Of a stretch of 64,000 nt of DNA, positions 1-64,000 are shown piece by piece. Made by a program: the position numbers and the translations under genes. Within the stretch, counting starts at the first letter, position 1. Every line of letters starts with the position of its first letter. The notes beneath the pieces are model-generated. The model had not been told where the DNA came from. It did not search any database and was given only the letters and a program-made list of their open reading frames with translations. Source of the stretch: a virus; IMG/VR virus record IMGVR_UViG_3300042691_039794, positions 1-64,000 of that record. The stretch is one strand, 5' to 3'.

Positions 1-33
1 AGTTCTCCATAAAATCATTTGAAGATATTGAGA

Positions 34-786
34 ATGGAACCGAAAAACTCCAAAATATTTAAAAAGGAAACAATGCAGGCAGTGTCTGCATTTTGTGAAT
101 CTGAAGGTATAAAGGACACTGATCATTTTATGTATCTGTGTTTCAAACAGGGGTTTGATATTAAGAGATATGGTCTTTTGGGAAATACACTTAATGAAGG
201 TGAAAAACACTTAAAAACAAGTGAGGAACCAGAAAAATGGGTGGAAAAGGAAGTAATCGTCGAAAAACGGGTGGAAATTCCTGTTGAAGTGATAAAAGAA
301 GTAGAAAAGATTGTTGAAGTTCCAGTTGAAATAATTAAAGAAGTTGTAATTGAAAAAGAAGTAGTTAAAGAAATACCTGTTGAAAAAGTTGTCACAAAAA
401 TAGAATATATTAGTGACAAAACAACAGAAAATGAACTCGGAGGAATAATTTCCGAGTTAGAAGAAAAAATTTTCTATTTAAGTTCGGAATTAGAATCAGA
501 GAGGAAAATATTTTCCACTAAAATAGAAGAAATGGAAATTATTTTCCAAAAAGAAATGTCTAAAAAAAATGAAGAATTAAATGAAGCTAGACAAACTTTA
601 GACATTCCAAAAGAAAATGAGAAGACAAAACTTTTAGAAGAAACCCTTTTCAAGTTAAGAAAAGAACTTTCCGAAAAAATAAAAATAATAGATGAGTTAG
701 AAAAACAAAAAAACAACACAACAATAAACATGGAACCCAAAGGGGCTGTTTTCCTGAAAGGTTCTAATTTAACACAAAAAATTTAA
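34..786 (+). CDS. hypothetical coiled-coil protein with VEKIVEVPVE (VPV/alveolin-like) repeats
   Basis: ORF track 19..786 (TTG); ATG at 34 more likely; repeats EKIVEVPVEIIKEVVIEKEVVKEIPVEK followed by coiled coil. Confidence 0.75.
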   Translation: MEPKNSKIFKKETMQAVSAFCESEGIKDTDHFMYLCFKQGFDIKRYGLLGNTLNEGEKHLKTSEEPEKWVEKEVIVEKRVEIPVEVIKEVEKIVEVPVEIIKEVVIEKEVVKEIPVEKVVTKIEYISDKTTENELGGIISELEEKIFYLSSELESERKIFSTKIEEMEIIFQKEMSKKNEELNEARQTLDIPKENEKTKLLEETLFKLRKELSEKIKIIDELEKQKNNTTINMEPKGAVFLKGSNLTQKI

Positions 787-790
787 AAAA

Positions 791-1138
791 ATGGAAATAT
801 TAATGTGGATTATCGCGGCTTACGGAATGACTAACATTTTGGTTTATGGATCAATCTTTAATGGATTGAGAAATTCGATACATAAAAATGCACAACCAAA
901 TGTTGGGTGGGTTCTTTTTAGACCTGTGTTTTCGTTTGTGTCTAGTTTAATACAATGTGTATTATGTACATCAACATGGGTAGGTTTTTTCTTATCATTA
1001 ACACTTTTTGCTCCATGGCACGAAACGATTGGACTTAATAAATATTTTTCTATATTCTTCGATGGAATGTTAGCGGCAGGTGCCGTATGGGCAATCAATA
1101 GTATAGTTGAGTGGTTCGAAGAAAATAGACCAAAATGA
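791..1138 (+). CDS. membrane protein, DUF1360-like
   Basis: 3 hydrophobic segments and CxxCxxxW motif (QCVLCTSTW). Confidence 0.6.
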   Translation: MEILMWIIAAYGMTNILVYGSIFNGLRNSIHKNAQPNVGWVLFRPVFSFVSSLIQCVLCTSTWVGFFLSLTLFAPWHETIGLNKYFSIFFDGMLAAGAVWAINSIVEWFEENRPK

Positions 1139-1287
1139 AAAAAGTAAAGTTTGTATATTTGGATACAATCCAAGAATCAATTATTTTTTATGATGATTTA
1201 TTCTTGGGTGGAAAAAAAGTTGTACAAATTTTTGAAAATGGTATTACTGGTTATACCTCAATTAAACTTGTAAAAATTATAAAATAA
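1135..1287 (+). CDS. small hypothetical protein (50 aa, not in ORF track)
   Basis: ATGA overlap with upstream stop; MKKVKFVYLDTIQ...KIIK*; fills the gap. Confidence 0.55.
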   Translation: MKKVKFVYLDTIQESIIFYDDLFLGGKKVVQIFENGITGYTSIKLVKIIK

Positions 1288-1292
1288 ATAAA

Positions 1293-1604
1293 ATGGGAAA
1301 AAAAGAAAAAGAACACAGAAAAAAAGTTGCGGCAAGAAATGAAAAAATAAAACAAAAAAAATCTGCAATGCAAAAAGCATTTGATTTATTGTTAAAAACT
1401 CAAATGGATAAAATGATTGAGGAAAATAATTTGAATGTGGAAATGTCGGGCAATAACTTAAACTTCGAAGTTGTTGAGGAAAAAACCTTTGACCATGCAT
1501 TATCGTTCCAACCAAATCCTGAAAAGTCAAAATTAATAGAAAATTTATTTGTGGATAATGCAGAACATACAGTTGAAGACGAAAAAGAATCGCCAGAAAA
1601 ATAA
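1293..1604 (+). CDS. hypothetical protein
   Basis: ORF, basic N-terminus, tight packing. Confidence 0.7.
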   Translation: MGKKEKEHRKKVAARNEKIKQKKSAMQKAFDLLLKTQMDKMIEENNLNVEMSGNNLNFEVVEEKTFDHALSFQPNPEKSKLIENLFVDNAEHTVEDEKESPEK

Positions 1605-1607
1605 AAA

Positions 1608-3980
1608 ATGGATTTATTTAATCCACCAAAATTATTTAATTATAATATTATGATAAAAGATTTGGACTTTTCTTCATATGAAAATCCTACTATACAAGTT
1701 GTTTGGGAAGATTTGACAGAAAATTTTACACAAGATAAAATTAAAAGTGTAAAACATTACTTCTCCAAAAAATACAACACCACAAATGTTAACGTTTTAA
1801 CTAAGGCTAAAACGGTACAAACTGATGAAATGCAATCTATTGATGTTTCTGTAAATATAAGTGATGCAAATTACCAATCGGATTTATTAAAAAATTTCAT
1901 TGAATCAAAAGGATACAAAGATAAAATCGATGACATTTTGGGGATTAACAGAATGGTTGAAAACAAAATGAATGGAGATGAAGACAATCAAACTCAATTC
2001 AAGAAGTGGTATATTAGAAACATCGAGTTTTCAAACTTTTTATCATATGGTGAAAATCAGAAGTTAGATTTTGATAAATTAAATGGTATTGTGGTGGTAG
2101 AGTCAGATCCACCTAACTTCGGTGGCAAGACAGTACTAACGGTGGACCTTTTGATGTTCTTATTCTTCAATGAAACAACAAAAACAACAAAGGCTGAAGA
2201 AATATTCAACAGATTTTCAAACAAAGACAAAGTTCATGTCAAAGGTGAAATAACAATTGATGGTGAAGATTATGTGATTGTTAGAAACATCGAAAGAAAA
2301 ATGTCCAAGAAAGGTGAATGGAATGTTAAAACCGAACTGGACTTCTTTAAAAAACTATCTGACGGAACGTTATTAAACTTTACAGGAGAACAACGAAGAG
2401 AAACCGAAGCGTTCATCAAAACTTCAATCGGAACCAAAGAAGATTTTTTAATGACTATTCTTACAACAGGATCAAACCTTGAAGAATTATTGGAGTCAAA
2501 ACCAACGGCTCGTGGTCAGGTTCTATCAAGATTTATGGGTCTTGAGTTTTTAAAAAAGAAAGAGGAGGTTGCAAAAGAAATCTACGGGGAATTTTCAAAA
2601 CAAAAGTTGTCAAACATATATTCATCTGAACAATTAAAAGATGATATTACTACTCACGAAGAATCAATTAAAACACTTACAACTCAAATTGAGGAAAGTC
2701 AAAAAGAATTGACAAATGTTGAAGATGCGATCACTAAAGGTAAAACCTATCGTGACGACATGTTGAAAAAGAAACATACAAACATTGATCAAGAAATTAG
2801 TAGATTAAACCCGACCAATACTCAAGAAGAAATCAACACGATTGATTTTGAAAAAAAAGGTTACATTTCTAAAATCAACGAACTTAAGGTAGTTGAACCA
2901 AGTGAGTTTTATCATGAGGACAAACACGATGAGGTTAAAGAACAATATAATGAGGTCTACAAAGAGATCGTTCAGATTGATACTGAAATCACATCAATCA
3001 ACAAATTAAAGTCCGAGGTTGAAGGTGGAATCAAGTGTGAGCACTGTGGTATTGAGTTAATGAATGCAACAATTACAAATGCTAAAATTGCGGAACTTGA
3101 TGGACTTATTGTGCAAAAAACCACAAAAACGACATTTATGCAGGATTTATCCCGCAAAGAACAGAGTTTTGTTCAGTTGAAAAAAGAGTTTGACGAGTAT
3201 GAAAAAAATAAACTTGTTAAAGAAAAGTATGAGATATCAGTTGAAAGTTGTGATTTGAAAATGAGCGCTTTAAAAGACAAACTTAAAAGGTGGGAAGAAA
3301 TTCAAGACAAAATCCAAGAGAATCAAAAAATTGATGGTCAGTTAATCAAAGCGGACCTAAGATTAGAGGAATTAGAAAGAGAGAAAACAAAAATAAATTC
3401 CGTTATATCAGGTAACAAAGTTTCAATTTCATCGTTAAATGAAAAGATTGAAAACAATAAAAAGATGATTGTTAAAATCAAGGAAGAAGAAGAAAAAGAA
3501 AAAATTTATAAGATTTTTTTAGAAGCATATGGTAAAAATGGAGTTTCAAAAATTATTATGAAAACCATGATGCCATTGATCAACTCAGAACTTCAAAGAT
3601 TGATGGAGGACTCTTGTTATTTCAAATTAGAAATAAAAATTAATGATAAAAATGAAGTTGAATTTTTGATGATTGATAATAGCACTGGTATTGAAAAACT
3701 TATGACAAGTGGGTCAGGTTATGAAAAAACTATTGCATCCTTAGCTTTAAGATCCGTATTAACAAAGATATGTACCTTACCAAAACCAAACCTTGTCGTC
3801 ATGGATGAGGTATTTGGTAAGATCTCAAATGAAAATTTAGAAATGGTTTCTGAATTTTTTATCAAGATCAAAGATTACTTCGAAAAAGTTTTTGTAATTT
3901 CACACAATCCTTTGATAAACAATTGGTCCGATAACGTAGTAAAAATAAAAAAAGAAAACAACATATCTAAAGTACAATAA
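1608..3980 (+). CDS. SbcC/Rad50/T4 gp46-like recombination ATPase
   Basis: NFLSYG, Walker A variant PNFGGKT, coiled coils, zinc hook CEHC, signature SGSGYEK, Walker B VVMDEVFG, ISH motif. Confidence 0.92.
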   Translation: MDLFNPPKLFNYNIMIKDLDFSSYENPTIQVVWEDLTENFTQDKIKSVKHYFSKKYNTTNVNVLTKAKTVQTDEMQSIDVSVNISDANYQSDLLKNFIESKGYKDKIDDILGINRMVENKMNGDEDNQTQFKKWYIRNIEFSNFLSYGENQKLDFDKLNGIVVVESDPPNFGGKTVLTVDLLMFLFFNETTKTTKAEEIFNRFSNKDKVHVKGEITIDGEDYVIVRNIERKMSKKGEWNVKTELDFFKKLSDGTLLNFTGEQRRETEAFIKTSIGTKEDFLMTILTTGSNLEELLESKPTARGQVLSRFMGLEFLKKKEEVAKEIYGEFSKQKLSNIYSSEQLKDDITTHEESIKTLTTQIEESQKELTNVEDAITKGKTYRDDMLKKKHTNIDQEISRLNPTNTQEEINTIDFEKKGYISKINELKVVEPSEFYHEDKHDEVKEQYNEVYKEIVQIDTEITSINKLKSEVEGGIKCEHCGIELMNATITNAKIAELDGLIVQKTTKTTFMQDLSRKEQSFVQLKKEFDEYEKNKLVKEKYEISVESCDLKMSALKDKLKRWEEIQDKIQENQKIDGQLIKADLRLEELEREKTKINSVISGNKVSISSLNEKIENNKKMIVKIKEEEEKEKIYKIFLEAYGKNGVSKIIMKTMMPLINSELQRLMEDSCYFKLEIKINDKNEVEFLMIDNSTGIEKLMTSGSGYEKTIASLALRSVLTKICTLPKPNLVVMDEVFGKISNENLEMVSEFFIKIKDYFEKVFVISHNPLINNWSDNVVKIKKENNISKVQ

Positions 3981-4451
3981 ATGGATAGATTAGAAAATAT
4001 AACAAATTCAGAACTTATATTGGAACTCAATAAAAGAGGTTTATTAACTTCCTCTGAGTACAACTCAGAGTTTGTTGAAAATCCCACAGAAGATATAAAA
4101 GTCATTGTCTCAAAAGGGGTTATAAAAGAAAGTTTAGTTTGTAGGGAATGTAAAGAAGAAAAAACAACAGATAATTTTAGTTTTTACCAAGCAAGAGTTG
4201 ATAAAAATGGATATCTTATGAGATCAAACGCTCTTTGTGTTGATTGTAAAAATATTCTGAATAAAGAAAGACAATTTGCGTTCAAAAACTCAGATTTAAC
4301 GGTAAAACCTGAACCTGGTACTGTCTGTCCTAAGTGCTCAAGACCATGGTCTAACAATTGGCATAAACATCATGAAGGTGATAAATTTATTGATTGGTGG
4401 TGTGGTGAATGCAACATGAGACACGCAGACCAAAGAAACAAAAATATTTAA
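3981..4451 (+). CDS. zinc-binding beta-beta-alpha-Me (EndoVII/Hpy99I-like) endonuclease
   Basis: CRECKEEK..F...CVDC, CPKC, HKHH...WWCGECN pattern parallels EndoVII/Hpy99I. Confidence 0.62.
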   Translation: MDRLENITNSELILELNKRGLLTSSEYNSEFVENPTEDIKVIVSKGVIKESLVCRECKEEKTTDNFSFYQARVDKNGYLMRSNALCVDCKNILNKERQFAFKNSDLTVKPEPGTVCPKCSRPWSNNWHKHHEGDKFIDWWCGECNMRHADQRNKNI

Positions 4452-4455
4452 CATT

Positions 4456-5244
4456 ATGCAAAATAAAATAATTTGTGGCGATTGTTTAGATGAATTAAAA
4501 AAATTTGAAGACAATACATTCGACTTAACTGTTTTTTCACCACCATATGATGGTCTTAGGGATTACAATGGTTATACTTTAAATTTAAGTGATGTTGGAA
4601 AAGAACTATATAGAGTGACAAAAGAAGGAGGTATAGTTGTAATGGTGATCCAAGATCAAACAATTGACGGTCATAAATCATTGACATCATTCAAAACAAT
4701 AATTGATTGGTGTGATAATGTCGGATTTGGACTTTTTGAATGTAACATTTATAAAAAACAAGGAAAAGATGGTGCTTGGTTTACAAAAAGATTCAGAGTC
4801 GATCATGAATACATTCCCATTTTTGTGAAAGGAAAAAGACCAAACTATTTTAATAAAGAAATGGTTAAAATTCCATCGAAACACGGCGGAAAAATTTTGA
4901 CTGGAGGTGCAAATAGAGAAAAAGATGGAACAACTAAAAAATCTCAAAAATTTGAAATAAATGAATTCAAGTGTCCCGGTACTATATGGGATTATTCAAA
5001 TGGAGGGGATAAAAATAAAATAAAAAGACAACACCCCGCAACTTTTCCAGATAAAATACCTTATGACTTTATTCAAGTTTTTACAAAAGAAGGTGATTTA
5101 GTTTTGGATCCAATGTGTGGTTCAGGATCTACTTGTTTGGCTGCAAAAATATTAAATCGAAGTTACGTTGGTATAGATATTAGTCAGGATTATTGTACTA
5201 TATCCGAAACAAGAATTAATAATTTAGAAACAAGTTTAAAATAA
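4456..5244 (+). CDS. site-specific DNA methyltransferase, N4-C/N6-A beta class
   Basis: FSPPY near N-terminus, HPATFP, VLDPMCGSGST near C-terminus. Confidence 0.92.
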   Translation: MQNKIICGDCLDELKKFEDNTFDLTVFSPPYDGLRDYNGYTLNLSDVGKELYRVTKEGGIVVMVIQDQTIDGHKSLTSFKTIIDWCDNVGFGLFECNIYKKQGKDGAWFTKRFRVDHEYIPIFVKGKRPNYFNKEMVKIPSKHGGKILTGGANREKDGTTKKSQKFEINEFKCPGTIWDYSNGGDKNKIKRQHPATFPDKIPYDFIQVFTKEGDLVLDPMCGSGSTCLAAKILNRSYVGIDISQDYCTISETRINNLETSLK

Positions 5245-5268
5245 TTTTCTGCATTTAAAAAAAAATAG

Positions 5269-5276
5269 TATATTTG
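5269..5276 (+). promoter_or_regulatory. Bacteroidota sigma-A -7 promoter element
   Basis: TATATTTG matches TAnnTTTG in intergenic gap upstream of 5298. Confidence 0.7.
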
Positions 5277-5297
5277 TAAAACAATTAAAAAACATAC

Positions 5298-5828
5298 ATG
5301 AATTACTTACTTTTTGTTTACTACGATAACACAGTTGAAAACTCAGAAATAACCACAAATAAAATAGCAAGTCAAATTGCCGAACAAATGACCTCTAAAG
5401 AGGCAAAGTTTATGTTTGGAGATAAACACGCGATATTTCATTTTGCTTCGGGAATGGTTATTGATGAAATGGCAGGATGGATTGACATAATTCATGATGA
5501 GCTAGATTGTTTTCAATACTTCTTAATACCAAAACCAAGAAATTCGTCATCAAATATGTCACAAGACAACCTTGATCATTTGTTATCGTTAAAGAAAACT
5601 AAACCAACTAAAAACAAACCAACACCTCCATTAATTAAGTGGGACTTCAAACCAACACAGGATGGTAAAAGTTTTATGGATCTTGCCGATATTATGGTAA
5701 ATTTAAAAAGACCTGAGATTTGTAACATGACTCTTGACGAATTGTTAGATAAAATTGGTCAAAAAGGTATGGAATCTCTTTCTGACTTGGAGAAAAAAAA
5801 GTTAGACGAATATTCAAAATCACTATAA
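5298..5828 (+). CDS. hypothetical protein with C-terminal DUF6576-like helical motif
   Basis: LDELLDKIGQKGMESLSDLEKKKL. Confidence 0.6.
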   Translation: MNYLLFVYYDNTVENSEITTNKIASQIAEQMTSKEAKFMFGDKHAIFHFASGMVIDEMAGWIDIIHDELDCFQYFLIPKPRNSSSNMSQDNLDHLLSLKKTKPTKNKPTPPLIKWDFKPTQDGKSFMDLADIMVNLKRPEICNMTLDELLDKIGQKGMESLSDLEKKKLDEYSKSL

Positions 5829-5838
5829 ATATAAATAA

Positions 5839-6639
5839 ATGAAAGACAAAACATTAGGGCCACACATTAATCAAGACGAGATACAATTTTATTTAAGAGA
5901 TATAAGAAAAATAAAAGTCATGACTCCTGAGAGGGAAAAAGAACTGGCAAAACTTATGAAGTCAGATTCCTTATCTCAAAGAGAAAGATCAATTATAGAG
6001 GAAGAGTTGTTGACAGGTAATCTCAGATTTGTCATTACTGTTGCAAAACAATATCAAAATCAAGGATTAGATTTTCCCGATTTAATTGCCGAAGGTAACT
6101 TAGGACTTATGAAGGCAATCAAAAATTTTGATTGGAATAAAGATTTAAGATTTATATCCTACGCAGTATGGTGGGTTAAGCAGTCAATTATCCAATCGTT
6201 AAACGATAATTCAAGAACCATACGTCTACCTGTAAACGTAGTACAAGATTTACAGAGAGCAAAAAAAGAAGTAGAAAATAGTGGAAAAAAATTAGATGAC
6301 AAGTTTAGCACATTACCATCAATCGTTGATTTAGATATGACAATAAGTGAGGATGGAGATACTTTAGTTGATTTAATTGCAAATCAAGATGCTGAAGCTC
6401 CTGATGCGGCATTTAACACAAAAGATATACTTAAAGATAAATTGATGAGTTTATTGGATGTTTTAGATGAAAGAGAAAAAATTATTGTTGGTGATTATTT
6501 TGGTCTCACAGGAACCCCAAGAACCTTAGAAGATATTGGAACTGATTTTGGTTTAACAAAGGAACGAGTTAGACAAATCAAAGAAAAGGCCCTACGTCGT
6601 TTGAGAAATGACTCTTCAGAATTATTTGATTATTTATAG
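5839..6639 (+). CDS. RNA polymerase sigma-70 factor (RpoD/SigA family)
   Basis: region 1.2 YLRDI, region 2 NLRFVITVAKQY/DLIAEGNLGL/FISYAVWW, region 4 TLEDIG...TKERVRQIKEKALRRL. Confidence 0.95.
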   Translation: MKDKTLGPHINQDEIQFYLRDIRKIKVMTPEREKELAKLMKSDSLSQRERSIIEEELLTGNLRFVITVAKQYQNQGLDFPDLIAEGNLGLMKAIKNFDWNKDLRFISYAVWWVKQSIIQSLNDNSRTIRLPVNVVQDLQRAKKEVENSGKKLDDKFSTLPSIVDLDMTISEDGDTLVDLIANQDAEAPDAAFNTKDILKDKLMSLLDVLDEREKIIVGDYFGLTGTPRTLEDIGTDFGLTKERVRQIKEKALRRLRNDSSELFDYL

Positions 6640-6741
6640 TCGGGTTGAACCGAGATTACCCTTACAACTCGGCAGAAGGTGCCTGAAGTCACCAAGGTGC
6701 AATTCCTCAATTCTATCTAAATGGTAGAATGAAACTACACT
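6640..6741 (+). ncRNA. candidate structured RNA/3' UTR after sigma gene
   Basis: GC-richer non-coding stretch with stems tcgggttg/caactcgg, ggtg/cacc, agg-tgcaatt-cct, ttctatc/ggtagaa. Confidence 0.4.
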
Positions 6742-6774
6742 CCCCCACTGGTACCGGTGGGGGTTTTTGTTTTT
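6742..6774 (+). terminator. intrinsic terminator
   Basis: cccccactgg-ta-ccggtggggg followed by T tract. Confidence 0.85.
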
Positions 6775-6813
6775 ATAAAAATTAAAAAGTCACTTTTAAT
6801 TTATTTATTTTAA

Positions 6814-6820
6814 TATTTAT
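6814..6820 (+). promoter_or_regulatory. putative phage late promoter TATTTAT
   Basis: motif recurs just upstream of many genes in the window. Confidence 0.55.
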
Positions 6821-6836
6821 CAATAAAAGAAATCAA

Positions 6837-7934
6837 ATGAATAAAAAATTTTTACCATGGTTTTTACTTTTTTGTGCAATAGGACTTTCGAGTACAGCCG
6901 CTTATTATAGTGTAATTGGATTGTCTATTATTTTTTCTGCAGTTGCAATCCCTGTCATAATTATGGGGTCTTTTTTGGAAATATCTAAAATTGCAATTGC
7001 AACATACCTACATGATAAATGGAAAGAAACATATGGAATTTTAAAAATATATTTAACAATTGCATTAGTAACCCTTTCAGTTCTTACATCAATTGGAATT
7101 TATGGACTACTTTCAACTGGTTTTCAAAAAAACATTGCAGGTTTGGAAATTAATAATAAAAAAATTGAAAACATAGAAGTTAAAAAAACAAGATTTGAAG
7201 AAATCAAAGGAGAATATCAAAAAGAAAAAACAACACTAGATAAAGATATCACAAACCTAAGAAATGCACTCTCAACAAATACAACTACTCAAACCGTTGA
7301 TAGAACAACAGGACAAGTTGTGACCAGAGCAAACGGGGGAAACCGAAAAGCATTTGAATCTCAATTGAAGGTTGCACAAACTAATAGAGACACATTGTCT
7401 AAAAAAATTGAAAATATTAATGATAGCATTACTAAGTTAGACCTGTTAGTTCTGGATTTAACTTCACAAGAAATAGAATCGGGGGAATTGGGTGCCATCA
7501 AATACCTTAGTGAAATTACAGGATGGAACGTAAAAAAAACAGCAAATTTCTTTATATTAACTTTGATATTTGTTTTTGATCCTTTAGCAATCGCATTAGT
7601 CATTTCAACAAATCAGGCATTCAAAAATTTCAGAAGAAAAGAAGAAGATGAGGTAGAACCAATTTATGATGAAGTTGAAGTTCCTGAAAGTTACTTCCAC
7701 CCCATGAAATCAAAAGTTACTACACAAGTTGAGACTGAGGTAATTGAAAAAATTGTAGAGGTACCTGTAGAAAAAATTGTAGAAGTAATCAAAGAAGTAC
7801 CTGTAGATAGAATTGTAGAAGTAATTAAAGAAGTGCCTGTAGAAATTATCAAAGAAGTTGAAAAAGAAAAACAACCAATTGAACAAGAAACAGATATTGA
7901 GCCAAATAAAAAAAAGTTAATATATAAAAAATGA
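6837..7934 (+). CDS. membrane protein with coiled coil and C-terminal VPV repeats
   Basis: 3 N-terminal TM segments, coiled coil, TM with DPLAIAL, EKIVEVPVEKIVEVIKEVPV repeats. Confidence 0.75.
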   Translation: MNKKFLPWFLLFCAIGLSSTAAYYSVIGLSIIFSAVAIPVIIMGSFLEISKIAIATYLHDKWKETYGILKIYLTIALVTLSVLTSIGIYGLLSTGFQKNIAGLEINNKKIENIEVKKTRFEEIKGEYQKEKTTLDKDITNLRNALSTNTTTQTVDRTTGQVVTRANGGNRKAFESQLKVAQTNRDTLSKKIENINDSITKLDLLVLDLTSQEIESGELGAIKYLSEITGWNVKKTANFFILTLIFVFDPLAIALVISTNQAFKNFRRKEEDEVEPIYDEVEVPESYFHPMKSKVTTQVETEVIEKIVEVPVEKIVEVIKEVPVDRIVEVIKEVPVEIIKEVEKEKQPIEQETDIEPNKKKLIYKK

Positions 7935-8527
7935 GTTTTGAGTTAATCAAGTTCGGTAATTTTTTTTCTCAAGGTATATCCAAATCAAAAAACAAAATAA
8001 TATTGATGCATTCCTCGAGGAACGCCGACCAATACTTGGCATCATTAAAACTCAGAAATAACGGAAAATATGCAAAAGTCCCAAATTACTTCATTTCTAA
8101 AGAAGGAAAAGTATTACAACTCTTAGAAGATGAAAAATATTCAAACTTGACTTGTAATAATCAAATAAATAAAAATTCAATTTTTGTTTGTTTAGAAAAT
8201 TTGGGTTGGTTAAAAAAAGAACCATTAAAAGATGGACACATTAATTGGATTGGAAGTATTTATAAACAAAGGGCGCTTCAGAGAACGTGGAGAGAATATT
8301 TTTTGTGGGAACCTTATCAAGAAATACAAATTGAAATGGTTAGTGAGTTGTGTAATAAACTTTTTGAATTAATGCCAATAGAAAAAAAGTTTGTGGGACA
8401 TAACACAAAAATTAATGGTGTAGAAAAGATGGGGGGTATCTTTAATAGAAGTAATATTCATGAAGATTATACCGATCTGAGTCCGGCTTTCGACTTCGAA
8501 TTACTAAATGAAAAATTAAAATTATGA
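7931..8527 (+). CDS. N-acetylmuramoyl-L-alanine amidase-like protein (Amidase_2 fold)
   Basis: IILMHS, PNYFISKEG, SIFVCLEN, PYxxxQ, D-x-S-P-A-F ending. Confidence 0.7.
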   Translation: MSFELIKFGNFFSQGISKSKNKIILMHSSRNADQYLASLKLRNNGKYAKVPNYFISKEGKVLQLLEDEKYSNLTCNNQINKNSIFVCLENLGWLKKEPLKDGHINWIGSIYKQRALQRTWREYFLWEPYQEIQIEMVSELCNKLFELMPIEKKFVGHNTKINGVEKMGGIFNRSNIHEDYTDLSPAFDFELLNEKLKL

Positions 8528-9102
8528 ATAGATATTACGAAATTAAATCATTACTTGAGGCATCAAAAAAGATGTTAGGTACAAATGTAATAAATGAAAA
8601 AAATCAAATTCTTGATAAGTATTACACTAAATTATTGATCGAAGATGACAGTCAAAATTTTGAAGTTGCAGATCAAGATGAAGAAAACCCTGAAGTTGAC
8701 AAAGAAACTAGAAAAACAGAAAAAAGTAAAACATATAGAATTACAGGGGGATTAGTTTCTATATACTCTCAGGACAAAAAAAATACAGAGTTAACGACTG
8801 AGGACAAAAAAGCTTTTCAAGAAAGTATGGATGAATTTGTTGCTGAAGTAACTGAATTGGTTGATTTCAATAAAATGAATATATACCAAGATAATGTTGA
8901 ATGGTCAGGTAAAATAACTGAATATGACGTTGATTTTTTTATAAGTATTGGGGAAAACAATGGTGTATACATCAACGGCAACATGATGAAACTAGATGAA
9001 GAGTTTGTAGAATTAGTTACAAAATTAAGAGGGTACTTTGAAAAGTTCAAAACAAGATGGAGTAAAGTATTGGCTATAAGAAAAAAAGCAGTAAATAAAT
9101 GA
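8524..9102 (+). CDS. hypothetical protein
   Basis: ORF coupled by ATGA overlap. Confidence 0.7.
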   Translation: MNRYYEIKSLLEASKKMLGTNVINEKNQILDKYYTKLLIEDDSQNFEVADQDEENPEVDKETRKTEKSKTYRITGGLVSIYSQDKKNTELTTEDKKAFQESMDEFVAEVTELVDFNKMNIYQDNVEWSGKITEYDVDFFISIGENNGVYINGNMMKLDEEFVELVTKLRGYFEKFKTRWSKVLAIRKKAVNK

Positions 9103-9452
9103 AAAAATTTATAATTAAAAATTGGAAAACAATTACTCTAACAGTTTTGGGAGTTATTTTTATTTATTTGTTAATAAAAGTTTTGACACCAACTCCTGAT
9201 AGATCCGAACTTAACAAATATAAGTTGGAACAGTTAGATAAACACATATTGGAAATGAAAAATTTACAGAAAAGTTTAAATGACTCAATACAGTCGTATC
9301 AAACTAAAATTTCTGAAATAGATAGAAAAATAACTAATATAAAGATTGAAAAAAAGGAAGTTAATAACTTTTATACACAAAAAAAAGAAGAAATAAAAAA
9401 TGCTGATAAACGACAAATCGATAGTTTGTTAAGAAATAGATATAAGTTTTAA
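9099..9452 (+). CDS. membrane-anchored coiled-coil protein (spanin-like?)
   Basis: single N-terminal TM and coiled coil near amidase. Confidence 0.45.
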   Translation: MKKFIIKNWKTITLTVLGVIFIYLLIKVLTPTPDRSELNKYKLEQLDKHILEMKNLQKSLNDSIQSYQTKISEIDRKITNIKIEKKEVNNFYTQKKEEIKNADKRQIDSLLRNRYKF

Positions 9453-9453
9453 A

Positions 9454-9870
9454 ATGAAAAATATACTAATATTAATTTTTGTTTCATTAAGTTTTACAAT
9501 TTTTAGTCAAACTAAGAAACCAATAGACACAACACAAATGTGTATACCATACGATGTTGTACAAAAAATGCTTTTAGATTTAAATGATTATGATAAATTA
9601 AAAGAACTGTCCAAGTTAGATAAAAAAGAAATTTCTGAATTAAACAATAAAATAATTTTTTTAGAAAAAACAACCGATACTTGGCAACAAAAAGACTCAC
9701 TAAGTAATGAAATCATAAAAAGTAATGAAGAAAAGTTTAAAATTGTCGAAAGTGAAAATAAAGATTTGAAAAAAGACATAAAAAAATTAAAAACAAAAAA
9801 TGTAATTGTTGAAATTGTTTCAGGGTCTTTAGTAAGTGCATTAACATATTTATTAGTTTTAAAACAATGA
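9454..9870 (+). CDS. signal-peptide coiled-coil protein with C-terminal TM (spanin-like?)
   Basis: Bacteroidota-type signal peptide ending FS-Q, coiled coil, C-terminal hydrophobic segment. Confidence 0.45.
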   Translation: MKNILILIFVSLSFTIFSQTKKPIDTTQMCIPYDVVQKMLLDLNDYDKLKELSKLDKKEISELNNKIIFLEKTTDTWQQKDSLSNEIIKSNEEKFKIVESENKDLKKDIKKLKTKNVIVEIVSGSLVSALTYLLVLKQ

Positions 9871-10709
9871 TCCCAAAACCAGATTTCAAAAGTTCTATGA
9901 ATAAATCATTTTCTCAAATTTCGGCAGATTTGAGAGACAGCGACAGTAGCGGGGCGAATGTATTAGACGCAATGAATTTTAAAAACTTGATAAATGCAGA
10001 ACTCAAAGAAACTGACAAATCAAGAAAAAAAAATTTCACAGATTTTTTGAATAGTGAAGAAGATTTACAACATATAAAAAAAATAATCAGCACTGGTAAA
10101 AAAACCTCAAGTTGGCAAAAAAGAAAAGAAATCAAAAAGTATTTGAAAGATATTAACGATATAGATGACTTTTTAAAAAGTTATCAAACTCATTTAACAA
10201 GTAAAAAAGAAGAAACGAAAGAAGCGACCGCCTCGGGATCTGCAGGACAATATTCATCTTTATTTTCGGGTGAAATGAAAGAAACTGAAAAAACAAACAA
10301 TAAGAATGTTAAAAAAATTCCTGAAAAAAAATCAAAAGAACATTCACAAGATGATGGGGAGAGTTATACGAAAACAAAAAAAGTAGAAACAAAAGAAGCC
10401 ACATCATCAGCTTCCTCAGGACAATATTCCACTAACAAAGTTTGGGCGAAATCTATGAATAAAAAAGATTTTAGGGGATATTCAAAAACTCAATTACCTG
10501 GTGGAAAATTTGTAAGAGTTAAGAAAAAATGCAAAAAATTTCCTTATTGTAATCAAGGAGATATTAATGCACTTTCATTATTTGAAAATAAAAGTTTACA
10601 AAAAGTAATACAAAAAATAAGTAGTGAAAGAAATATACACGAAGATATAATTTATCAAGTAATTCTTGATGAATTGAATAAAACAAATATCAATAATATT
10701 TATAAATAA
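9867..10709 (+). CDS. hypothetical protein with duplicated ETKEATxSxSxGQYS motif
   Basis: ETKEATASGSAGQYSS and ETKEATSSASSGQYST; CKKFPYCNQGD. Confidence 0.75.
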   Translation: MIPKPDFKSSMNKSFSQISADLRDSDSSGANVLDAMNFKNLINAELKETDKSRKKNFTDFLNSEEDLQHIKKIISTGKKTSSWQKRKEIKKYLKDINDIDDFLKSYQTHLTSKKEETKEATASGSAGQYSSLFSGEMKETEKTNNKNVKKIPEKKSKEHSQDDGESYTKTKKVETKEATSSASSGQYSTNKVWAKSMNKKDFRGYSKTQLPGGKFVRVKKKCKKFPYCNQGDINALSLFENKSLQKVIQKISSERNIHEDIIYQVILDELNKTNINNIYK

Positions 10710-10716
10710 AAATATA

Positions 10717-12015
10717 ATGGAAAATTTATACAACATAGAAAAACAAGTTTCTAAAAATTTGAAAAAAATTGTCAAAGAAAAAGATGACACTTTGAAATTG
10801 TCTAAAAATCGAAAATTTGATTATGTAGAAGACAAAGAGATTTGTGACGAATGTGGTGGTTATAAAAGTGGTGAAATGGTTGAAGGATTGATGTGTGAGT
10901 GTGGTGGTATGAGAGAAAATCAAGTTTATGAAAGGTACTCTAAAGGTCAAAAATACATTGCAAGACAAGCAGAACCGCACGATGAAATAGATGCGGAAGA
11001 TTTCAAAGTTTTGAGATCTAAAAAAAAGAAAGAGATGAAAGAATACGATGATTATTTGTTAGATATTCCAAGTGACTTAAATATGGATGATAAGTGGAAC
11101 GCCCCATCACCTGACGATTATTATGAAAATGATGAATTTGAAGAGTTAAAAATAGACGATGACATGCCGGCATACAAAACAAAATGGAAACATGATATGG
11201 AAGAATCAGAATGTGTTGAGTGCGGTTACATGGAGGAAGGAGAAACTGAAGAAGGAAATAAATTTACTTATGAATTAGAATTGGCAAGAGATAAAGGTAA
11301 AAAAGAATTTTCTGTTGACGGTAAAAAATATCCTGTAAAAGAATCATATCAATTCACTGAAAATGAAATGGTCAATTTTATAGAAAGAATTGTAGAAGAA
11401 GAAAAAAAATTCAGAGCCGGTAAAGAACCAAAAGGTTACAGGGAATATGATAAAGCCCATAGACAAGATAAAAAACAAAACAACGAGTACATTGAAAGTG
11501 TTGTCAAAAAAATGAAAGATTATCTCAAAACAGGATCTAAAGGTAAATTCTCATTCGATCCTAAAATATTTCCGTCAGGGAATGGTGAGTTGGCTGAAAT
11601 GGATAAAATGGCATACACCCCATCTGATGCGGTTGGTGAATATATCGAAAACTTCACAGCGGCGGCGTTGGAAAACATTGATTACGACACTTTCGAACCA
11701 AACAAAGAATGGGTTGACGATAATATTGTAGGGTCTTCAAGAACCGGTAATAATCCAGATTGGGCAAATGCAGTAGAAACACCTACAAACAAAAAAAGAA
11801 AAGAAATCAAAGACAAAAATCTTTGGAGAAAAACTGAGTTAAAGGCCTACAATAAAGCACCACAACCTGTGTATAAAGAAACTGCAGGAAATAGTAAAGA
11901 TGGGTCATCAAATATAATGAAAGCTTTGGAAAGTCATAACAGAGAAGATAAAAAGTTGACAGAGGAATTTTCTAGAATGAAAAACTTGATTGGGTACTCT
12001 TCAAAAACTCAATAA
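10717..12015 (+). CDS. acidic putative internal head/core protein
   Basis: TATTTAT at 10697; E-rich with CxECG repeats and FTENEMVNFIERIVEE motif. Confidence 0.55.
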   Translation: MENLYNIEKQVSKNLKKIVKEKDDTLKLSKNRKFDYVEDKEICDECGGYKSGEMVEGLMCECGGMRENQVYERYSKGQKYIARQAEPHDEIDAEDFKVLRSKKKKEMKEYDDYLLDIPSDLNMDDKWNAPSPDDYYENDEFEELKIDDDMPAYKTKWKHDMEESECVECGYMEEGETEEGNKFTYELELARDKGKKEFSVDGKKYPVKESYQFTENEMVNFIERIVEEEKKFRAGKEPKGYREYDKAHRQDKKQNNEYIESVVKKMKDYLKTGSKGKFSFDPKIFPSGNGELAEMDKMAYTPSDAVGEYIENFTAAALENIDYDTFEPNKEWVDDNIVGSSRTGNNPDWANAVETPTNKKRKEIKDKNLWRKTELKAYNKAPQPVYKETAGNSKDGSSNIMKALESHNREDKKLTEEFSRMKNLIGYSSKTQ

Positions 12016-12055
12016 TTTACTTTTATAATCTTCTTAATAGTTTTTCATGTAAGTC

Positions 12056-12526
12056 ATGGAAAATAACTTTTACGAATATATTGCAAGACCACTTTCTAAA
12101 GAAGAAATTGATATTTTAATAAAAAGAAATAATATAATACCAGAAAAGATGGAGTTATATTATGATTTCTGTTTTTCTTTATACAATCTAATACTAGAAA
12201 CTTTTTTAGGTGACACATCTTCAGTCAATGAAACAAAAGTCGAAATGAATGAGTCCGACATGGTAAATCATTTTAATTGGTGTTGGCAAAAAACAATCAA
12301 CAATTTTGAGAAAGAAGGCATCAATTTCAATACTGATGGGGACCATAAATTTTATTTCAAGGATTTTTTCCTTGAAATTTTTTATTTGCAAAAAAATGAT
12401 AAAATTAAAAGTGCGATAGACATTTTTTTTGAAGACATTTTCGGTAAAGACAAAAAATACACTCAATCAGACATGGACATAATGTTGAATATTTACAACT
12501 ACTTAGATAGAAATTTAATCATATAG
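12056..12526 (+). CDS. hypothetical protein
   Basis: ORF. Confidence 0.7.
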   Translation: MENNFYEYIARPLSKEEIDILIKRNNIIPEKMELYYDFCFSLYNLILETFLGDTSSVNETKVEMNESDMVNHFNWCWQKTINNFEKEGINFNTDGDHKFYFKDFFLEIFYLQKNDKIKSAIDIFFEDIFGKDKKYTQSDMDIMLNIYNYLDRNLII

Positions 12527-12589
12527 TGTTTACAAAAACACTTTTTAAGAATAAATTATAAATAATAAACGATTTTAAAAAAACAAAAA

Positions 12590-12766
12590 ATGAATACGTT
12601 AGAACAAATCAAAACACTTACCGAACAACTTAACAGTGATACTACAAAGTTTTTTAATGGTAACAAAAGTGCTGGTACAAGAGCAAGAAAATCGGCACAA
12701 GAACTAAAGGCATTATTACAATTATTAAGAACTGAAATTTTGAATCATAAAAAAACAGACCAATGA
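12590..12766 (+). CDS. histone H1-like protein (Hc1 family), 58 aa, not in ORF track
   Basis: MNTLEQIKTLTEQLNSDTTKFFNGNKSAGTRARKSAQELKALLQLLRTEILNHKKTDQ; GNKSAGTRARK is the family hallmark. Confidence 0.85.
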   Translation: MNTLEQIKTLTEQLNSDTTKFFNGNKSAGTRARKSAQELKALLQLLRTEILNHKKTDQ

Positions 12767-12951
12767 TCAAATTAGAAACTTTTTTATTTTTCATTTTTGT
12801 ATTTTCTTGTTTATCTTTGATAAACATAGTTGTAAAATTTATAGTCAACTTGTTACAACCTAAACCTGATAAAATTAAACTTACGAGACAGGAACTATTT
12901 TTCTATGGTTTTACTCTTAGTTATATATTGACATACTTAATAAAAAATTAA
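12763..12951 (+). CDS. small two-TM membrane protein
   Basis: two hydrophobic segments; ATGA coupling. Confidence 0.65.
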   Translation: MIKLETFLFFIFVFSCLSLINIVVKFIVNLLQPKPDKIKLTRQELFFYGFTLSYILTYLIKN

Positions 12952-12953
12952 TA

Positions 12954-13358
12954 ATGAGTTTATTCAACGAATTTAACATTTTGTTTCCGTATTTGAACTC
13001 GGTCCGAAAATTAGAGAATTATCTATCTTTTGACGTGGAATTTCCAAAAAAATGGAAAATACCTAAAAGGTTTGTCAATGAAGAGCAAATAGTAGAAAGA
13101 ACAGAGTCAGGTTCAGAATTCAGAAATTTTTCATTTGTTTGCCCTTTTGTTGAAAATGGTGTAGAAGAAACAATTAAAAATCTAAAAAGTATCATTTCAT
13201 ACAATAAAGAATTAGAAGAAAAAGAAAAATTGTTTAACTCAAAAGTACAAGAACTTAAAAATATTTTTGAAAAACAAAATTTAGAAAAATTACATAGCTT
13301 GAAATTTGAATTAATTAATAAAGAATTAACTTTTGATGATGGAGAAGAAACCAAATAG
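12954..13358 (+). CDS. hypothetical protein
   Basis: ORF. Confidence 0.7.
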   Translation: MSLFNEFNILFPYLNSVRKLENYLSFDVEFPKKWKIPKRFVNEEQIVERTESGSEFRNFSFVCPFVENGVEETIKNLKSIISYNKELEEKEKLFNSKVQELKNIFEKQNLEKLHSLKFELINKELTFDDGEETK

Positions 13359-13542
13359 TAAGTTAGAAAAAGAAATTGATTGGTATTTGAATGAAATCGA
13401 AAAAGATAAAAAAGATCTTGAACTACAAAAAGAAAGTTTTATTGAAAACATAAAAAAATTCAATAAAGAAGATCTATTACCAAAAAAACCACAAAAGTTA
13501 ACAATATGGCAAAAAATAAGGAAGTCATTGATGGGATATTAG
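13333..13542 (+). CDS. hypothetical protein
   Basis: ORF overlapping neighbours. Confidence 0.6.
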   Translation: MMMEKKPNSKLEKEIDWYLNEIEKDKKDLELQKESFIENIKKFNKEDLLPKKPQKLTIWQKIRKSLMGY

Positions 13543-13820
13543 AAAAACTTGCGTTGATCTCCGAAGCTAGTCAAGATATATTTGAAGACGCAAAACCAAC
13601 AATAATATACGAACTGTCAGATAAGGACTATAAGGAGGTCCAAGACAATTTCAGAGACGTTGATAAAAAATACAATAAGTTCAGAATAGAAATTTCAGGC
13701 GTAGATTTTATTATCATTAATTCAGAAAAAGTTGAAGATAAAAAAGTTGAAGAAGTTACATTAATGACCAAAATAAAAAGATTATTTTCTAAAAGTAGTA
13801 AATCTCCTGTAAAGAATTGA
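13506..13820 (+). CDS. hypothetical protein
   Basis: ORF. Confidence 0.65.
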   Translation: MAKNKEVIDGILEKLALISEASQDIFEDAKPTIIYELSDKDYKEVQDNFRDVDKKYNKFRIEISGVDFIIINSEKVEDKKVEEVTLMTKIKRLFSKSSKSPVKN

Positions 13821-14414
13821 TTTATCAATTCCAAAAGAACTAAGTTGTTCATACAATAATTTTTTCTGAACGGATGAAGTATCTGTAACAACGATACAAT
13901 CCGTTCTTTTTTTGTCTATTAAAAAATTAGATAGACATTTCAAAAATCTTAAAGATTCGTCACTTGTTTTGAAAGTAAACATAGAAAAGTTATTATCTTC
14001 TTGTACAAAAATTTTATTGTTTAAAACAAAAACTATCTTTATCACATTTGTTGATAAATAATTTTCATAAAAATCTGTAAGATCTATTTTTTTATTTTTT
14101 TGATTATCGACAAATTTTTCTTCGATCGAAAACTTACTAATTTCTATCAGTTTATATTTGGAATCATCTAAATCCAATTTTATTTGTCTTCCATAGTCGT
14201 CTTTGAAAAAATAACTCGTAAAATCATTTTTGTTTTTAGTTATCAAACCAATTTCAAAGTCACAAGAATCGTAACCATCAATTATCTTTTCGAAATATAC
14301 CTCATTACTTTTTTTTAATTCTTCGAAAAAAAATTTAGCCTTTTCCTCTGTTTTAAATTTGTTGATTATTTTTTTCTTTTTTTTATTTTTGAAAAGTATT
14401 ACCATGTAATTCAT
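13782..14414 (-). CDS. hypothetical protein
   Basis: long minus-strand ORF divergent from dnaJ. Confidence 0.75.
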   Translation of the reverse strand: MNYMVILFKNKKKKKIINKFKTEEKAKFFFEELKKSNEVYFEKIIDGYDSCDFEIGLITKNKNDFTSYFFKDDYGRQIKLDLDDSKYKLIEISKFSIEEKFVDNQKNKKIDLTDFYENYLSTNVIKIVFVLNNKIFVQEDNNFSMFTFKTSDESLRFLKCLSNFLIDKKRTDCIVVTDTSSVQKKLLYEQLSSFGIDKSILYRRFTTFRK

Positions 14415-14443
14415 GAATTAATTATAAAAAAATTTTTTTTTAA

Positions 14444-15361
14444 ATGAACAACGAAAACTATTATAATATATTGGGAGTGAACGAAAACGTTTCACAGGAT
14501 GAACTTAAAAAGGTTTATAGAAAACTTGCAAAAGAAAAACATCCAGATGCGGGGGGAAATGAAGACGAGTTCAAGAAGATATCAGAAGCATATGATATTT
14601 TAGGGAACGAAGAAAAAAGGTCTGATTATGATAGAAGAAGAAAAAACCCATTTGGTGGATTTGGAGACATGGGGGACATTTTTTCAAGTATGTTCAATCA
14701 AAACAAACAAAGAAGATCCGTACCGATTACAAAACTTGATATGAATGTGGGAGTTTTGGAGTCATATAAAGGAGTGAAAAAACAAGTTTCTTATCAAAGA
14801 AAAAAAATGTGTGACCCTTGTCAAGGATCTGGTGGAAAAAAACAAACTTGTCAAACTTGTAAAGGAGAAGGGGTGTTATGGAAAGAATTTGGTAGTGGGA
14901 TGTTTGTTCAGATGGTGCAAACAGTTTGTAATGTGTGTAGTGGTTTTGGTGAAAAAATAATCGAACCTTGTTTTGTGTGTAATGGAACAGGAAATAGAGG
15001 GGAAATTAAACAAGTTGAAATAAAATTACCACACGGAGTTGATAATGGTCAATTTGTTAAATTAACAGGTATGGGTGATTTTGCTGATGGTACATATGGG
15101 GATTTAATTGTTAGAGTTAATTTACAACCAGAAAGCAACTTTGACAAGTACGAAAATCATTTAGTTTATAATGCTTTTTTAAATTTGGATGATATCAAAA
15201 ATGGAAATCTGAACGTTCCACATCCTGATGGTGAATTGAATGTTAAACTCCCCAAAAAAATAGACACATCAATTCCTCTCAGAGTTAAATCCAAAGGATT
15301 TAAATACAACACAGTTGGAGATTTGATTATAAATCAATACTTGAGATTTGACAGAGATTAA
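14444..15361 (+). CDS. dnaJ: DnaJ chaperone
   Basis: J domain with HPD, four CxxCxGxG zinc repeats, C-terminal domain. Confidence 0.93.
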   Translation: MNNENYYNILGVNENVSQDELKKVYRKLAKEKHPDAGGNEDEFKKISEAYDILGNEEKRSDYDRRRKNPFGGFGDMGDIFSSMFNQNKQRRSVPITKLDMNVGVLESYKGVKKQVSYQRKKMCDPCQGSGGKKQTCQTCKGEGVLWKEFGSGMFVQMVQTVCNVCSGFGEKIIEPCFVCNGTGNRGEIKQVEIKLPHGVDNGQFVKLTGMGDFADGTYGDLIVRVNLQPESNFDKYENHLVYNAFLNLDDIKNGNLNVPHPDGELNVKLPKKIDTSIPLRVKSKGFKYNTVGDLIINQYLRFDRD

Positions 15362-15519
15362 AAAAGTGATTTAATATCTTTGATCATAGATATCAATCCA
15401 TATATTGATAGAAAGGTCATTATTCCACCCAAAATAAAAACTAATCTTTGGGTAATTTTAACTTGTTTACTTTCCTTACAAGTTGGGCATTTAACTTCTG
15501 TTGCTTTTTTATTTTCCAT
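15358..15519 (-). CDS. small CxxC + TM protein (53 aa, not in ORF track)
   Basis: MENKKATEVKCPTCKESKQVKITQRLVFILGGIMTFLSIYGLISMIKDIKSLF; fills gap. Confidence 0.6.
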   Translation of the reverse strand: MENKKATEVKCPTCKESKQVKITQRLVFILGGIMTFLSIYGLISMIKDIKSLF

Positions 15520-15566
15520 ACTTATAATTTAATTATCAGTCAGTTGAAAATAAATATCAAAAACAC

Positions 15567-15574
15567 TATATTTG
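15567..15574 (+). promoter_or_regulatory. Bacteroidota -7 element, leaderless start
   Basis: TATATTTG; ATG begins 5 nt after its final G. Confidence 0.7.
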
Positions 15575-15578
15575 AACT

Positions 15579-16418
15579 ATGTTAAGTTATATTGGAGGTA
15601 AAAGTAAGATTGGAAAGTGGATCGTCCCTTTCTATGATAAAAATATGGAGGTTTATTTAGAGACCTTTGGAGGGATGTTTTGGTGTTTTTATAATATGGA
15701 CCTAAAACAATTTCCAAACCTAAAAAAAGTTGTTTATAACGACTTTAACCCACTTAATTACAATTTATTCAAGTGCGTTCAAAACCCAACAGAATTACTA
15801 CGATCAATCAACTCTATTGATTGTCAAAAACAGGGGGTTGATGTTACACCTGAACTATATCGTGAACAATTTGTAAGCTTTCAGGCTGAAATTTTTAATC
15901 AAGGTTTCAGCGTACAACCTGGCAATTATGAAGTGGCCGCCAAATACGTTTATATTCTAACACAAGTTTTCAGTGGGTCAAAACCTGAAACATCAAACTT
16001 CATTGATCTTAAAGGAAAATACAAATCAAAGTATCTTACGTTTAGAGACAAGTTATCTAAACCTGATTGGGTGGATCATTTTTTAAAAATCACTGACGTT
16101 GAGAATATGGATTTTTCCGATGTAGTTCAAAAGTATGACTCACCATCAACATACATTTATTTGGATCCGCCTTATTGGAAAACTGAAAACTACTACTCAA
16201 ACCACGACTTTGATAGACAAGATCATGAGAGGTTGGCAAACGTATTACACGGAGTCCAAGGTAAGTTTTCATTATCATATTATGATTTTGAACTACTTCA
16301 CAAGTGGTTTCCTGAAGATCAATATACTTGGGTTAGAAAAGAATTTGCAAAGGCGGCGGCAGCCAAGAAGGGTGAGAAACAAAACATGGGGGAAGAATTA
16401 CTTATTATGAACTATTAA
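15579..16418 (+). CDS. DNA adenine methyltransferase, D12/Dam class
   Basis: YIGGKS, ETFGG, YNDFN, YLDPPY, ELLIMNY. Confidence 0.92.
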   Translation: MLSYIGGKSKIGKWIVPFYDKNMEVYLETFGGMFWCFYNMDLKQFPNLKKVVYNDFNPLNYNLFKCVQNPTELLRSINSIDCQKQGVDVTPELYREQFVSFQAEIFNQGFSVQPGNYEVAAKYVYILTQVFSGSKPETSNFIDLKGKYKSKYLTFRDKLSKPDWVDHFLKITDVENMDFSDVVQKYDSPSTYIYLDPPYWKTENYYSNHDFDRQDHERLANVLHGVQGKFSLSYYDFELLHKWFPEDQYTWVRKEFAKAAAAKKGEKQNMGEELLIMNY

Positions 16419-16458
16419 TTTTTTTTTATAATCAAATATTTATTAAAAAAACAAATTC

Positions 16459-18357
16459 ATGGACTTAGTCAAAATATTGTCTACTGTAGTAGAAAAAAAA
16501 TCTATTAGTACAAAACTTGTTATTAATGAGGCGTTGTCAAAAAAAGTAATTGAGAAACTTTTGAAAAAATTTAAAACGCAAACAAAAGATGACGATTCGG
16601 TTATTCTTAAAACAATCGAAGGTTTTAGTAAATTCAAAGATAGTTTACCAACTGGTAAGAGGGATATTACTCAATATGATTATTTACCTTTAAAAAATAT
16701 CGTTCTAACTAAAGAAACAAAAAAATTAGAAAAAGAATCATATCCAAAATACATAGAACAAAATAAAGGGGCCAATAAAAACGATGTAAAAAAAGCCCTT
16801 AAAAAATATTTTGAGTTGTATCCTTTGTTGGCTCCAAATCAAAGAAATTTAGACAACCTACCATACCTGAAATTAATTGAATTCTTACAACAAAAGTTTA
16901 ATACAATTATTACAGCCGCGGCAACAAAAAAGTTCAAAGAAGAAGCACCTTCAATCACAAATGAGCAATTAATTTATTATATATCTGCTTACTTAGACAA
17001 CTATAATAACTTGCCTGAAACTACACCACCAATATTATTCATGACTTTTGAACAATTGGAACATGTGGTTGATGGTTTGGGTGGAATTTCTGACGATTTG
17101 AAAAAACCAAAAGGTCAGTATGACGACATCGAAAGAATCTATGATCAAGACAACCTTTTGATATTTAAACCAAACGGAAAAGAACAATGTGTAAGATTGG
17201 CACATGGTAGAAGTTGGTGTATATCAAGAGAAGGAGGAAGTAATCTTTATTACAATTATAGATTAGATAAAAATTTAACAATCTACTATGTTATAGATTT
17301 AGATAAACCATACGGTGATTTAGATTTTGCTAGTGTAATACTTGTTGATAAATACGGTAGAAAAAGAATTGCAGATGGAAAAAATATGGCAGGAGGATAC
17401 TCTGGACATAACGTAGAAAGTTGGGACACAATAAGTAAAAAAGTTCCAAAAATTGCCGACAAAGAGAATTTATTTGTACCTGACCCATTAACTGATGAAG
17501 AACAGGATCTATTTTACAAATATAGAAATGCATCAGTAAGTCAAGATGCGGTAAAAGAATTAGGAAGTGTACACGCAGCAGAAATGTGGTTAGAATTAAG
17601 AAGCCCGGATCTTAGCAATTATTCAAACGGAAGTACTGTATATTCAAATTTACCTGACGAACTTAAGAAAAAATATATAAGTTTAGATTTAGGACTGACA
17701 TCTGAAATGATTAAAAATTCTTCACCTGAGGTTTTAAAACTTTATGCGTCACGTCAATTAGAAAAGATACTTAGAAAGTCACTAAAAGAATTGAAAAGCA
17801 CTGATATTAGTTTCTTAAAAACACCAATTATGGCTCAACATAAGGAAGGTTTGAAAGAAAGATTTGCTAGTGAATTAACTATGGGCGGTAATGACAAAGG
17901 ATATATTTCTTTGGAATACCCTAACGATATAAGTTCCAAATTTGCCGCTTTGTATGGTTTTGATACTTTTTTCGATTCATTACCAAATGACATTGAGTTT
18001 TTAACTTTGGAAAATAAATCAGGAGAACCTATGACGGAAAAAATACCTGAAAGTATTTCGAGATTCCAAAATCTAACCACATTGGTTATTATAAATTTTA
18101 TAGATGAATTACCAAACAACATTGGAGATTTGAAAAATTTAGGTTTTTTGAGTATTAATGATTGTCCGAATCTAAAATCTTTTCCCGACTCTATTTCCAA
18201 ACTCAGTTGTTTAGAGTATTTTTCACTCGAAGGATCAAACACCTCACATTTAAAATTACCTGAAAGCGCAAAACCATATATGAAACTTCATTCTGATTTT
18301 GTTGAGTTAGATTTTCCTGAGAATATGAGACAACATTGCGAACCAATAAAATATTAG
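16459..18357 (+). CDS. multidomain protein with PcfJ-like WC domain and C-terminal leucine-rich repeats
   Basis: CVRLAHGRSWCIS; IPESISRFQNL, LPNNIGDLKNL, FPDSISKLSCL; TATTTAT at 16437. Confidence 0.7.
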   Translation: MDLVKILSTVVEKKSISTKLVINEALSKKVIEKLLKKFKTQTKDDDSVILKTIEGFSKFKDSLPTGKRDITQYDYLPLKNIVLTKETKKLEKESYPKYIEQNKGANKNDVKKALKKYFELYPLLAPNQRNLDNLPYLKLIEFLQQKFNTIITAAATKKFKEEAPSITNEQLIYYISAYLDNYNNLPETTPPILFMTFEQLEHVVDGLGGISDDLKKPKGQYDDIERIYDQDNLLIFKPNGKEQCVRLAHGRSWCISREGGSNLYYNYRLDKNLTIYYVIDLDKPYGDLDFASVILVDKYGRKRIADGKNMAGGYSGHNVESWDTISKKVPKIADKENLFVPDPLTDEEQDLFYKYRNASVSQDAVKELGSVHAAEMWLELRSPDLSNYSNGSTVYSNLPDELKKKYISLDLGLTSEMIKNSSPEVLKLYASRQLEKILRKSLKELKSTDISFLKTPIMAQHKEGLKERFASELTMGGNDKGYISLEYPNDISSKFAALYGFDTFFDSLPNDIEFLTLENKSGEPMTEKIPESISRFQNLTTLVIINFIDELPNNIGDLKNLGFLSINDCPNLKSFPDSISKLSCLEYFSLEGSNTSHLKLPESAKPYMKLHSDFVELDFPENMRQHCEPIKY

Positions 18358-18360
18358 AAT

Positions 18361-18657
18361 ATGAAAAACATAGATTGTGAGATCTACATAAGCCAACTAA
18401 TTTCTTTCTTTGAAAACAACCCAAACGATTTAATGATTTTGATTGGGGACTTACAAAAAAAAGATTTCTACGATAAGTTAAAAGAGAGGTGTAAAAAAAA
18501 TTCTGAAAATGGAGATGATTACATTTTGAGTCGACAACAGATTGTTGACATCATATTAGAATTAAAAATACCCGAACTTAATAATGTTGTAGACCCACAA
18601 AACCTTATTGATGGTGTGATACAAAAAACCAAATGGGGAGAAATTAATTTAAATTAA
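18361..18657 (+). CDS. hypothetical protein
   Basis: ORF. Confidence 0.7.
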   Translation: MKNIDCEIYISQLISFFENNPNDLMILIGDLQKKDFYDKLKERCKKNSENGDDYILSRQQIVDIILELKIPELNNVVDPQNLIDGVIQKTKWGEINLN

Positions 18658-18691
18658 ACTCAAAAAAATTTTATAATTAAAAAAAAAGTTT

Positions 18692-18699
18692 TATCTTTG
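18692..18699 (+). promoter_or_regulatory. Bacteroidota -7 element
   Basis: TATCTTTG upstream of DUF932 gene. Confidence 0.7.
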
Positions 18700-18721
18700 T
18701 ATTCTAATAACAAAACAATAT

Positions 18722-19477
18722 ATGGAATACACATCAGAACTAATCAAAAAATTTGCCCCTTCGGCATTCGCAACTTCCCCATCTCCAAAAATGACAAACA
18801 AATATACCTTTGTTCCTACGGATCAGGTTATTGAGTTTTTTGATCGTGAAGGATGGAAAGTTTCATCAGTAAAACAAACTGGTAAAGGTATACATGGTCT
18901 TCACGAGATCAAGTTTCGAAACAGTGAATTACCAAAAGTAGGAGACACTTTGGTTGAGGCCATAATCCGTAATTCACACAACGGCACATCGGCTTTCTCC
19001 ATGAGTGCAGGACTTTTTCGTTTGGTATGTTCTAACGGACTTACAGTACCAACCGCAGTTGCTGAAAAATTTACAATGAGACACAATCATTTTGGTCTTG
19101 ATGATGTTAAAGAGTTGGCTGACAATTTTTCAAAAAAACTACCTTTAATTGAAACATCAGTCGGAAGTATGATGGCTCGTGAGTTAAACACAGATGAAAA
19201 AATTGATTTTGTTCGCAAATCTGCACAAATCCGTTTTGGAGTTGAAAAAACTTTGAACGATTTGGAAATCATGAACTTGTTAACCCCGAACCGAAAAGAC
19301 GATGAAGGAGACGACATGTGGAGAATCTTTAACGTAGTACAAGAAAAATTTGTAAGAGGAGGAGCACAGGTGATGAACAACAAAGGACGAGTTGTTAAAA
19401 TGAGAAAAATTGATAACATACTTTCTCAAAACACAATCAATACGAAACTTTGGCAATTAGCGGAAGAAATGATTTAA
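18722..19477 (+). CDS. DUF932/DUF945 family protein
   Basis: APSAF, YTFVPT, NSHNG, GLFRLVCSNGL, WRIFNVVQE, NTKLW. Confidence 0.88.
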   Translation: MEYTSELIKKFAPSAFATSPSPKMTNKYTFVPTDQVIEFFDREGWKVSSVKQTGKGIHGLHEIKFRNSELPKVGDTLVEAIIRNSHNGTSAFSMSAGLFRLVCSNGLTVPTAVAEKFTMRHNHFGLDDVKELADNFSKKLPLIETSVGSMMARELNTDEKIDFVRKSAQIRFGVEKTLNDLEIMNLLTPNRKDDEGDDMWRIFNVVQEKFVRGGAQVMNNKGRVVKMRKIDNILSQNTINTKLWQLAEEMI

Positions 19478-19482
19478 TTAAT

Positions 19483-19513
19483 AAAAAGTGGTGACTTTGT
19501 TACCACTTTTTTT
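19483..19513 (+). terminator. intrinsic terminator
   Basis: aaaaagtggtga...ttaccacttttt hairpin with T tract. Confidence 0.8.
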
Positions 19514-19524
19514 ATATTGTAAGT

Positions 19525-19875
19525 ATGGAAGAAAAATTATTATTTAGTAAAGAATCAAATTTTTTGGATATTTTGGAAAAAACGCAAAATAAAATATATT
19601 GTTCTGTGTATCTTTCATCACAATATTCCTTAACTCCCGAATTATTAATGTCAAAAAACTATCAAGTTGAGTATTTAGATTCTGTTGAGATTAATGGAAA
19701 AATATATCACAAACAGGGTATTTTTAAAAACAAATCCAATATTTATTTATATCTTGCTAAAAGCAAAGTTTCACTATCATCTTATGAAATAAAAGTTTTT
19801 TATGAATCAGAAAAAATGAGTGAAGCTTTATTCTTCATTAAAAATTTAAATAAACTAAAAGAAAATGGAAATTAG
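19525..19875 (+). CDS. hypothetical protein
   Basis: ORF. Confidence 0.7.
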   Translation: MEEKLLFSKESNFLDILEKTQNKIYCSVYLSSQYSLTPELLMSKNYQVEYLDSVEINGKIYHKQGIFKNKSNIYLYLAKSKVSLSSYEIKVFYESEKMSEALFFIKNLNKLKENGN

Positions 19876-20179
19876 TAGTATCGATCTCAATGAAAAGATC
19901 AAAAACAATGAAAAATTAATCGTTGAATTTTGGGCTCCTTGGTGTGGTCCTTGTCAAATGATGAAACCGGTGTTTGAAGGAGTTGCATCAACCAACGAAT
20001 CCAATGTACAAATGTATACGATGAATATCGATAATAACAGAGAAGTTGCAATGTCATTAGGCATAAGAAACATCCCAACTGTAAAAATGTTTAACATGGG
20101 TCAAATTGTTGAAACAAGAGTAGGAGTTTTAAATGAATCCCAAATAAAAGAACTTGTAACCGAATTAGTAAATGGATAA
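19865..20179 (+). CDS. trxA: thioredoxin
   Basis: FWAPWCGPC and IPT cis-Pro motif. Confidence 0.93.
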   Translation: MEISSIDLNEKIKNNEKLIVEFWAPWCGPCQMMKPVFEGVASTNESNVQMYTMNIDNNREVAMSLGIRNIPTVKMFNMGQIVETRVGVLNESQIKELVTELVNG

Positions 20180-20465
20180 AATAGTAGTACTTTATACGAT
20201 GAAATCTTGCCCATTTTGTCATATTTTAAAAGAAATGTTAGAAAAAGAAAATCTACCCTTCATCGATAGAGATATTGACGAATATCCTGAAGAATATGAT
20301 TTATTTACAAAGGCAACTGGTAATGAATATGTACCTTCATTTATGACAATTGAATCACCCGAAACCTCCCCAATATCAAAATTATTTGCACCTGAAAGAG
20401 ATTTTGACGAAATTACCGATGGATTACAAATAATAAAAGAATTTTATGAAAAATCCCCTAAATAA
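20172..20465 (+). CDS. glutaredoxin-like protein
   Basis: YTMKSCPFC, YVP. Confidence 0.85.
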   Translation: MDKIVVLYTMKSCPFCHILKEMLEKENLPFIDRDIDEYPEEYDLFTKATGNEYVPSFMTIESPETSPISKLFAPERDFDEITDGLQIIKEFYEKSPK

Positions 20466-20477
20466 AAGGGGATTTTT
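20449..20477. terminator. bidirectional terminator between convergent genes
   Basis: aaaaatcccct...aggggattttt. Confidence 0.75.
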
Positions 20478-20480
20478 AAT

Positions 20481-21167
20481 TTAGAATATTATTACATCTT
20501 TTAATCTATCTTGAACCAAATAAGGTTTTTCAAAATTCTGAAACAATATGTCTTCGTAGAATTCAAAATTATCGAACCTTTTATTAAACTCAACCAAGTC
20601 GAAATCAAAAACATCAAGAATTAAATTTTTGATTACCTGTGTTTCGTAAATTGATTTACACCCAATTTCTAAATCATATTCCTCATCCAAATTTTTCAAA
20701 CGCATTGTCATTTCTTTGATACCTACTGTTGATGATATTTGATTTAGAATATAATGGTAGTAGTAATAAATTGATCTACCACAATCTAAACTATAACCGA
20801 ATGGAAATTCAGATCTGACCGATACAAAGTTTTCATCATTATTACTTTCAACATAAACATCTTTGTGTACTTGTAGTTTTATAAATTTTTTTTCTGAAAT
20901 TTCTTGATCATATTTTATTACATCAACAATATTGAAAGTTTTGTTTTCATATATCGCCAAATGATCATCGAACCATTTAGAAAACTCATCTTGTATTTCA
21001 GTTAAATCTAAAATTGTTTTGGAAGTGGTTACGCCATTAACTAAAAAAAAAGGACCACAGTCGGTAACCTCAATTATAGTTTTTTCTTTTTTGTCGATTT
21101 TGGAAAGGATATAATCTGCAAATAAATTTACAGTTGTGTTTTTTGTGTCTCTTATTAATTTTCTCAT
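20481..21167 (-). CDS. degenerate S-adenosylmethionine synthetase (MetK)-like protein
   Basis: ADYIL..IEVT..LVNGVTTS..LD, GRSIYYY, ILDVFDF, KPYLVQD echo MetK N- and C-domains; GHPDK absent. Confidence 0.4.
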   Translation of the reverse strand: MRKLIRDTKNTTVNLFADYILSKIDKKEKTIIEVTDCGPFFLVNGVTTSKTILDLTEIQDEFSKWFDDHLAIYENKTFNIVDVIKYDQEISEKKFIKLQVHKDVYVESNNDENFVSVRSEFPFGYSLDCGRSIYYYYHYILNQISSTVGIKEMTMRLKNLDEEYDLEIGCKSIYETQVIKNLILDVFDFDLVEFNKRFDNFEFYEDILFQNFEKPYLVQDRLKDVIIF

Positions 21168-21218
21168 TATTGATTTTTAAAAAAAATAATAAATTAAAAA
21201 AAAACTATAAACACTTTT

Positions 21219-22175
21219 TCAAATGTATTCTGATATATAATCATTTATTATGTTTTTGATATTCGAAGATGAAATTTCATCATCTAACTCAAGTTGCTCA
21301 ATGCATCCATGATAAGTCATCTCTCTAAGCATATCATCGGGACCATAAGTGTCAAAAATATTAATTTTATAATTTGAAAAACACTCAAAAAAGTTTCTTA
21401 AAAAATTATTGAAATCAACAAATTTTAAATATCCCCCATTATATATTTTTGGATAAAATATCTCACTTAGTGAGTTTAAAACTGTTTTTTTCCAATTATC
21501 ATATATGTTTTTTTTATAAGAAAAATTATATAAAGACAATAAATTTTCACGAAGACCCTCAAATGTATCTGTGTATAAAACGGACAAAAACAAATGGTCA
21601 GTTCTTAATATCTCATCAATATTATTTCTAATATTGAAAGTACCGTTTTCAAAATAATTTTCAACTGAACCTTGATTAAACTCAAAATCACCCAAATCTA
21701 AATTTATTGACCCAAAATTTTCTAAAATAAAATTTTTTAAATATCTTTTATTTTCTGGTGTAAATTGTTTCAATATATCATAGTAAAAATCAATTTCAGA
21801 TTCGGAAACATAATCCAAGTTTTCCATTTTTTGAAATTTAGGGTAGTCATTTTCAGAAAAAAACGCGTCAAGGTTCCTAAAGTTGTAAAATTGAAAGTAG
21901 TATTTATCATCTACAACATTTACCATGGGAATTTTGGATAAAAAATAATTGGGACCAACTTCATCAAGTATTACTAAACAAATCTCATTAAATTTATATT
22001 CATCAATACCGTAAAAACAATGATCCCAAATCTGATCTAAATCCAACTTATGAACCATTTTTTTTGGTTTCAAATATTTGAAAACAAAATTTGTAGTTGA
22101 TCCAAATATTCTTAAAACTAAATCTGCATCGGTACCTCCATTGTTAAATAAAGTTATTAATCGAGACGCATTCAT
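21219..22175 (-). CDS. hypothetical protein, paralog of 22178..23293
   Basis: shared FNNG start and N.....YI end. Confidence 0.75.
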   Translation of the reverse strand: MNASRLITLFNNGGTDADLVLRIFGSTTNFVFKYLKPKKMVHKLDLDQIWDHCFYGIDEYKFNEICLVILDEVGPNYFLSKIPMVNVVDDKYYFQFYNFRNLDAFFSENDYPKFQKMENLDYVSESEIDFYYDILKQFTPENKRYLKNFILENFGSINLDLGDFEFNQGSVENYFENGTFNIRNNIDEILRTDHLFLSVLYTDTFEGLRENLLSLYNFSYKKNIYDNWKKTVLNSLSEIFYPKIYNGGYLKFVDFNNFLRNFFECFSNYKINIFDTYGPDDMLREMTYHGCIEQLELDDEISSSNIKNIINDYISEYI

Positions 22176-22177
22176 AG

Positions 22178-23293
22178 TCAGATGTAATCGTAAAACAATT
22201 CGTTAATATTTTTTGTTGTTCTACTCCAGTCAGGATATTCAGGAACTCTAAAATCAATACACTCAATCTCGTCGTTATTCATCATACCAACCATTAATTG
22301 AATAAACCCACCAAAGTATTCTAAATAAGAATCACTATAATAACCACCTTTATTATTTTCTAAAAACATATCAATTATGTTTTGAAAATTCCTGATTTTA
22401 ATGTAACTATCATATCTAGTCACTTTAGACCCATCAGTTCTAGTAACCTCTCTTGGAACCTCACTAATTCTTCCTTCAAAGTATTCATCTAAACCACGAT
22501 AAACTAAATCGTATACCTCATCTTCATATGCACTATTTTCTGCTTGCCAATATAAACTTCTTAAATTAGAACCTAACTCATCTAAATCATTTTTACATAA
22601 CTCGTTAAACGCACCTTCATCATTGACTAAACCATTTAAGTCTTGAGCCCTTATTCTAAAATAACCTTCAGTTCCTTGTTCTTCAGAAAGTTCAGAAAAA
22701 AAGTCAGAGTCATAATCCTCTAAAGATAATTCTGTATCTCCGATTTCTTTAAAAATAATATCTTTAAGTGCTGTAATGTTTGCGTCATCCAGTTCCTCAA
22801 CAACTTGATGATGGGTTACACTATTGTCAAAATACCAATCATGTCCCAAACCATCTTCACTTAAAACAAGTTTTGCAACATCTCTGGCATTTCCATCTCG
22901 TCTTCCACCACAAAAAAGAATTTCTAATTCTTCTCTATCTCTTAAATGAAGATAAAAACCGTCTGGTCTAATAACTACATCAGTAATAAGATTATGTGTA
23001 ATAAACCATATTGTGTTTTTATAGTTGTTTTCTAAACCATAAAGTAAAAAGTGATTTTTAAATTGATCTGGCATGTCATCATAATCCACGTCTGATAACA
23101 TATTATTTTCTACAAAAAAAGAAAAAAGATTGTCATCATAAGAATCACCAGGTATTTGATCGATATCGATTTCTTGTAATAAATTTTTACTTTTTATAAA
23201 TTTCAAAAAACTTAAAATATTATTTCTAAAAATTTTACTTATAAAGTCCCAATCACCATTGTTGAAATATTCTATTATAGTTTTAACAGTCAT
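22178..23293 (-). CDS. acidic hypothetical protein
   Basis: ORF; minus-strand TATTTAT (23298-23304) 5 nt upstream of ATG. Confidence 0.78.
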   Translation of the reverse strand: MTVKTIIEYFNNGDWDFISKIFRNNILSFLKFIKSKNLLQEIDIDQIPGDSYDDNLFSFFVENNMLSDVDYDDMPDQFKNHFLLYGLENNYKNTIWFITHNLITDVVIRPDGFYLHLRDREELEILFCGGRRDGNARDVAKLVLSEDGLGHDWYFDNSVTHHQVVEELDDANITALKDIIFKEIGDTELSLEDYDSDFFSELSEEQGTEGYFRIRAQDLNGLVNDEGAFNELCKNDLDELGSNLRSLYWQAENSAYEDEVYDLVYRGLDEYFEGRISEVPREVTRTDGSKVTRYDSYIKIRNFQNIIDMFLENNKGGYYSDSYLEYFGGFIQLMVGMMNNDEIECIDFRVPEYPDWSRTTKNINELFYDYI

Positions 23294-23360
23294 ACTTATA
23301 AATATAAAAAAAGGTGGAAAACAATTCCCACCTCAGTTAAGATCAATAAACCAACAACAA

Positions 23361-23498
23361 TTATTTGTTTTTATAATATTTTTCAACAATCTTTTTGATA
23401 TTTTCGTTAACAGTTTTTACTTTAGATTGTTGTTGAGTTTTAACTTCTTGTTGAGGTGTTTGAGCTTGATTGGCTTTATTTTTACATCCGCATCCCAT
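23361..23498 (-). CDS. small MGCGCK protein (45 aa, not in ORF track)
   Basis: MGCGCKNKANQAQTPQQEVKTQQQSKVKTVNENIKKIVEKYYKNK; minus-strand TATTTAT at 23532-23538 and downstream hairpin ~23310-23333. Confidence 0.7.
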   Translation of the reverse strand: MGCGCKNKANQAQTPQQEVKTQQQSKVKTVNENIKKIVEKYYKNK

Positions 23499-23580
23499 GA
23501 TTTATGTTTATTATTGTTTATTTTATATATAATAAATATAACCTCAAATTTTATTTGTAAAGTATCAAATATTTATAAAT

Positions 23581-25182
23581 GTGAAAAAAATAGTACTTAC
23601 TGAAAAAAATTTAATTAGTTTAATAAATTTAATAATTGAGAATGTCAATCAAGAACAAGAAGTAATTGAGTTGTCATCAGAACAATTTTTGAATCTTTTA
23701 AAACGAGTCAATTACAACTACCAAGGATTAAAAAACATTGCTCAGTTCAAAAATAAAAGATTTAAAATTACTGAAGCATTAAATTTAACAGGTCTCCCTA
23801 TAAAAACTTTATATGATATAGAGGTTGATGGACCACTAATTTTGAAAAGATCTAAAATTGAAAAAATTTATAATGTTGTAGTTGGTGGTTCATTAGATAT
23901 TTCTGACACGAAAATTTCCGAAATTCCTCAAGTCCATACAAATAGATTAATTTATCATGGTAGTACACTTGCCGAAATAGAAAGAAAAAGAAAATTACAA
24001 ATCAAATTTGACGAACAAGAAGAAAGAAGAGAAGAAAATGAATGGGATGAAGAAAACACTGATGAAGAATCTGAAATGGCACATGCCGTTTTTGAATTTG
24101 CCGTTAATAGTGGACATGTTGGTAAAATTGATACTGAAACAGTAAAGGCATTAAAACAAAATATAGAATCATTAGTTGAAAAACAAATTGAGTTAGACAA
24201 AAAACAAGATTCTTTAGACACAAACGACGATGAATGGAATTCAAAATGGGATGAAATTCAAGAAAAAATTGATGAAATAGAAAATGAAATAAAAGATTTA
24301 GAATCTGAGTTAGATGATGAAACAACCGATAAAGTTGATGTCTATAATTTTTATCCTGAGGGTAGAAGTCATTATGATATGAAAGTTTATCTTTCTCTTG
24401 ATAATGGATTTGAATATGTGGTGTCAACATATAGTAACGCGATGTCATCGTTAGAAGATTATTACCAAGAATGGGTTGACAACCCAACAGATTATCTTTC
24501 GAGTGAATTTCTTGAGGGTTATGTGGATGGTGATCAAGTTGCAGAATATTTAGAAGATTCATTCAGAGATAGTGTCTACGATTCTCCTGAATCTTATGAT
24601 GTGACCCGTTTTTTAAGTAAAGATCAAGAAACCGAAATATGGTTACTTGAAATGGAAAAGTGGGTTTATGAGAATGAAGGATTAAGAGTCCCAATAATGT
24701 ACCCAACAAAAGAAATAGACGGAAAAGTTTTTGATTTTGAAGATTCAGAAGGTAACAGATTTCAATATGTAAACACAAGTACAAATCCAAATACTTCAAA
24801 TTGGGTTTTATATAAAGAAGGGCAAGTTATACCTCCTCACCAAATATATGATGATGAAAATACTGAAGAACACAATGAAGAACGTGAAAGTAGAATATCG
24901 GATATTGATTATGAAATAGAGGAAATTAAAGATAATCCAGATGGGGATTTAGATGATGAATCTGTAGAATCTGTTGTGGAAGATATGAAATATGACGCAG
25001 AAAGAAACCCAATGAGTTATGTAAATGATTATGGATTAGATAGTGTATACTTCATAGATACAACACGAATACTTAATGATTTGATTGATAATTCATCATT
25101 TGAAGTTTTAGCATACTACGATGGAAATTACGATGAGATCAATATTAATGGAACCGATTATGTGGTTTTTAGAATCGATTGA
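23581..25182 (+). CDS. acidic protein with N-terminal MKKIVLTE motif and VGGxLD repeats
   Basis: GTG start 5 nt after TATTTAT (23570); LRR-like VDGPLIL/VGGSLDI; coiled coil. Confidence 0.75.
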   Translation: MKKIVLTEKNLISLINLIIENVNQEQEVIELSSEQFLNLLKRVNYNYQGLKNIAQFKNKRFKITEALNLTGLPIKTLYDIEVDGPLILKRSKIEKIYNVVVGGSLDISDTKISEIPQVHTNRLIYHGSTLAEIERKRKLQIKFDEQEERREENEWDEENTDEESEMAHAVFEFAVNSGHVGKIDTETVKALKQNIESLVEKQIELDKKQDSLDTNDDEWNSKWDEIQEKIDEIENEIKDLESELDDETTDKVDVYNFYPEGRSHYDMKVYLSLDNGFEYVVSTYSNAMSSLEDYYQEWVDNPTDYLSSEFLEGYVDGDQVAEYLEDSFRDSVYDSPESYDVTRFLSKDQETEIWLLEMEKWVYENEGLRVPIMYPTKEIDGKVFDFEDSEGNRFQYVNTSTNPNTSNWVLYKEGQVIPPHQIYDDENTEEHNEERESRISDIDYEIEEIKDNPDGDLDDESVESVVEDMKYDAERNPMSYVNDYGLDSVYFIDTTRILNDLIDNSSFEVLAYYDGNYDEININGTDYVVFRID

Positions 25183-25221
25183 TGTTTACTAGAACAACAA
25201 AATGTCATATTATTTTAATTA

Positions 25222-25998
25222 ATGGCAAAAAAGAAAAAAATAGAGTTTCTTATGGATACCGATTGGATGTTTGAAAAACCAATTGATAGAGAACATAAAG
25301 AATATAAATTATTATCTTATTTTCAAAAAATGGGAGAAAAGTTAGACAAACTAGAACTTTATCCAGGATTTATTGAATTGTCACTACACCTCATCAACTT
25401 ACAAACTTTAATAAAAGATAGAAAGTTAATTTACACAAACAAAAGTTTTAATTCAATTGACGACGAATTATTGGTAAGAGATCTTAAATTAAGAGAAATA
25501 CCACAAATGTCAGAACAAGAATACAAAGAATTCTTATCTATATTAACTTATTCCACCCCTAGAGTTTTTGAGTATTTTAATATCGCTAAATCAGTTTGGA
25601 CTGCAGTTTATGACTCAGTGGATTTGGTCCTCAAAAAAAATAAAAAAAACACAAATTCATCAAAAGGATATTTTTATTTCACCAAAAAATCTGACAACAA
25701 AATTTTTGTATGGGAATATGAAATAAAACCCGCATCTAAAAAATCGCCTGAATTTAAAACAAACGTTACGTTGATTTACAACGATGATGTAAAAAATTTG
25801 ACATTAGCCAAAATAATTTCTAACTTTTCTAATTGGGAAGATAAAAGAACATTACCAGTATTTCAAATGGACAGTAAAGGGGATTTTCCAATAGAAGAAA
25901 CACTATTACCTTTATTTAAGAGAAGATTAATTTCTTTCATCAACCACAATAAATTAAACACTGAGTTTCAAAGGTTGGTAGAAAAAAAAGAAGATTAG
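25222..25998 (+). CDS. hypothetical protein
   Basis: ORF. Confidence 0.75.
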   Translation: MAKKKKIEFLMDTDWMFEKPIDREHKEYKLLSYFQKMGEKLDKLELYPGFIELSLHLINLQTLIKDRKLIYTNKSFNSIDDELLVRDLKLREIPQMSEQEYKEFLSILTYSTPRVFEYFNIAKSVWTAVYDSVDLVLKKNKKNTNSSKGYFYFTKKSDNKIFVWEYEIKPASKKSPEFKTNVTLIYNDDVKNLTLAKIISNFSNWEDKRTLPVFQMDSKGDFPIEETLLPLFKRRLISFINHNKLNTEFQRLVEKKED

Positions 25999-26001
25999 AA
26001 A

Positions 26002-26184
26002 ATGGGATTCAACAAAAGGTTTCTTAAAAAAGAGAATATATTAAAAAACTTACACCACATTATGATCTATCTTGATGCTGATGCTATAATTTGTACTGAC
26101 GAATTCTCAAAGAAAGTTTATCAAGAATTTCAAAATAACCCTAATGAAAAAGATATTATAGATTTTATAAACAAAACAAAATGA
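26002..26184 (+). CDS. small hypothetical protein
   Basis: ORF MGFNKRF. Confidence 0.65.
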   Translation: MGFNKRFLKKENILKNLHHIMIYLDADAIICTDEFSKKVYQEFQNNPNEKDIIDFINKTK

Positions 26185-26438
26185 AAAAAGAAACAACTAT
26201 AGAAGTAAATTTAGGCGTGGGGTTAAATATGATTTTTCCATCACCCACAAATATCATATTATCAAGTGATGAAAACATTGAAATTGAGTATGAAAATTAT
26301 TTAAAATTTGTAAAAACACTTAAAGAACCTGATTACAATTATTTGGTGGAAGATATAAATAATAACACTTTAAGAGAAATGACATTTGACGAGTTTGTAT
26401 TGACTCACTATCAAGATAATAATTCAAATATTGATTAA
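26181..26438 (+). CDS. hypothetical protein
   Basis: ATGA coupling. Confidence 0.6.
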   Translation: MKKETTIEVNLGVGLNMIFPSPTNIILSSDENIEIEYENYLKFVKTLKEPDYNYLVEDINNNTLREMTFDEFVLTHYQDNNSNID

Positions 26439-26440
26439 AA

Positions 26441-27568
26441 ATGAAAGTTAAATTAGAATACGTTTGGTTGGATGGATACAAACCTGAACCAAATTTGAGA
26501 AGCAAAGTAAAAATAGTTGAATACGAGAAAGTTAAAAATGCATTTTTGGATGGAAAATTCCCCATATGGAATTTTGACGGATCATCAACTCTCCAAGCTG
26601 AAACAGGTAACTCAGATAGATTATTAAAACCTATAAGACATTATGTTGCTGATGTTACTTCCACAGTTTATGTTTTATGTGAGGTATTAAATCCTGATGG
26701 AACTCCACACGAATCAAACAAAAGATCACAAATTAGTCAAGGATATGAAGATCTTTGGTTTGGGTTTGAACAAGAATATTTCATTCGTGAAGAAATTAAT
26801 GGAAACATATTGGGACACAAAAGAAATATTTTAAAAGGACAGGGTGAATATTATTGTGGTGTTGGACATAACGTGGTAGGTCGTTCATTTGTTGATGAAC
26901 ATTTAAACATGTGTTTGAATTATGGAATTGATATTACCGGTATAAACGCGGAGGTTGCACTTGGTCAGTGGGAGTATCAAGTTTTCTCTCAAGGAAAACA
27001 CAAAGGTGGAGATGATCTTTGGATGACAAGATACTTCTTACTTAAAATTGCAGAAAAATACGGATACCATATCGAACTTCACCCAAAACCATTAACACAC
27101 GGAGAGTGGAATGGATCAGGACTCCACACGAATTTTTCAACTGATAAGATGAGAAATGAAGGGAATGAAGAATATTTTATGGCTTTATTTAACGCATTTG
27201 AGGCTAGACATGATGATCACATCAAGGCATATGGGTCTAACAATAACCTTCGTTTGACTGGACAATACGAAACTCAATCAATCGATAAATTCAGTTGGGG
27301 TGTTTCTGACCGAGGAGCGTCAATTCGAGTACCTCAAGACACCGCTAAAGAATGGAAGGGGTATATTGAGGATCGAAGACCGGGATCAAATGCCGACCCA
27401 TATAAAATCATTCGTGAGATTGTTAACTCATTGGAAACTACTCATCAAATCTATGAAATGAAAAATATGATGAACACATATGTTGATGTAAAACCATTGG
27501 AAGGAAAATATGGGACAAAATCAAACGATGAGTTATTAAGCGAATATAGAGAAGAAGAGGCGGAATAA
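26441..27568 (+). CDS. glnII: glutamine synthetase type II
   Basis: LEYVWLDG, WNFDGSST, FGFEQEY, NAEVALGQWEYQ, WNGSGLHTNFST, RGASIRVP, EDRRPGSNADPY. Confidence 0.93.
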   Translation: MKVKLEYVWLDGYKPEPNLRSKVKIVEYEKVKNAFLDGKFPIWNFDGSSTLQAETGNSDRLLKPIRHYVADVTSTVYVLCEVLNPDGTPHESNKRSQISQGYEDLWFGFEQEYFIREEINGNILGHKRNILKGQGEYYCGVGHNVVGRSFVDEHLNMCLNYGIDITGINAEVALGQWEYQVFSQGKHKGGDDLWMTRYFLLKIAEKYGYHIELHPKPLTHGEWNGSGLHTNFSTDKMRNEGNEEYFMALFNAFEARHDDHIKAYGSNNNLRLTGQYETQSIDKFSWGVSDRGASIRVPQDTAKEWKGYIEDRRPGSNADPYKIIREIVNSLETTHQIYEMKNMMNTYVDVKPLEGKYGTKSNDELLSEYREEEAE

Positions 27569-27786
27569 TGGAACAAGTTAATCACCCACAACATTACGGA
27601 GGAGAAGAAAATATTTATGAGGCAATCAAAGTGATTGATGCTTGGGATTTAGGGTTTAGTTTAGGTAATACAGTAAAATATATTAGTCGTGCAGGAAAAA
27701 AAGGAAAAGATAAAGAACTCGAGGACCTCAGAAAGGCGTTATGGTACCTCCAACACCACATCGAAACGCTCGAAAACAGGATTTGA
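27568..27786 (+). CDS. DUF3310 protein
   Basis: VNHPQHY, GNTVKYISRAGKK, EDLRKALWYL. Confidence 0.9.
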   Translation: MEQVNHPQHYGGEENIYEAIKVIDAWDLGFSLGNTVKYISRAGKKGKDKELEDLRKALWYLQHHIETLENRI

Positions 27787-28078
27787 TCGAGAGATTACAG
27801 TTTTAGACGCACTTACAACGCCAAACGAGTTGATGAGAGAAACTCTTATTAATTTTATGTGGGGGTTTCTTGGAAATTCAATTGTGGTGTTTGTCGCTAA
27901 AGAACTGGACTTTCTAGTTTTAATTAACTATATCGTCTACTACATCCTAATTTCTTATATTGTGAACAGAAAAAAATACGAAACCATGTTAGGAAAATTT
28001 ATTGTGCTTCCTGGCTCGGCAGCGGCAGGTGCTTATACAGGATATAAAGTTGCACAAATGTTAACAGAACTATTATGA
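27689..28078 (+). CDS. membrane protein (start uncertain)
   Basis: 3 hydrophobic segments; track start overlaps DUF3310; first in-frame ATG at 27833. Confidence 0.6.
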   Translation: MQEKKEKIKNSRTSERRYGTSNTTSKRSKTGFDREITVLDALTTPNELMRETLINFMWGFLGNSIVVFVAKELDFLVLINYIVYYILISYIVNRKKYETMLGKFIVLPGSAAAGAYTGYKVAQMLTELL

Positions 28079-28224
28079 AAGAAAACTGGAATCCAAACGA
28101 TCATCAAGGTAAATCAAGATTTAGTTTAGAAACAAGTTACAGGATTTTATTTGTTTGTATCATGATTGCATCAATAGTTTGTACATGGGGATTGATTATC
28201 GAATTAATTAAAATTATATTTTAA
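28075..28224 (+). CDS. small single-TM protein (49 aa, not in ORF track)
   Basis: MKENWNPNDHQGKSRFS...; ATGA coupling. Confidence 0.55.
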   Translation: MKENWNPNDHQGKSRFSLETSYRILFVCIMIASIVCTWGLIIELIKIIF

Positions 28225-28226
28225 CT

Positions 28227-29078
28227 ATGATAGAAACAGGAAAAATTATAAATGGTGATTGTATTGAGGTAATGAAAACATTACCTGAAGGATCAATTGA
28301 TTTAGTGGTTACAAGTTGTCCTTATGGTGTTGGTATTGCATATGATGTACATGAGGATGATGTTGAGTTTGAAGACTATAAAGTATTTAGTCGTAACTGG
28401 TTGACAGAAACATATAGAGTGTTGAAGGATGACGGAAGAATTGCTCTTAACATTCCTTATGAGATCAATCGTCAAAAAAAAGGTGGTCGTATCTTTTTTG
28501 TTTCAGAGATGTGGCAAATTATGAAAGAGATTGGTTATGGGTTCTTTGGTATTGTTGATTTAGAAGAACAATCACCACATAGAAGTAAAACAACAGCTTG
28601 GGGTTCTTGGATGAGCCCATCATCACCTTATATTTATAACCCAAAGGAGTGTGTAATATTAGCATACAAAAACAAACACATTAAAAAAGTAAAAGGACAA
28701 CCTGAGTGGACAGGTGAATTAACAGAAATTGAAAATGAGGATGGAACAAAAAGAAACAAAATCGTCTACGATGAAAACGATAAGAAAGAGTTCATGGAAC
28801 TTGTCTTTGGTCAGTGGAATTATTTTGCTGACACTAAATCTCTCACTAAGGCAACCTTCTCAATGGACATCCCGACCAAAGCGATCAAAATTTTATCATA
28901 TAAGAACGATATAATTTTAGATCCCTTTTGTGGTAGTGGAACATCAATGGTTGCGGCTCAGATATTAGGTCGTAAATGGTTAGGTATTGAACTATCTCAA
29001 AACTATTGTGAAATTGCTCGGGGTAGAGTTGCCTCTTTCATCTTGGATTCAACTCAAAAAGGTTTAGTACTTAATTAG
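28227..29078 (+). CDS. DNA methyltransferase, N4/N6 beta class
   Basis: GDC, TSCPY variant of motif IV, ATF, ILDPFCGSGT. Confidence 0.88.
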   Translation: MIETGKIINGDCIEVMKTLPEGSIDLVVTSCPYGVGIAYDVHEDDVEFEDYKVFSRNWLTETYRVLKDDGRIALNIPYEINRQKKGGRIFFVSEMWQIMKEIGYGFFGIVDLEEQSPHRSKTTAWGSWMSPSSPYIYNPKECVILAYKNKHIKKVKGQPEWTGELTEIENEDGTKRNKIVYDENDKKEFMELVFGQWNYFADTKSLTKATFSMDIPTKAIKILSYKNDIILDPFCGSGTSMVAAQILGRKWLGIELSQNYCEIARGRVASFILDSTQKGLVLN

Positions 29079-29420
29079 AACTTCGTCCCCTTCACTTAGG
29101 TTATATTTTTTACAATCACCAGATGGTAATTCTAAAACTAAATTACCATCTCCTTCGAATCGAGGACAGTCATTACTATCCGATTCATTACAAGGTTTAC
29201 AATCATGGTGTATTTTTGATATTCGATTGTTTTTTATAAAAATAATATCCAAAGGAGTGATACAATTTTTCATCCAAAAATTGTGAGTACCCTCACCCAT
29301 CATAAAAAGTAAACCATCAAAATTGTGATTAAACTTTTTACCCATCATTCCCGAATTAATATCTTTTTGTGAAATCAAACATTTCACGTTATAAAAGTTA
29401 TCGTTTATCATTACTCTCAT
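29064..29420 (-). CDS. DUF192 family protein
   Basis: GMM, GLLF, FWMKNCITPLDIIF, VLEL; ATG at 29420 preferred. Confidence 0.88.
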   Translation of the reverse strand: MRVMINDNFYNVKCLISQKDINSGMMGKKFNHNFDGLLFMMGEGTHNFWMKNCITPLDIIFIKNNRISKIHHDCKPCNESDSNDCPRFEGDGNLVLELPSGDCKKYNLSEGDEVLIKY

Positions 29421-29431
29421 ATTTATAAATA
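29420..29431. promoter_or_regulatory. palindromic bidirectional TATTTAT promoter
   Basis: TATTTATAAATA perfect palindrome between divergent start codons. Confidence 0.6.
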
Positions 29432-29435
29432 TATC

Positions 29436-29858
29436 ATGAAAACATTTAAAAGATCTTCGGGTGTTCTTGTAAAAAAAGGTAATCAAGTTTTACTATGTAA
29501 AAGGGCGCCAAATCAAAATTTTGAAAGGAAATGGTCAATTCCTATGGGAGGTATTGAAGGAGATGAAACCCCAATAAATGCCGCTCATAGAGAATTTTTT
29601 GAAGAAACAAATTTAAAAATAGATGATGATTTGAAACTAGTCGGATTCATCAACAAATATATAAAAGAATCAAAAACTAAAAGAGGTATTGTTTACGTTT
29701 ATCTTTTAGAAAGTGATGACGATGAATTCTTACCTGATTTAGAAAACGCTAAAGATGGGCATGAACATACAGAATGTAAGTATTTTGACAAAAATGAAAT
29801 GCCTTTGGATGAAAAAAATGAAGATTTAATTAAAATTATTGAAAAAATATTGAAATAA
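29436..29858 (+). CDS. NUDIX hydrolase
   Basis: Nudix box GGIEGDETPINAAHREFFEETNL. Confidence 0.92.
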   Translation: MKTFKRSSGVLVKKGNQVLLCKRAPNQNFERKWSIPMGGIEGDETPINAAHREFFEETNLKIDDDLKLVGFINKYIKESKTKRGIVYVYLLESDDDEFLPDLENAKDGHEHTECKYFDKNEMPLDEKNEDLIKIIEKILK

Positions 29859-29876
29859 TTTTTGTATCTTTGTTTT

Positions 29877-30071
29877 ATGAGAACAATATCCTTAAACATT
29901 GTGGTTAATTCACACTTGAGTGACTCCTTGATTGAAGTCACTTTTAATCCTGAACTCGCTAAAGACAGAATCAGATTTGTTAAAATATTAATAAATCGTT
30001 ATCCTAACCTTGATCAAAGAATTAGTGAAGAAACCCTTAACAAAATTTGGGAAGAAGAAATTGGTTTCTAA
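29877..30071 (+). CDS. hypothetical protein
   Basis: ATG 5 nt after TATCTTTG (29865-29872); track start 29862 less likely. Confidence 0.65.
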   Translation: MRTISLNIVVNSHLSDSLIEVTFNPELAKDRIRFVKILINRYPNLDQRISEETLNKIWEEEIGF

Positions 30072-30130
30072 TTTGTAAAAAATGTTCATAAATAGTTTTT
30101 TATTTCAGAATTTTCAATTACCTTTGTTAT

Positions 30131-30406
30131 ATGAATAAGACAGGATACAAGATAAAAATAATGAATGAAAAGTTCGGAGATTTGATCAACGAAACATTTG
30201 TTGATCAAACACAGTTTAAGTTATTTTTGAAGATGGTGCACGCAAGTGTTGAACTTAAAGAAGATTTGACTTTTTTCAACGGGGAAACTTTCTATGTTCA
30301 CATACCCTATAAAGTTTTGAGTGATTCTGTAATTGTTACAAAAGTTTTAGAACTCAATTTGAATGAACAAGTTAGAAGTAAAATCGAAGCTCTTGTTACA
30401 GTTTAG
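30131..30406 (+). CDS. hypothetical protein
   Basis: ATG 5 nt after TACCTTTG (30119-30126). Confidence 0.72.
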   Translation: MNKTGYKIKIMNEKFGDLINETFVDQTQFKLFLKMVHASVELKEDLTFFNGETFYVHIPYKVLSDSVIVTKVLELNLNEQVRSKIEALVTV

Positions 30407-30466
30407 TTTCTTTGTTTGAGTTAAAAACAAAGTGGTGGAGTCGATCCATTTTGGACGACCTTATAG

Positions 30467-30492
30467 AAAAGGTGAATCAGTTCACCTTTTTT
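30467..30492 (+). terminator. intrinsic terminator
   Basis: aaaaggtgaa-tcag-ttcacctttttt. Confidence 0.85.
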
Positions 30493-30514
30493 AATTTAAG
30501 ATATTTATAATAGT

Positions 30515-31774
30515 ATGAAAAAAGTTGTTATATCACAAAATCAAGCAAGTTTCATTTCCAAAGTTTTTTTAAATGAGGCATTAGGGGTACCACAATCTAT
30601 TTTAGATTCGGGTGAAAAATTATATGATCAGATTTTAACCAATTTGAAATCTATTACGGAAAAAGAAGAAGAGTATGAATTTACAGGTAACCTTGACTTT
30701 GAGATTGGAGATAAAAAAAAGAAAAAAATAACTTCATACGAATTGACAGTCAGGACAGAAACATTTGAAAATTACAATGAAAAACCTCAAGTAATCTCAA
30801 TGGCAGTTGGAACGAATTTTGCATTCGACAGAACATTACTTAAAAAAGTAACAGAACCATCTACCGAGTTACACATGTCAATTACCTTTGCAGTTTCAGA
30901 AGATTGGGAACCAAACGAGTTATATGAATTTTTTCAAAATCATAAAGTCGAACAAACGGCATCTTTAGCACACGAAATAAAACATATGTATGACAAACAA
31001 GTTAGACCAACAGCTATGGTTGGTCATGACGCAGAATATCAAGCAACACAACACAAAGATAGTTTCGGAATACCAATAATTGATCATGAATTTTTTAGAA
31101 ACATGTATTTTGTTGCTGTTGCAGAAAACTTAGTAAGAACAACGGAAATTGCATCACAAATGAAATCATTGAATGTAACAAAGAAAAATTTTGAAAATTT
31201 TCTAAAAAATGAAAGAACCTACAAAGAATTGGTAGGAATCAAAAATTTTACTTTTGATTATTTTATTTCGGAACTAAAAAACCAAATGAATAGAGTAGAC
31301 GCTTTATTAGATTACATCGGAGAAAATCCAAATAAAATGACAGAAGACGAAAAAATCAAATCGGTTTTGGAAGTTGTATATATTTCAATCGTTAACAATA
31401 GGTTAAAATTTTTTATGGATATGACATCTAGACCTGCCGATAATTTTTTAAGATTCGGACAACAATTAGGGGCTTTACCTAGTTTTATGGGAAAAGATGT
31501 CACCCAATTAGAAAAAGTTGACGAAGTAAGAGAAAATTTTTTAAAATTTACCACAAGATTTCAAAAAGATCCGATCAAATTTTTTCAGTATGAATGTAAA
31601 AAATTTAATTTTGTTGCAGACAAACTTATTAGAAAAATAATTAAACTTTACGACATGGCAAATGACGATGAGACCCAAGTTACGGAATCAATTCAAAATT
31701 GGGATCTCCACCAAAAACTTATGGAAAAAAAATATGGTAAAAGAAAAATACACACAAAATATCTTTATAAATAA
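30515..31774 (+). CDS. putative zinc metallopeptidase-domain virion protein
   Basis: LAHEIKH (HExxH) and downstream E; N-terminal MKKVVISQNQ...LNEA; TATTTAT at 30502. Confidence 0.6.
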   Translation: MKKVVISQNQASFISKVFLNEALGVPQSILDSGEKLYDQILTNLKSITEKEEEYEFTGNLDFEIGDKKKKKITSYELTVRTETFENYNEKPQVISMAVGTNFAFDRTLLKKVTEPSTELHMSITFAVSEDWEPNELYEFFQNHKVEQTASLAHEIKHMYDKQVRPTAMVGHDAEYQATQHKDSFGIPIIDHEFFRNMYFVAVAENLVRTTEIASQMKSLNVTKKNFENFLKNERTYKELVGIKNFTFDYFISELKNQMNRVDALLDYIGENPNKMTEDEKIKSVLEVVYISIVNNRLKFFMDMTSRPADNFLRFGQQLGALPSFMGKDVTQLEKVDEVRENFLKFTTRFQKDPIKFFQYECKKFNFVADKLIRKIIKLYDMANDDETQVTESIQNWDLHQKLMEKKYGKRKIHTKYLYK

Positions 31775-32135
31775 AATAACAGTTTTTTTATTTTTATTAC
31801 TTTTTACATCAGTAACTCCATCAACGAAAGAATACAAAGGAATTGCTTCTTACTATGGAAAAACTTGGACTGGTAGATTAACTTCTTCGGGAGAAAAATT
31901 TTATGCCGACAGTTTAACTGCCGCACATAAAACATTCAAATTTGGCACAATTTTGAAAGTAACAAATACAATAAATGATTCTGTTAGATATGTAAAAGTT
32001 AATGATAGATTACCTAAAAGTTCTAAATTTATTATTGATCTTAGTTATGGAACTGCAAAACAACTTAACTTTCTTAAACGAGGAGTAATCCCTGTTGTTT
32101 TAGTTCCTGTCGACACCGTAAAAATCATAAAATAA
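31734..32135 (+). CDS. rlpA: RlpA-family (DPBB) lytic transglycosylase
   Basis: GIASYYG, TSSGE, TAAHKT, VKVNDR, IIDLS; start probably 31734. Confidence 0.85.
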   Translation: MVKEKYTQNIFINKITVFLFLLLFTSVTPSTKEYKGIASYYGKTWTGRLTSSGEKFYADSLTAAHKTFKFGTILKVTNTINDSVRYVKVNDRLPKSSKFIIDLSYGTAKQLNFLKRGVIPVVLVPVDTVKIIK

Positions 32136-32171
32136 TTTTCCCAACCCAATTTAATTTCCTATCTTTGTTTC

Positions 32172-32405
32172 ATGTGGACAACTAAAGAAACAAAAAGAGA
32201 ATATCGTGGGGTAACAATATGGAAGTTTGAAGGATCAAAAGTTAAAGACTCCTTCAGACGTGGAGACCCACGCACATTTCAAAAAGACGATAAGAGGTTT
32301 ACAAAATGGCATTCTTATCAGGTTGAGCTATTTGGTATTAAATACGAATCAGAATTGTTAAGAGACGTAAAAAAGTATATTGATTCAATCTTTGATAAAA
32401 TATGA
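32172..32405 (+). CDS. hypothetical protein
   Basis: ATG 5 nt after TATCTTTG (32160-32167). Confidence 0.7.
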   Translation: MWTTKETKREYRGVTIWKFEGSKVKDSFRRGDPRTFQKDDKRFTKWHSYQVELFGIKYESELLRDVKKYIDSIFDKI

Positions 32406-32584
32406 AAAAACCTTGTAAGGAATGTCCACATGTAATTCGTAATCGTCATAATGATATGATTGTAGAGTTCGGTAAGAGAAGTGGAAAGAAACACAACTGT
32501 CACATGACAGAAGGGGTAAAAGATTTATGGAATGTTACAGATAAAAAATTAGAATGTTATGGATCAAGAAATGAAAAAGTTTAG
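32402..32584 (+). CDS. small Cys/His zinc-binding protein
   Basis: PCKECP...HNCH...C. Confidence 0.65.
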   Translation: MKKPCKECPHVIRNRHNDMIVEFGKRSGKKHNCHMTEGVKDLWNVTDKKLECYGSRNEKV

Positions 32585-32765
32585 ATTACCAAGAAAAACA
32601 AAAAAGAAACTAGAAAAAGATTTTTACACTTATCCAAAAAGTGAACAAAACACTTATTTAGTTGCTTGGCCATCAAAATACGAGGAAGATTATATTGCAT
32701 ATAAAAAAGGATTGTTAAGAGGTTTAAAAGAAGAATCAAAAAAAAGATTAAAAGATGAAAGATAG
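32559..32765 (+). CDS. hypothetical protein
   Basis: FRLPRKTKK motif. Confidence 0.6.
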   Translation: MDQEMKKFRLPRKTKKKLEKDFYTYPKSEQNTYLVAWPSKYEEDYIAYKKGLLRGLKEESKKRLKDER

Positions 32766-32976
32766 AGAGATGATTTACGGAGTTTGTGATAAGACAGGAT
32801 CTTGTGATTCTTATTTTGGTTTTTTTAAGACCAGAGAGGGTGCAGAACATGAAGTTGAAATCCAAGCCAAAAGACTCAAAGAAGATTTGGGTATGATGGA
32901 TATTGAAATAAAATCAGATAGGGCAATTTCTCAAGGTAAGTTAGTTATTGTAATCCACCAATATGTTTTGAGATGA
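32755..32976 (+). CDS. hypothetical protein, paralog of 36810..37055
   Basis: IYGVCDKT-GSCDSYFGFFK. Confidence 0.65.
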   Translation: MKDREMIYGVCDKTGSCDSYFGFFKTREGAEHEVEIQAKRLKEDLGMMDIEIKSDRAISQGKLVIVIHQYVLR

Positions 32977-33127
32977 TCAACCCAACAGGAAAAAAATTAG
33001 AGAAACTTTTATTTGGAATGTTTAACGACAGAGTTGAAAGTGATACTATTTCATACGAGAATGAGATTAAATCAAACATCAACACATCCCTTAGTAATTT
33101 ACTAGAAAAACTTAATAACGAAGCATA

Positions 33128-33370
33128 ATGAATGACTACCAACAAAGATTGATAAACGAAATGTTATCAAAATTATTAGAAGCTAGAAGTTATATTAATA
33201 TTAGTATTGTATTAACAATATTATTTTTATTAGAGTTTGTTTTAGTTTTACTTGGTTATGGTAAGTTTGATTTTTTCTACTTCTCAATATTAATTGTTAC
33301 CTTTGTTGGTAACACACATATGAATAGAAAACACAAAATCGCAATGAAAGAATATGAAAACACTATCTAG
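33128..33370 (+). CDS. two-TM membrane protein
   Basis: hydrophobic segments. Confidence 0.65.
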   Translation: MNDYQQRLINEMLSKLLEARSYINISIVLTILFLLEFVLVLLGYGKFDFFYFSILIVTFVGNTHMNRKHKIAMKEYENTI

Positions 33371-33602
33371 AATTATTTTATTACTACTATTATCTTTTTC
33401 ATGTACGAAAAAAGAATATAGATACGAAATACACGGTAAAATATATGTACCTACTAGTGGATTAAGTGGTTTACATGATGCCGTTTGGTACGCTGACAGC
33501 ATTGATTACAGTGGGGATACTTTATTTTACATAAACAGTAATGGTGCCCGAGTGAATATAAGACCACCATATAAGTTAATTGACCATAAAAAGAAAAAAT
33601 GA
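33354..33602 (+). CDS. small lipoprotein
   Basis: lipobox LSFSC. Confidence 0.65.
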   Translation: MKTLSRIILLLLLSFSCTKKEYRYEIHGKIYVPTSGLSGLHDAVWYADSIDYSGDTLFYINSNGARVNIRPPYKLIDHKKKK

Positions 33603-34180
33603 AAACATATAAACAACTACCAATTCCTGAAGACACTGCTTGGGAAAGAAAAACATTATTCGGAATGTTACACTGGAGAATTAGAAATTTTCTAACCAGT
33701 TGTAATAACCTCATCAAATGGTTTCCTACTATTTGGTACGACAGAGATTGGGACGGTCACTTCATCTTAAAAATCTTACAAAAGAAAATAGAGTTCCAAA
33801 GAAAAGAACTTGTTAACGCCAACCGACACACAAGAATCGAATCGGACAATCGTGACATGACTTTAGCCCTTAATTTACTTGAAAGAGTAAAAGAAGAATA
33901 TTACAGTTTGGAATGTATGGATTATTGGGATTCTGAAATAGTATTTGATGATGTCCCTGAAACCCCTGAACTTAAGTCTGTAGAGGTTAATACAACGGCA
34001 GAGAGATATGATGAATACTTAGCAAAATACCCATCTTCAGTTCGAGTGCTTACCAAAGAACACGGTGAAGAATTGGATAAAGAACGTTTATGCTTGATGG
34101 TATCTAACTATAACCACAAAAAGGCGAATAAACTTCTTTTTCGTATTTTAGAAGAAAGATTAGCCTATTGGTGGGATTAA
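33599..34180 (+). CDS. hypothetical phage protein
   Basis: WFPTIWYDRDWD...WWD. Confidence 0.75.
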   Translation: MKTYKQLPIPEDTAWERKTLFGMLHWRIRNFLTSCNNLIKWFPTIWYDRDWDGHFILKILQKKIEFQRKELVNANRHTRIESDNRDMTLALNLLERVKEEYYSLECMDYWDSEIVFDDVPETPELKSVEVNTTAERYDEYLAKYPSSVRVLTKEHGEELDKERLCLMVSNYNHKKANKLLFRILEERLAYWWD

Positions 34181-34205
34181 AAATATTATTTATATTTTTG
34201 TAAAA

Positions 34206-34571
34206 ATGAAAAAGGTAGAAACAAAATTTGGAACTTATATTGATATGGAAACAAAAAGCAACACAGAATTAACCAGTGATAAAATCAAGGTATTCGTAGA
34301 AAGATTGAAAAAGATTGGTATTGAAGTTAAACTTCAGGGTAACTTTCCTTGGGTTTATCTTGATGAAATCTGTGGTATCAAAGTAAAAGAAAAGTTTGCA
34401 GGTAATCACGGGTTTACTATAATCTTTCTTCCTGGTAGAATCGACTCACCACCATCTGATTTTACAGATATTGGGGAGACATTCAAACTAATACGAAAGT
34501 ATAGTAGAGAAGCAAAACTTGTTGAGTTAATGAGAATGGACGAAAAAGACGGAATGTATGACACTGAATGA
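34206..34571 (+). CDS. hypothetical protein
   Basis: GNFPWVYLD; TATTTTTG at 34193-34200. Confidence 0.72.
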   Translation: MKKVETKFGTYIDMETKSNTELTSDKIKVFVERLKKIGIEVKLQGNFPWVYLDEICGIKVKEKFAGNHGFTIIFLPGRIDSPPSDFTDIGETFKLIRKYSREAKLVELMRMDEKDGMYDTE

Positions 34572-34947
34572 ATTAAGGGTGGGTAGTGTAGTGACCCACC
34601 CACTTTTTGGTACACCAACAAAGGTTAGGTCAATCGCCTTCAACGGACTTTATATAGGAACTCCAAATGGTGGCCCAATTCATATTGACGACTTCAAACC
34701 TGTTGAGATAACAGATAAGGTATTGGAGTTATTAAAGTTTATTAGAATGGTGGAAACGGCCCCTGGTATTGGTGAGTTTGATTGGTGGGAAACCGACGAT
34801 CTGTCACTGACACATATACACGAAGGTCTGTATGGTGTTGATGGGTTAAGTGGTATTAAACCGATGAGATATGTTCATCAGTTACAAAATGCATATTTTG
34901 TTGTAACAGGAAATGAATTAGATACAGAAGAATTATTATATTTGTAA
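34558..34947 (+). CDS. hypothetical protein
   Basis: ELRVG...YVHQLQNAYF...GNEL pattern. Confidence 0.72.
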   Translation: MTLNELRVGSVVTHPLFGTPTKVRSIAFNGLYIGTPNGGPIHIDDFKPVEITDKVLELLKFIRMVETAPGIGEFDWWETDDLSLTHIHEGLYGVDGLSGIKPMRYVHQLQNAYFVVTGNELDTEELLYL

Positions 34948-34949
34948 AA

Positions 34950-35372
34950 ATGGAAAAAGAAAAACAAAAATACAGAATCTATTTAGATGATGTTCGTACA
35001 CCAGTTGATAAAGATTGGATTGTTGTTCGTTCTTACGATGAGTTCGTTCAAAAGATCAACGCAATTGGTTTGGAGAACATTGAACTCATCTCTTTAGATC
35101 ACGACTTGGGTGATAGTGCAATGAGAGAATGGCATTACGGTGTTGTAAAAAACTACACTATTAACTACGATAACATTACCGAAAAAACTGGTATGGATTG
35201 TACTAAATGGTTAGTGAATCAATGGTTAGATGGTAAACCTGTTGTTGAAGTTGTGGTTCATTCTGCAAATGCGGTTGGAAGTGGGAACATGATGGGTTAC
35301 ATTAACAATTACCTACACTTAAATAGAATGGAACAAAATTGCGTAAGAGTTAAAATTGAACACACAGTATAG
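34950..35372 (+). CDS. cyclic-phosphate-processing receiver-like domain protein
   Basis: IYLDDVR, ISLDHDLG, TGMDCTKWL, VHSANAVG. Confidence 0.8.
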   Translation: MEKEKQKYRIYLDDVRTPVDKDWIVVRSYDEFVQKINAIGLENIELISLDHDLGDSAMREWHYGVVKNYTINYDNITEKTGMDCTKWLVNQWLDGKPVVEVVVHSANAVGSGNMMGYINNYLHLNRMEQNCVRVKIEHTV

Positions 35373-35375
35373 ATT

Positions 35376-35633
35376 ATGGAATTAGAAAAATTTGAACAAG
35401 CAAAAAAAGTAAAAGAAGATCTTGATAGATTAGAAAGACAAAAACGAAAATTGGAATACGCTCTTGGATCTTGTAGGTTGGGGGTAACTATTAGTTTTAC
35501 ACAGGGGCCGTTTAATAGAAAAGATGAGGTTTCTATTAATAGTATTAGTATTATTAAAGAAATGATAACCAAAGAACTTGAAAGAGTGGCGGAAGAAATT
35601 GAGTTAATTAAAAAAGAATTTGAAAAAATATAG
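35376..35633 (+). CDS. hypothetical coiled-coil protein
   Basis: ORF. Confidence 0.65.
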   Translation: MELEKFEQAKKVKEDLDRLERQKRKLEYALGSCRLGVTISFTQGPFNRKDEVSINSISIIKEMITKELERVAEEIELIKKEFEKI

Positions 35634-35636
35634 AAA

Positions 35637-36770
35637 ATGGAAAATTTAAATAGTGTATGTTATGTTGGTGTGATTGGTGAAATCCGACCAATAGAAGGGG
35701 CAGATAACATAGAACTTGCAATGGTTGGTGGTTGGCAAGCAATCACCAAAAAAGGCGAATACCAAGTTGGTAATAAGGTTGTTGTTGCAACCACTGATGC
35801 TGTGATCCCACAAGCGTTATCTGACCTTATGGGGGTGACTGGTTACCTTCGTAAAGGTCAACGAGTTAGAACAGTAAAACTTCGTGGAGTTTACTCTGAA
35901 TGTTTGTTAATACCGTTCAAGTACTTAGCACCAAAATCTTTAGAGAACAATGTTGAGGAAGGTCACGACATGATGGGTATTTTAGGTGTTACCAAATACG
36001 AACCACCAGTCAAAATGGTTGAGATGAGTGTTGGAGGTAGAAAAATCAAATACCACCAAAACCCTAACTTCCATGTTTACTACAAGTTTCCTAACTTGAA
36101 GAATGTACCTGAGTTGTTCACCGAAGAAGATGTTGTTACAATCACTCGTAAACTTCACGGAACAAATGCTCGTTACGGTATCGTTAAAAAGAAAAAACTT
36201 TCTTTGTTGGATCGTGTTAGAAAGTTCTTTGGAAACAAGTGGGTTGAGTTTGAATATGTTTATGGATCCCATAATGTTGAGAAAGGTTCTGACTCTCAAG
36301 GTTTTTACTCTACCGATGTTTGGAGAACTGTTGCGGATGAATACAAGATCAAAGAAAAGTTGTGGGATTATGTGAAAACTTACTTCATTCCTCAACATTT
36401 AGGTAGTGGTGTTGTGATCTATGGTGAGATCTACGGACACGGGATCCAAAAAAACTATGAATATGGTTTACAGGATATTAAGTTTGCAGGTTTCGATGTT
36501 GAAATCAATGGTGAATACAAAGATTTTAGTGTTGAACGAGGGATATTTAACACCTTAGATTTACCAACCGTTGAAGTTTTGTATAAAGGTAATTGGTCTA
36601 AAGAAGAACAAGACAAACATGTTTTTGGAAACTTTATTGAAGGAACCAAAGTTCCACATGAAGGTATTGTTGTGAAGTCAATCACTGGTGATCGTCACAA
36701 AGTAGCAAAAGTTATCAATCCTGATTACTTAATCTACGGAGAGAAAAATAATGTTGGTGACTCCCATTGA
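35637..36770 (+). CDS. ATP-dependent RNA ligase (DRB0094/Rnl family with N-terminal OB domain)
   Basis: PIEGADNIE, KLRGVYS, motif I KLHGTN, YGEIYG, FDV, EGIVVK, K-VI. Confidence 0.9.
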   Translation: MENLNSVCYVGVIGEIRPIEGADNIELAMVGGWQAITKKGEYQVGNKVVVATTDAVIPQALSDLMGVTGYLRKGQRVRTVKLRGVYSECLLIPFKYLAPKSLENNVEEGHDMMGILGVTKYEPPVKMVEMSVGGRKIKYHQNPNFHVYYKFPNLKNVPELFTEEDVVTITRKLHGTNARYGIVKKKKLSLLDRVRKFFGNKWVEFEYVYGSHNVEKGSDSQGFYSTDVWRTVADEYKIKEKLWDYVKTYFIPQHLGSGVVIYGEIYGHGIQKNYEYGLQDIKFAGFDVEINGEYKDFSVERGIFNTLDLPTVEVLYKGNWSKEEQDKHVFGNFIEGTKVPHEGIVVKSITGDRHKVAKVINPDYLIYGEKNNVGDSH

Positions 36771-36786
36771 TGGAGTCACCTTTTTT
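36756..36786 (+). terminator. intrinsic terminator
   Basis: ggtgactcc-cattgat-ggagtcacc-tttttt. Confidence 0.85.
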
Positions 36787-36809
36787 ACTTATCATTTAAA
36801 AAACAAAAA

Positions 36810-37055
36810 ATGGCAGAAGAAAACGACCTGATATACGGAGTCTACGACAAAACAAGAGGTGTTGGAGGATGTGATGACTACTTTGGATACTTCAAAAAAC
36901 ATAAAGATGCTAAATCTGAAATGAAAACTCAGTTTGAACATCTAAAACAAAAAAACCCAAAAGAGACTTTGAAATTGTATAAGGACAGAGTCGTTAAAGT
37001 GAAAGATAAAACAGAAGATATATTGATAATTATTCATCCAATTTTAGTAAGATAA
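36810..37055 (+). CDS. hypothetical protein, paralog of 32755..32976
   Basis: IYGVYDKTRGVGGCDDYFGYFK. Confidence 0.65.
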   Translation: MAEENDLIYGVYDKTRGVGGCDDYFGYFKKHKDAKSEMKTQFEHLKQKNPKETLKLYKDRVVKVKDKTEDILIIIHPILVR

Positions 37056-37059
37056 TTTT

Positions 37060-37977
37060 ATGGGACTTAAAAGATTAAAAAAAGAAAATGATTTTTTGAA
37101 TTTGTCATTGATAGAAATAATTTCATCAATCGACCCAAGTAAAACTAAAAAATACACACAGTTTTTAGTTAAAATGATCAAAAAAGATATGAAAAGTAGA
37201 TTAGGAACTCAAAAATATGATGAATTAAATCCTCATTGGGAAAAAGTTTCTTCCAAGTTTGACTGGGAAAAAAATCAAATGAAATCAATTATTACATTAC
37301 AATTGTTGAAACATTTGTTTCCCTATGACGGAATAACAAATTTTGTTACTTTTTGTGAATTTTCAGAAAAAAAAATGATCGATGATAATGATATATCAAA
37401 GTACTCTACATGGGAAAAAATTCAATCTGAAAATTATTTTGCACAAAATAAAGAAGAATTAAAGAAATGTAAAAAGGATATAAAAATAATTTTGGACAAT
37501 GAAGATTATTTGATTTTGAAACCATTAAGTCATTTGTCTTCAGTAAAGTATGGATATAACACAAAATGGTGTACAGCGGCTTTGAATGATCCTGATTATT
37601 TTTATAATCATTCTTATGATGGAATTCTTATTTATGTTATTGATAAAATTACAAACAAAAAATTTGCCTTCTATCGAAAAGGGATATTTAAAAATTCTGG
37701 ATTACAAGTTTATAATTCTGAAGACGAAAGAATTGATTCCTATCAAACAGGAATACCAAGAGACGTTTTAGAAATTTTATTTAAAGAAACCGACCCAATT
37801 TACAACAAAAACAATTTCGAGTATTTCAATGACGACCAAAAAAAGAAAATTGCAAATTCTAGATTATTAGAAGAAATACCGGCACCTATTATACCAATCA
37901 ATCGACATAATACTACGTTCAATTATGAGGATTTTTTGACACAATCAACCGATAATTTATTAGACGAGTTACCATGA
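37060..37977 (+). CDS. PcfJ-like WC-domain protein
   Basis: DPSKTKKY, SVKYGYNTKWCTA, LIYVIDK. Confidence 0.6.
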   Translation: MGLKRLKKENDFLNLSLIEIISSIDPSKTKKYTQFLVKMIKKDMKSRLGTQKYDELNPHWEKVSSKFDWEKNQMKSIITLQLLKHLFPYDGITNFVTFCEFSEKKMIDDNDISKYSTWEKIQSENYFAQNKEELKKCKKDIKIILDNEDYLILKPLSHLSSVKYGYNTKWCTAALNDPDYFYNHSYDGILIYVIDKITNKKFAFYRKGIFKNSGLQVYNSEDERIDSYQTGIPRDVLEILFKETDPIYNKNNFEYFNDDQKKKIANSRLLEEIPAPIIPINRHNTTFNYEDFLTQSTDNLLDELP

Positions 37978-38165
37978 AAAAAAAAGTTTTAGTTAGATTG
38001 GAAGATTCTATGATTTATAAAACACATATAGAAATTGATTTTACAAAAGTTAAAAATATCATGCCATTTCCAAATGATGTTTTTTTTGAAATCGATAATT
38101 TGAAAGTCGCCATCAAACGTGAAGAATGGGACAAAATACAAGAAGAAATGTTAAAAATTAATTAG
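37974..38165 (+). CDS. hypothetical protein
   Basis: ORF. Confidence 0.6.
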   Translation: MKKKVLVRLEDSMIYKTHIEIDFTKVKNIMPFPNDVFFEIDNLKVAIKREEWDKIQEEMLKIN

Positions 38166-38169
38166 TAAT

Positions 38170-39183
38170 ATGAAAGAAAATATAGAAGATATGATTATTG
38201 ATTTGAAAAATTTGGATTCAATGGATCCTGAAATGATTATGAACGATTATTTAAATGAACCATATGACGACCGAATTGAATACACCAACAACGATAAATC
38301 CCAAAGTACCAATTCAACAACTCCAACATGTTGGGGAACGTTGCAAGACGAAGAATTTGTTCCGGCATTTAAATCAGTTGATAAAGTACCTGCTGGTATT
38401 TATGAGATAGTATGGAATAGATCACTTTCTCAACACACAATAAAAAAACAACCATTTAAAACAGATGAATTATATCAATTACCTTCTTACGAAATTCAAG
38501 ACATTCTTAAAGACATCCAAAATTTTTGGGATCGTAGAGACAAATATCGAGAGTATAACTTTGTTCATAAGCGTGGGATTTTAATGTATGGCGAACCTGG
38601 TTGCGGTAAATCAGGAATAATACAGTTGATTTCAAAACAACTAATTGAAAACGACGGAATTATTCTTAACATCAAAGATCACGACGATGTTGAATATTTT
38701 ATTGACTTCATTGCAACATTTAGAAAAATTGAACCAAATAGACCATTGATTGTTTTATTGGAAGATATTGATTCTATTGCCGGAGAAAGTAATCATTCTA
38801 CAAGTAAACTATTGAACATCCTTGATGGTGTAAAACAAATTGAAGATGTTGTATATATTGCAACAACAAACTACCCTGAAAAATTACAAGAAAGAATTAC
38901 AAACCGACCTTCTCGTTTTGATAGACGTTACAAAGTGGAACTTCCTAATGATGAAATTAGAGAAGCTTACATTCGTCACAAATTGAAAGAAGAAGATTTA
39001 GAAAATGTTGACATCTCTGAATGGGTTAGAAGAACCGAAGGAATGTCATTATCTCACTTGAAAGAAGTTGTAATATCAACTATTGTTATGGGTAGAGAAT
39101 TCGAGGAAGTGATGGATAACCTTGAAGGATTGAAAAAAGCACCATCAATTAAAGGATCAGGAAAAGTAGGATTTAACAGATAA
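38170..39183 (+). CDS. AAA+ ATPase
   Basis: GEPGCGKS, LLEDID, ATTN, RPSRFD. Confidence 0.92.
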   Translation: MKENIEDMIIDLKNLDSMDPEMIMNDYLNEPYDDRIEYTNNDKSQSTNSTTPTCWGTLQDEEFVPAFKSVDKVPAGIYEIVWNRSLSQHTIKKQPFKTDELYQLPSYEIQDILKDIQNFWDRRDKYREYNFVHKRGILMYGEPGCGKSGIIQLISKQLIENDGIILNIKDHDDVEYFIDFIATFRKIEPNRPLIVLLEDIDSIAGESNHSTSKLLNILDGVKQIEDVVYIATTNYPEKLQERITNRPSRFDRRYKVELPNDEIREAYIRHKLKEEDLENVDISEWVRRTEGMSLSHLKEVVISTIVMGREFEEVMDNLEGLKKAPSIKGSGKVGFNR

Positions 39184-39335
39184 GATATGAAAAAAGGAAT
39201 TTATTATTTACCGTTGTTTTTATTAATATTATTTATAATGGTTGGAACATTTTATTGTGGTGATTATTTAGGTTTCGCCATGTCAACATTATCTATGTTG
39301 TTGTTAGGTGAGGTTTATTATTTAAGATTTATAAA

Positions 39336-39533
39336 ATGATTATAGAACACGAAGGAAAAATTTATGAAACAGTAATATCAAAACCAATAAAAGTTGGCGA
39401 TTTATATTACGATTGTATGGTACACAAAGTGAGAGAATGTCAATCTTTCATTTGTTTTGATCCATGGTCGTTAAAATTAGAAGAAATCAAAAAAGAAAAA
39501 AAAATATTGACTGATGCTGTAGAATTGAAATAA
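39336..39533 (+). CDS. hypothetical protein
   Basis: ORF. Confidence 0.55.
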   Translation: MIIEHEGKIYETVISKPIKVGDLYYDCMVHKVRECQSFICFDPWSLKLEEIKKEKKILTDAVELK

Positions 39534-39575
39534 AACACTATCTTTGTGGTGTAATCAATTAAACCCATCACAATT

Positions 39576-40304
39576 ATGTCAACTTTAACTCTCGTTCAAA
39601 ACTACCAAGGTTCTAACTCTTTCGTCCTTAAAATGAAAGATGTAATTTCTAAATATGGTAAACTTACCGTAGGTCAAGCATTAGCGGTTGAAAAAATCCT
39701 TAGTGCTCCTGTTGAAGTAAAAAAAGTTGAGTTGACTGAAGACATGAAAAAAATTCAGGCGTACGCTGGTGAGAACTCTTTTGTTAAAGAGATCCAGTCT
39801 AAACTTGAGAAGTATGGTAAGTTGTCAGACAAACAAGTATCAGCGGCAATTAACCAAATCCAAAAAGAAGAGAGCAAATCTCAAATCAAAAAAATGAATA
39901 TCCCTGCGGAAGGAGACACCATCCAAGTTGGTCGTAAGATCGGTCAACAAATGAAAGATACCTACGGACTTCAGTTCAATCCTACAATCTTGGATATCAC
40001 TAAAGTTTTAGGAATTTCACCTAAAGCTGTTAAGTTCGCAGGTAAGATGACCGTAAAGAGGGCTAAAGTTTGTGTATGTTGTGCTAAGACCTTGACCGAC
40101 GAGTTTTCAATGTTGACTACAATGGGTAAGACATGCGCAAAACACATGGGTGTTGAATACATCAAAGACAAGAGTCAAACAGATCGTTTTCGTGAGGACT
40201 ACCTTAAACGAGTAGAAGAGATCGGAGTTATGGAATTTTGGGTTCCTAAATCCCAACTTAAGAATTGGGAAGGTGAAACCAACTTCTTACTTGAGATTTT
40301 ATAA
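39576..40304 (+). CDS. protein with duplicated N-terminal helical module and DUF6011-like zinc finger
   Basis: two NSFV...KYGKL..Q units; CVCCAKTLTDEFS...GKTCAK; TATCTTTG at 39539. Confidence 0.7.
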   Translation: MSTLTLVQNYQGSNSFVLKMKDVISKYGKLTVGQALAVEKILSAPVEVKKVELTEDMKKIQAYAGENSFVKEIQSKLEKYGKLSDKQVSAAINQIQKEESKSQIKKMNIPAEGDTIQVGRKIGQQMKDTYGLQFNPTILDITKVLGISPKAVKFAGKMTVKRAKVCVCCAKTLTDEFSMLTTMGKTCAKHMGVEYIKDKSQTDRFREDYLKRVEEIGVMEFWVPKSQLKNWEGETNFLLEIL

Positions 40305-40309
40305 ATATT

Positions 40310-40334
40310 AACCCCAACTTTAATGTGGGGTTTT
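40310..40334 (+). terminator. intrinsic terminator
   Basis: aacccca...tggggtttt. Confidence 0.65.
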
Positions 40335-40347
40335 ATATTTATATCAT

Positions 40348-40866
40348 ATGGATAGATTAATAGAAAGAGTTATTAAACAATATTTGTTAGAAACAAGAAA
40401 ATTTCCCAAAAAAAAAGGAATGGAAGTTTATGACAGAATGATGTACAACATTGTGTCAACATACCATCAATGGTTCGATAGACATGGGGACAATAGCTAT
40501 GATAAAAATTATGATATATTCTTTGAAAAAAATGTTTCTGACGATGATTATCGAGTTGGAGTTTCAGATTCAATTTTAATCCCTCTTATCAAAAAAGAAA
40601 TTGGCAATATAATCGAAAGTTTCAAAATACATAATCCATGTAACAAAAGAATTATTTTCACCAAAAAAAGAAATGATAATCAAGATGAAGAATATTTTGA
40701 TTTTATTGAATTCATAGTTCAAAAAGATGGTAATGAGTTAAAAATTGTTACCTCAGCATTTTCTGAAGATGGTAATTTTTTATTTTTTGGTGTTAGACCA
40801 AGAAGTAAAAAAGAAAATTTAAAAGAAAGTTCTTGTAAAAGTGGTGAAATAGTTGTGCAATTATAA
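40348..40866 (+). CDS. hypothetical protein, putative late/virion
   Basis: TATTTAT at 40336; LIERVIKQYLLE N-terminus; H..RHG motif. Confidence 0.7.
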   Translation: MDRLIERVIKQYLLETRKFPKKKGMEVYDRMMYNIVSTYHQWFDRHGDNSYDKNYDIFFEKNVSDDDYRVGVSDSILIPLIKKEIGNIIESFKIHNPCNKRIIFTKKRNDNQDEEYFDFIEFIVQKDGNELKIVTSAFSEDGNFLFFGVRPRSKKENLKESSCKSGEIVVQL

Positions 40867-40875
40867 AAAATACAC

Positions 40876-40883
40876 TATCTTTG
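40876..40883 (+). promoter_or_regulatory. Bacteroidota -7 element driving putative ncRNA
   Basis: TATCTTTG with no sizeable ORF before the next terminator. Confidence 0.65.
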
Positions 40884-40888
40884 TAAAA

Positions 40889-41107
40889 GAATTGATTGTT
40901 ATTGGTTCAATCATTAAAAAATACCAATCGTAGGGTGTCTGGCGTAATCCGACACAGGTTTAAATTCCGACCCCAAGGTAAAAATTATCCCCATCTTGAT
41001 GGTGGGGATCTTATTTAAGAGCCCCCATTCCTATAGGATGGGTTTTTAGGACCGTTATCCGTTAGGGTAACAATTGAAAGGGGGAATTCGCTACTCCCCC
41101 TTTTTTT
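40889..41107 (+). ncRNA. unclassified structured ncRNA (~215 nt)
   Basis: own promoter, H-type pseudoknot, four hairpins and terminator aaaggggga/tcccccttttttt. Confidence 0.65.
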
Positions 41108-41209
41108 ATTAATAAAAAATATCTATGATTAGATCATGATTGCAGGAATTGTATATATTATTCTTATTTTTATATTTGGTATATTTGGTAAACACAGAAA
41201 ATTTTTAAA

Positions 41210-41809
41210 ATGAAAACTATATTTTTAGATAATGATGGAGTGATTTGTCTCTCCAACAATTGGGGTGAGAGAGCAAAAAAATGGGCGAACTTTAAAAGAG
41301 ATAACCCTGAAGTTGAATTTACAAGTAGACCTGTTCAGTGTAGATTTGACGACTTTGATGATAAGGCCGTCAAGGTATTAAACGAGATACTTGAACAAAC
41401 TGGTGCTGAGATCGTTGTGAGTTCTGATTGGAGATTACATGCAACATTGGAAGAACTTGGTGAATACTACGAGAGTCAAGGGATTATCAAACGACCTATT
41501 GCAGTTACAGATCAATTCAAAGATCTATTCCCTAAGGAATGGAACGCGTTTAGATTTCGTGCTGAATTAGAATTAGAAAGAAGTATGGAGATAGGACATT
41601 GGATAGAGAATCATCCCGAGGTTACTCATTGGGTTGCGGTTGATGATTTGAATATGAGCCCTGAGTTTTTATCCAAATACTTCTCACATAGTGAAAACGA
41701 AGGTAAAAATCCCGGTTTATCTAATTTTGTACTAACACCAAGATCAAGAGAGGGCATCAAACAATCGGGAATTAAAGAAAAAATTATTAAATTTCTAACA
41801 AATGAGTAA
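41210..41809 (+). CDS. HAD-superfamily phosphatase (Swiss-Army-Knife RNA-repair type)
   Basis: IFLDNDGV, IVVSSDWR, WVAVDD. Confidence 0.85.
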   Translation: MKTIFLDNDGVICLSNNWGERAKKWANFKRDNPEVEFTSRPVQCRFDDFDDKAVKVLNEILEQTGAEIVVSSDWRLHATLEELGEYYESQGIIKRPIAVTDQFKDLFPKEWNAFRFRAELELERSMEIGHWIENHPEVTHWVAVDDLNMSPEFLSKYFSHSENEGKNPGLSNFVLTPRSREGIKQSGIKEKIIKFLTNE

Positions 41810-41975
41810 TAGGTTTAAAAATCTCAAAATTGGAGATAGAGTAAAAACTAAATTGTCTGGTATGGCAACTGTAGTGGAAATTGGTTGTTATGGCGGACAC
41901 ATGGTAAAATTGTTATGTGACAATCCAAGGTGGTTTTGCCCATATTTTTATGAAACTGAATTAGAATTAATATGA
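41802..41975 (+). CDS. small SH3-like protein (57 aa, not in ORF track)
   Basis: MSNRFKNLKIGDRVKTK...YETELELI. Confidence 0.55.
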   Translation: MSNRFKNLKIGDRVKTKLSGMATVVEIGCYGGHMVKLLCDNPRWFCPYFYETELELI

Positions 41976-42361
41976 TGACAAAAGAAGAGATGAATGATTA
42001 CCTTGAATCAATAGGCGGACTTGAGAATGGTATGTTTTCGAACAAACCAAAAATTTTCACTTGTGATTTTTTTTATGTTGACGAAGGATGGTACGCATTA
42101 ATAAAAAATTTGATTGATGATCTTTTACAATTAGGTTGGGATAAAAAAGTAACTCAAGTTAAGGAAAAGTTTGGAGGACTGAGGTTTTATATCTGTAATG
42201 GGTCAGATGAAATTTTCAAAAGAATTACAATTGCTGAAGAAGAAAGTTATAAAATTTGTGAAACTTGTGGACAAATTGGAACGTTAAGAACAAATATAGG
42301 TTGGTATTTAACACTATGCAACAAACATTATGATGAAAAATATAAAAAAACTATTTCATGA
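41972..42361 (+). CDS. conserved phage protein with C-terminal zinc finger
   Basis: GW, QVKEKFGGLRFY, CETCG, TLCNKH. Confidence 0.8.
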   Translation: MMTKEEMNDYLESIGGLENGMFSNKPKIFTCDFFYVDEGWYALIKNLIDDLLQLGWDKKVTQVKEKFGGLRFYICNGSDEIFKRITIAEEESYKICETCGQIGTLRTNIGWYLTLCNKHYDEKYKKTIS

Positions 42362-42647
42362 TAGACCAGATCTTTTAGAAAATACAGAAGTCAAAAAATT
42401 GATAGAATACACGCAAGAACTTGAAGGACAAATTTTTGAAAGAAAAGTTGAAGATACTTATGATAAAGAACATATGTTAAAATCTATGATCTCAGATATT
42501 TTATTAAGTTGTAAAGAATACGATGAAAACAAGATACTCCAAGAAAGATATCCTGATTTATATAAAAAAATTGATGCGGATGATTTAGTAAAAAATTTAA
42601 TGAACTATATTATAACTATGAACTCTAAAAATAATTTAAAAATATAA
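42330..42647 (+). CDS. hypothetical protein
   Basis: ORF. Confidence 0.65.
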   Translation: MMKNIKKLFHDRPDLLENTEVKKLIEYTQELEGQIFERKVEDTYDKEHMLKSMISDILLSCKEYDENKILQERYPDLYKKIDADDLVKNLMNYIITMNSKNNLKI

Positions 42648-42649
42648 AA

Positions 42650-42967
42650 ATGGAACAAAATGCAAAACAAAAAGTCAAACTAATCATGGTTGAAAATCAA
42701 CCATATATTGTTTGTTCAGATAAGTTAAAAGTTGGTGACAAAGCACTCGTCACAGTTGGTGGTCAATTCCCTTCGGTTGTACTATGTGAAAACGAAATGG
42801 TCTTAAATTTGATAGTTGATTCGAAACTTTCACTAACAAATGCCTTTAAAGTTTTTATGGAACCTGACGCAATAAAATTCGAAAGTCAACAAATTGAAAA
42901 AATATTAGAAAACGACGGTTTGTTAGAGGTCGAGTATGACGGAAAAAATTATAAATATTCATTATGA
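42650..42967 (+). CDS. hypothetical protein
   Basis: ORF. Confidence 0.65.
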   Translation: MEQNAKQKVKLIMVENQPYIVCSDKLKVGDKALVTVGGQFPSVVLCENEMVLNLIVDSKLSLTNAFKVFMEPDAIKFESQQIEKILENDGLLEVEYDGKNYKYSL

Positions 42968-43071
42968 TGGAAATAGAAAAATATGTTCAAATGATAGGAA
43001 TTCCTTTAGTTCTTATTGGCATATTGATTCATCTTATTTACAGACATTTTAAAAAAAGACCAAAATAAGAC

Positions 43072-43350
43072 ATGGAAAACTTTTCGGAAGATCAAATAAA
43101 TGAAATGATTTCTGAAATCAAATCAAAAAAAAGACAAACCAAGTTTGTTTTGGTCATTTCAATTTCAATGTTGTTTTTTGAATTTTTCTTTCTTTTAATA
43201 AATAAATTTAAATTGGACTACATGTTTCTATTTGTAGTCCTTTTTCTTTTATTTCAAATTTACATGGGATTTATTAAATCATTAGAACAAAATGTAACAA
43301 TTATATTTTTGGAAGATTTAAAAAAACATAAATTAACTAAAAAAAAATAA
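43072..43350 (+). CDS. two-TM membrane protein
   Basis: hydrophobic segments. Confidence 0.65.
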   Translation: MENFSEDQINEMISEIKSKKRQTKFVLVISISMLFFEFFFLLINKFKLDYMFLFVVLFLLFQIYMGFIKSLEQNVTIIFLEDLKKHKLTKKK

Positions 43351-43571
43351 TGGATGTTTTGGATCTTCATGGAATTAAACACGCCGACGTTCAAAAAGTT
43401 TTGGATTCTTTTCTTTTCGAAAACATGAAACACAACAAGAAAAAAGTAGAAATAATTACAGGATTGAGTGAACAAATGAAAATAATTGTGAAAAATGTTT
43501 TAGAAGATTATAGTTTTGATTTTGAACAGGATTTTATAAATCCAGGAAAAATTATAGTCCATCTTGTTTGA
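43350..43571 (+). CDS. stand-alone Smr/MutS2 domain protein
   Basis: LDLHG, EIITG, NPG. Confidence 0.85.
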   Translation: MDVLDLHGIKHADVQKVLDSFLFENMKHNKKKVEIITGLSEQMKIIVKNVLEDYSFDFEQDFINPGKIIVHLV

Positions 43572-43639
43572 GTAAATTAACATAAAACATTTACAAGATT
43601 TAGTTTTTTTCTTAATTTTTTTTAAATAAAACATACAAC

Positions 43640-43816
43640 ATGGACAAAAGAATTATACACGAACAATTATTGAATGAACACAGGATGTTGATCAATAAAA
43701 TTTCTGATATCAAATCACAATCTGTAGAATTGAATCCTCAACAGAAAAATGAAATTTCTAATTTGGAAAAAAAAGTAAAACTAATCGCTGAAAAATTATA
43801 TAATTTATACAAATGA
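43640..43816 (+). CDS. small coiled-coil protein (58 aa, not in ORF track)
   Basis: MDKRIIHEQLLNEH...LYNLYK; ATGA coupling to rmlB. Confidence 0.6.
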   Translation: MDKRIIHEQLLNEHRMLINKISDIKSQSVELNPQQKNEISNLEKKVKLIAEKLYNLYK

Positions 43817-44736
43817 AAGTAGTAGTAACAGGTGGTGCAGGATTTATTGGATCCGCGTTTATAAATCATTTATTGGATAATTTTAAGTGTGATGTTCTTT
43901 GTGTGGATAAATTAACCTATGCCGGCGAAAGAAAAAATATAAAACATGATGTTTCTTTCTTACAAAAAGATATTTGTGATTTGACATCAGAAGACCTTGG
44001 TGAATTTGATTACATTGTACATTTTGCCGCTGAATCTCACGTAGATAATTCTATAAAAAATGGTTTACCATTCATCAGGACAAATGTAGAAGGGACATTC
44101 AACTTGCTGGAAATCTCAAGAAAAAACAAAAATTTAAAAAAATTTATTCATATTTCAACCGATGAGGTTTATGGTGACATGGCAGAGCTAGAAAAAGATT
44201 ATCTTGCCAAAGAAACTGATCCTTTAAGCGGAAGTTCATATTACTCCGCAACAAAAGCCGCTTCTGACATGTTAGTACTTTCAGCGAATAGAACATATAA
44301 TTTACCTTTTTTGATTACCAGAACTTGTAATAATTTTGGGGAACATCAGTTTGAGGAAAAATTTTTACCAACAGTTGCAAGGTCAATCAAAAATGGACAA
44401 CCAATCCCTGTTTATGGTGATGGTAATCAAATTAGAGAATGGATGTATGTTTATGACAATGTAAAAATAATTTGTGAATTAATGTTTGATAATACTGTAA
44501 AAAATGAAATATATAATATCGGTACTGAATATAGATGTACTAATCTAGAAATAATTCAAAAAATAGGAAAAATTATGAACATGGAAGTGACTTATAAAAA
44601 TGTTCAAGACCGATTAGGACATGACAAAAGATATGGTTTGGATTCTACAAAAACAAAGAAATATTTTAAAACGATAAAAAATGAAATCCCAAGATTTGTA
44701 ACTCTTGATGATTTTCTACACAAAATGTATTCCTAA
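43813..44736 (+). CDS. rmlB: dTDP-glucose 4,6-dehydratase
   Basis: TGGAGFIG, DKLTYAG, HFAAESHVD, ISTDEVYG, YSATK, DRLGHDKRY. Confidence 0.93.
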   Translation: MKVVVTGGAGFIGSAFINHLLDNFKCDVLCVDKLTYAGERKNIKHDVSFLQKDICDLTSEDLGEFDYIVHFAAESHVDNSIKNGLPFIRTNVEGTFNLLEISRKNKNLKKFIHISTDEVYGDMAELEKDYLAKETDPLSGSSYYSATKAASDMLVLSANRTYNLPFLITRTCNNFGEHQFEEKFLPTVARSIKNGQPIPVYGDGNQIREWMYVYDNVKIICELMFDNTVKNEIYNIGTEYRCTNLEIIQKIGKIMNMEVTYKNVQDRLGHDKRYGLDSTKTKKYFKTIKNEIPRFVTLDDFLHKMYS

Positions 44737-44738
44737 AA

Positions 44739-44990
44739 ATGACTGGGTTATTGATAAAAAGAAATAACGAATGGGTTGTAAAATACGACAGAGGTCATGA
44801 GGTTTTATTTTACGAAATTTGTGAACAATCAAAAATATGGACCCAAAAAGAAAGCGTGTTAAAATTTTTACACGAAAATGTAGAAGTAGAATTCAACTTG
44901 ATTGTTAGCGGTTCTTATGATCGAAATAAACAAGAACAAGTTAGGGAATTTTGCGCTAAAATAATACTAGTCGAACACAGTAGCATATGA
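44739..44990 (+). CDS. hypothetical protein
   Basis: ORF. Confidence 0.6.
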   Translation: MTGLLIKRNNEWVVKYDRGHEVLFYEICEQSKIWTQKESVLKFLHENVEVEFNLIVSGSYDRNKQEQVREFCAKIILVEHSSI

Positions 44991-45622
44991 TAGATAACTA
45001 TGAAATTTTAGAAAATGGACTTATAAAACAACTTGAATTTATATCTAAAATACAGGAATATAATTTTCAATATGTTGATGAAAGGTATAATAAATATGGT
45101 GAGAAAGGACCCCAAATGGCAGGATTAAGATTTGGATATCTATTAGGTATTTTGGGATTCACTCCCGAATCAATATTAGATGTTGGATTTGGTAATGGTG
45201 ACTTTTTGAAAGTATGTAAACAAGGTGTTGACAAGTGTTATGGAAACGATATTTCTGAATATCCACTACCGAATGGTGTTGAATTTGTAAAAGATATTAC
45301 TGAGAATTTTTATGACGTTATTTCTATGTTTGACGTTTTGGAACATTTTGAAGATATTTCTTTTGTAAAAAATCTTAAATGTAACTATATGTACATTAGT
45401 TTACCTTGGTGCCATAACTTTTCTGATGAATGGTTTGAAAACTGGAAACATAGAAGACCGGATGAACATTTATGGCATTTCAATCAAAAATCTATTGAAA
45501 AATTTTTTAATGAAATGGGATTTGATATGGTCGTTTATTCGGACATTGAAGACACAATAAGAAAACCAAGTGACGAACACCCAAACATATTAACTTGCAT
45601 TTTCAAAAAAAGAAAATCGTAA
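44987..45622 (+). CDS. class I SAM-dependent methyltransferase
   Basis: ILDVGFGNGDF, FDVLEH, HLWHF. Confidence 0.85.
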   Translation: MIDNYEILENGLIKQLEFISKIQEYNFQYVDERYNKYGEKGPQMAGLRFGYLLGILGFTPESILDVGFGNGDFLKVCKQGVDKCYGNDISEYPLPNGVEFVKDITENFYDVISMFDVLEHFEDISFVKNLKCNYMYISLPWCHNFSDEWFENWKHRRPDEHLWHFNQKSIEKFFNEMGFDMVVYSDIEDTIRKPSDEHPNILTCIFKKRKS

Positions 45623-46537
45623 ATGAAATTTGGGTTCAAAATTTCAGGTTGTTTTGGAGATGTTTTATATTCTACACCCGTTCTTAAGTATTTGAGTAAA
45701 TGTCATAACGATGTTTTAAATGTAGAAACAAATTACCCAGAAGTATTTGAAAATAATCCATATGTTGGTAAAGTATATAATCCTGAAGAAGGACAAATAA
45801 TACCACACGATCAAATATTTTATGATTGTAATGGACACAATTTTGGTGATGTACAAAAACAAATCAGAAAAATGTATTTGACTGATTATTGGTCAACACA
45901 TTTAGGTTTTATTCTTTCACCCGAGGAAAAAACTATAGAATATTTCCCACAAAAACTGGACATTGATTTACCAAACAAAAAATATATTGTTATTAATCCG
46001 TCAAAAACATGGGATTGTAGAACATGGTCTAAACAAAATTGGGAAGAACTTACTAACAAAATTATAGAGTTTGGTATTGACGTGGTTGTTGTTGGTAAAA
46101 ATATTGTCTATAATGAAGACGACAAAAAAACTTCATTACAAGTTGAAAATTCAAATGTGATAAGTTTGGTGGATAAATTAAATTTATCCCAACTTTGGCA
46201 TCTTTTAGAAAATAGTTCGATGGTTATAACAATGAATGCGGGATTATTACCTTTTGCTGGCACAACTGATTGTAAAATTTTACAACTAGGAGGCGCAATA
46301 AATCCTTATTACAGAACACCCTATAGAAAAGGTTCACAAGATTACAAACATAAATTCATAAGTGGTTCTTGTGATTTGTTTTGTCAATCAGACATGAAGT
46401 ACAATGTTTTAGGTGATAAAAAAATAACAAGATGGAATGGATACAGATCGCCGGGTTGTTATGAAAATAAACCAACCTTTGAATGCCATCCATCGGTTAA
46501 TGCCGTTTTCAATGGAGTTTTGGAATTTTTAAAATAA
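45623..46537 (+). CDS. glycosyltransferase family 9 (heptosyltransferase-like)
   Basis: FGDVLYSTP, ENNPY, RTW...W, L.QL..L, ITMNAGLLPFAG. Confidence 0.8.
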   Translation: MKFGFKISGCFGDVLYSTPVLKYLSKCHNDVLNVETNYPEVFENNPYVGKVYNPEEGQIIPHDQIFYDCNGHNFGDVQKQIRKMYLTDYWSTHLGFILSPEEKTIEYFPQKLDIDLPNKKYIVINPSKTWDCRTWSKQNWEELTNKIIEFGIDVVVVGKNIVYNEDDKKTSLQVENSNVISLVDKLNLSQLWHLLENSSMVITMNAGLLPFAGTTDCKILQLGGAINPYYRTPYRKGSQDYKHKFISGSCDLFCQSDMKYNVLGDKKITRWNGYRSPGCYENKPTFECHPSVNAVFNGVLEFLK

Positions 46538-46542
46538 AACAA

Positions 46543-46980
46543 ATGAAAAATTTAAATGATTTTAGGATTGTAAAATTTGTGTATCCATTCCCTTTGACAG
46601 AATTAGAAGAAATGTTGTGGGGAAAAATGACAATTGAGGAATCCAAGTGGGCAATACAATTAACTTTGAAAGGTATCAATGAAACTGGTGGTGATGAAAA
46701 CAGTTGTTGGGACCTGTTGTTTCTTGATTCAAAACTACAAGAAAAAATAGAAACCATACTTGAAAAGTATTCGATACAATATAGTTTGGAATATCACAAT
46801 GATAAAATTTTGAATTTTGACAAATATGAAAATTTTTTTAGTGATAAATTTTTAAAAAAGTTTAATGAATATTTGAAACAAAATTTGACAGTTGATGAAA
46901 TTTTAGATAATATTTTGAAAGTTGGGGTGGAAAATATTTCAGTATTTGAAAAATATTTTTTAGACAATTTTAATATTTAA
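46543..46980 (+). CDS. hypothetical protein with DUF6576-like C-terminus
   Basis: VDEILDNILKVGVENISVFEKYFL. Confidence 0.6.
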   Translation: MKNLNDFRIVKFVYPFPLTELEEMLWGKMTIEESKWAIQLTLKGINETGGDENSCWDLLFLDSKLQEKIETILEKYSIQYSLEYHNDKILNFDKYENFFSDKFLKKFNEYLKQNLTVDEILDNILKVGVENISVFEKYFLDNFNI

Positions 46981-47092
46981 AAATTCGAAATAATATGGTA
47001 AAAAATGATGGACCTGAGATTGAATTGATGTTTTGTGTAATGGTTGGTATTTTTTTGGGAATTTTATTGATTAATTTGATGAAATAATTACC

Positions 47093-47398
47093 ATGGGATT
47101 TGACAAAAAAATATTAGAGTTGAGTAGAACTATCTACCAAACCTCAATAATGGCACATAGTACAAAAAAAGACCCATCTCATCAAATTGAACAAATCAAA
47201 AATTTGATCAGAGAGTTTATAAGAGTCGAGGTAGTTCCATATGAATTGACTGATTCAGAAAAAATGAGTTTTATACTAAAAAATGAGATGAAAATTTGTG
47301 ACGCAATATCTAAAGGACATAAAGCAACCGATCAAGATGAGTTTGCTGAAGTAAGAAAAAAAATGAAAAAATATAGACAAGATTTAAAATTAATATGA
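47093..47398 (+). CDS. hypothetical protein
   Basis: ORF. Confidence 0.65.
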   Translation: MGFDKKILELSRTIYQTSIMAHSTKKDPSHQIEQIKNLIREFIRVEVVPYELTDSEKMSFILKNEMKICDAISKGHKATDQDEFAEVRKKMKKYRQDLKLI

Positions 47399-47682
47399 GC
47401 GAAGATAAAATACCTTACCCCTTAAAAAACTCACAACTTGGACCTGATGGGGCATTTGATGATCAGAATGGAAAAAAAGTTTGTATTGGATCAGATGGTT
47501 ACTACGATGACGATGAAGATATGTCAATTTGGGATAATACTTTAAGAGACGGACTTGAAGAAATTGAAGTATTTGAGACAATTCAAAAAATAAGAAACTA
47601 CTATAATGGTCACCACAATATTGATGGAAGACCACCCTCAAGAAAAGATTTTAATGATTACCTTGATTCGTTAGAAAAATAG
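47395..47682 (+). CDS. hypothetical protein
   Basis: ORF, WDNTLRDGLEE. Confidence 0.62.
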   Translation: MSEDKIPYPLKNSQLGPDGAFDDQNGKKVCIGSDGYYDDDEDMSIWDNTLRDGLEEIEVFETIQKIRNYYNGHHNIDGRPPSRKDFNDYLDSLEK

Positions 47683-47697
47683 TTTTATTTTTTCTTT

Positions 47698-47937
47698 ATG
47701 ACAGAAAAAGAACTATATCTTCTTGGGTTTGAAAAACATCACATGGAAGAAGACGATGATTATTATTACTACCTTGATGTAGTGAGTGGATTAGGATTTA
47801 TAACCTGCACAAGTTTTCAGGCAAATGAGAACGGATGGTATGTGGAAATATTCAATACAGAACCATCAATTAGATTCACAAAGTTTGGCGAACTTCAAGG
47901 AATACTCAATCAACTAACAAGTGCAATCGTAAAATGA
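47698..47937 (+). CDS. hypothetical protein
   Basis: ORF. Confidence 0.62.
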   Translation: MTEKELYLLGFEKHHMEEDDDYYYYLDVVSGLGFITCTSFQANENGWYVEIFNTEPSIRFTKFGELQGILNQLTSAIVK

Positions 47938-48170
47938 TAAAACATTACCCCCAACCTAAAGAAAAATACCAACACTATAAAGGTGGTCAGTACGAAGTTA
48001 TTTGTATGTGTAATCATACAGATACCAATGAACCACTTGTAATTTACAAATCACTTTCTTTTGGTTCACAATACGCAAGACCATTTTCTGAGTGGTACGA
48101 TGAGGTCGAAACTAAAAAATGGGGAAATAAAGAATATTCAGTTTTAAGATTTGAAAAAATAGAAGAGTAA
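47934..48170 (+). CDS. DUF1653 family protein
   Basis: YQHYKGGQYEVI, EPLVIY, ARP, RF. Confidence 0.85.
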   Translation: MIKHYPQPKEKYQHYKGGQYEVICMCNHTDTNEPLVIYKSLSFGSQYARPFSEWYDEVETKKWGNKEYSVLRFEKIEE

Positions 48171-49342
48171 TGAATACATTAGACAAACAATACCAAGAAT
48201 TACTCCAAGACATATTGGATAATGGAGTAACAAAAAGTGATCGTACAGGGACTGGAACCAAATCTATTTTTGGTTATACAATCCGTCATAATATGAGTGA
48301 AGGATTTCCTGTGTTAACAACCAAGAAAATGGCGTGGAAGACGATGGTTACCGAATTGTTATGGTTCCTTCGTGGTGATACAAATATTAAATTCCTTGTT
48401 AATAACGGTTGTCACATTTGGGATGGTGATTCTTATAAAGCATATGAAAAGTGGTACGATGAGGTAGCAGTTCATTCTCCGTTTGGAGAGGTGCCAAGAA
48501 TGACAAAGGAAAGCTTTATCAAAGCGATTGGGCTTGATGATGAGTTTGCTAAGAAGTGGGGTGATTTAGGGCCAGTATACGGTAAGCAATGGAGAAGATG
48601 GGGTAGAAAGAATGTGACTAATTACGACTTAAAGGATGTAAAAGGTTCCGACCAACATAAAGTAATACAGGCAATTGAAAATGGTGAAGATGTTACCAAG
48701 TATGGTGTTAAAATAGAATACCAAAACAATTCAATAGACCAAATCCAAAACCTAATCAACGACCTTAAAACAAATCCTGACTCAAGACGACTAATGGTTA
48801 ACGCTTGGAATGTAGGTGAATTAGACCAAATGGTTTTACCACCTTGTCATTATGGATTTCAAGTTTATACAAGAGAGTTGAGTAGTGGTGAACGTAGAGA
48901 TTGGGTCATCAAAAATAGAAGTCAACAAATGCCTAAGTTTTTTGATAGATTAGGATGGGAAGGTAATGTTGCTGAAGTTCTTGAAAATTTTAATGCCCCA
49001 ACCAAAGCAATCTCTCTAATGTGGAATCAACGTTCAGTAGATACATTCTTAGGTTTACCATTCAACATTGCATCTTACGGACTTCTACTTACAATCTTGG
49101 CTAAAGAAGTTAACATGGTTCCTGACCAGTTAATTGGAAACTTAGGTGATACTCATCTTTACCTTAACCATCTTGAACAGGCGAAAGAACAAATTGGAAG
49201 AGAACCATTTGAGTTACCAACCTTAAATCAGTTCCCAACTTATGAAGGGTCAAGACCATCAATAGAATCTTATGTGGTAGGTGATTTCACACTAAAAAAT
49301 TATCAATCACACGAAACAATTAAAGCGCCACTTTCTAATTAA
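48170..49342 (+). CDS. thyA: thymidylate synthase
   Basis: DRTGTGT, ELLWF, LGPVYGKQWR, DSRR, LPPCH, QRSVD..LGLPFN, DTHLY.NH. Confidence 0.96.
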   Translation: MNTLDKQYQELLQDILDNGVTKSDRTGTGTKSIFGYTIRHNMSEGFPVLTTKKMAWKTMVTELLWFLRGDTNIKFLVNNGCHIWDGDSYKAYEKWYDEVAVHSPFGEVPRMTKESFIKAIGLDDEFAKKWGDLGPVYGKQWRRWGRKNVTNYDLKDVKGSDQHKVIQAIENGEDVTKYGVKIEYQNNSIDQIQNLINDLKTNPDSRRLMVNAWNVGELDQMVLPPCHYGFQVYTRELSSGERRDWVIKNRSQQMPKFFDRLGWEGNVAEVLENFNAPTKAISLMWNQRSVDTFLGLPFNIASYGLLLTILAKEVNMVPDQLIGNLGDTHLYLNHLEQAKEQIGREPFELPTLNQFPTYEGSRPSIESYVVGDFTLKNYQSHETIKAPLSN

Positions 49343-49345
49343 AAA

Positions 49346-50170
49346 ATGAATAAAATTTTAGAAATTTTTAAACAGTTCAAAACTGAATTGGTGTGGATTT
49401 ATTTTTTCATGTTGATTACAGAATTATCAATTCTTGCAACACCACTCCTTCTTGGAAAAAGTATTGATGGATTGATAAACGGAAATTGGTATTGGTTAAT
49501 ATTTCTTGGGATTTCATACTTCATATCAAACTTTTTCAATTACAAAAGAATGGTATATGACACCAAAGTTTATACAAAAATTTACAATAGTATTGTTTTT
49601 AGATTTTTAAAAAAAAATAATGTTGATGTATCTACAAAAATTGCAAGAACCGACATGGCACACCAGATAGTTGGTGTTTTAGAGGGTTATGTTCATTATT
49701 ATATTGCAACAGTTGTAACAATTTTAGGATCAATAGGTTTCATTTATTCTGAAAATTGGAGAGTTGGATTACTTGTAACTTTAGGGTTTATTTTAATACT
49801 TCTTGCTGTTTTAGTTTTTTATAAAAAAATTAAACAAGCAATCAAAGTTAGAAACAATCAATACGAAAAAAAGGGTGAGGCGTTAGAAAAAGGTTATTTA
49901 GAGTCAATATCTTTTTTTAACAGAAGAGGAAAATTAGAAATTTTTGAATCCACACTACAGGGTAAAAATTGGTTTTTGATTGGATCAATTAAAAATTTAT
50001 TTTTATTTCTATCTATAATCCTTCTTGTTACAACAACGGAAAACATAACAATAGGAAGTGTGGTTACGGTTTACTCCTATGTTAATAATTTTATGATTTC
50101 ATTGTTATCAGTTCCTGTGGCTGTTGAAATGTTTTCGAGATTAAGTGATATATTAAAAAGAATAAATTAA
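49346..50170 (+). CDS. ABC transporter transmembrane-domain-only protein
   Basis: six TM segments, PLLLGKSIDGL, RMVYDTKVYTKIY; no ATPase domain. Confidence 0.75.
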   Translation: MNKILEIFKQFKTELVWIYFFMLITELSILATPLLLGKSIDGLINGNWYWLIFLGISYFISNFFNYKRMVYDTKVYTKIYNSIVFRFLKKNNVDVSTKIARTDMAHQIVGVLEGYVHYYIATVVTILGSIGFIYSENWRVGLLVTLGFILILLAVLVFYKKIKQAIKVRNNQYEKKGEALEKGYLESISFFNRRGKLEIFESTLQGKNWFLIGSIKNLFLFLSIILLVTTTENITIGSVVTVYSYVNNFMISLLSVPVAVEMFSRLSDILKRIN

Positions 50171-50174
50171 AATT

Positions 50175-50411
50175 ATGAACAAACAAAATGATTGGAATGA
50201 TCCTGTATTATCAGATGGAGATTTCCCACAAGAAAACAAAACAAAATTCCAAGTAGGAGACAAAGCAATTAAAGTTAAAGGATATAAGTTCCCTTGTACT
50301 ATCGTATCAGTATTTCAAACCGTAGAAGGAAATGTCCGAGTAGTGGGTGAAATGGATGAATATGGACTTCTTCATATCTTTAACGAAGATCAATTAGAAA
50401 AACAAAATTAA
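50175..50411 (+). CDS. SH3-like protein resembling type II (R67/DfrB) dihydrofolate reductase
   Basis: FQVGDKAIKVKG...IVSVF.T...E....LHIF..QLE parallels DfrB FGMGDRVRKKSG...VQIY..ALE. Confidence 0.45.
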   Translation: MNKQNDWNDPVLSDGDFPQENKTKFQVGDKAIKVKGYKFPCTIVSVFQTVEGNVRVVGEMDEYGLLHIFNEDQLEKQN

Positions 50412-50412
50412 A

Positions 50413-50706
50413 ATGAAAGAAAAAGAAATTAAAGAAGAAAAGATTCAAACAAAAAAAAGAATCTACAAACCAAAAAAAAGAATCATACATGAAGTTGATA
50501 TAAAAACATTGGAAACTTCAGATGATTTAGATGATATGTATTTGAGGTCAGGAGAAGTTTATCAAAAAGTTATTAAAAAACCTAAACAAGCCGGATCCTA
50601 CAAAATAGGAAAAAGTTTTCATGTTTTTTTTGACAAAAAACCTAAAGTAATTCATAGATTTTTCACAAAATTATTTTTAGGTTGGACTTGGCACAATCAA
50701 AAATAA
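50413..50706 (+). CDS. hypothetical protein
   Basis: ORF. Confidence 0.65.
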   Translation: MKEKEIKEEKIQTKKRIYKPKKRIIHEVDIKTLETSDDLDDMYLRSGEVYQKVIKKPKQAGSYKIGKSFHVFFDKKPKVIHRFFTKLFLGWTWHNQK

Positions 50707-50760
50707 TCTTTTTAAATTAGTTAAATCAATTTCATTCTATATTTATAAATAAAAATAGAT

Positions 50761-51645
50761 ATGAAAGTTTTAAAATTAGGATCTAAAGGAAAAGAGGTTG
50801 AAGATCTTCAAAAATACTTAAAAATTAAAGTTGATGGTGATTTCGGACCTAAAACAGAAGAGTCAGTAAAAAAATTTCAAACTGCAAATAAATTAGTTGC
50901 TGATGGTATTGTTGGTGAAAAAACATGGAATGCCATGGGTTTTTATATTACCACTGAGTTATCTGAAACGATAATATCCACTGAAAAATTGATCATAGAT
51001 CAAAAATACATGGATAAAGATGAGTATTTGGCAGGACCAACAAAAAAAGAATATTTGTTTTTACACCATACCGCTGGAGGACACGACCCTTATTCTGTTA
51101 TTAAAATGTGGAATAACGACACTCGAGGAAGAGTAGGGACAGAATTTGTTATGGGAGGTCAGTCCGTGTTCAACGGCAATGACATATATGATGGGTCTCT
51201 TGTTCAATGTTTTCCTGAGGGTGCTTATGGTTGGCACTTAGGTGAAAATGGATCACAACACATGCATACTCACTCGGTTGGTATTGAAGTTTGTAATTTT
51301 GGACCAATTAAAAATGGTTTAACTTATACTGGTCAAAAGGCAAATCCACTTCAAATTGTGGAACTTAAACAACCATTTAGAGGATCAAAATTTTATCATA
51401 GATATTCTGATAAACAAATCAGTACACTCAAATCATTCATTTTATACATTGCAGAAAGAGATAGTATTGACGTAAGAAAAGGTTTGGTACAAGAGATTAA
51501 AAGTAAAGGTGCTGCAGGTTTCGAATTCAATTCTGACGCTTACTACGGGAAAATAAAAGGTATGTGGACACACACCAACACAAGAAAAGATAAATCAGAC
51601 ATGTTTCCTCAACAAGAACTCATCGACATGTTATTAAGTTTGTAA
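50761..51645 (+). CDS. endolysin: peptidoglycan-binding domain + Amidase_2
   Basis: LKLGSKG..V..LQ, DGDFGPKT, DGIVGEKTW; LHHTAG, WHLG, GIEV, H...RKDKSD; TATTTAT at 50740. Confidence 0.9.
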   Translation: MKVLKLGSKGKEVEDLQKYLKIKVDGDFGPKTEESVKKFQTANKLVADGIVGEKTWNAMGFYITTELSETIISTEKLIIDQKYMDKDEYLAGPTKKEYLFLHHTAGGHDPYSVIKMWNNDTRGRVGTEFVMGGQSVFNGNDIYDGSLVQCFPEGAYGWHLGENGSQHMHTHSVGIEVCNFGPIKNGLTYTGQKANPLQIVELKQPFRGSKFYHRYSDKQISTLKSFILYIAERDSIDVRKGLVQEIKSKGAAGFEFNSDAYYGKIKGMWTHTNTRKDKSDMFPQQELIDMLLSL

Positions 51646-51647
51646 AA

Positions 51648-52205
51648 ATGAAATTTTTGTTTTCTGAATCTCAAAGTGAATCTTTGATAAATTTATTTGA
51701 TAAAACTATACAAAAACATGGGTTACAAAAAGTTTTGTATAAGTACAAACTATCGATGAATGATGCGATCAGATTAATTGGTGATTTACCAATCAATAGA
51801 TTTACAAATGAAGATTTATATGAACTATGTGTTTATTTTGTAATCAGAGATAAAAAATATTGGAATGAAGGATTGAGTGATGGAGATTTTAGATTAACTT
51901 TTGAAGTGGATAGTTTTGTTGGTACAATAAACACTTTATTTGTTTCATTGTCATTAAAACAAACATTTGAATTGAATGGTATGGCAACTCCTTATTGGGA
52001 TGCATCAAGTGCATTACCAATTGATTTTGATTATTTTTCATATAAAATTGGATATGATATAACAGGTGACTTTTTTGAAAGAGTCGATTTGAAAAATAAA
52101 TTTCAAAATTTAGGTGAAGTTGTCCAATGGTTGTATAAAGATTATCCTTTTGTAGTTTTCGAAGAAAATTTGAAAGTTGTTAAAAAGATGATGGAAAATT
52201 TATAA
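51648..52205 (+). CDS. hypothetical protein
   Basis: N-terminal MKFLFSESQ motif. Confidence 0.7.
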   Translation: MKFLFSESQSESLINLFDKTIQKHGLQKVLYKYKLSMNDAIRLIGDLPINRFTNEDLYELCVYFVIRDKKYWNEGLSDGDFRLTFEVDSFVGTINTLFVSLSLKQTFELNGMATPYWDASSALPIDFDYFSYKIGYDITGDFFERVDLKNKFQNLGEVVQWLYKDYPFVVFEENLKVVKKMMENL

Positions 52206-52267
52206 TTTCACCCATCAGGGGAAAAGATCCCCAACTTGGTCACACCAATAATATTTAAATTTTTGAA

Positions 52268-52450
52268 ATGGAAAATGTTGACATTCTAAAAGAAGTAAAA
52301 CCACTTCTTGATGAACTTAAAAGAATCCAAGGAAAAGAATCCGAAGAATTGGTCCTACGTTTGGAAGATAAACTTGAAAAAAAAGAAGAACAACTCCAAC
52401 TTAAAAACGATCAAATGAAATTGGAGATTCATAGATTATCAGGATTATGA
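52268..52450 (+). CDS. small coiled-coil protein
   Basis: ORF. Confidence 0.55.
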   Translation: MENVDILKEVKPLLDELKRIQGKESEELVLRLEDKLEKKEEQLQLKNDQMKLEIHRLSGL

Positions 52451-52549
52451 TTACAATTATTTTAGCAATTACACTCGGATCATTATTTTCTATTGGACTT
52501 ATTAAAATAACAGAAAAGTATAAAAATAGAAATAAAAAATAAAATAGTT

Positions 52550-52575
52550 AATCCCCACTCAAAAGGTGGGGTTTT
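52550..52575. terminator. terminator between convergent transcription units
   Basis: aatccccact...ggtggggtttt. Confidence 0.7.
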
Positions 52576-52580
52576 CTGTT

Positions 52581-53417
52581 TTACTTAAGTAAGTTATAAT
52601 ATTCTTTAAAGTGTTTGATACGATCAGGTAAACCAATTGTTCCACCATTCACTCTTTTTGTTACTGAAGTAACTGTTGCATCATCAGCACCTTTATCGCA
52701 AATCGCCCAAAGTTTATTTGAATCAAAGAAGAAAGCTGCAGACGCTAAAGGATATTTGGTTGCAACCAAGTCAGGATTCGCAACACAATCTTCACCAATA
52801 AATTTTGTAAAGTTTGTATAGTTTGCCTTTCCTGTTAATTGGATATAACCTCTACCTCTAAATTTAAATCCTTCTTTAGATGCTTCATCTCCATTACCCA
52901 TTCTTGATGCGTAAACACGAGCGGCAATCTTTTCAGGTTGACGAGCGTAAGATTCATTTAAGTTACCAGGAAAATACTTTCCGAAGATCTTCTTCAAACC
53001 ATCCGCAGAGTAATTCAAGTTTTCACTTACTGCCTTGAAATTACCTGACTCATGACCACATTGTGCCAAGAAGTGAGCTAATCTCAAATTATTTGTAATA
53101 TTGAATTTCTTTGCAGTTTCAGGAATCTGAGCAAGAACCGCATCAGGAATATGACCCTTTAACTTCTCAATATTTAATGGACCTCCTGATGGGATAACCA
53201 CATCCTCTTTAATAACTTCTGTGGTAGGTTTTGACTCACCAAATAGTTTAGCCCATGTTGCATCACCAACGATACCATCATCTTTTAAACCATTCGCTTT
53301 TTGCCAAGCTTTAACCGCAGCTTCTGTTTTTGGTCCGAATTTACCTATGGCTTCTACACCTAATTTTTCTTGGAGTTTTTTTACATCAGCTCCTTCTGAT
53401 CCGACTTTTAATATCAT
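52581..53417 (-). CDS. endolysin: peptidoglycan-binding domain + GH19 lysozyme/chitinase
   Basis: FLAQCGHESG, ENLNYS, FRGRGYIQLTG, VTKRVNGG; ATG 53417 preferred; minus-strand TATTTAT at 53434-53440. Confidence 0.92.
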   Translation of the reverse strand: MILKVGSEGADVKKLQEKLGVEAIGKFGPKTEAAVKAWQKANGLKDDGIVGDATWAKLFGESKPTTEVIKEDVVIPSGGPLNIEKLKGHIPDAVLAQIPETAKKFNITNNLRLAHFLAQCGHESGNFKAVSENLNYSADGLKKIFGKYFPGNLNESYARQPEKIAARVYASRMGNGDEASKEGFKFRGRGYIQLTGKANYTNFTKFIGEDCVANPDLVATKYPLASAAFFFDSNKLWAICDKGADDATVTSVTKRVNGGTIGLPDRIKHFKEYYNLLK

Positions 53418-53526
53418 AATGTTAGATTTTCCTATAAATAGTAAATTCATTAACAAAGTAAAGTTTTTCTTATAAAAAAATGATCAGTTCGTGGTTTTTA
53501 AGATACTTATTAGTAAATGAAAAAAT

Positions 53527-54126
53527 ATGGGATACACAAGAGAACAGGTCGAGGCTGCCGTTAAAGCCAAAGGTTATGTTTATTTCGAAGACGCCTCAAA
53601 CAAGGGTTACGACATAAACATTATAGGTATAAGAAACGCGGCTACCGGTCAAAAGGTAACAAACGCGTTTGATGACTTATTAACGATAAGTTACAAAGAT
53701 GAAACAGGAGCGTGGAAATACCACGAATGGCCAGCAACCACAGATCCTGGTAAAAAAGGTGTGTTGGAATATCACAACTCTGCCGGTGTTGCAAGACTTG
53801 TTGAAGGTCAGTACAGAGGTTCACACTCTATTGGTCTTCACCAAGGTAAATACGAAGCTTTAAGACAGGCAAAAAATGTTAAAGTTTATCGTGACCCAAA
53901 TCGTGATTTAACTTATGATGAAACAAAAATTGCTGAAGGAGTTTTTGGTATTAACATTCACAAGGCAGGTGCCGATTCAACTTATGTTGAGAATTGGAGT
54001 GAGGGATGTCAGGTGTTTAAGAAGTCGGCGGATTTTGAATCTTTTATGAAGATCTGTAGATTGGCTCGAGACAAACACGGAAACTCTTTCACATATACTC
54101 TTATTGAGAGTTCAGACATAAAATAA
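53527..54126 (+). CDS. putative L,D-transpeptidase (YkuD-like) cell-wall enzyme
   Basis: GINIHKAG...WSEGCQV (H..SxGC catalytic pattern). Confidence 0.6.
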   Translation: MGYTREQVEAAVKAKGYVYFEDASNKGYDINIIGIRNAATGQKVTNAFDDLLTISYKDETGAWKYHEWPATTDPGKKGVLEYHNSAGVARLVEGQYRGSHSIGLHQGKYEALRQAKNVKVYRDPNRDLTYDETKIAEGVFGINIHKAGADSTYVENWSEGCQVFKKSADFESFMKICRLARDKHGNSFTYTLIESSDIK

Positions 54127-54150
54127 AACTAAACTTTAAGAACTACGAAA

Positions 54151-56058
54151 ATGAAACAACTAAAAAGCCTGTTGATCGGGCTTTTGCTATTCTTACCATT
54201 TATTGGTAAGGCACAGGTACCTGCAGCACCATCAAATGGTCTATGGGGAATTATCGCAGCCCAATATCAAGTTGGGACAACAGCACAAGGCACAACAGAT
54301 GCGAAGATCACACTTCAAAATACTACCCTAACAAAATTTGCGGGTACTCAATTTAGAGTGTTCTACGATAATGTAGCGTTTACAAATGCAACGGTATCTT
54401 TAATTGGATCACCAACAAACTTAGACCTTCAGTATATTACAAATACGGCAAATGGTTACATTACCATTACACTTGTTTACACAGGTCCAAGTGCGACTTA
54501 CACAATACCAAATGGTGAAAGATTTTTAATTACTTTCACTCATGCGGCGGCGGCAACATTTAATAACTTGGCGTCGATCAGTAACTTAACTTGGTCAGGA
54601 CCTCAAACCTTTACACCGTATGCCGCAAAACAAGATGGTATGGATACTACGTTAAGTGTTCATAACTATGGTGGTGTTTTCACTCCTGTTAACTTCGCTT
54701 ATCACGGAACATTCACAAACGTTACTGGATCTGCGGCTAAGTATTTAAACTTGGCTTTACAGAGAAGACCGTTTGGTGGGAACACATGGACACAACACTC
54801 AACTTATGTTACTGATATCAACGGGGACTTTAGTATTTCAGTTCCTTTAGATACAACATATTGGGATGTTAGATTGGCAATCCAAGGAGACACAATGGGT
54901 GTTGGTAATATTATCTCATCAACAGATGCTCAGTTAATAAATCAGTGGGTTTTAGGAAACGGAACTATGACTGGATTTAATTACTACTCTGCGGATGTTA
55001 ACGGATCTAATAACATAACCGTATCTGATGTATGGGGTGTGTTTGGTAGAATCTCAGGAAGATTTAACTCATGGCCAAACAACACAAAAGATGTTAAATT
55101 CTTTACAGCATCTGAATACACAACAATCAATGGATCAGCAACTAACTACACATCAACTATTGCAGGTGTAACAAACTTTACATTTGATATCCTACCGGGT
55201 CAACCTGACTCAGTTGTATATTATGTATTGGTTCCTGGTGATGCTAACGGTACAGGTTATAACATGGCTCGTGTTACTCCTATCGAAGTATTGGTTGGAC
55301 CAATACCAGGTTTGGAATCACAAATCTATAATGTGATCGATACTAAAGTTGAGTATGACTTCCCTACAACAACTATAGAAGTTAATGTTCCTCATATTTC
55401 GGTTGAATCTGGAAACTTGGTAAACCTTCCTGTGAAAGTATTCACAAACGGAGAGGAGTTATCAGCACTTCAATTCGGTTTGAAATATGATACAGACCTT
55501 TTAGAATTTAAAGGAATCATTTCTTCATCAAATGCAATGGAGTGGATCACATATGTGAATCCAAATGACGGACAAATAGATTGGGGTGGGTTTGATCAAA
55601 CAAACAACGAACAAACTTTAAAAGATGGTGATGAGGTTGTTACATTACAGTTTATTGCAAAACAACCACAAACACTTTGGGAAGATAGTCCATTGTATAC
55701 TTCATTGAAGTTTGCAGGTACGAAAGACTCAAAGGATTTAACAATAACACCAACTAACGGAATCCTACAAGTATTAAAAAGTAACATGGGAGATGTTAAC
55801 GGAAACACAATACAAGTTAATCCTAATCCTGTTGTAGATGAAGTTACAATCACCTTCAAAGTTGAAGAAACAACAATCGCAAACCTTTCAGTTTATGATG
55901 TGGTTGGAAGAAAGTTGATCACAATTTTAGATGGGCAGTTACCAAATGGTGAATATACCTATAATGAAAGTTTAGGTACATTAAAACCAGGACTTTATGT
56001 GGTAACATTAACTATGGAAAATGGAGGAACAAAAGTTTCCAAAATTGTAAAACAATAA
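54151..56058 (+). CDS. T9SS-secreted scaffold: cohesin, beta-sandwich, dockerin, cohesin, T9SS CTD
   Basis: signal peptide GKA-Q; GTQFRVFYD and ALQFGLKYD cohesin strands; ISSTD../ADVNGSNNITVSD dockerin; NPNPV...VYDVVGR...LKPGLY...KIVKQ CTD. Confidence 0.8.
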   Translation: MKQLKSLLIGLLLFLPFIGKAQVPAAPSNGLWGIIAAQYQVGTTAQGTTDAKITLQNTTLTKFAGTQFRVFYDNVAFTNATVSLIGSPTNLDLQYITNTANGYITITLVYTGPSATYTIPNGERFLITFTHAAAATFNNLASISNLTWSGPQTFTPYAAKQDGMDTTLSVHNYGGVFTPVNFAYHGTFTNVTGSAAKYLNLALQRRPFGGNTWTQHSTYVTDINGDFSISVPLDTTYWDVRLAIQGDTMGVGNIISSTDAQLINQWVLGNGTMTGFNYYSADVNGSNNITVSDVWGVFGRISGRFNSWPNNTKDVKFFTASEYTTINGSATNYTSTIAGVTNFTFDILPGQPDSVVYYVLVPGDANGTGYNMARVTPIEVLVGPIPGLESQIYNVIDTKVEYDFPTTTIEVNVPHISVESGNLVNLPVKVFTNGEELSALQFGLKYDTDLLEFKGIISSSNAMEWITYVNPNDGQIDWGGFDQTNNEQTLKDGDEVVTLQFIAKQPQTLWEDSPLYTSLKFAGTKDSKDLTITPTNGILQVLKSNMGDVNGNTIQVNPNPVVDEVTITFKVEETTIANLSVYDVVGRKLITILDGQLPNGEYTYNESLGTLKPGLYVVTLTMENGGTKVSKIVKQ

Positions 56059-56081
56059 ACCCTAAATAAACAAAAACAAAA

Positions 56082-56426
56082 ATGTCAGAAGAACAAGAAA
56101 CACAAGAGACTAATGACGGGACATGGTCAGGTCTTAAAAAAACAATCATCGGAACTTTAACAACAGTTATAGCCGGTGGTGGTATTTGGTTAAGTACAAT
56201 TTTATTTGGTGGTAGTAGTGAAGAACCGAAAGAGGAAACAAAAACAGAACAGTCTGGAGGTCAAGCACCAATCACAATAAATGTACAACAAAACCAAGAA
56301 AATAAACAAAAAACAGAGAACAACAATGGGGGTGGTGTAGTTCGTGAGAGAATCATCGAAAGACCTGCACAACAACCAGCGGCACAACCTGAGAAACCTA
56401 AAAAAGTAGAAGAGGAATCTTGGTAA
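56082..56426 (+). CDS. single-TM protein with Q/N/P-rich tail
   Basis: one hydrophobic helix then low-complexity tail. Confidence 0.7.
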   Translation: MSEEQETQETNDGTWSGLKKTIIGTLTTVIAGGGIWLSTILFGGSSEEPKEETKTEQSGGQAPITINVQQNQENKQKTENNNGGGVVRERIIERPAQQPAAQPEKPKKVEEESW

Positions 56427-56453
56427 TAAATAAACAATAAATAAAAACAAAAA

Positions 56454-56738
56454 ATGGGACACAAGAAAACAAAAAAATCATTCTTAGTAAGAATGTTCAT
56501 GGATCATAACGATATCAACGAAAAATCAATAGTTGGTTTTGGTTCATTTTTAATGATGGTTATCTGTCTTGGTGTAGACATCTGGACAGGATTTCACGGA
56601 CAAAAAATGCCAATCAATCAATTTATCTATGATGGATTTTTATGGATCACTTTAGGTTCATTTGGAATTGCATCAGTTGATAAGTATTTTGCTGGTAAGA
56701 ATCCAACTAACGAGGAAGAGGAAGAAGTAGAAGGGTAA
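56454..56738 (+). CDS. two-TM membrane protein
   Basis: NEKSIVGFGSFLMMVI and FLWITLGSFGIASV segments. Confidence 0.7.
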   Translation: MGHKKTKKSFLVRMFMDHNDINEKSIVGFGSFLMMVICLGVDIWTGFHGQKMPINQFIYDGFLWITLGSFGIASVDKYFAGKNPTNEEEEEVEG

Positions 56739-57472
56739 TGAAAAGAATACTTTACATATTACCATTTCTAATGATCGGATGTAAAACTGTAGCTCAGCCC
56801 CCTCAAGGAGGGGGTATTGGCTCTGTTAAAACAGAACAATATGTTGCAGATTTTGAAAAGAAACAATCAATAGACTCGGTTGCTGATTACGATGGATCTA
56901 TTCAGGTTCCTATCCAATTATTAAAGATTGGAATTAACGAAGAACTTTATGAATTATATCCTGAGTTAAAAGATAAAAGAGTAGGTCTTGGTGTTACAAA
57001 TATTGTAATTGAATATTTGGAATATACCAACAGATTTATTTTCACCGAAGAAAAGGAAGATATCAAACAAAGAATGATTGCTCAAGACAAGGCATCAGAC
57101 AAAGGTATATCTTCAAATAAAATAGAAGTAAAAGGTAATGTTGTTTTGGCTAAGTACTTCGTTTATATTGAGGTATATGATTTTTCAGTATCAGAAGACG
57201 AGATTGTAAAAGTTAATGGACAACAAACCGTAAATCAAACTACAAGATTAGGTCTTCAGATCAAATTTGTAGATGCTGAAACAAGTCAGGTGATTGTAGG
57301 ATCAGGACTTGGAGAAGCGGTAACAATTAAAACAACATCAATCTTGGGTGATATCTCAGATGATGTTAAATTCAACCAATCAACTGTAGGTATATCTACA
57401 AAAAAAGCTTTAGAAACAGCCTCATCAAGAGTTGTGACTAGACTTATATCAAAAGGTGTATTTCCGAAGTGA
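56738..57472 (+). CDS. CsgG/HfaB-family outer-membrane lipoprotein
   Basis: lipobox MIGC; G.TNIV.EYL..TNRF...E, AKYFVY.EVYDF, LQIKFVDAETSQVI. Confidence 0.75.
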   Translation: MKRILYILPFLMIGCKTVAQPPQGGGIGSVKTEQYVADFEKKQSIDSVADYDGSIQVPIQLLKIGINEELYELYPELKDKRVGLGVTNIVIEYLEYTNRFIFTEEKEDIKQRMIAQDKASDKGISSNKIEVKGNVVLAKYFVYIEVYDFSVSEDEIVKVNGQQTVNQTTRLGLQIKFVDAETSQVIVGSGLGEAVTIKTTSILGDISDDVKFNQSTVGISTKKALETASSRVVTRLISKGVFPK

Positions 57473-59133
57473 GAATAAACATTTTCATATCTTTGTTGTT
57501 CGTCCTATTTAGTTTTTTCAAACTAAACGCACAGACCTACAACTATTCTTACACTGATCCTTGTACAGGAAACATAAAAAACCTTATAGTCCCCATCAAT
57601 GGTTCAGTCACGGTGGGGTACTATGGTTTTGTTGAGAATTTTACTCAACAACAATTTACAGATGGAACTTTTGAAACTTGGGCTAACCAAGTTTTTTCGC
57701 AATATGAAGGATCACCATGTTCAGAGATAATTGGACTTGGTGGGCAGATTAACATCGGACAAGATGTTGCTTTAAATACAATAGGTATAATCAATTCTCT
57801 TTCGTCTTTAATGGACATATCAAATGGGGCAACCGACTTTTTGAGTGGATCATTAAATGCGGCGTCAAATTCTTCTAATACCCAAGGAAGTAAAGGTAAT
57901 AAGAAGAATGGGAATAATTCCCAAAATGGAAGTGGAAACAATACACCAAATACTAATAACACCACAACCAATAATACTCAAAATCAAACAAATGGAACAA
58001 GTAACACTACTGAAGGAAGTACAACCACTTCTGGAACAAATGAAACAAGTTCAAACAACGGAGGAAATGGAACCACTAATCAAAATGGTGGAACTGAAAA
58101 TCCAACACCAGCAGGAGGAACTTCAACTGAGGGTGGATCAAATGCGAATGGAAATTCACAGGCTAGCCAGCCTATAAACAATCAAAACCAAGGTAATGAA
58201 AATAATAGTAATAATACTAGTGGCGTCGATCCTGGGAACGCTAGTGTCGTTGGGAATAGTGGGAATGTGGAAGGATCTAACCAACAAGGACAACAAGAAT
58301 TAACCAATAATGGTTCTACAACTAACCCTAACGGTAATGGTTCTAATGGTGGTGGGAACTCTGGTGTGGGGGGTAATGGTGGAAACCAACCTAACACAGA
58401 AGAAACAACACCACAAGAAGAACAAGGAGGAGGACAAACCAATATTACACAAGGGGCTACAAAAACAATAAATCAGAATAAGGAAGGTGGTAAACCTACA
58501 GTAATTGCATCGAGTGATTTTGTAGGTTTCAACTTTCAAAACTCTGAAGTTAGAACAGGATTGAAACTAACGGGTGGATATCATAACATGCGTTGGGATG
58601 GCGAAACTGCTCGTGGTGGTTTGGTTGATTATGTATCGGCACAACAGGGACCTAACATGACTGGATACCATGCGTGGATCAACAAAAGAAGTGTTGGTCT
58701 TTTATCAGGAACTTTATCTTTAGGGTTTGAAGGTAGAGGATCTGTCTATGGGACAATTGCAGGAGGACAAATGTTTATGTTCCCAAAAATTCCAAGTTTG
58801 AAAGCGGTTTATATGGGAACCGTATCATACGGTCAGGTATATAAAACTCAGTTCTTAGGAACTGCAATGATTGCAGGAGGGATGTATGACTTGAAGTTTG
58901 GAAAAAGAATAGATGTTAAACTTATGAGTTTATTTGTTTATTCACCATATGTCAGTTATTACAATGATTTAGTATTAAAATCTCCTTATGTAATCTTACC
59001 AAGTATTGGAACCAATATAAGTATTACAAAGAGATTTAAATTCAACATAAATGCAGGAGGGGCGTGGGCAATAAAGGTAAACACTCTAAATTATACAATA
59101 ACATGTGGAACAAGATTATTAGTTGGACAATAG
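57469..59133 (+). CDS. secreted/outer-membrane protein with N/G/Q/T-rich linker and C-terminal beta-barrel
   Basis: signal peptide LNA-Q; ~200 aa low-complexity segment; amphipathic beta strands at C-terminus. Confidence 0.7.
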   Translation: MRINIFISLLFVLFSFFKLNAQTYNYSYTDPCTGNIKNLIVPINGSVTVGYYGFVENFTQQQFTDGTFETWANQVFSQYEGSPCSEIIGLGGQINIGQDVALNTIGIINSLSSLMDISNGATDFLSGSLNAASNSSNTQGSKGNKKNGNNSQNGSGNNTPNTNNTTTNNTQNQTNGTSNTTEGSTTTSGTNETSSNNGGNGTTNQNGGTENPTPAGGTSTEGGSNANGNSQASQPINNQNQGNENNSNNTSGVDPGNASVVGNSGNVEGSNQQGQQELTNNGSTTNPNGNGSNGGGNSGVGGNGGNQPNTEETTPQEEQGGGQTNITQGATKTINQNKEGGKPTVIASSDFVGFNFQNSEVRTGLKLTGGYHNMRWDGETARGGLVDYVSAQQGPNMTGYHAWINKRSVGLLSGTLSLGFEGRGSVYGTIAGGQMFMFPKIPSLKAVYMGTVSYGQVYKTQFLGTAMIAGGMYDLKFGKRIDVKLMSLFVYSPYVSYYNDLVLKSPYVILPSIGTNISITKRFKFNINAGGAWAIKVNTLNYTITCGTRLLVGQ

Positions 59134-60101
59134 TATTTTTTTGTGTGTTCTCATTAAACGCACAAAACTTTACATATTCAGGTTACATAAGAAATGCTGA
59201 TGGTACTGGAGCTGTTAATGTACCTGTTAAATTATATAAAAGAACTACGCCCGTAATAAATGGGTTCACATCTCAAAATAACTACAACGGACATTCTTAC
59301 TATAGATCTACAGGATCTATGTTTTGGAGCGATGCTAGACAAGCTTGTCTGAATATGGGAGGACACTTGGTTACGGTAACAAGTGCTGCTGAAAACTCTT
59401 TTATATTTGGGATTTGGCCTTCAGGTTGGATTGGATTAACAGATGAAGTAGTTGAGGGTCAATGGAGATGGGTTACAAATGAAACATACTCCTACACCTC
59501 ATGGAATCCTGGTGAACCAAATAATGCGGGTAACGAAGATTATGTTCAATTTGTGGGGGGTGGTAAATGGAATGACTTACCAAACGGAGTATCCTTACCA
59601 TATGTGTTAGAGTTTGAATATATAGTAACATACACACCATGGGTATTACATCAAACAGTATACACAAACGCTTCAGGATATTATAATTTTTCACAACCAA
59701 CAAACCCATCAGTTGAATGGTACATACAGTACGACGCACCAACACCAGTAACTGCATTACAAATAACTGATATGGTTGAAGTTTCTAAATTGGTATTAGG
59801 GATAACCTCAATTAAAAGTATTCACTACCATAGGTATGATGTTAACTATGATGGTAGAATAAATGTTGCAGATGAAAACTACATTAATCTTAGACGATAC
59901 GGTTTTTTTGGTGGGTGGATTAATATGAGTCCATCTAGATTATTCACACCTGCACAATACACAACATTAACGACAAATACAACAGACATGAGAATAGCAA
60001 TTCCTGGTGTATCATCTATAACAATAAACTCACCTGTAAGTGGGGGATCGCAAAACTATTACTTGATAGCTCCTGGGTATAAAACAACAGTCAGTTACTA
60101 A
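59103..60101 (+). CDS. secreted C-type lectin + dockerin protein
   Basis: signal peptide SLNA-Q (ATG 59103); YNGHSYY, WIGL, EPN, WND; YDVNYDGRINVAD dockerin. Confidence 0.85.
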   Translation: MWNKIISWTIVFFCVFSLNAQNFTYSGYIRNADGTGAVNVPVKLYKRTTPVINGFTSQNNYNGHSYYRSTGSMFWSDARQACLNMGGHLVTVTSAAENSFIFGIWPSGWIGLTDEVVEGQWRWVTNETYSYTSWNPGEPNNAGNEDYVQFVGGGKWNDLPNGVSLPYVLEFEYIVTYTPWVLHQTVYTNASGYYNFSQPTNPSVEWYIQYDAPTPVTALQITDMVEVSKLVLGITSIKSIHYHRYDVNYDGRINVADENYINLRRYGFFGGWINMSPSRLFTPAQYTTLTTNTTDMRIAIPGVSSITINSPVSGGSQNYYLIAPGYKTTVSY

Positions 60102-60898
60102 TGAAAAAACTTTTAATTACACTTTTAATACCTTTTGGGTTGTTTAGTCAAGGACCGCCACCACCTCAACAAACATCCACAACTACACAAGATTTTGGTA
60201 ATACCCAAAATAATATTAACGGAGTTCAAGGTAGATCTTTTGGTGGAGGATCAATAGTTAAACCAAATCCAATTCTAACATCCGCAGATTTCGCATTTAT
60301 CCAAAACCCAACATATGAAACTGGATGGAGATATGGGACGGGTATTGGTTATAGTCGAATTAACATGGGTAAAGGTTTTGGAGTAAACGCAATGTTAACT
60401 TTTGATTTAACCCAACAAACATATTCTTTGTATTACAGAAAAAATGATTGGTATTTTCATTTAAACACTGGTAAAATGGGTTTTACTTTAAACAATGGGT
60501 TTAGTGTGACTAAAATATGGGAACTTGGAAAAATGTATGATTTAACATTAGGGGTTCAGGTAGGTAATTCAGTGGTTATAAACGGTGATAAAAATTCGAT
60601 AGGTGCTTATTTTGTTAATGTACCGTACTTAGTTTTATTGGGTCAAAAAGAAATAATAATATCAAAAAAATTAGAATGGAGACCCGAGGGATTTATTACT
60701 CTGTGTTCACCATATTATGATATAGGAAAAAAATACTTCTCAACATCAAACACATTCAACGTTGTTGTAGGGAATAATATTTCATACAATTTATCTAAAA
60801 AATTTAGGTTGAATATTGATTGGAGAATGAATATGAATACAACCCCAAAGTGGGGTTTAATGAATAATGTTCTTATTGGAACAAACTTAAAATTTTAA
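60101..60898 (+). CDS. outer-membrane beta-barrel protein, paralog of 57469 C-domain
   Basis: signal peptide; beta strands; C-terminal GTNLKF beta-signal. Confidence 0.7.
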   Translation: MKKLLITLLIPFGLFSQGPPPPQQTSTTTQDFGNTQNNINGVQGRSFGGGSIVKPNPILTSADFAFIQNPTYETGWRYGTGIGYSRINMGKGFGVNAMLTFDLTQQTYSLYYRKNDWYFHLNTGKMGFTLNNGFSVTKIWELGKMYDLTLGVQVGNSVVINGDKNSIGAYFVNVPYLVLLGQKEIIISKKLEWRPEGFITLCSPYYDIGKKYFSTSNTFNVVVGNNISYNLSKKFRLNIDWRMNMNTTPKWGLMNNVLIGTNLKF

Positions 60899-60901
60899 AA
60901 T

Positions 60902-61354
60902 ATGAAAAATATAATCTTACTACTTGGTATGTTACTACTTGGTAACCTCGCAACGGCACAACAGTGTGTTTATGTTGATTCAGTTTACAACACTGCTAAA
61001 CTAAAAGAAATGGGAAACAGAGATATCAGGTTTGGTATTCGACAAATTGTTGAGGATGAACTATCCGAAAAGTTTTGTTTATCTGAGGAAGGAAAAGATA
61101 TTGATGTTGAAGTATTTTACTTTGGATTACCTAAAACTACAATTAGAATTGTTGGTGTTGAAAAGACCGAATCAGTTACTCAAGTTGGTGTTAGATTATA
61201 CTATGATGGTAAATGTTATGAAGGGATTGGAGAGTCAGAAACAGAGATCAGAGCAATTATGATTGAGGTTAAAGAAGGTATGTTACCTTTTGAAAAAATG
61301 ACTGTATCATCGGCATTAAAAAAGGCTATACACGAAGCCGTTATCAAAATATGA
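60902..61354 (+). CDS. secreted compact CsgG-like paralog
   Basis: FGIRQIVEDEL, GIGESET, F.KMTVSSALKKA match 56738 LGVTNIVIEYL, GLGEAVT, FNQSTVGISTKKA. Confidence 0.6.
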   Translation: MKNIILLLGMLLLGNLATAQQCVYVDSVYNTAKLKEMGNRDIRFGIRQIVEDELSEKFCLSEEGKDIDVEVFYFGLPKTTIRIVGVEKTESVTQVGVRLYYDGKCYEGIGESETEIRAIMIEVKEGMLPFEKMTVSSALKKAIHEAVIKI

Positions 61355-61803
61355 AAATATGGCAACTTTTGATATTGTTAATGTTTTGGTCATCATCTTT
61401 CTCGCAAATCCGTATCGCTGATGTTGGGGATGGTTGGAAAGGTAAAGTAGAACAAGCATTAGATACTATAAAGAAATACGACATTCAAAAGTATTATCTG
61501 ATTATGGAAAACTGTTCTAATGTTGCTTATTGGAATGGAGGGTTCTCAACCACAGAAGGAGATAGTACAATCACTATACCGGCAAGAGAAATGAACGATG
61601 GAAATATCTATAACATTTCTGCGATTTTAGTTCACGAAACAATACATTTATACTTCAAAGGAACCAAGTTCAATTTGAATCCAAACACCGAAGAAGTAAT
61701 TGCATATCAACACGAACTTGAATTTTTAGAAAAGATTCCATGTGTTGATCCATGGTTAATTGAAAATGCCAAAAACAAAATCAAATTTTATTCAAAACCA
61801 TAG
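61351..61803 (+). CDS. secreted zinc metallopeptidase (gluzincin-like)
   Basis: signal peptide SFS-Q; ILVHETIH and EEVIAY. Confidence 0.65.
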   Translation: MKIWQLLILLMFWSSSFSQIRIADVGDGWKGKVEQALDTIKKYDIQKYYLIMENCSNVAYWNGGFSTTEGDSTITIPAREMNDGNIYNISAILVHETIHLYFKGTKFNLNPNTEEVIAYQHELEFLEKIPCVDPWLIENAKNKIKFYSKP

Positions 61804-61838
61804 TTGATTTAGTTAATCAATTGGTCTATTTTTGAGGT

Positions 61839-62060
61839 ATGAAAAGAATTGCACTCATATCTCTTTTATTACTTTTGTTCTCTTGTGTCCCAACATATAA
61901 ATACAAAATTACTAATTCAAAAGGAAATTCATTTTACTGTAATTTCTATAACGAAACGGGTAATGGGTGCATTTTTTTTAATAAAAACCCTGGTTTAAAC
62001 AATACACCAGGAGAACCACACATGATTTGTGGTGAATATAAAATTGAAAAGTTAAAATAA
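61839..62060 (+). CDS. small lipoprotein
   Basis: lipobox LFSC; ATG 5 nt after TATTTTTG (61827-61834). Confidence 0.68.
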   Translation: MKRIALISLLLLLFSCVPTYKYKITNSKGNSFYCNFYNETGNGCIFFNKNPGLNNTPGEPHMICGEYKIEKLK

Positions 62061-62061
62061 A

Positions 62062-62316
62062 ATGGAAAAAGAAGGACCGGATGTTGGATTATTGTTTGTG
62101 ATGATATTAGGTTTTTTATTAGGTATGGTTTTAATATCTTGTGAGGAAAAAAAAGAACCAGAAATTGTAATAGAATTATCAAAAGATAGTAAAAACTCTA
62201 CTAGTAATGTTGATGAATATGCCTATCAAGGTTGTGAGTATATAGTGGTAGGGCCAATAAACCGTAGATGGGGTTCACATAAAGGAAACTGTAAAAACCC
62301 AATTCATAAAAAATGA
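62062..62316 (+). CDS. small lipoprotein/membrane protein
   Basis: LISC; GCEYI...HKGNCKNPIH. Confidence 0.68.
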   Translation: MEKEGPDVGLLFVMILGFLLGMVLISCEEKKEPEIVIELSKDSKNSTSNVDEYAYQGCEYIVVGPINRRWGSHKGNCKNPIHKK

Positions 62317-62636
62317 CAGATCAAGAAATCGTTAAATACGGAGAAATACAATACCTAAAAGGTAGATTAGATGAACTTTTCAAAGCTCTATCAACAATAA
62401 CCAATATGGACAGGAAAAGAAGACTGGACCAACGAATTGAAAAATACTTCAACAAATTAAAAAAAGTTGATGAAGTCGCATTTCATTTATATCAAGTAGA
62501 GTTGAGTAACAGACAAAGATCAAAAGAAAAATCTAAAAACGAAATTAAAGATTTACTTGAACAAATTTTAATAAATGAGAATATCATGAATGAAGATATT
62601 CTTGAAAGGATCAAAAAACAAATTGATCGTTACTGA
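62313..62636 (+). CDS. hypothetical protein
   Basis: ORF. Confidence 0.65.
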   Translation: MTDQEIVKYGEIQYLKGRLDELFKALSTITNMDRKRRLDQRIEKYFNKLKKVDEVAFHLYQVELSNRQRSKEKSKNEIKDLLEQILINENIMNEDILERIKKQIDRY

Positions 62637-63016
62637 TGAGTGATAAAAAACCTGACAATGTTTCTGATAACCCTGGGTTGTTACCATACGGTAGTAATGT
62701 TGGTGCTCCGGCAATAGTCGTTACTGACATACAACACTGGAAGGAACCAAGAGTCATATCTGTTAATCAACAATTCGAAGATAAGTTTTTAGAACTCAAG
62801 AAAGAGTATGAAAAATTAATTGAAGAATACAGATGGAATGATTTAGTTTACAAAGCAAAGTTTAGTTTCGAACCTGTTATTGGAAAAACTTATCATCTAT
62901 ATTATAATAAAGATGGTAAGATATTTCTTTCGGTTATCTCGCCAAGTGAATGGAAGTTCGAACACATCGGATCTTTCAAATACAATCACGACAATAAATG
63001 GATAAAAATAGATTGA
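62636..63016 (+). CDS. DUF2452 family protein
   Basis: PYGSNVGAP, FEPVIGKTYHLY, FLSVISP.EW. Confidence 0.8.
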   Translation: MSDKKPDNVSDNPGLLPYGSNVGAPAIVVTDIQHWKEPRVISVNQQFEDKFLELKKEYEKLIEEYRWNDLVYKAKFSFEPVIGKTYHLYYNKDGKIFLSVISPSEWKFEHIGSFKYNHDNKWIKID

Positions 63017-63072
63017 TATGTTTTACAAATTTAGATATAATTTACTCAAATATATTTTACGAATCATAAGAA

Positions 63073-63483
63073 ATGGAACAACTAAACACACACCCAATTA
63101 AGAAATCCGATTTAGGATTTCATGGTAACCTTTTTGGGGGGAAATTACTCGCGTGGATTGACGCTTCTGCCGCAGGATATGCAATGCAACTTTGTGATAC
63201 ACCAAGAATGGTGACCGTATCTATTGATCAATGTAACTTCGAAAGACCAGCAAAAGAAAGTCAGTTATTAAAAATTTATGGATTTCCTTGTAGAATTGGA
63301 AATACTTCATTAACTTTGTATATGGAAGCAAGAGCCCATAGTGTTTACACAGGAAAACAAGATTTGGTTTTAAAAACACAAATTACATTTGTCCAAATTG
63401 ATGAAGGGGGTAATCCGATTCCACTTGGAGAAAAAGCTAAAAAAAGAATATCTAATTTAATTGAACAAAATGAACGCGACTAA
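63073..63483 (+). CDS. HotDog-fold acyl-CoA thioesterase
   Basis: DLGFHGNLFGGKLLAWID, MVTVSID, GNTS, FVQID. Confidence 0.85.
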   Translation: MEQLNTHPIKKSDLGFHGNLFGGKLLAWIDASAAGYAMQLCDTPRMVTVSIDQCNFERPAKESQLLKIYGFPCRIGNTSLTLYMEARAHSVYTGKQDLVLKTQITFVQIDEGGNPIPLGEKAKKRISNLIEQNERD

Positions 63484-63664
63484 AGATTTTGAATTTGTAC
63501 TAAGAGTATTACACTCAAGTGAAAACCTCGACCACATTAAAACATCCGATAAGTTATTTGAAAACTTCAAGGACAAATGGAAAAAAAGAATGGAATGTTA
63601 TGAGCTTGTAGATTACATGTTCAAATACAAAGTGGAAAGAAAAAGAAATAAAAAAAATATATGA
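63461..63664 (+). CDS. hypothetical protein
   Basis: ORF. Confidence 0.6.
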   Translation: MNKMNATKDFEFVLRVLHSSENLDHIKTSDKLFENFKDKWKKRMECYELVDYMFKYKVERKRNKKNI

Positions 63665-64000
63665 AACTTACAATAATATCAGATACTCACAACCACCACA
63701 AAAGAGTTACAGATGATTTACCAGGAGGTGACTTATTAATTCATGCTGGTGACCTTAGTTCTATGGGTTATCAACATGAGATTGAAAATTTTGCAAAATG
63801 GTTTGATAGTTTGGACAACTATTCAACTAAAGTTTTTATTTCAGGTAATCACGATTGGGGATTTCAAAACAACACTGAAAAAATAAGAGGCCTTTTGACT
63901 GGTTATAAAAATATCGATTACCTTCAAGACGATTTTATGGGAATAATAGAAGGTGGTGGACCTGAGGTTAAAATTTGGGGTAGCCCATGGCAACCTGAGT
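63661..64000 (+). CDS. calcineurin-like metallophosphoesterase (partial, runs off window)
   Basis: ISDTH, IHAGD, SGNHD, WGSPWQP. Confidence 0.88.
   Translation, partial: MKLTIISDTHNHHKRVTDDLPGGDLLIHAGDLSSMGYQHEIENFAKWFDSLDNYSTKVFISGNHDWGFQNNTEKIRGLLTGYKNIDYLQDDFMGIIEGGGPEVKIWGSPWQPE

Follow-up and report, generated by a model that had tools for sequence, protein, structure and literature searches.

Clusters of csgG and csgF are known from pelagimyophages and phage Melnitz, where a part in lysis timing, shared with a cell-wall hydrolase, was proposed for them (PMC9004378). In Bacteroidetes, a 'Q-rule' for signal peptides has been described (PMC5837995), and Porphyromonas phage proteins that obey it have been interpreted as envelope modifiers (PMC10367356). 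The locus analysed here lies in a 64,000-nucleotide stretch (the window) of IMG/VR virus record IMGVR_UViG_3300042691_039794. It encodes a CsgG-fold pair and Q-rule proteins but, unlike the pelagimyophage and Melnitz clusters, has no CsgF gene. Our leading, still tentative reading is a conserved accessory operon of big Flavobacterium/Bacteroidota myophages that re-dresses the host envelope with sugar binders.

The DNA comes from a large phage found in a lake and infecting Flavobacterium-type bacteria, and the products of the block are destined for the membranes or surface of the infected cell. An ORF check returned nine nearly gapless genes, all on the + strand, at exactly the coordinates given in a preliminary description of this DNA (54151–61803). 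Neighbouring frames overlap or are separated by at most 27 nt; the g4/g5 and g8/g9 frames each overlap by 4 bases, and g7 and g8 are spaced by 3. The G+C content is 0.34–0.37 in the block versus ~0.30 in the rest of the window, and the TAnnTTTG promoter motif that precedes many other window genes is absent from the 70-nt region upstream of g0. The block and its flanking genes comprise the following features.

52581–53456, − strand: endolysin with peptidoglycan-binding and GH19 lysozyme-like domains, divergent from the block
53527–54126, + strand: g0, candidate second cell-wall enzyme and first gene of the + strand run; 24 nt separate it from g1
54151–56058, + strand: g1, 635 aa; signal peptide (KA↓Q), weak cohesin-like domain, beta-sandwich/dockerin-like insert, cohesin, T9SS type A C-terminal sorting domain (CTD)
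g1 residues ~48–137, + strand: weak cohesin-like domain (15 bits only)
54913–55032 (g1 residues 255–294), + strand: dockerin-like insert in the beta-sandwich, borderline Dockerin_1
55375–55677 (g1 residues 409–508), + strand: cohesin, PF00963
55819–56055 (g1 residues 557–635), + strand: T9SS type A sorting domain, PF18962 and TIGR04183
56082–56426, + strand: g2, 114 aa; single-pass membrane protein (span ~22–44) with a low-complexity tail, always between g1 and g4
56454–56738, + strand: g3, 94 aa; two membrane spans, acidic C-terminus, holin-like shape; optional
56738–57472, + strand: g4, 244 aa; CsgG-fold lipoprotein (lipobox LMIGC), best-conserved block member
57469–59133, + strand: g5, 554 aa; signal peptide (NA↓Q), N-terminal domain, linker, C-terminal barrel
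g5 N-terminal domain, ~110 aa, + strand: two invariant Cys in the ortholog alignment
g5 linker, ~210 aa, + strand: Asn/Gly/Thr/Ser/Gln, with 25% Asn and 19% Gly
58486–59130 (g5 residues ~340–554), + strand: 12-stranded outer-membrane barrel (AF2)
59103–60101 (ORF open from GTG 59064), + strand: g6, 332 aa from ATG; signal peptide (NA↓Q), beta-sandwich/dockerin-like module, C-type lectin
59319–59606, + strand: g6 C-type lectin domain, inside the N-terminal part of the module shared with g1
59763–59873, + strand: g6 dockerin-like loop, sub-threshold Dockerin_1
60101–60898, + strand: g7, 265 aa; signal peptide (FS↓Q), Pro-rich stretch, barrel, terminal Phe; optional
60902–61354, + strand: g8, 150 aa; secreted compact g4 paralog without a ~40-residue g4 insert
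61351–61803, + strand: g9, 150 aa; small secreted putative zinc metallopeptidase, HExxH at 61633–61647 and EE downstream
61839–62316, + strand: two small lipoprotein genes, 73 and 84 aa (lipoboxes LFSC and LISC), directly 3′ of g9

All nine products had been described as envelope-bound, and a Sec signal, lipobox or membrane spans were indeed found for each. Hydropathy supports the two small membrane proteins, with one span in g2 (1.58 at residue 22) and two in g3 (peaks at residues 25 and 57) instead of signal peptides. Where the signal peptide is an ordinary one, as in six block proteins, it always conforms to the Q-rule. A crude signal-peptide scan of the 75.5-kb contig (~120 genes; ATG starts only, so that g5, which has a signal peptide and a GTG start, was missed) flagged seven of the nine block genes and the two small downstream lipoprotein genes. 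Elsewhere on the contig it flagged ~8 genes, just three with an [AS]Q site. Predicted export signals are thus clustered in the block beyond chance.

The record, estimated to be 26% complete, is phage DNA, as first proposed, and an identical g1 protein is encoded on a 279.6-kb contig. More than 150 viral contigs, ranging up to 290 kb, carry the block, as does the cultured Flavobacterium phage vB_FspM_immuto, for whose block genes deposited sequences and partial annotation already exist. IMG/VR contains 154 relatives of g4. Synteny bears out co-conservation: g1, g2, g4, g5 and g8, and mostly g6 and g9, co-occur in ~80 loci at 23–98% identity, usually accompanied by two peptidoglycan hydrolases. 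To the large carrier clade belong both relatives of Immutovirus, a genus with cultured members, and jumbo phages of ~280 kb. Genomes of 185,579 species yielded four matches, all in metagenome bins with phage-type neighbours (three Flavobacterium or Bacteroidetes, one Sediminibacterium). Given its presence in cultured vB_FspM_immuto and three of these four bins, the host is Flavobacterium.

The largest exported protein, g1, was originally assigned two cohesins, a dockerin and a T9SS CTD. One cohesin (PF00963, 37 bits; cut-off 24.1) and the sorting domain (Por_Secre_tail PF18962, 35 bits, cut-off 27; TIGR04183, 38 bits, cut-off 23) hold up, while the first 'cohesin' and the dockerin call (Dockerin_1, 19.3 bits for the whole protein and 22.9 bits, equal to the cut-off, on a fragment) look borderline. 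Against the PDB, the g1 profile matched the ScaB dockerin 4uyp_B (E 0.004) and a T9SS CTD, 8glj_D (E 0.036). Neither the sorting domain's PNP motif nor the DVN...D loop varies among 20 orthologs. The dockerin-like module has a degenerate first calcium loop. In vB_FspM_immuto, two genes together correspond to g1, and both products start with a Q-rule signal peptide; gp015 comprises the cohesin and sorting domain alone, both above cut-offs. A distant relative from the Sediminibacterium bin also has a cohesin above cut-off, and a sorting-domain-like piece on that contig likewise sits on a separate small protein. This separate encoding suggests that the two halves cooperate without a covalent link.

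The beta-sandwich/dockerin-like module of g6 is homologous to g1 residues 213–368, and g6 itself lacks a sorting domain. With a Lectin_C score of 59 bits, matches to animal lectin domains (E down to 2.5e-25) and EPN and WND motifs, g6 is, judged by its sequence, a canonical calcium-type sugar-binding lectin, and from its EPN motif the predicted ligands are of the mannose or GlcNAc type. The lectin of the preliminary description is therefore retained, whereas its dockerin (17–19 bits) falls below the cut-off. Cohesin/dockerin-like pairing is putative; the dockerin matches lie at or under the Pfam cut-off. Across orthologs the g6 payload is Lectin_C, either by itself or joined to Laminin_G_3 or to Ig_7, or else GEVED or of unknown type, and the dockerin-like module is retained in all variants.

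The N/G/Q-rich protein with a barrel was correctly recognized as such in g5. Its C-terminal 222 residues form 12 long strands in an AF2 model (pLDDT 78) that aligns with the NalP translocator (Z 21.6, RMSD 2.3 Å over 202 residues) and with KdgM, EspP and FapF (Z 19–20). The linker is highly variable in length and sequence among orthologs. The N-terminal domain, long disordered stalk and C-terminal barrel follow the layout of autotransporters, but g5 lacks a pore-filling helix ahead of the barrel in the AF2 model and has no Pfam Autotransporter match, which count against display by g5. A second barrel had been proposed for g7, present in just a few loci. It aligns collinearly with the g5 barrel (hhalign E 1.6e-4) and ends in Phe; at an hhalign probability of 50% it is a probable paralog, and its Atlas neighbours bear outer-membrane barrel families, a lead only.

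While g4 gave no match in a direct Pfam search, its distant sequence relatives pass Pfam CsgG, a transitive link. The top structural match of its AF2 model (pLDDT 77) is CsgG (VIA Z 13.7, RMSD 3.7 Å over 179 residues; Foldseek E 1.5e-8 against 4uv2), and mean column identity reaches 79% across 23 orthologs. The fold of the proposed CsgG-family lipoprotein is thus upheld, and so is the lipobox in this copy and in 44 of 54 orthologs; in the remaining ten, and also in immuto gp017 and the Sediminibacterium-bin copy, an ordinary signal peptide takes its place. Where CsgG has its first membrane hairpin (TM1), g4 has a polar, invariant one (SVSEDE...KVNGQQ). Together with the incomplete distribution of the lipobox and the lack of a CsgF, CsgE or curlin gene (no block protein matched Pfam CsgG, CsgF, CsgE or curlin), this hairpin makes the CsgG-like pore doubtful. 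The compact paralog g8 was identified correctly (hhalign against g4, probability 95.4%, E 1.8e-8; 29 orthologs in the g8 alignment).

Among the small members, g2 is present in nearly all related loci, its tail probably periplasmic, and g3 is limited to 29 loci, at times elsewhere within the block. The proposed secreted HExxH protein g9 keeps H95, E96, H99, E114 and E115 invariant in 18 orthologs, with sub-threshold Pfam matches only (M76, SprT-like), so the metallopeptidase is putative. The endolysin (PG_binding_1 52 bits, Glyco_hydro_19 34.5 bits, both above cut-off) lies beside the block in most related loci at 59–97% identity, although its position shifts; g0 (phrog_3000, E 1e-37; phrog_33083 'endolysin', E 3e-12) moves together with the block. 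The two downstream lipoprotein genes, the second conserved in ~20 close loci, are possible further members.

In our preferred reading, the operon would load the host envelope with phage proteins during infection through the host's own export routes. The g1 protein, or its cohesin and sorting-domain half, would be exported by the T9SS and kept on the cell surface as an anchor. Carriers of the beta-sandwich/dockerin-like module (g6 and, in immuto, also the separate N-terminal half of g1) would bind this anchor, so that the infected cell would display a sugar-binding payload that can be exchanged. We know of no precedent for T9SS export of a non-covalent passenger, which counts against the g6 route. 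Its autotransporter-like layout suggests that g5 would display its own small N-terminal domain. By analogy with the LptE–LptD and PelC–PelB pairs, g4 and g8 may be periplasmic or lipid-anchored partners serving the barrels rather than curli-type pores, and g9 may process one of the block proteins; for g2, g3, g4, g8 and g9, any role is a guess based on the fold or shape of the protein.

An unlikely alternative is that the block forms the outer-membrane and envelope arm of the phage lysis system, with CsgG-fold proteins and barrels that weaken or perforate the outer membrane, g3 as the holin, and g2 and the small lipoproteins acting like spanins alongside the two hydrolases. The shapes of g2 and g3, the two lipoproteins after g9, the flanking enzymes that move with the block when gene order changes, g0 at the head of the run and the lysis timing proposed for Melnitz would all fit. 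This leaves no obvious role for a T9SS-exported cohesin protein, a hypervariable lectin slot or a stalked, autotransporter-like g5, and within the block conservation is lowest for g3 and the small lipoproteins. The g4 hairpin is polar and g4 is soluble in some orthologs, and in immuto the block adjoins ribonucleotide reductase (nucleotide-metabolism) genes ~8 kb from the annotated endolysin, so the lysis link is not universal. Surface glycans and gliding or T9SS surface proteins are the usual receptors of Flavobacterium phages, and receptor-blocking lipoproteins and outer-membrane proteins are established in other phages. It is similarly improbable, though in line with this background, that the exported lectins and cohesin protein serve superinfection exclusion by binding such structures, so that infected cells and debris stop adsorbing phage. 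Envelope targeting, the predicted EPN ligands and the variation of the payload among related phages, which tracking of variable host glycans would produce, agree with masking; the ligand is only predicted, eleven genes far exceed the needs of known exclusion systems, and the mechanism overlaps our preferred reading, differing in purpose alone.

The full model of the preliminary description, a curli-like or cellulosome-like fibre or lattice capturing fresh hosts, appears very unlikely. There, a g4 pore would export the Asn/Gln-rich g5 or g6, and g1 would self-polymerise via its cohesin and dockerin. The CsgG match, the 210-residue Asn/Gly/Thr/Gln-rich region of g5, the cohesin and dockerin-like module of g1 and the 'sibling capture' proposed for pelagimyophage curli genes, as quoted in PMC9004378, favour it; against it stand the hairpin, the missing lipoboxes, the lack of curli partners, a variable linker that resembles a spacer rather than an amyloid core, and Melnitz cultures in which clumping was not seen. 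Least credible is a host-derived or chimeric fragment, or a set of virion proteins. A G+C content slightly above that of the rest of the window would suit it, but the block sits inside viral contigs of 150–290 kb and a completely sequenced cultured phage, which contradicts chimeric assembly; the four genome matches have phage-type neighbours, and virion proteins are not known to carry signal peptides, a lipobox or a T9SS sorting domain.

The observations of the preliminary description are confirmed and its interpretation is partly supported; literature searches likewise found no described phage system combining these parts. New here are the split of g1 in immuto into two separately exported proteins, the autotransporter-like layout of g5 and the swappable payload slot occupied by the lectin. 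The best reading is an envelope-remodelling module displaying sugar binders. Its net result would be a re-dressed, sugar-binding cell surface produced from the same + strand run as the cell-wall enzyme g0, likely used for adhesion to particles or cells, or for hiding the cell's own surface glycans from further phage adsorption.

Nine plus-strand genes, g1 to g9, occupy 54151-61803, and their open reading frames fall exactly where the preliminary description had placed them; neither the overlaps nor the gaps between neighboring frames exceed 27 nt. They encode a cohesin/T9SS protein (g1), two membrane proteins (g2, g3), two CsgG-fold proteins (g4, g8), two barrels (g5, g7), a lectin (g6) and an HExxH protein (g9). 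The g4 frame lies directly 5′ of the g5 barrel gene and overlaps it by four bases, and g8 sits 3′ of the g7 barrel gene across a three-base gap. The block and its immediate neighbors are as follows.

52581-53456, minus strand, GH19 endolysin with a peptidoglycan-binding domain, divergent from the block
53527-54126, g0, the gene upstream of the block, endolysin-like
54151-61803, plus strand, block genes g1 to g9
61839-62060, small lipoprotein gene after g9, lipobox LFSC, 73 aa
62062-62316, small lipoprotein gene after g9, lipobox LISC, 84 aa

All six block proteins with an ordinary signal peptide carry glutamine immediately after the predicted cleavage site, which follows KA in g1, NA in g5 and g6, FS in g7 and g9, and TA in g8. 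This is the Q-rule of Bacteroidetes (PMC5837995), which in Porphyromonas phage proteins has been taken as adaptation to host secretion (PMC10367356). A crude signal-peptide scan of about 120 contig genes flagged seven of the nine block genes together with the two small lipoprotein genes, against about eight genes elsewhere, of which just three show an [AS]Q site; g5, which also has a signal peptide, was not flagged because it starts at GTG and the scan accepted ATG only. Beyond the window, at G000:C1:73225-73797 (L003:1129-1701), a small secreted protein of 190 aa has a signal peptide cleaved between FS and Q and a sub-threshold match to the T9SS sorting domain (19-20 bits), and a 97-aa protein with three hydrophobic spans is encoded just upstream of it.

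The block is carried by phages. The 75.5-kb IMG/VR virus record, of which the window is the first 64 kb, has a CheckV completeness of 26%, and a protein identical to g1 occurs on 32 contigs, the longest being 279,598 bp, which points to a probable size of about 280 kb for the complete phage genome. G+C content in the window is near 30%, nearly all of its genes lie on a single strand, and those of phage type encode an SbcC-like nuclease, an RNA ligase and a thymidylate synthase, together with a weak match to a major head protein. An acidic repeat, approximately (V/I)E(K/E)(I/V)VEVPVE, occurs in two different genes about 7.4 kb apart (window 259-372 and 7743-7886).

A total of 154 IMG/VR sequences are related to g4, with identities of 65-97%, and the longest contig carrying one measures 291,867 bp. 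In tblastn searches with the block proteins, g1, g2, g4, g5 and g8, and mostly g6 and g9, appear together in nearly every locus, bearing out the expectation that the genes would be co-conserved in related phages; g3 and g7 are optional members, and the GH19 endolysin and g0 travel with the block even where gene order differs. When the genomes of 185,579 species, one each, were searched with a close g4 alignment, only four contigs were recovered, all from metagenome bins (Flavobacterium, Bacteroidetes or Sediminibacterium) and all with phage-type neighbors. DNA near-identical to the block is found in at least eight studies of lake, estuary, aquatic and wastewater metagenomes, and the g1 family spans more than 1,500 protein clusters in a metagenome search. 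The block had also been considered as a possible chimeric, host-derived assembly fragment, an objection that fails given its recurrence in viral contigs of this size, in independent studies and in a cultured phage, and the phage-type neighbors in the bins.

That cultured phage is Flavobacterium phage vB_FspM_immuto (NC_055915, genus Immutovirus, 160 kb, host Flavobacterium sp. LMO8), which was found by protein-level search; megablast of the block against deposited phages gave no match. Its block, gp013-gp019, shares with ours the lectin, cohesin/sorting-domain and g2-like proteins and orthologs of g4 (71% identity), g5 and g8, in the same order except that the lectin gene comes first. In contrast to the block described here, it has no g3, g7 or g9, it adjoins ribonucleotide reductase and nuclease genes, and its counterpart of g1 is split into two genes that each encode a signal peptide. 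In the record these proteins are annotated only as 'lectin C-type domain-containing', 'cohesin domain-containing' or 'hypothetical', and we found no paper on the function of the immuto block.

The g1 protein combines a cohesin, a dockerin-like module and a T9SS sorting domain. Residues 409-508 match Cohesin PF00963 at 36-37 bits (gathering score 24.1); of the two cohesins initially proposed, this one stands, while residues 48-137 reach only 15 bits (E 0.03). The T9SS type A C-terminal domain proposed at the same time is clear at residues 557-635, scoring 38.2 bits against TIGR04183 (cut-off 23) and 35.1 bits against PF18962 (cut-off 27), and its residues PNP, G586, G600, Y604 and G614-Y616 are invariant in 20 g1 orthologs. 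Flavobacterium, the host genus of the cultured relative, has a T9SS.

In a type I dockerin, a calcium-binding loop (DxNxDGxxxxxD) and the helix after it occur twice. Against Dockerin type I PF00404 (gathering score 22.9 bits), the full-length g1 protein reaches 19.3 bits and a fragment of it 22.9 bits, just equal to the cut-off; the values for g6 are 17.4 and 19.2 bits, and the ortholog in L017 scores 22.8 bits. Searched against the PDB, a profile built from 20 g1 orthologs matches the ScaB dockerin (E 0.004). Of the two calcium loops, the second is canonical and does not vary (D282, V283, N284 and D293 in g1), and its sequence, DVNGSNNITVSD in g1 and DVNYDGRINVAD in g6, fits the dockerin pattern in both proteins; the first loop is degenerate, being one residue longer and lacking Asn/Asp ligands at positions 3 and 5. 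In both proteins these loops are part of a larger module (g1 213-368, g6 193-338) made up of a beta-sandwich, the dockerin-like loops and a beta-rich tail. Complex prediction of the second g1 cohesin and the first, cohesin-like domain with the g6 dockerin module gave a score of 0.29 against a mark of 0.32, which speaks neither for nor against binding.

The immuto counterparts of g1 are adjacent genes one base apart (6805-8629 of NC_055915). The first, gp014, encodes a signal peptide, a cohesin-like domain and a dockerin-like module, and the second, gp015, has its own Q-rule signal peptide (MKSWIVILLLSINSLYS followed by Q) ahead of a cohesin (36.7 bits) and a sorting domain that both pass Pfam. 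This arrangement looks like a natural gene fission, not a frameshift error. A Sediminibacterium-bin contig encodes a cohesin protein without a sorting domain and, separately, a 118-residue lipoprotein that has a weak one; in this distant version of the block (L091, 4033-8971), a g8-like gene lies ahead of the cohesin protein. Fusion of g1 in one lineage and fission in another suggests that the halves act together, which falls short of proving contact.

The C-type lectin proposed for g6 is confirmed, with 59.4 bits against PF00059 (cut-off 22.6), E values down to 2.5e-25 against solved animal lectin domains, and EPN and WND motifs that are conserved among lectin-bearing orthologs. The payload changes between g6 orthologs, from Lectin_C to Lectin_C interrupted by a ConA-like Laminin_G_3, Lectin_C with Ig_7, GEVED or an unknown domain, while the shared beta-sandwich/dockerin-like module is kept. 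Parts that dock on a common anchor would be expected to look like this, the module staying constant and the binding payload varying. A diversity-generating retroelement acting on the lectin was considered and rejected, as the window has no template-like g6 repeat and the 75.5 kb, about a quarter of the genome, has no reverse transcriptase; a T9SS type B sorting domain in g6 was likewise rejected, with no NCBIfam or Pfam match.

Both g4 and g8 adopt or resemble the CsgG fold, and this fold is the part of the original CsgG claim that stands. Neither protein matches Pfam CsgG PF03783 directly at E up to 1, and their sequences and profiles found nothing meaningful among solved structures. A g4-ortholog profile run against 1.84 billion representatives, however, recovers 265 relatives, including four proteins (P0113, P0134, P0136 and P0144, E 1e-12 to 1e-14) that themselves pass Pfam CsgG at 24-46 bits. 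The g4-related CsgG-like domains of some unnamed metagenomic proteins (P0096, P0102, P0106, P0113 and P0136) are fused to a Ser/Thr protein kinase or stand ahead of a caspase (Peptidase_C14). The AlphaFold2 model of g4 (pLDDT 77) superposes best on the curli channel CsgG (PDB 4uv2, 4uv3), with a Foldseek E of 1.5e-8 and a VIA Z of 13.7 (rmsd 3.7 Å over 179 residues), followed by its fold relatives CT253, FlgT, PelC, LptE and the TolB N-domain (Z 8-10); its best viral fold match in BFVD is an uncultured-phage protein named CsgG. As proposed, g8 is a compact paralog of g4 (hhalign probability 95%, E 1.8e-8), from which an insert of about 40 residues is missing. ESM Atlas searches with g8 and g7 returned only clusters of unannotated viral proteins or generic outer-membrane barrels, which serve as leads only.

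The pore reading of these proteins is not secured. CsgG forms a 36-stranded membrane barrel as a nonamer, to which each subunit contributes two amphipathic hairpins. Long hairpins are predicted in g4 at CsgG-equivalent places (strands 140-157, 162-179 and 185-201), but at the position of the first membrane hairpin of CsgG the tip is polar on both faces and invariant (SVSEDE...KVNGQQ). Identity to CsgG and its relatives is 11-14%, and, unlike in those proteins, lipidation is not conserved: a lipobox is present in g4 here and in 44 of 54 orthologs, and the other 10, like the immuto (gp017) and Sediminibacterium-bin copies, have an ordinary signal peptide. CsgF, CsgE and curlin gave no Pfam or NCBIfam match in any block protein. 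Several lipoproteins related to CsgG by fold serve outer-membrane barrels or form rings, and LptE and PelC are among those that serve barrels. From these fold relatives and the adjacency of g4 and g8 to the barrel genes, we infer that a role as barrel partners is to be favored over a curli-type pore. Our estimate for the full model of the preliminary description, in which CsgG-like pores and a cohesin-dockerin fiber were combined, is low; the fold and the cohesin speak for it and the polar hairpin, the variable lipobox and the missing curli components speak against it, and we consider it very improbable.

The beta-barrel predicted for g5 is supported by modeling of its last 222 residues (pLDDT 78) as 12 long antiparallel strands. 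The best matches are autotransporter translocators, namely NalP (Z 21.6, rmsd 2.3 Å over 202 residues) and EspP, EstA and BrkA (Z about 20; 19-21.6 across translocators), with the 12-stranded porins KdgM and NanC and the amyloid exporter FapF close behind. Ahead of the barrel are a conserved N-terminal domain of about 110 residues, in which two cysteines are invariant, and a linker that varies in length (25% Asn, 19% Gly, 16% Thr); in the g5-like protein of the Sediminibacterium-bin contig the linker is rich in Ala, Ser, Glu and Lys, not Asn and Gly. Taken together, the signal peptide, N-terminal domain, long linker and modeled C-terminal 12-stranded barrel give g5 the layout of a small autotransporter, resembling those of type Va (NalP, EspP, EstA). 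Compared with type Va proteins, however, the 'passenger' is only about 110 residues, Pfam Autotransporter PF03797 is not matched, and no barrel-threading helix is predicted before the barrel, the residues ahead of the first strand being coil (pLDDT below 50); KdgM-type porins and FapF also match the barrel nearly as well as autotransporters do.

The proposed second barrel, g7, is probably a paralog of the g5 barrel: it is collinear with that barrel, shares motifs with it and ends in Phe, with modest statistics (hhalign E 1.6e-4, probability 50%). PorP/SprF- or PorV-type barrels were rejected for g5 and g7, with no NCBIfam or Pfam matches, and the g5 barrel reaches only Z 13 against PorV, compared with about 20 against 12-stranded barrels. 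The secreted HExxH protease proposed for g9 retains its signal peptide (cleaved between FS and Q) and its motif, with H95, E96, H99 and E114-E115 invariant in 18 orthologs, the downstream Glu pair supplying a candidate third zinc ligand as in gluzincin-like enzymes; the activity is putative, and the Pfam matches lie below cut-off (M76, 13.7 bits; SprT-like, 11.9 bits).

Upstream of the block, PHROGs assigns no family to any of the nine block proteins and matches only g0, to phage 'endolysin' families; g0 has no Pfam family, and the H...SEGC in its sequence may resemble the catalytic motif found in enzymes with the L,D-transpeptidase fold. Just 3′ of the GH19 endolysin gene, where the upstream plus-strand gene run also ends, a hairpin rich in G+C precedes a run of T (CCCCACTCAAAAGGTGGGG TTTT, 52553-52571); it is probably a two-way terminator. 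Promoter and terminator scans gave sigma-70-type promoter matches only at chance level. The motifs TATCTTTG and TATATTTG precede many window genes (intergenic examples at 15375, 15567, 18692, 29865, 32160, 39539, 40876 and 41171) and fit the Bacteroidota -7 pattern TAnnTTTG, which occurs 130 times in the window, slightly above the shuffled mean of 110, and not in the 70 nt upstream of g0. A TATTTTTG motif stands in the short gap ahead of the first small lipoprotein gene (61839-62060). Three RNA libraries from two studies contain short near-identical pieces of g0, g1, g2, g4, g5 and g8; we do not take them as proof of expression, as DNA carry-over is possible and they give neither strand nor expression level, and nothing follows from the parts that lack such pieces.

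Among described cases, the csgG/csgF 'curli' genes carried by pelagimyophages (HTVC008M type) and by methylophage Melnitz come nearest (PMC7029224, PMC9004378). These too are CsgG-type envelope proteins encoded by large myophages without curlin genes, lie near a cell-wall hydrolase and form a cluster that is likewise unexplained. They differ in that CsgG and CsgF are recognizable by sequence and that the phages infect Proteobacteria, whereas here g4 misses Pfam CsgG, CsgF is lacking, the accompanying proteins comprise T9SS cargo, a lectin and barrels, and the phage infects Bacteroidota. With cellulosomal cohesin-dockerin pairs, the block shares one cohesin above the Pfam cut-off and a two-segment calcium-loop module. 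Unlike those systems, it has no carbohydrate-active enzymes and a single clear cohesin, its first dockerin loop is degenerate, its dockerin-like segment is placed inside a larger beta-sandwich module, and its anchor is a T9SS sorting domain in place of an SLH domain or a sortase signal. Outside cellulosomes, cohesin- and dockerin-like modules are widespread in bacteria and archaea. In the literature, we found no report of phage-encoded T9SS cargo (Por_Secre_tail) or of phage cohesin-dockerin modules.

The block belongs among phage-encoded envelope accessory genes. The reading we tentatively prefer, at somewhat below an even chance, is an envelope-remodeling module that would equip the infected cell with exchangeable sugar binders and with a small domain on a stalk, using host Sec, lipoprotein, BAM and T9SS routes for export, with g1 (or gp015) as the T9SS-anchored base on the cell surface. 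A more specific version is a non-covalent, modular display platform, in which the T9SS-exported cohesin anchor would capture proteins bearing the shared dockerin-like module, sugar-binding payloads would be swapped between phage lineages, and the autotransporter-like barrels with their CsgG-fold partners would provide a second, phage-specific route to the surface. The docking logic, hinted at indirectly by the gene fission in immuto and by the conserved module with its changing payload, is plausible but unproven, and the platform as a whole is doubtful. An egress or lysis role would connect the block to the peptidoglycan hydrolases with which it is linked (the GH19 endolysin and g0) and would, by analogy, resemble the proposal made for the csgG/csgF genes of Melnitz (PMC9004378); the two small lipoproteins, the single-pass g2 and the two-span g3 could be spanin-like or holin-like lysis parts. 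We nevertheless regard lysis as unlikely to be what the block is for, and receptor masking or superinfection exclusion, as the purpose of the proteins displayed, is a similarly improbable account.

Phages are known to put single proteins into the host envelope; examples are exclusion lipoproteins, porin-like proteins and, in marine myophages, the csgG/csgF products. An operon that exports nine to eleven proteins operates on another scale, and hundreds of phage genomes from lakes, estuaries and wastewater have kept this one, with its T9SS cargo and hypervariable lectin slot. The block is directly testable because it is carried by a cultured pair, immuto and Flavobacterium sp. LMO8, and it offers a natural case for the role of non-cellulosomal cohesin and dockerin-like modules. 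If the remodeling and docking readings are true, it would give a cohesin-dockerin system outside polysaccharide breakdown its first known biological context, and a phage would for the first time be seen to use the T9SS to re-dress its host. Given its wide occurrence, the module probably has a bearing on the death, the aggregation or the resistance to further infection of abundant freshwater Flavobacteria.
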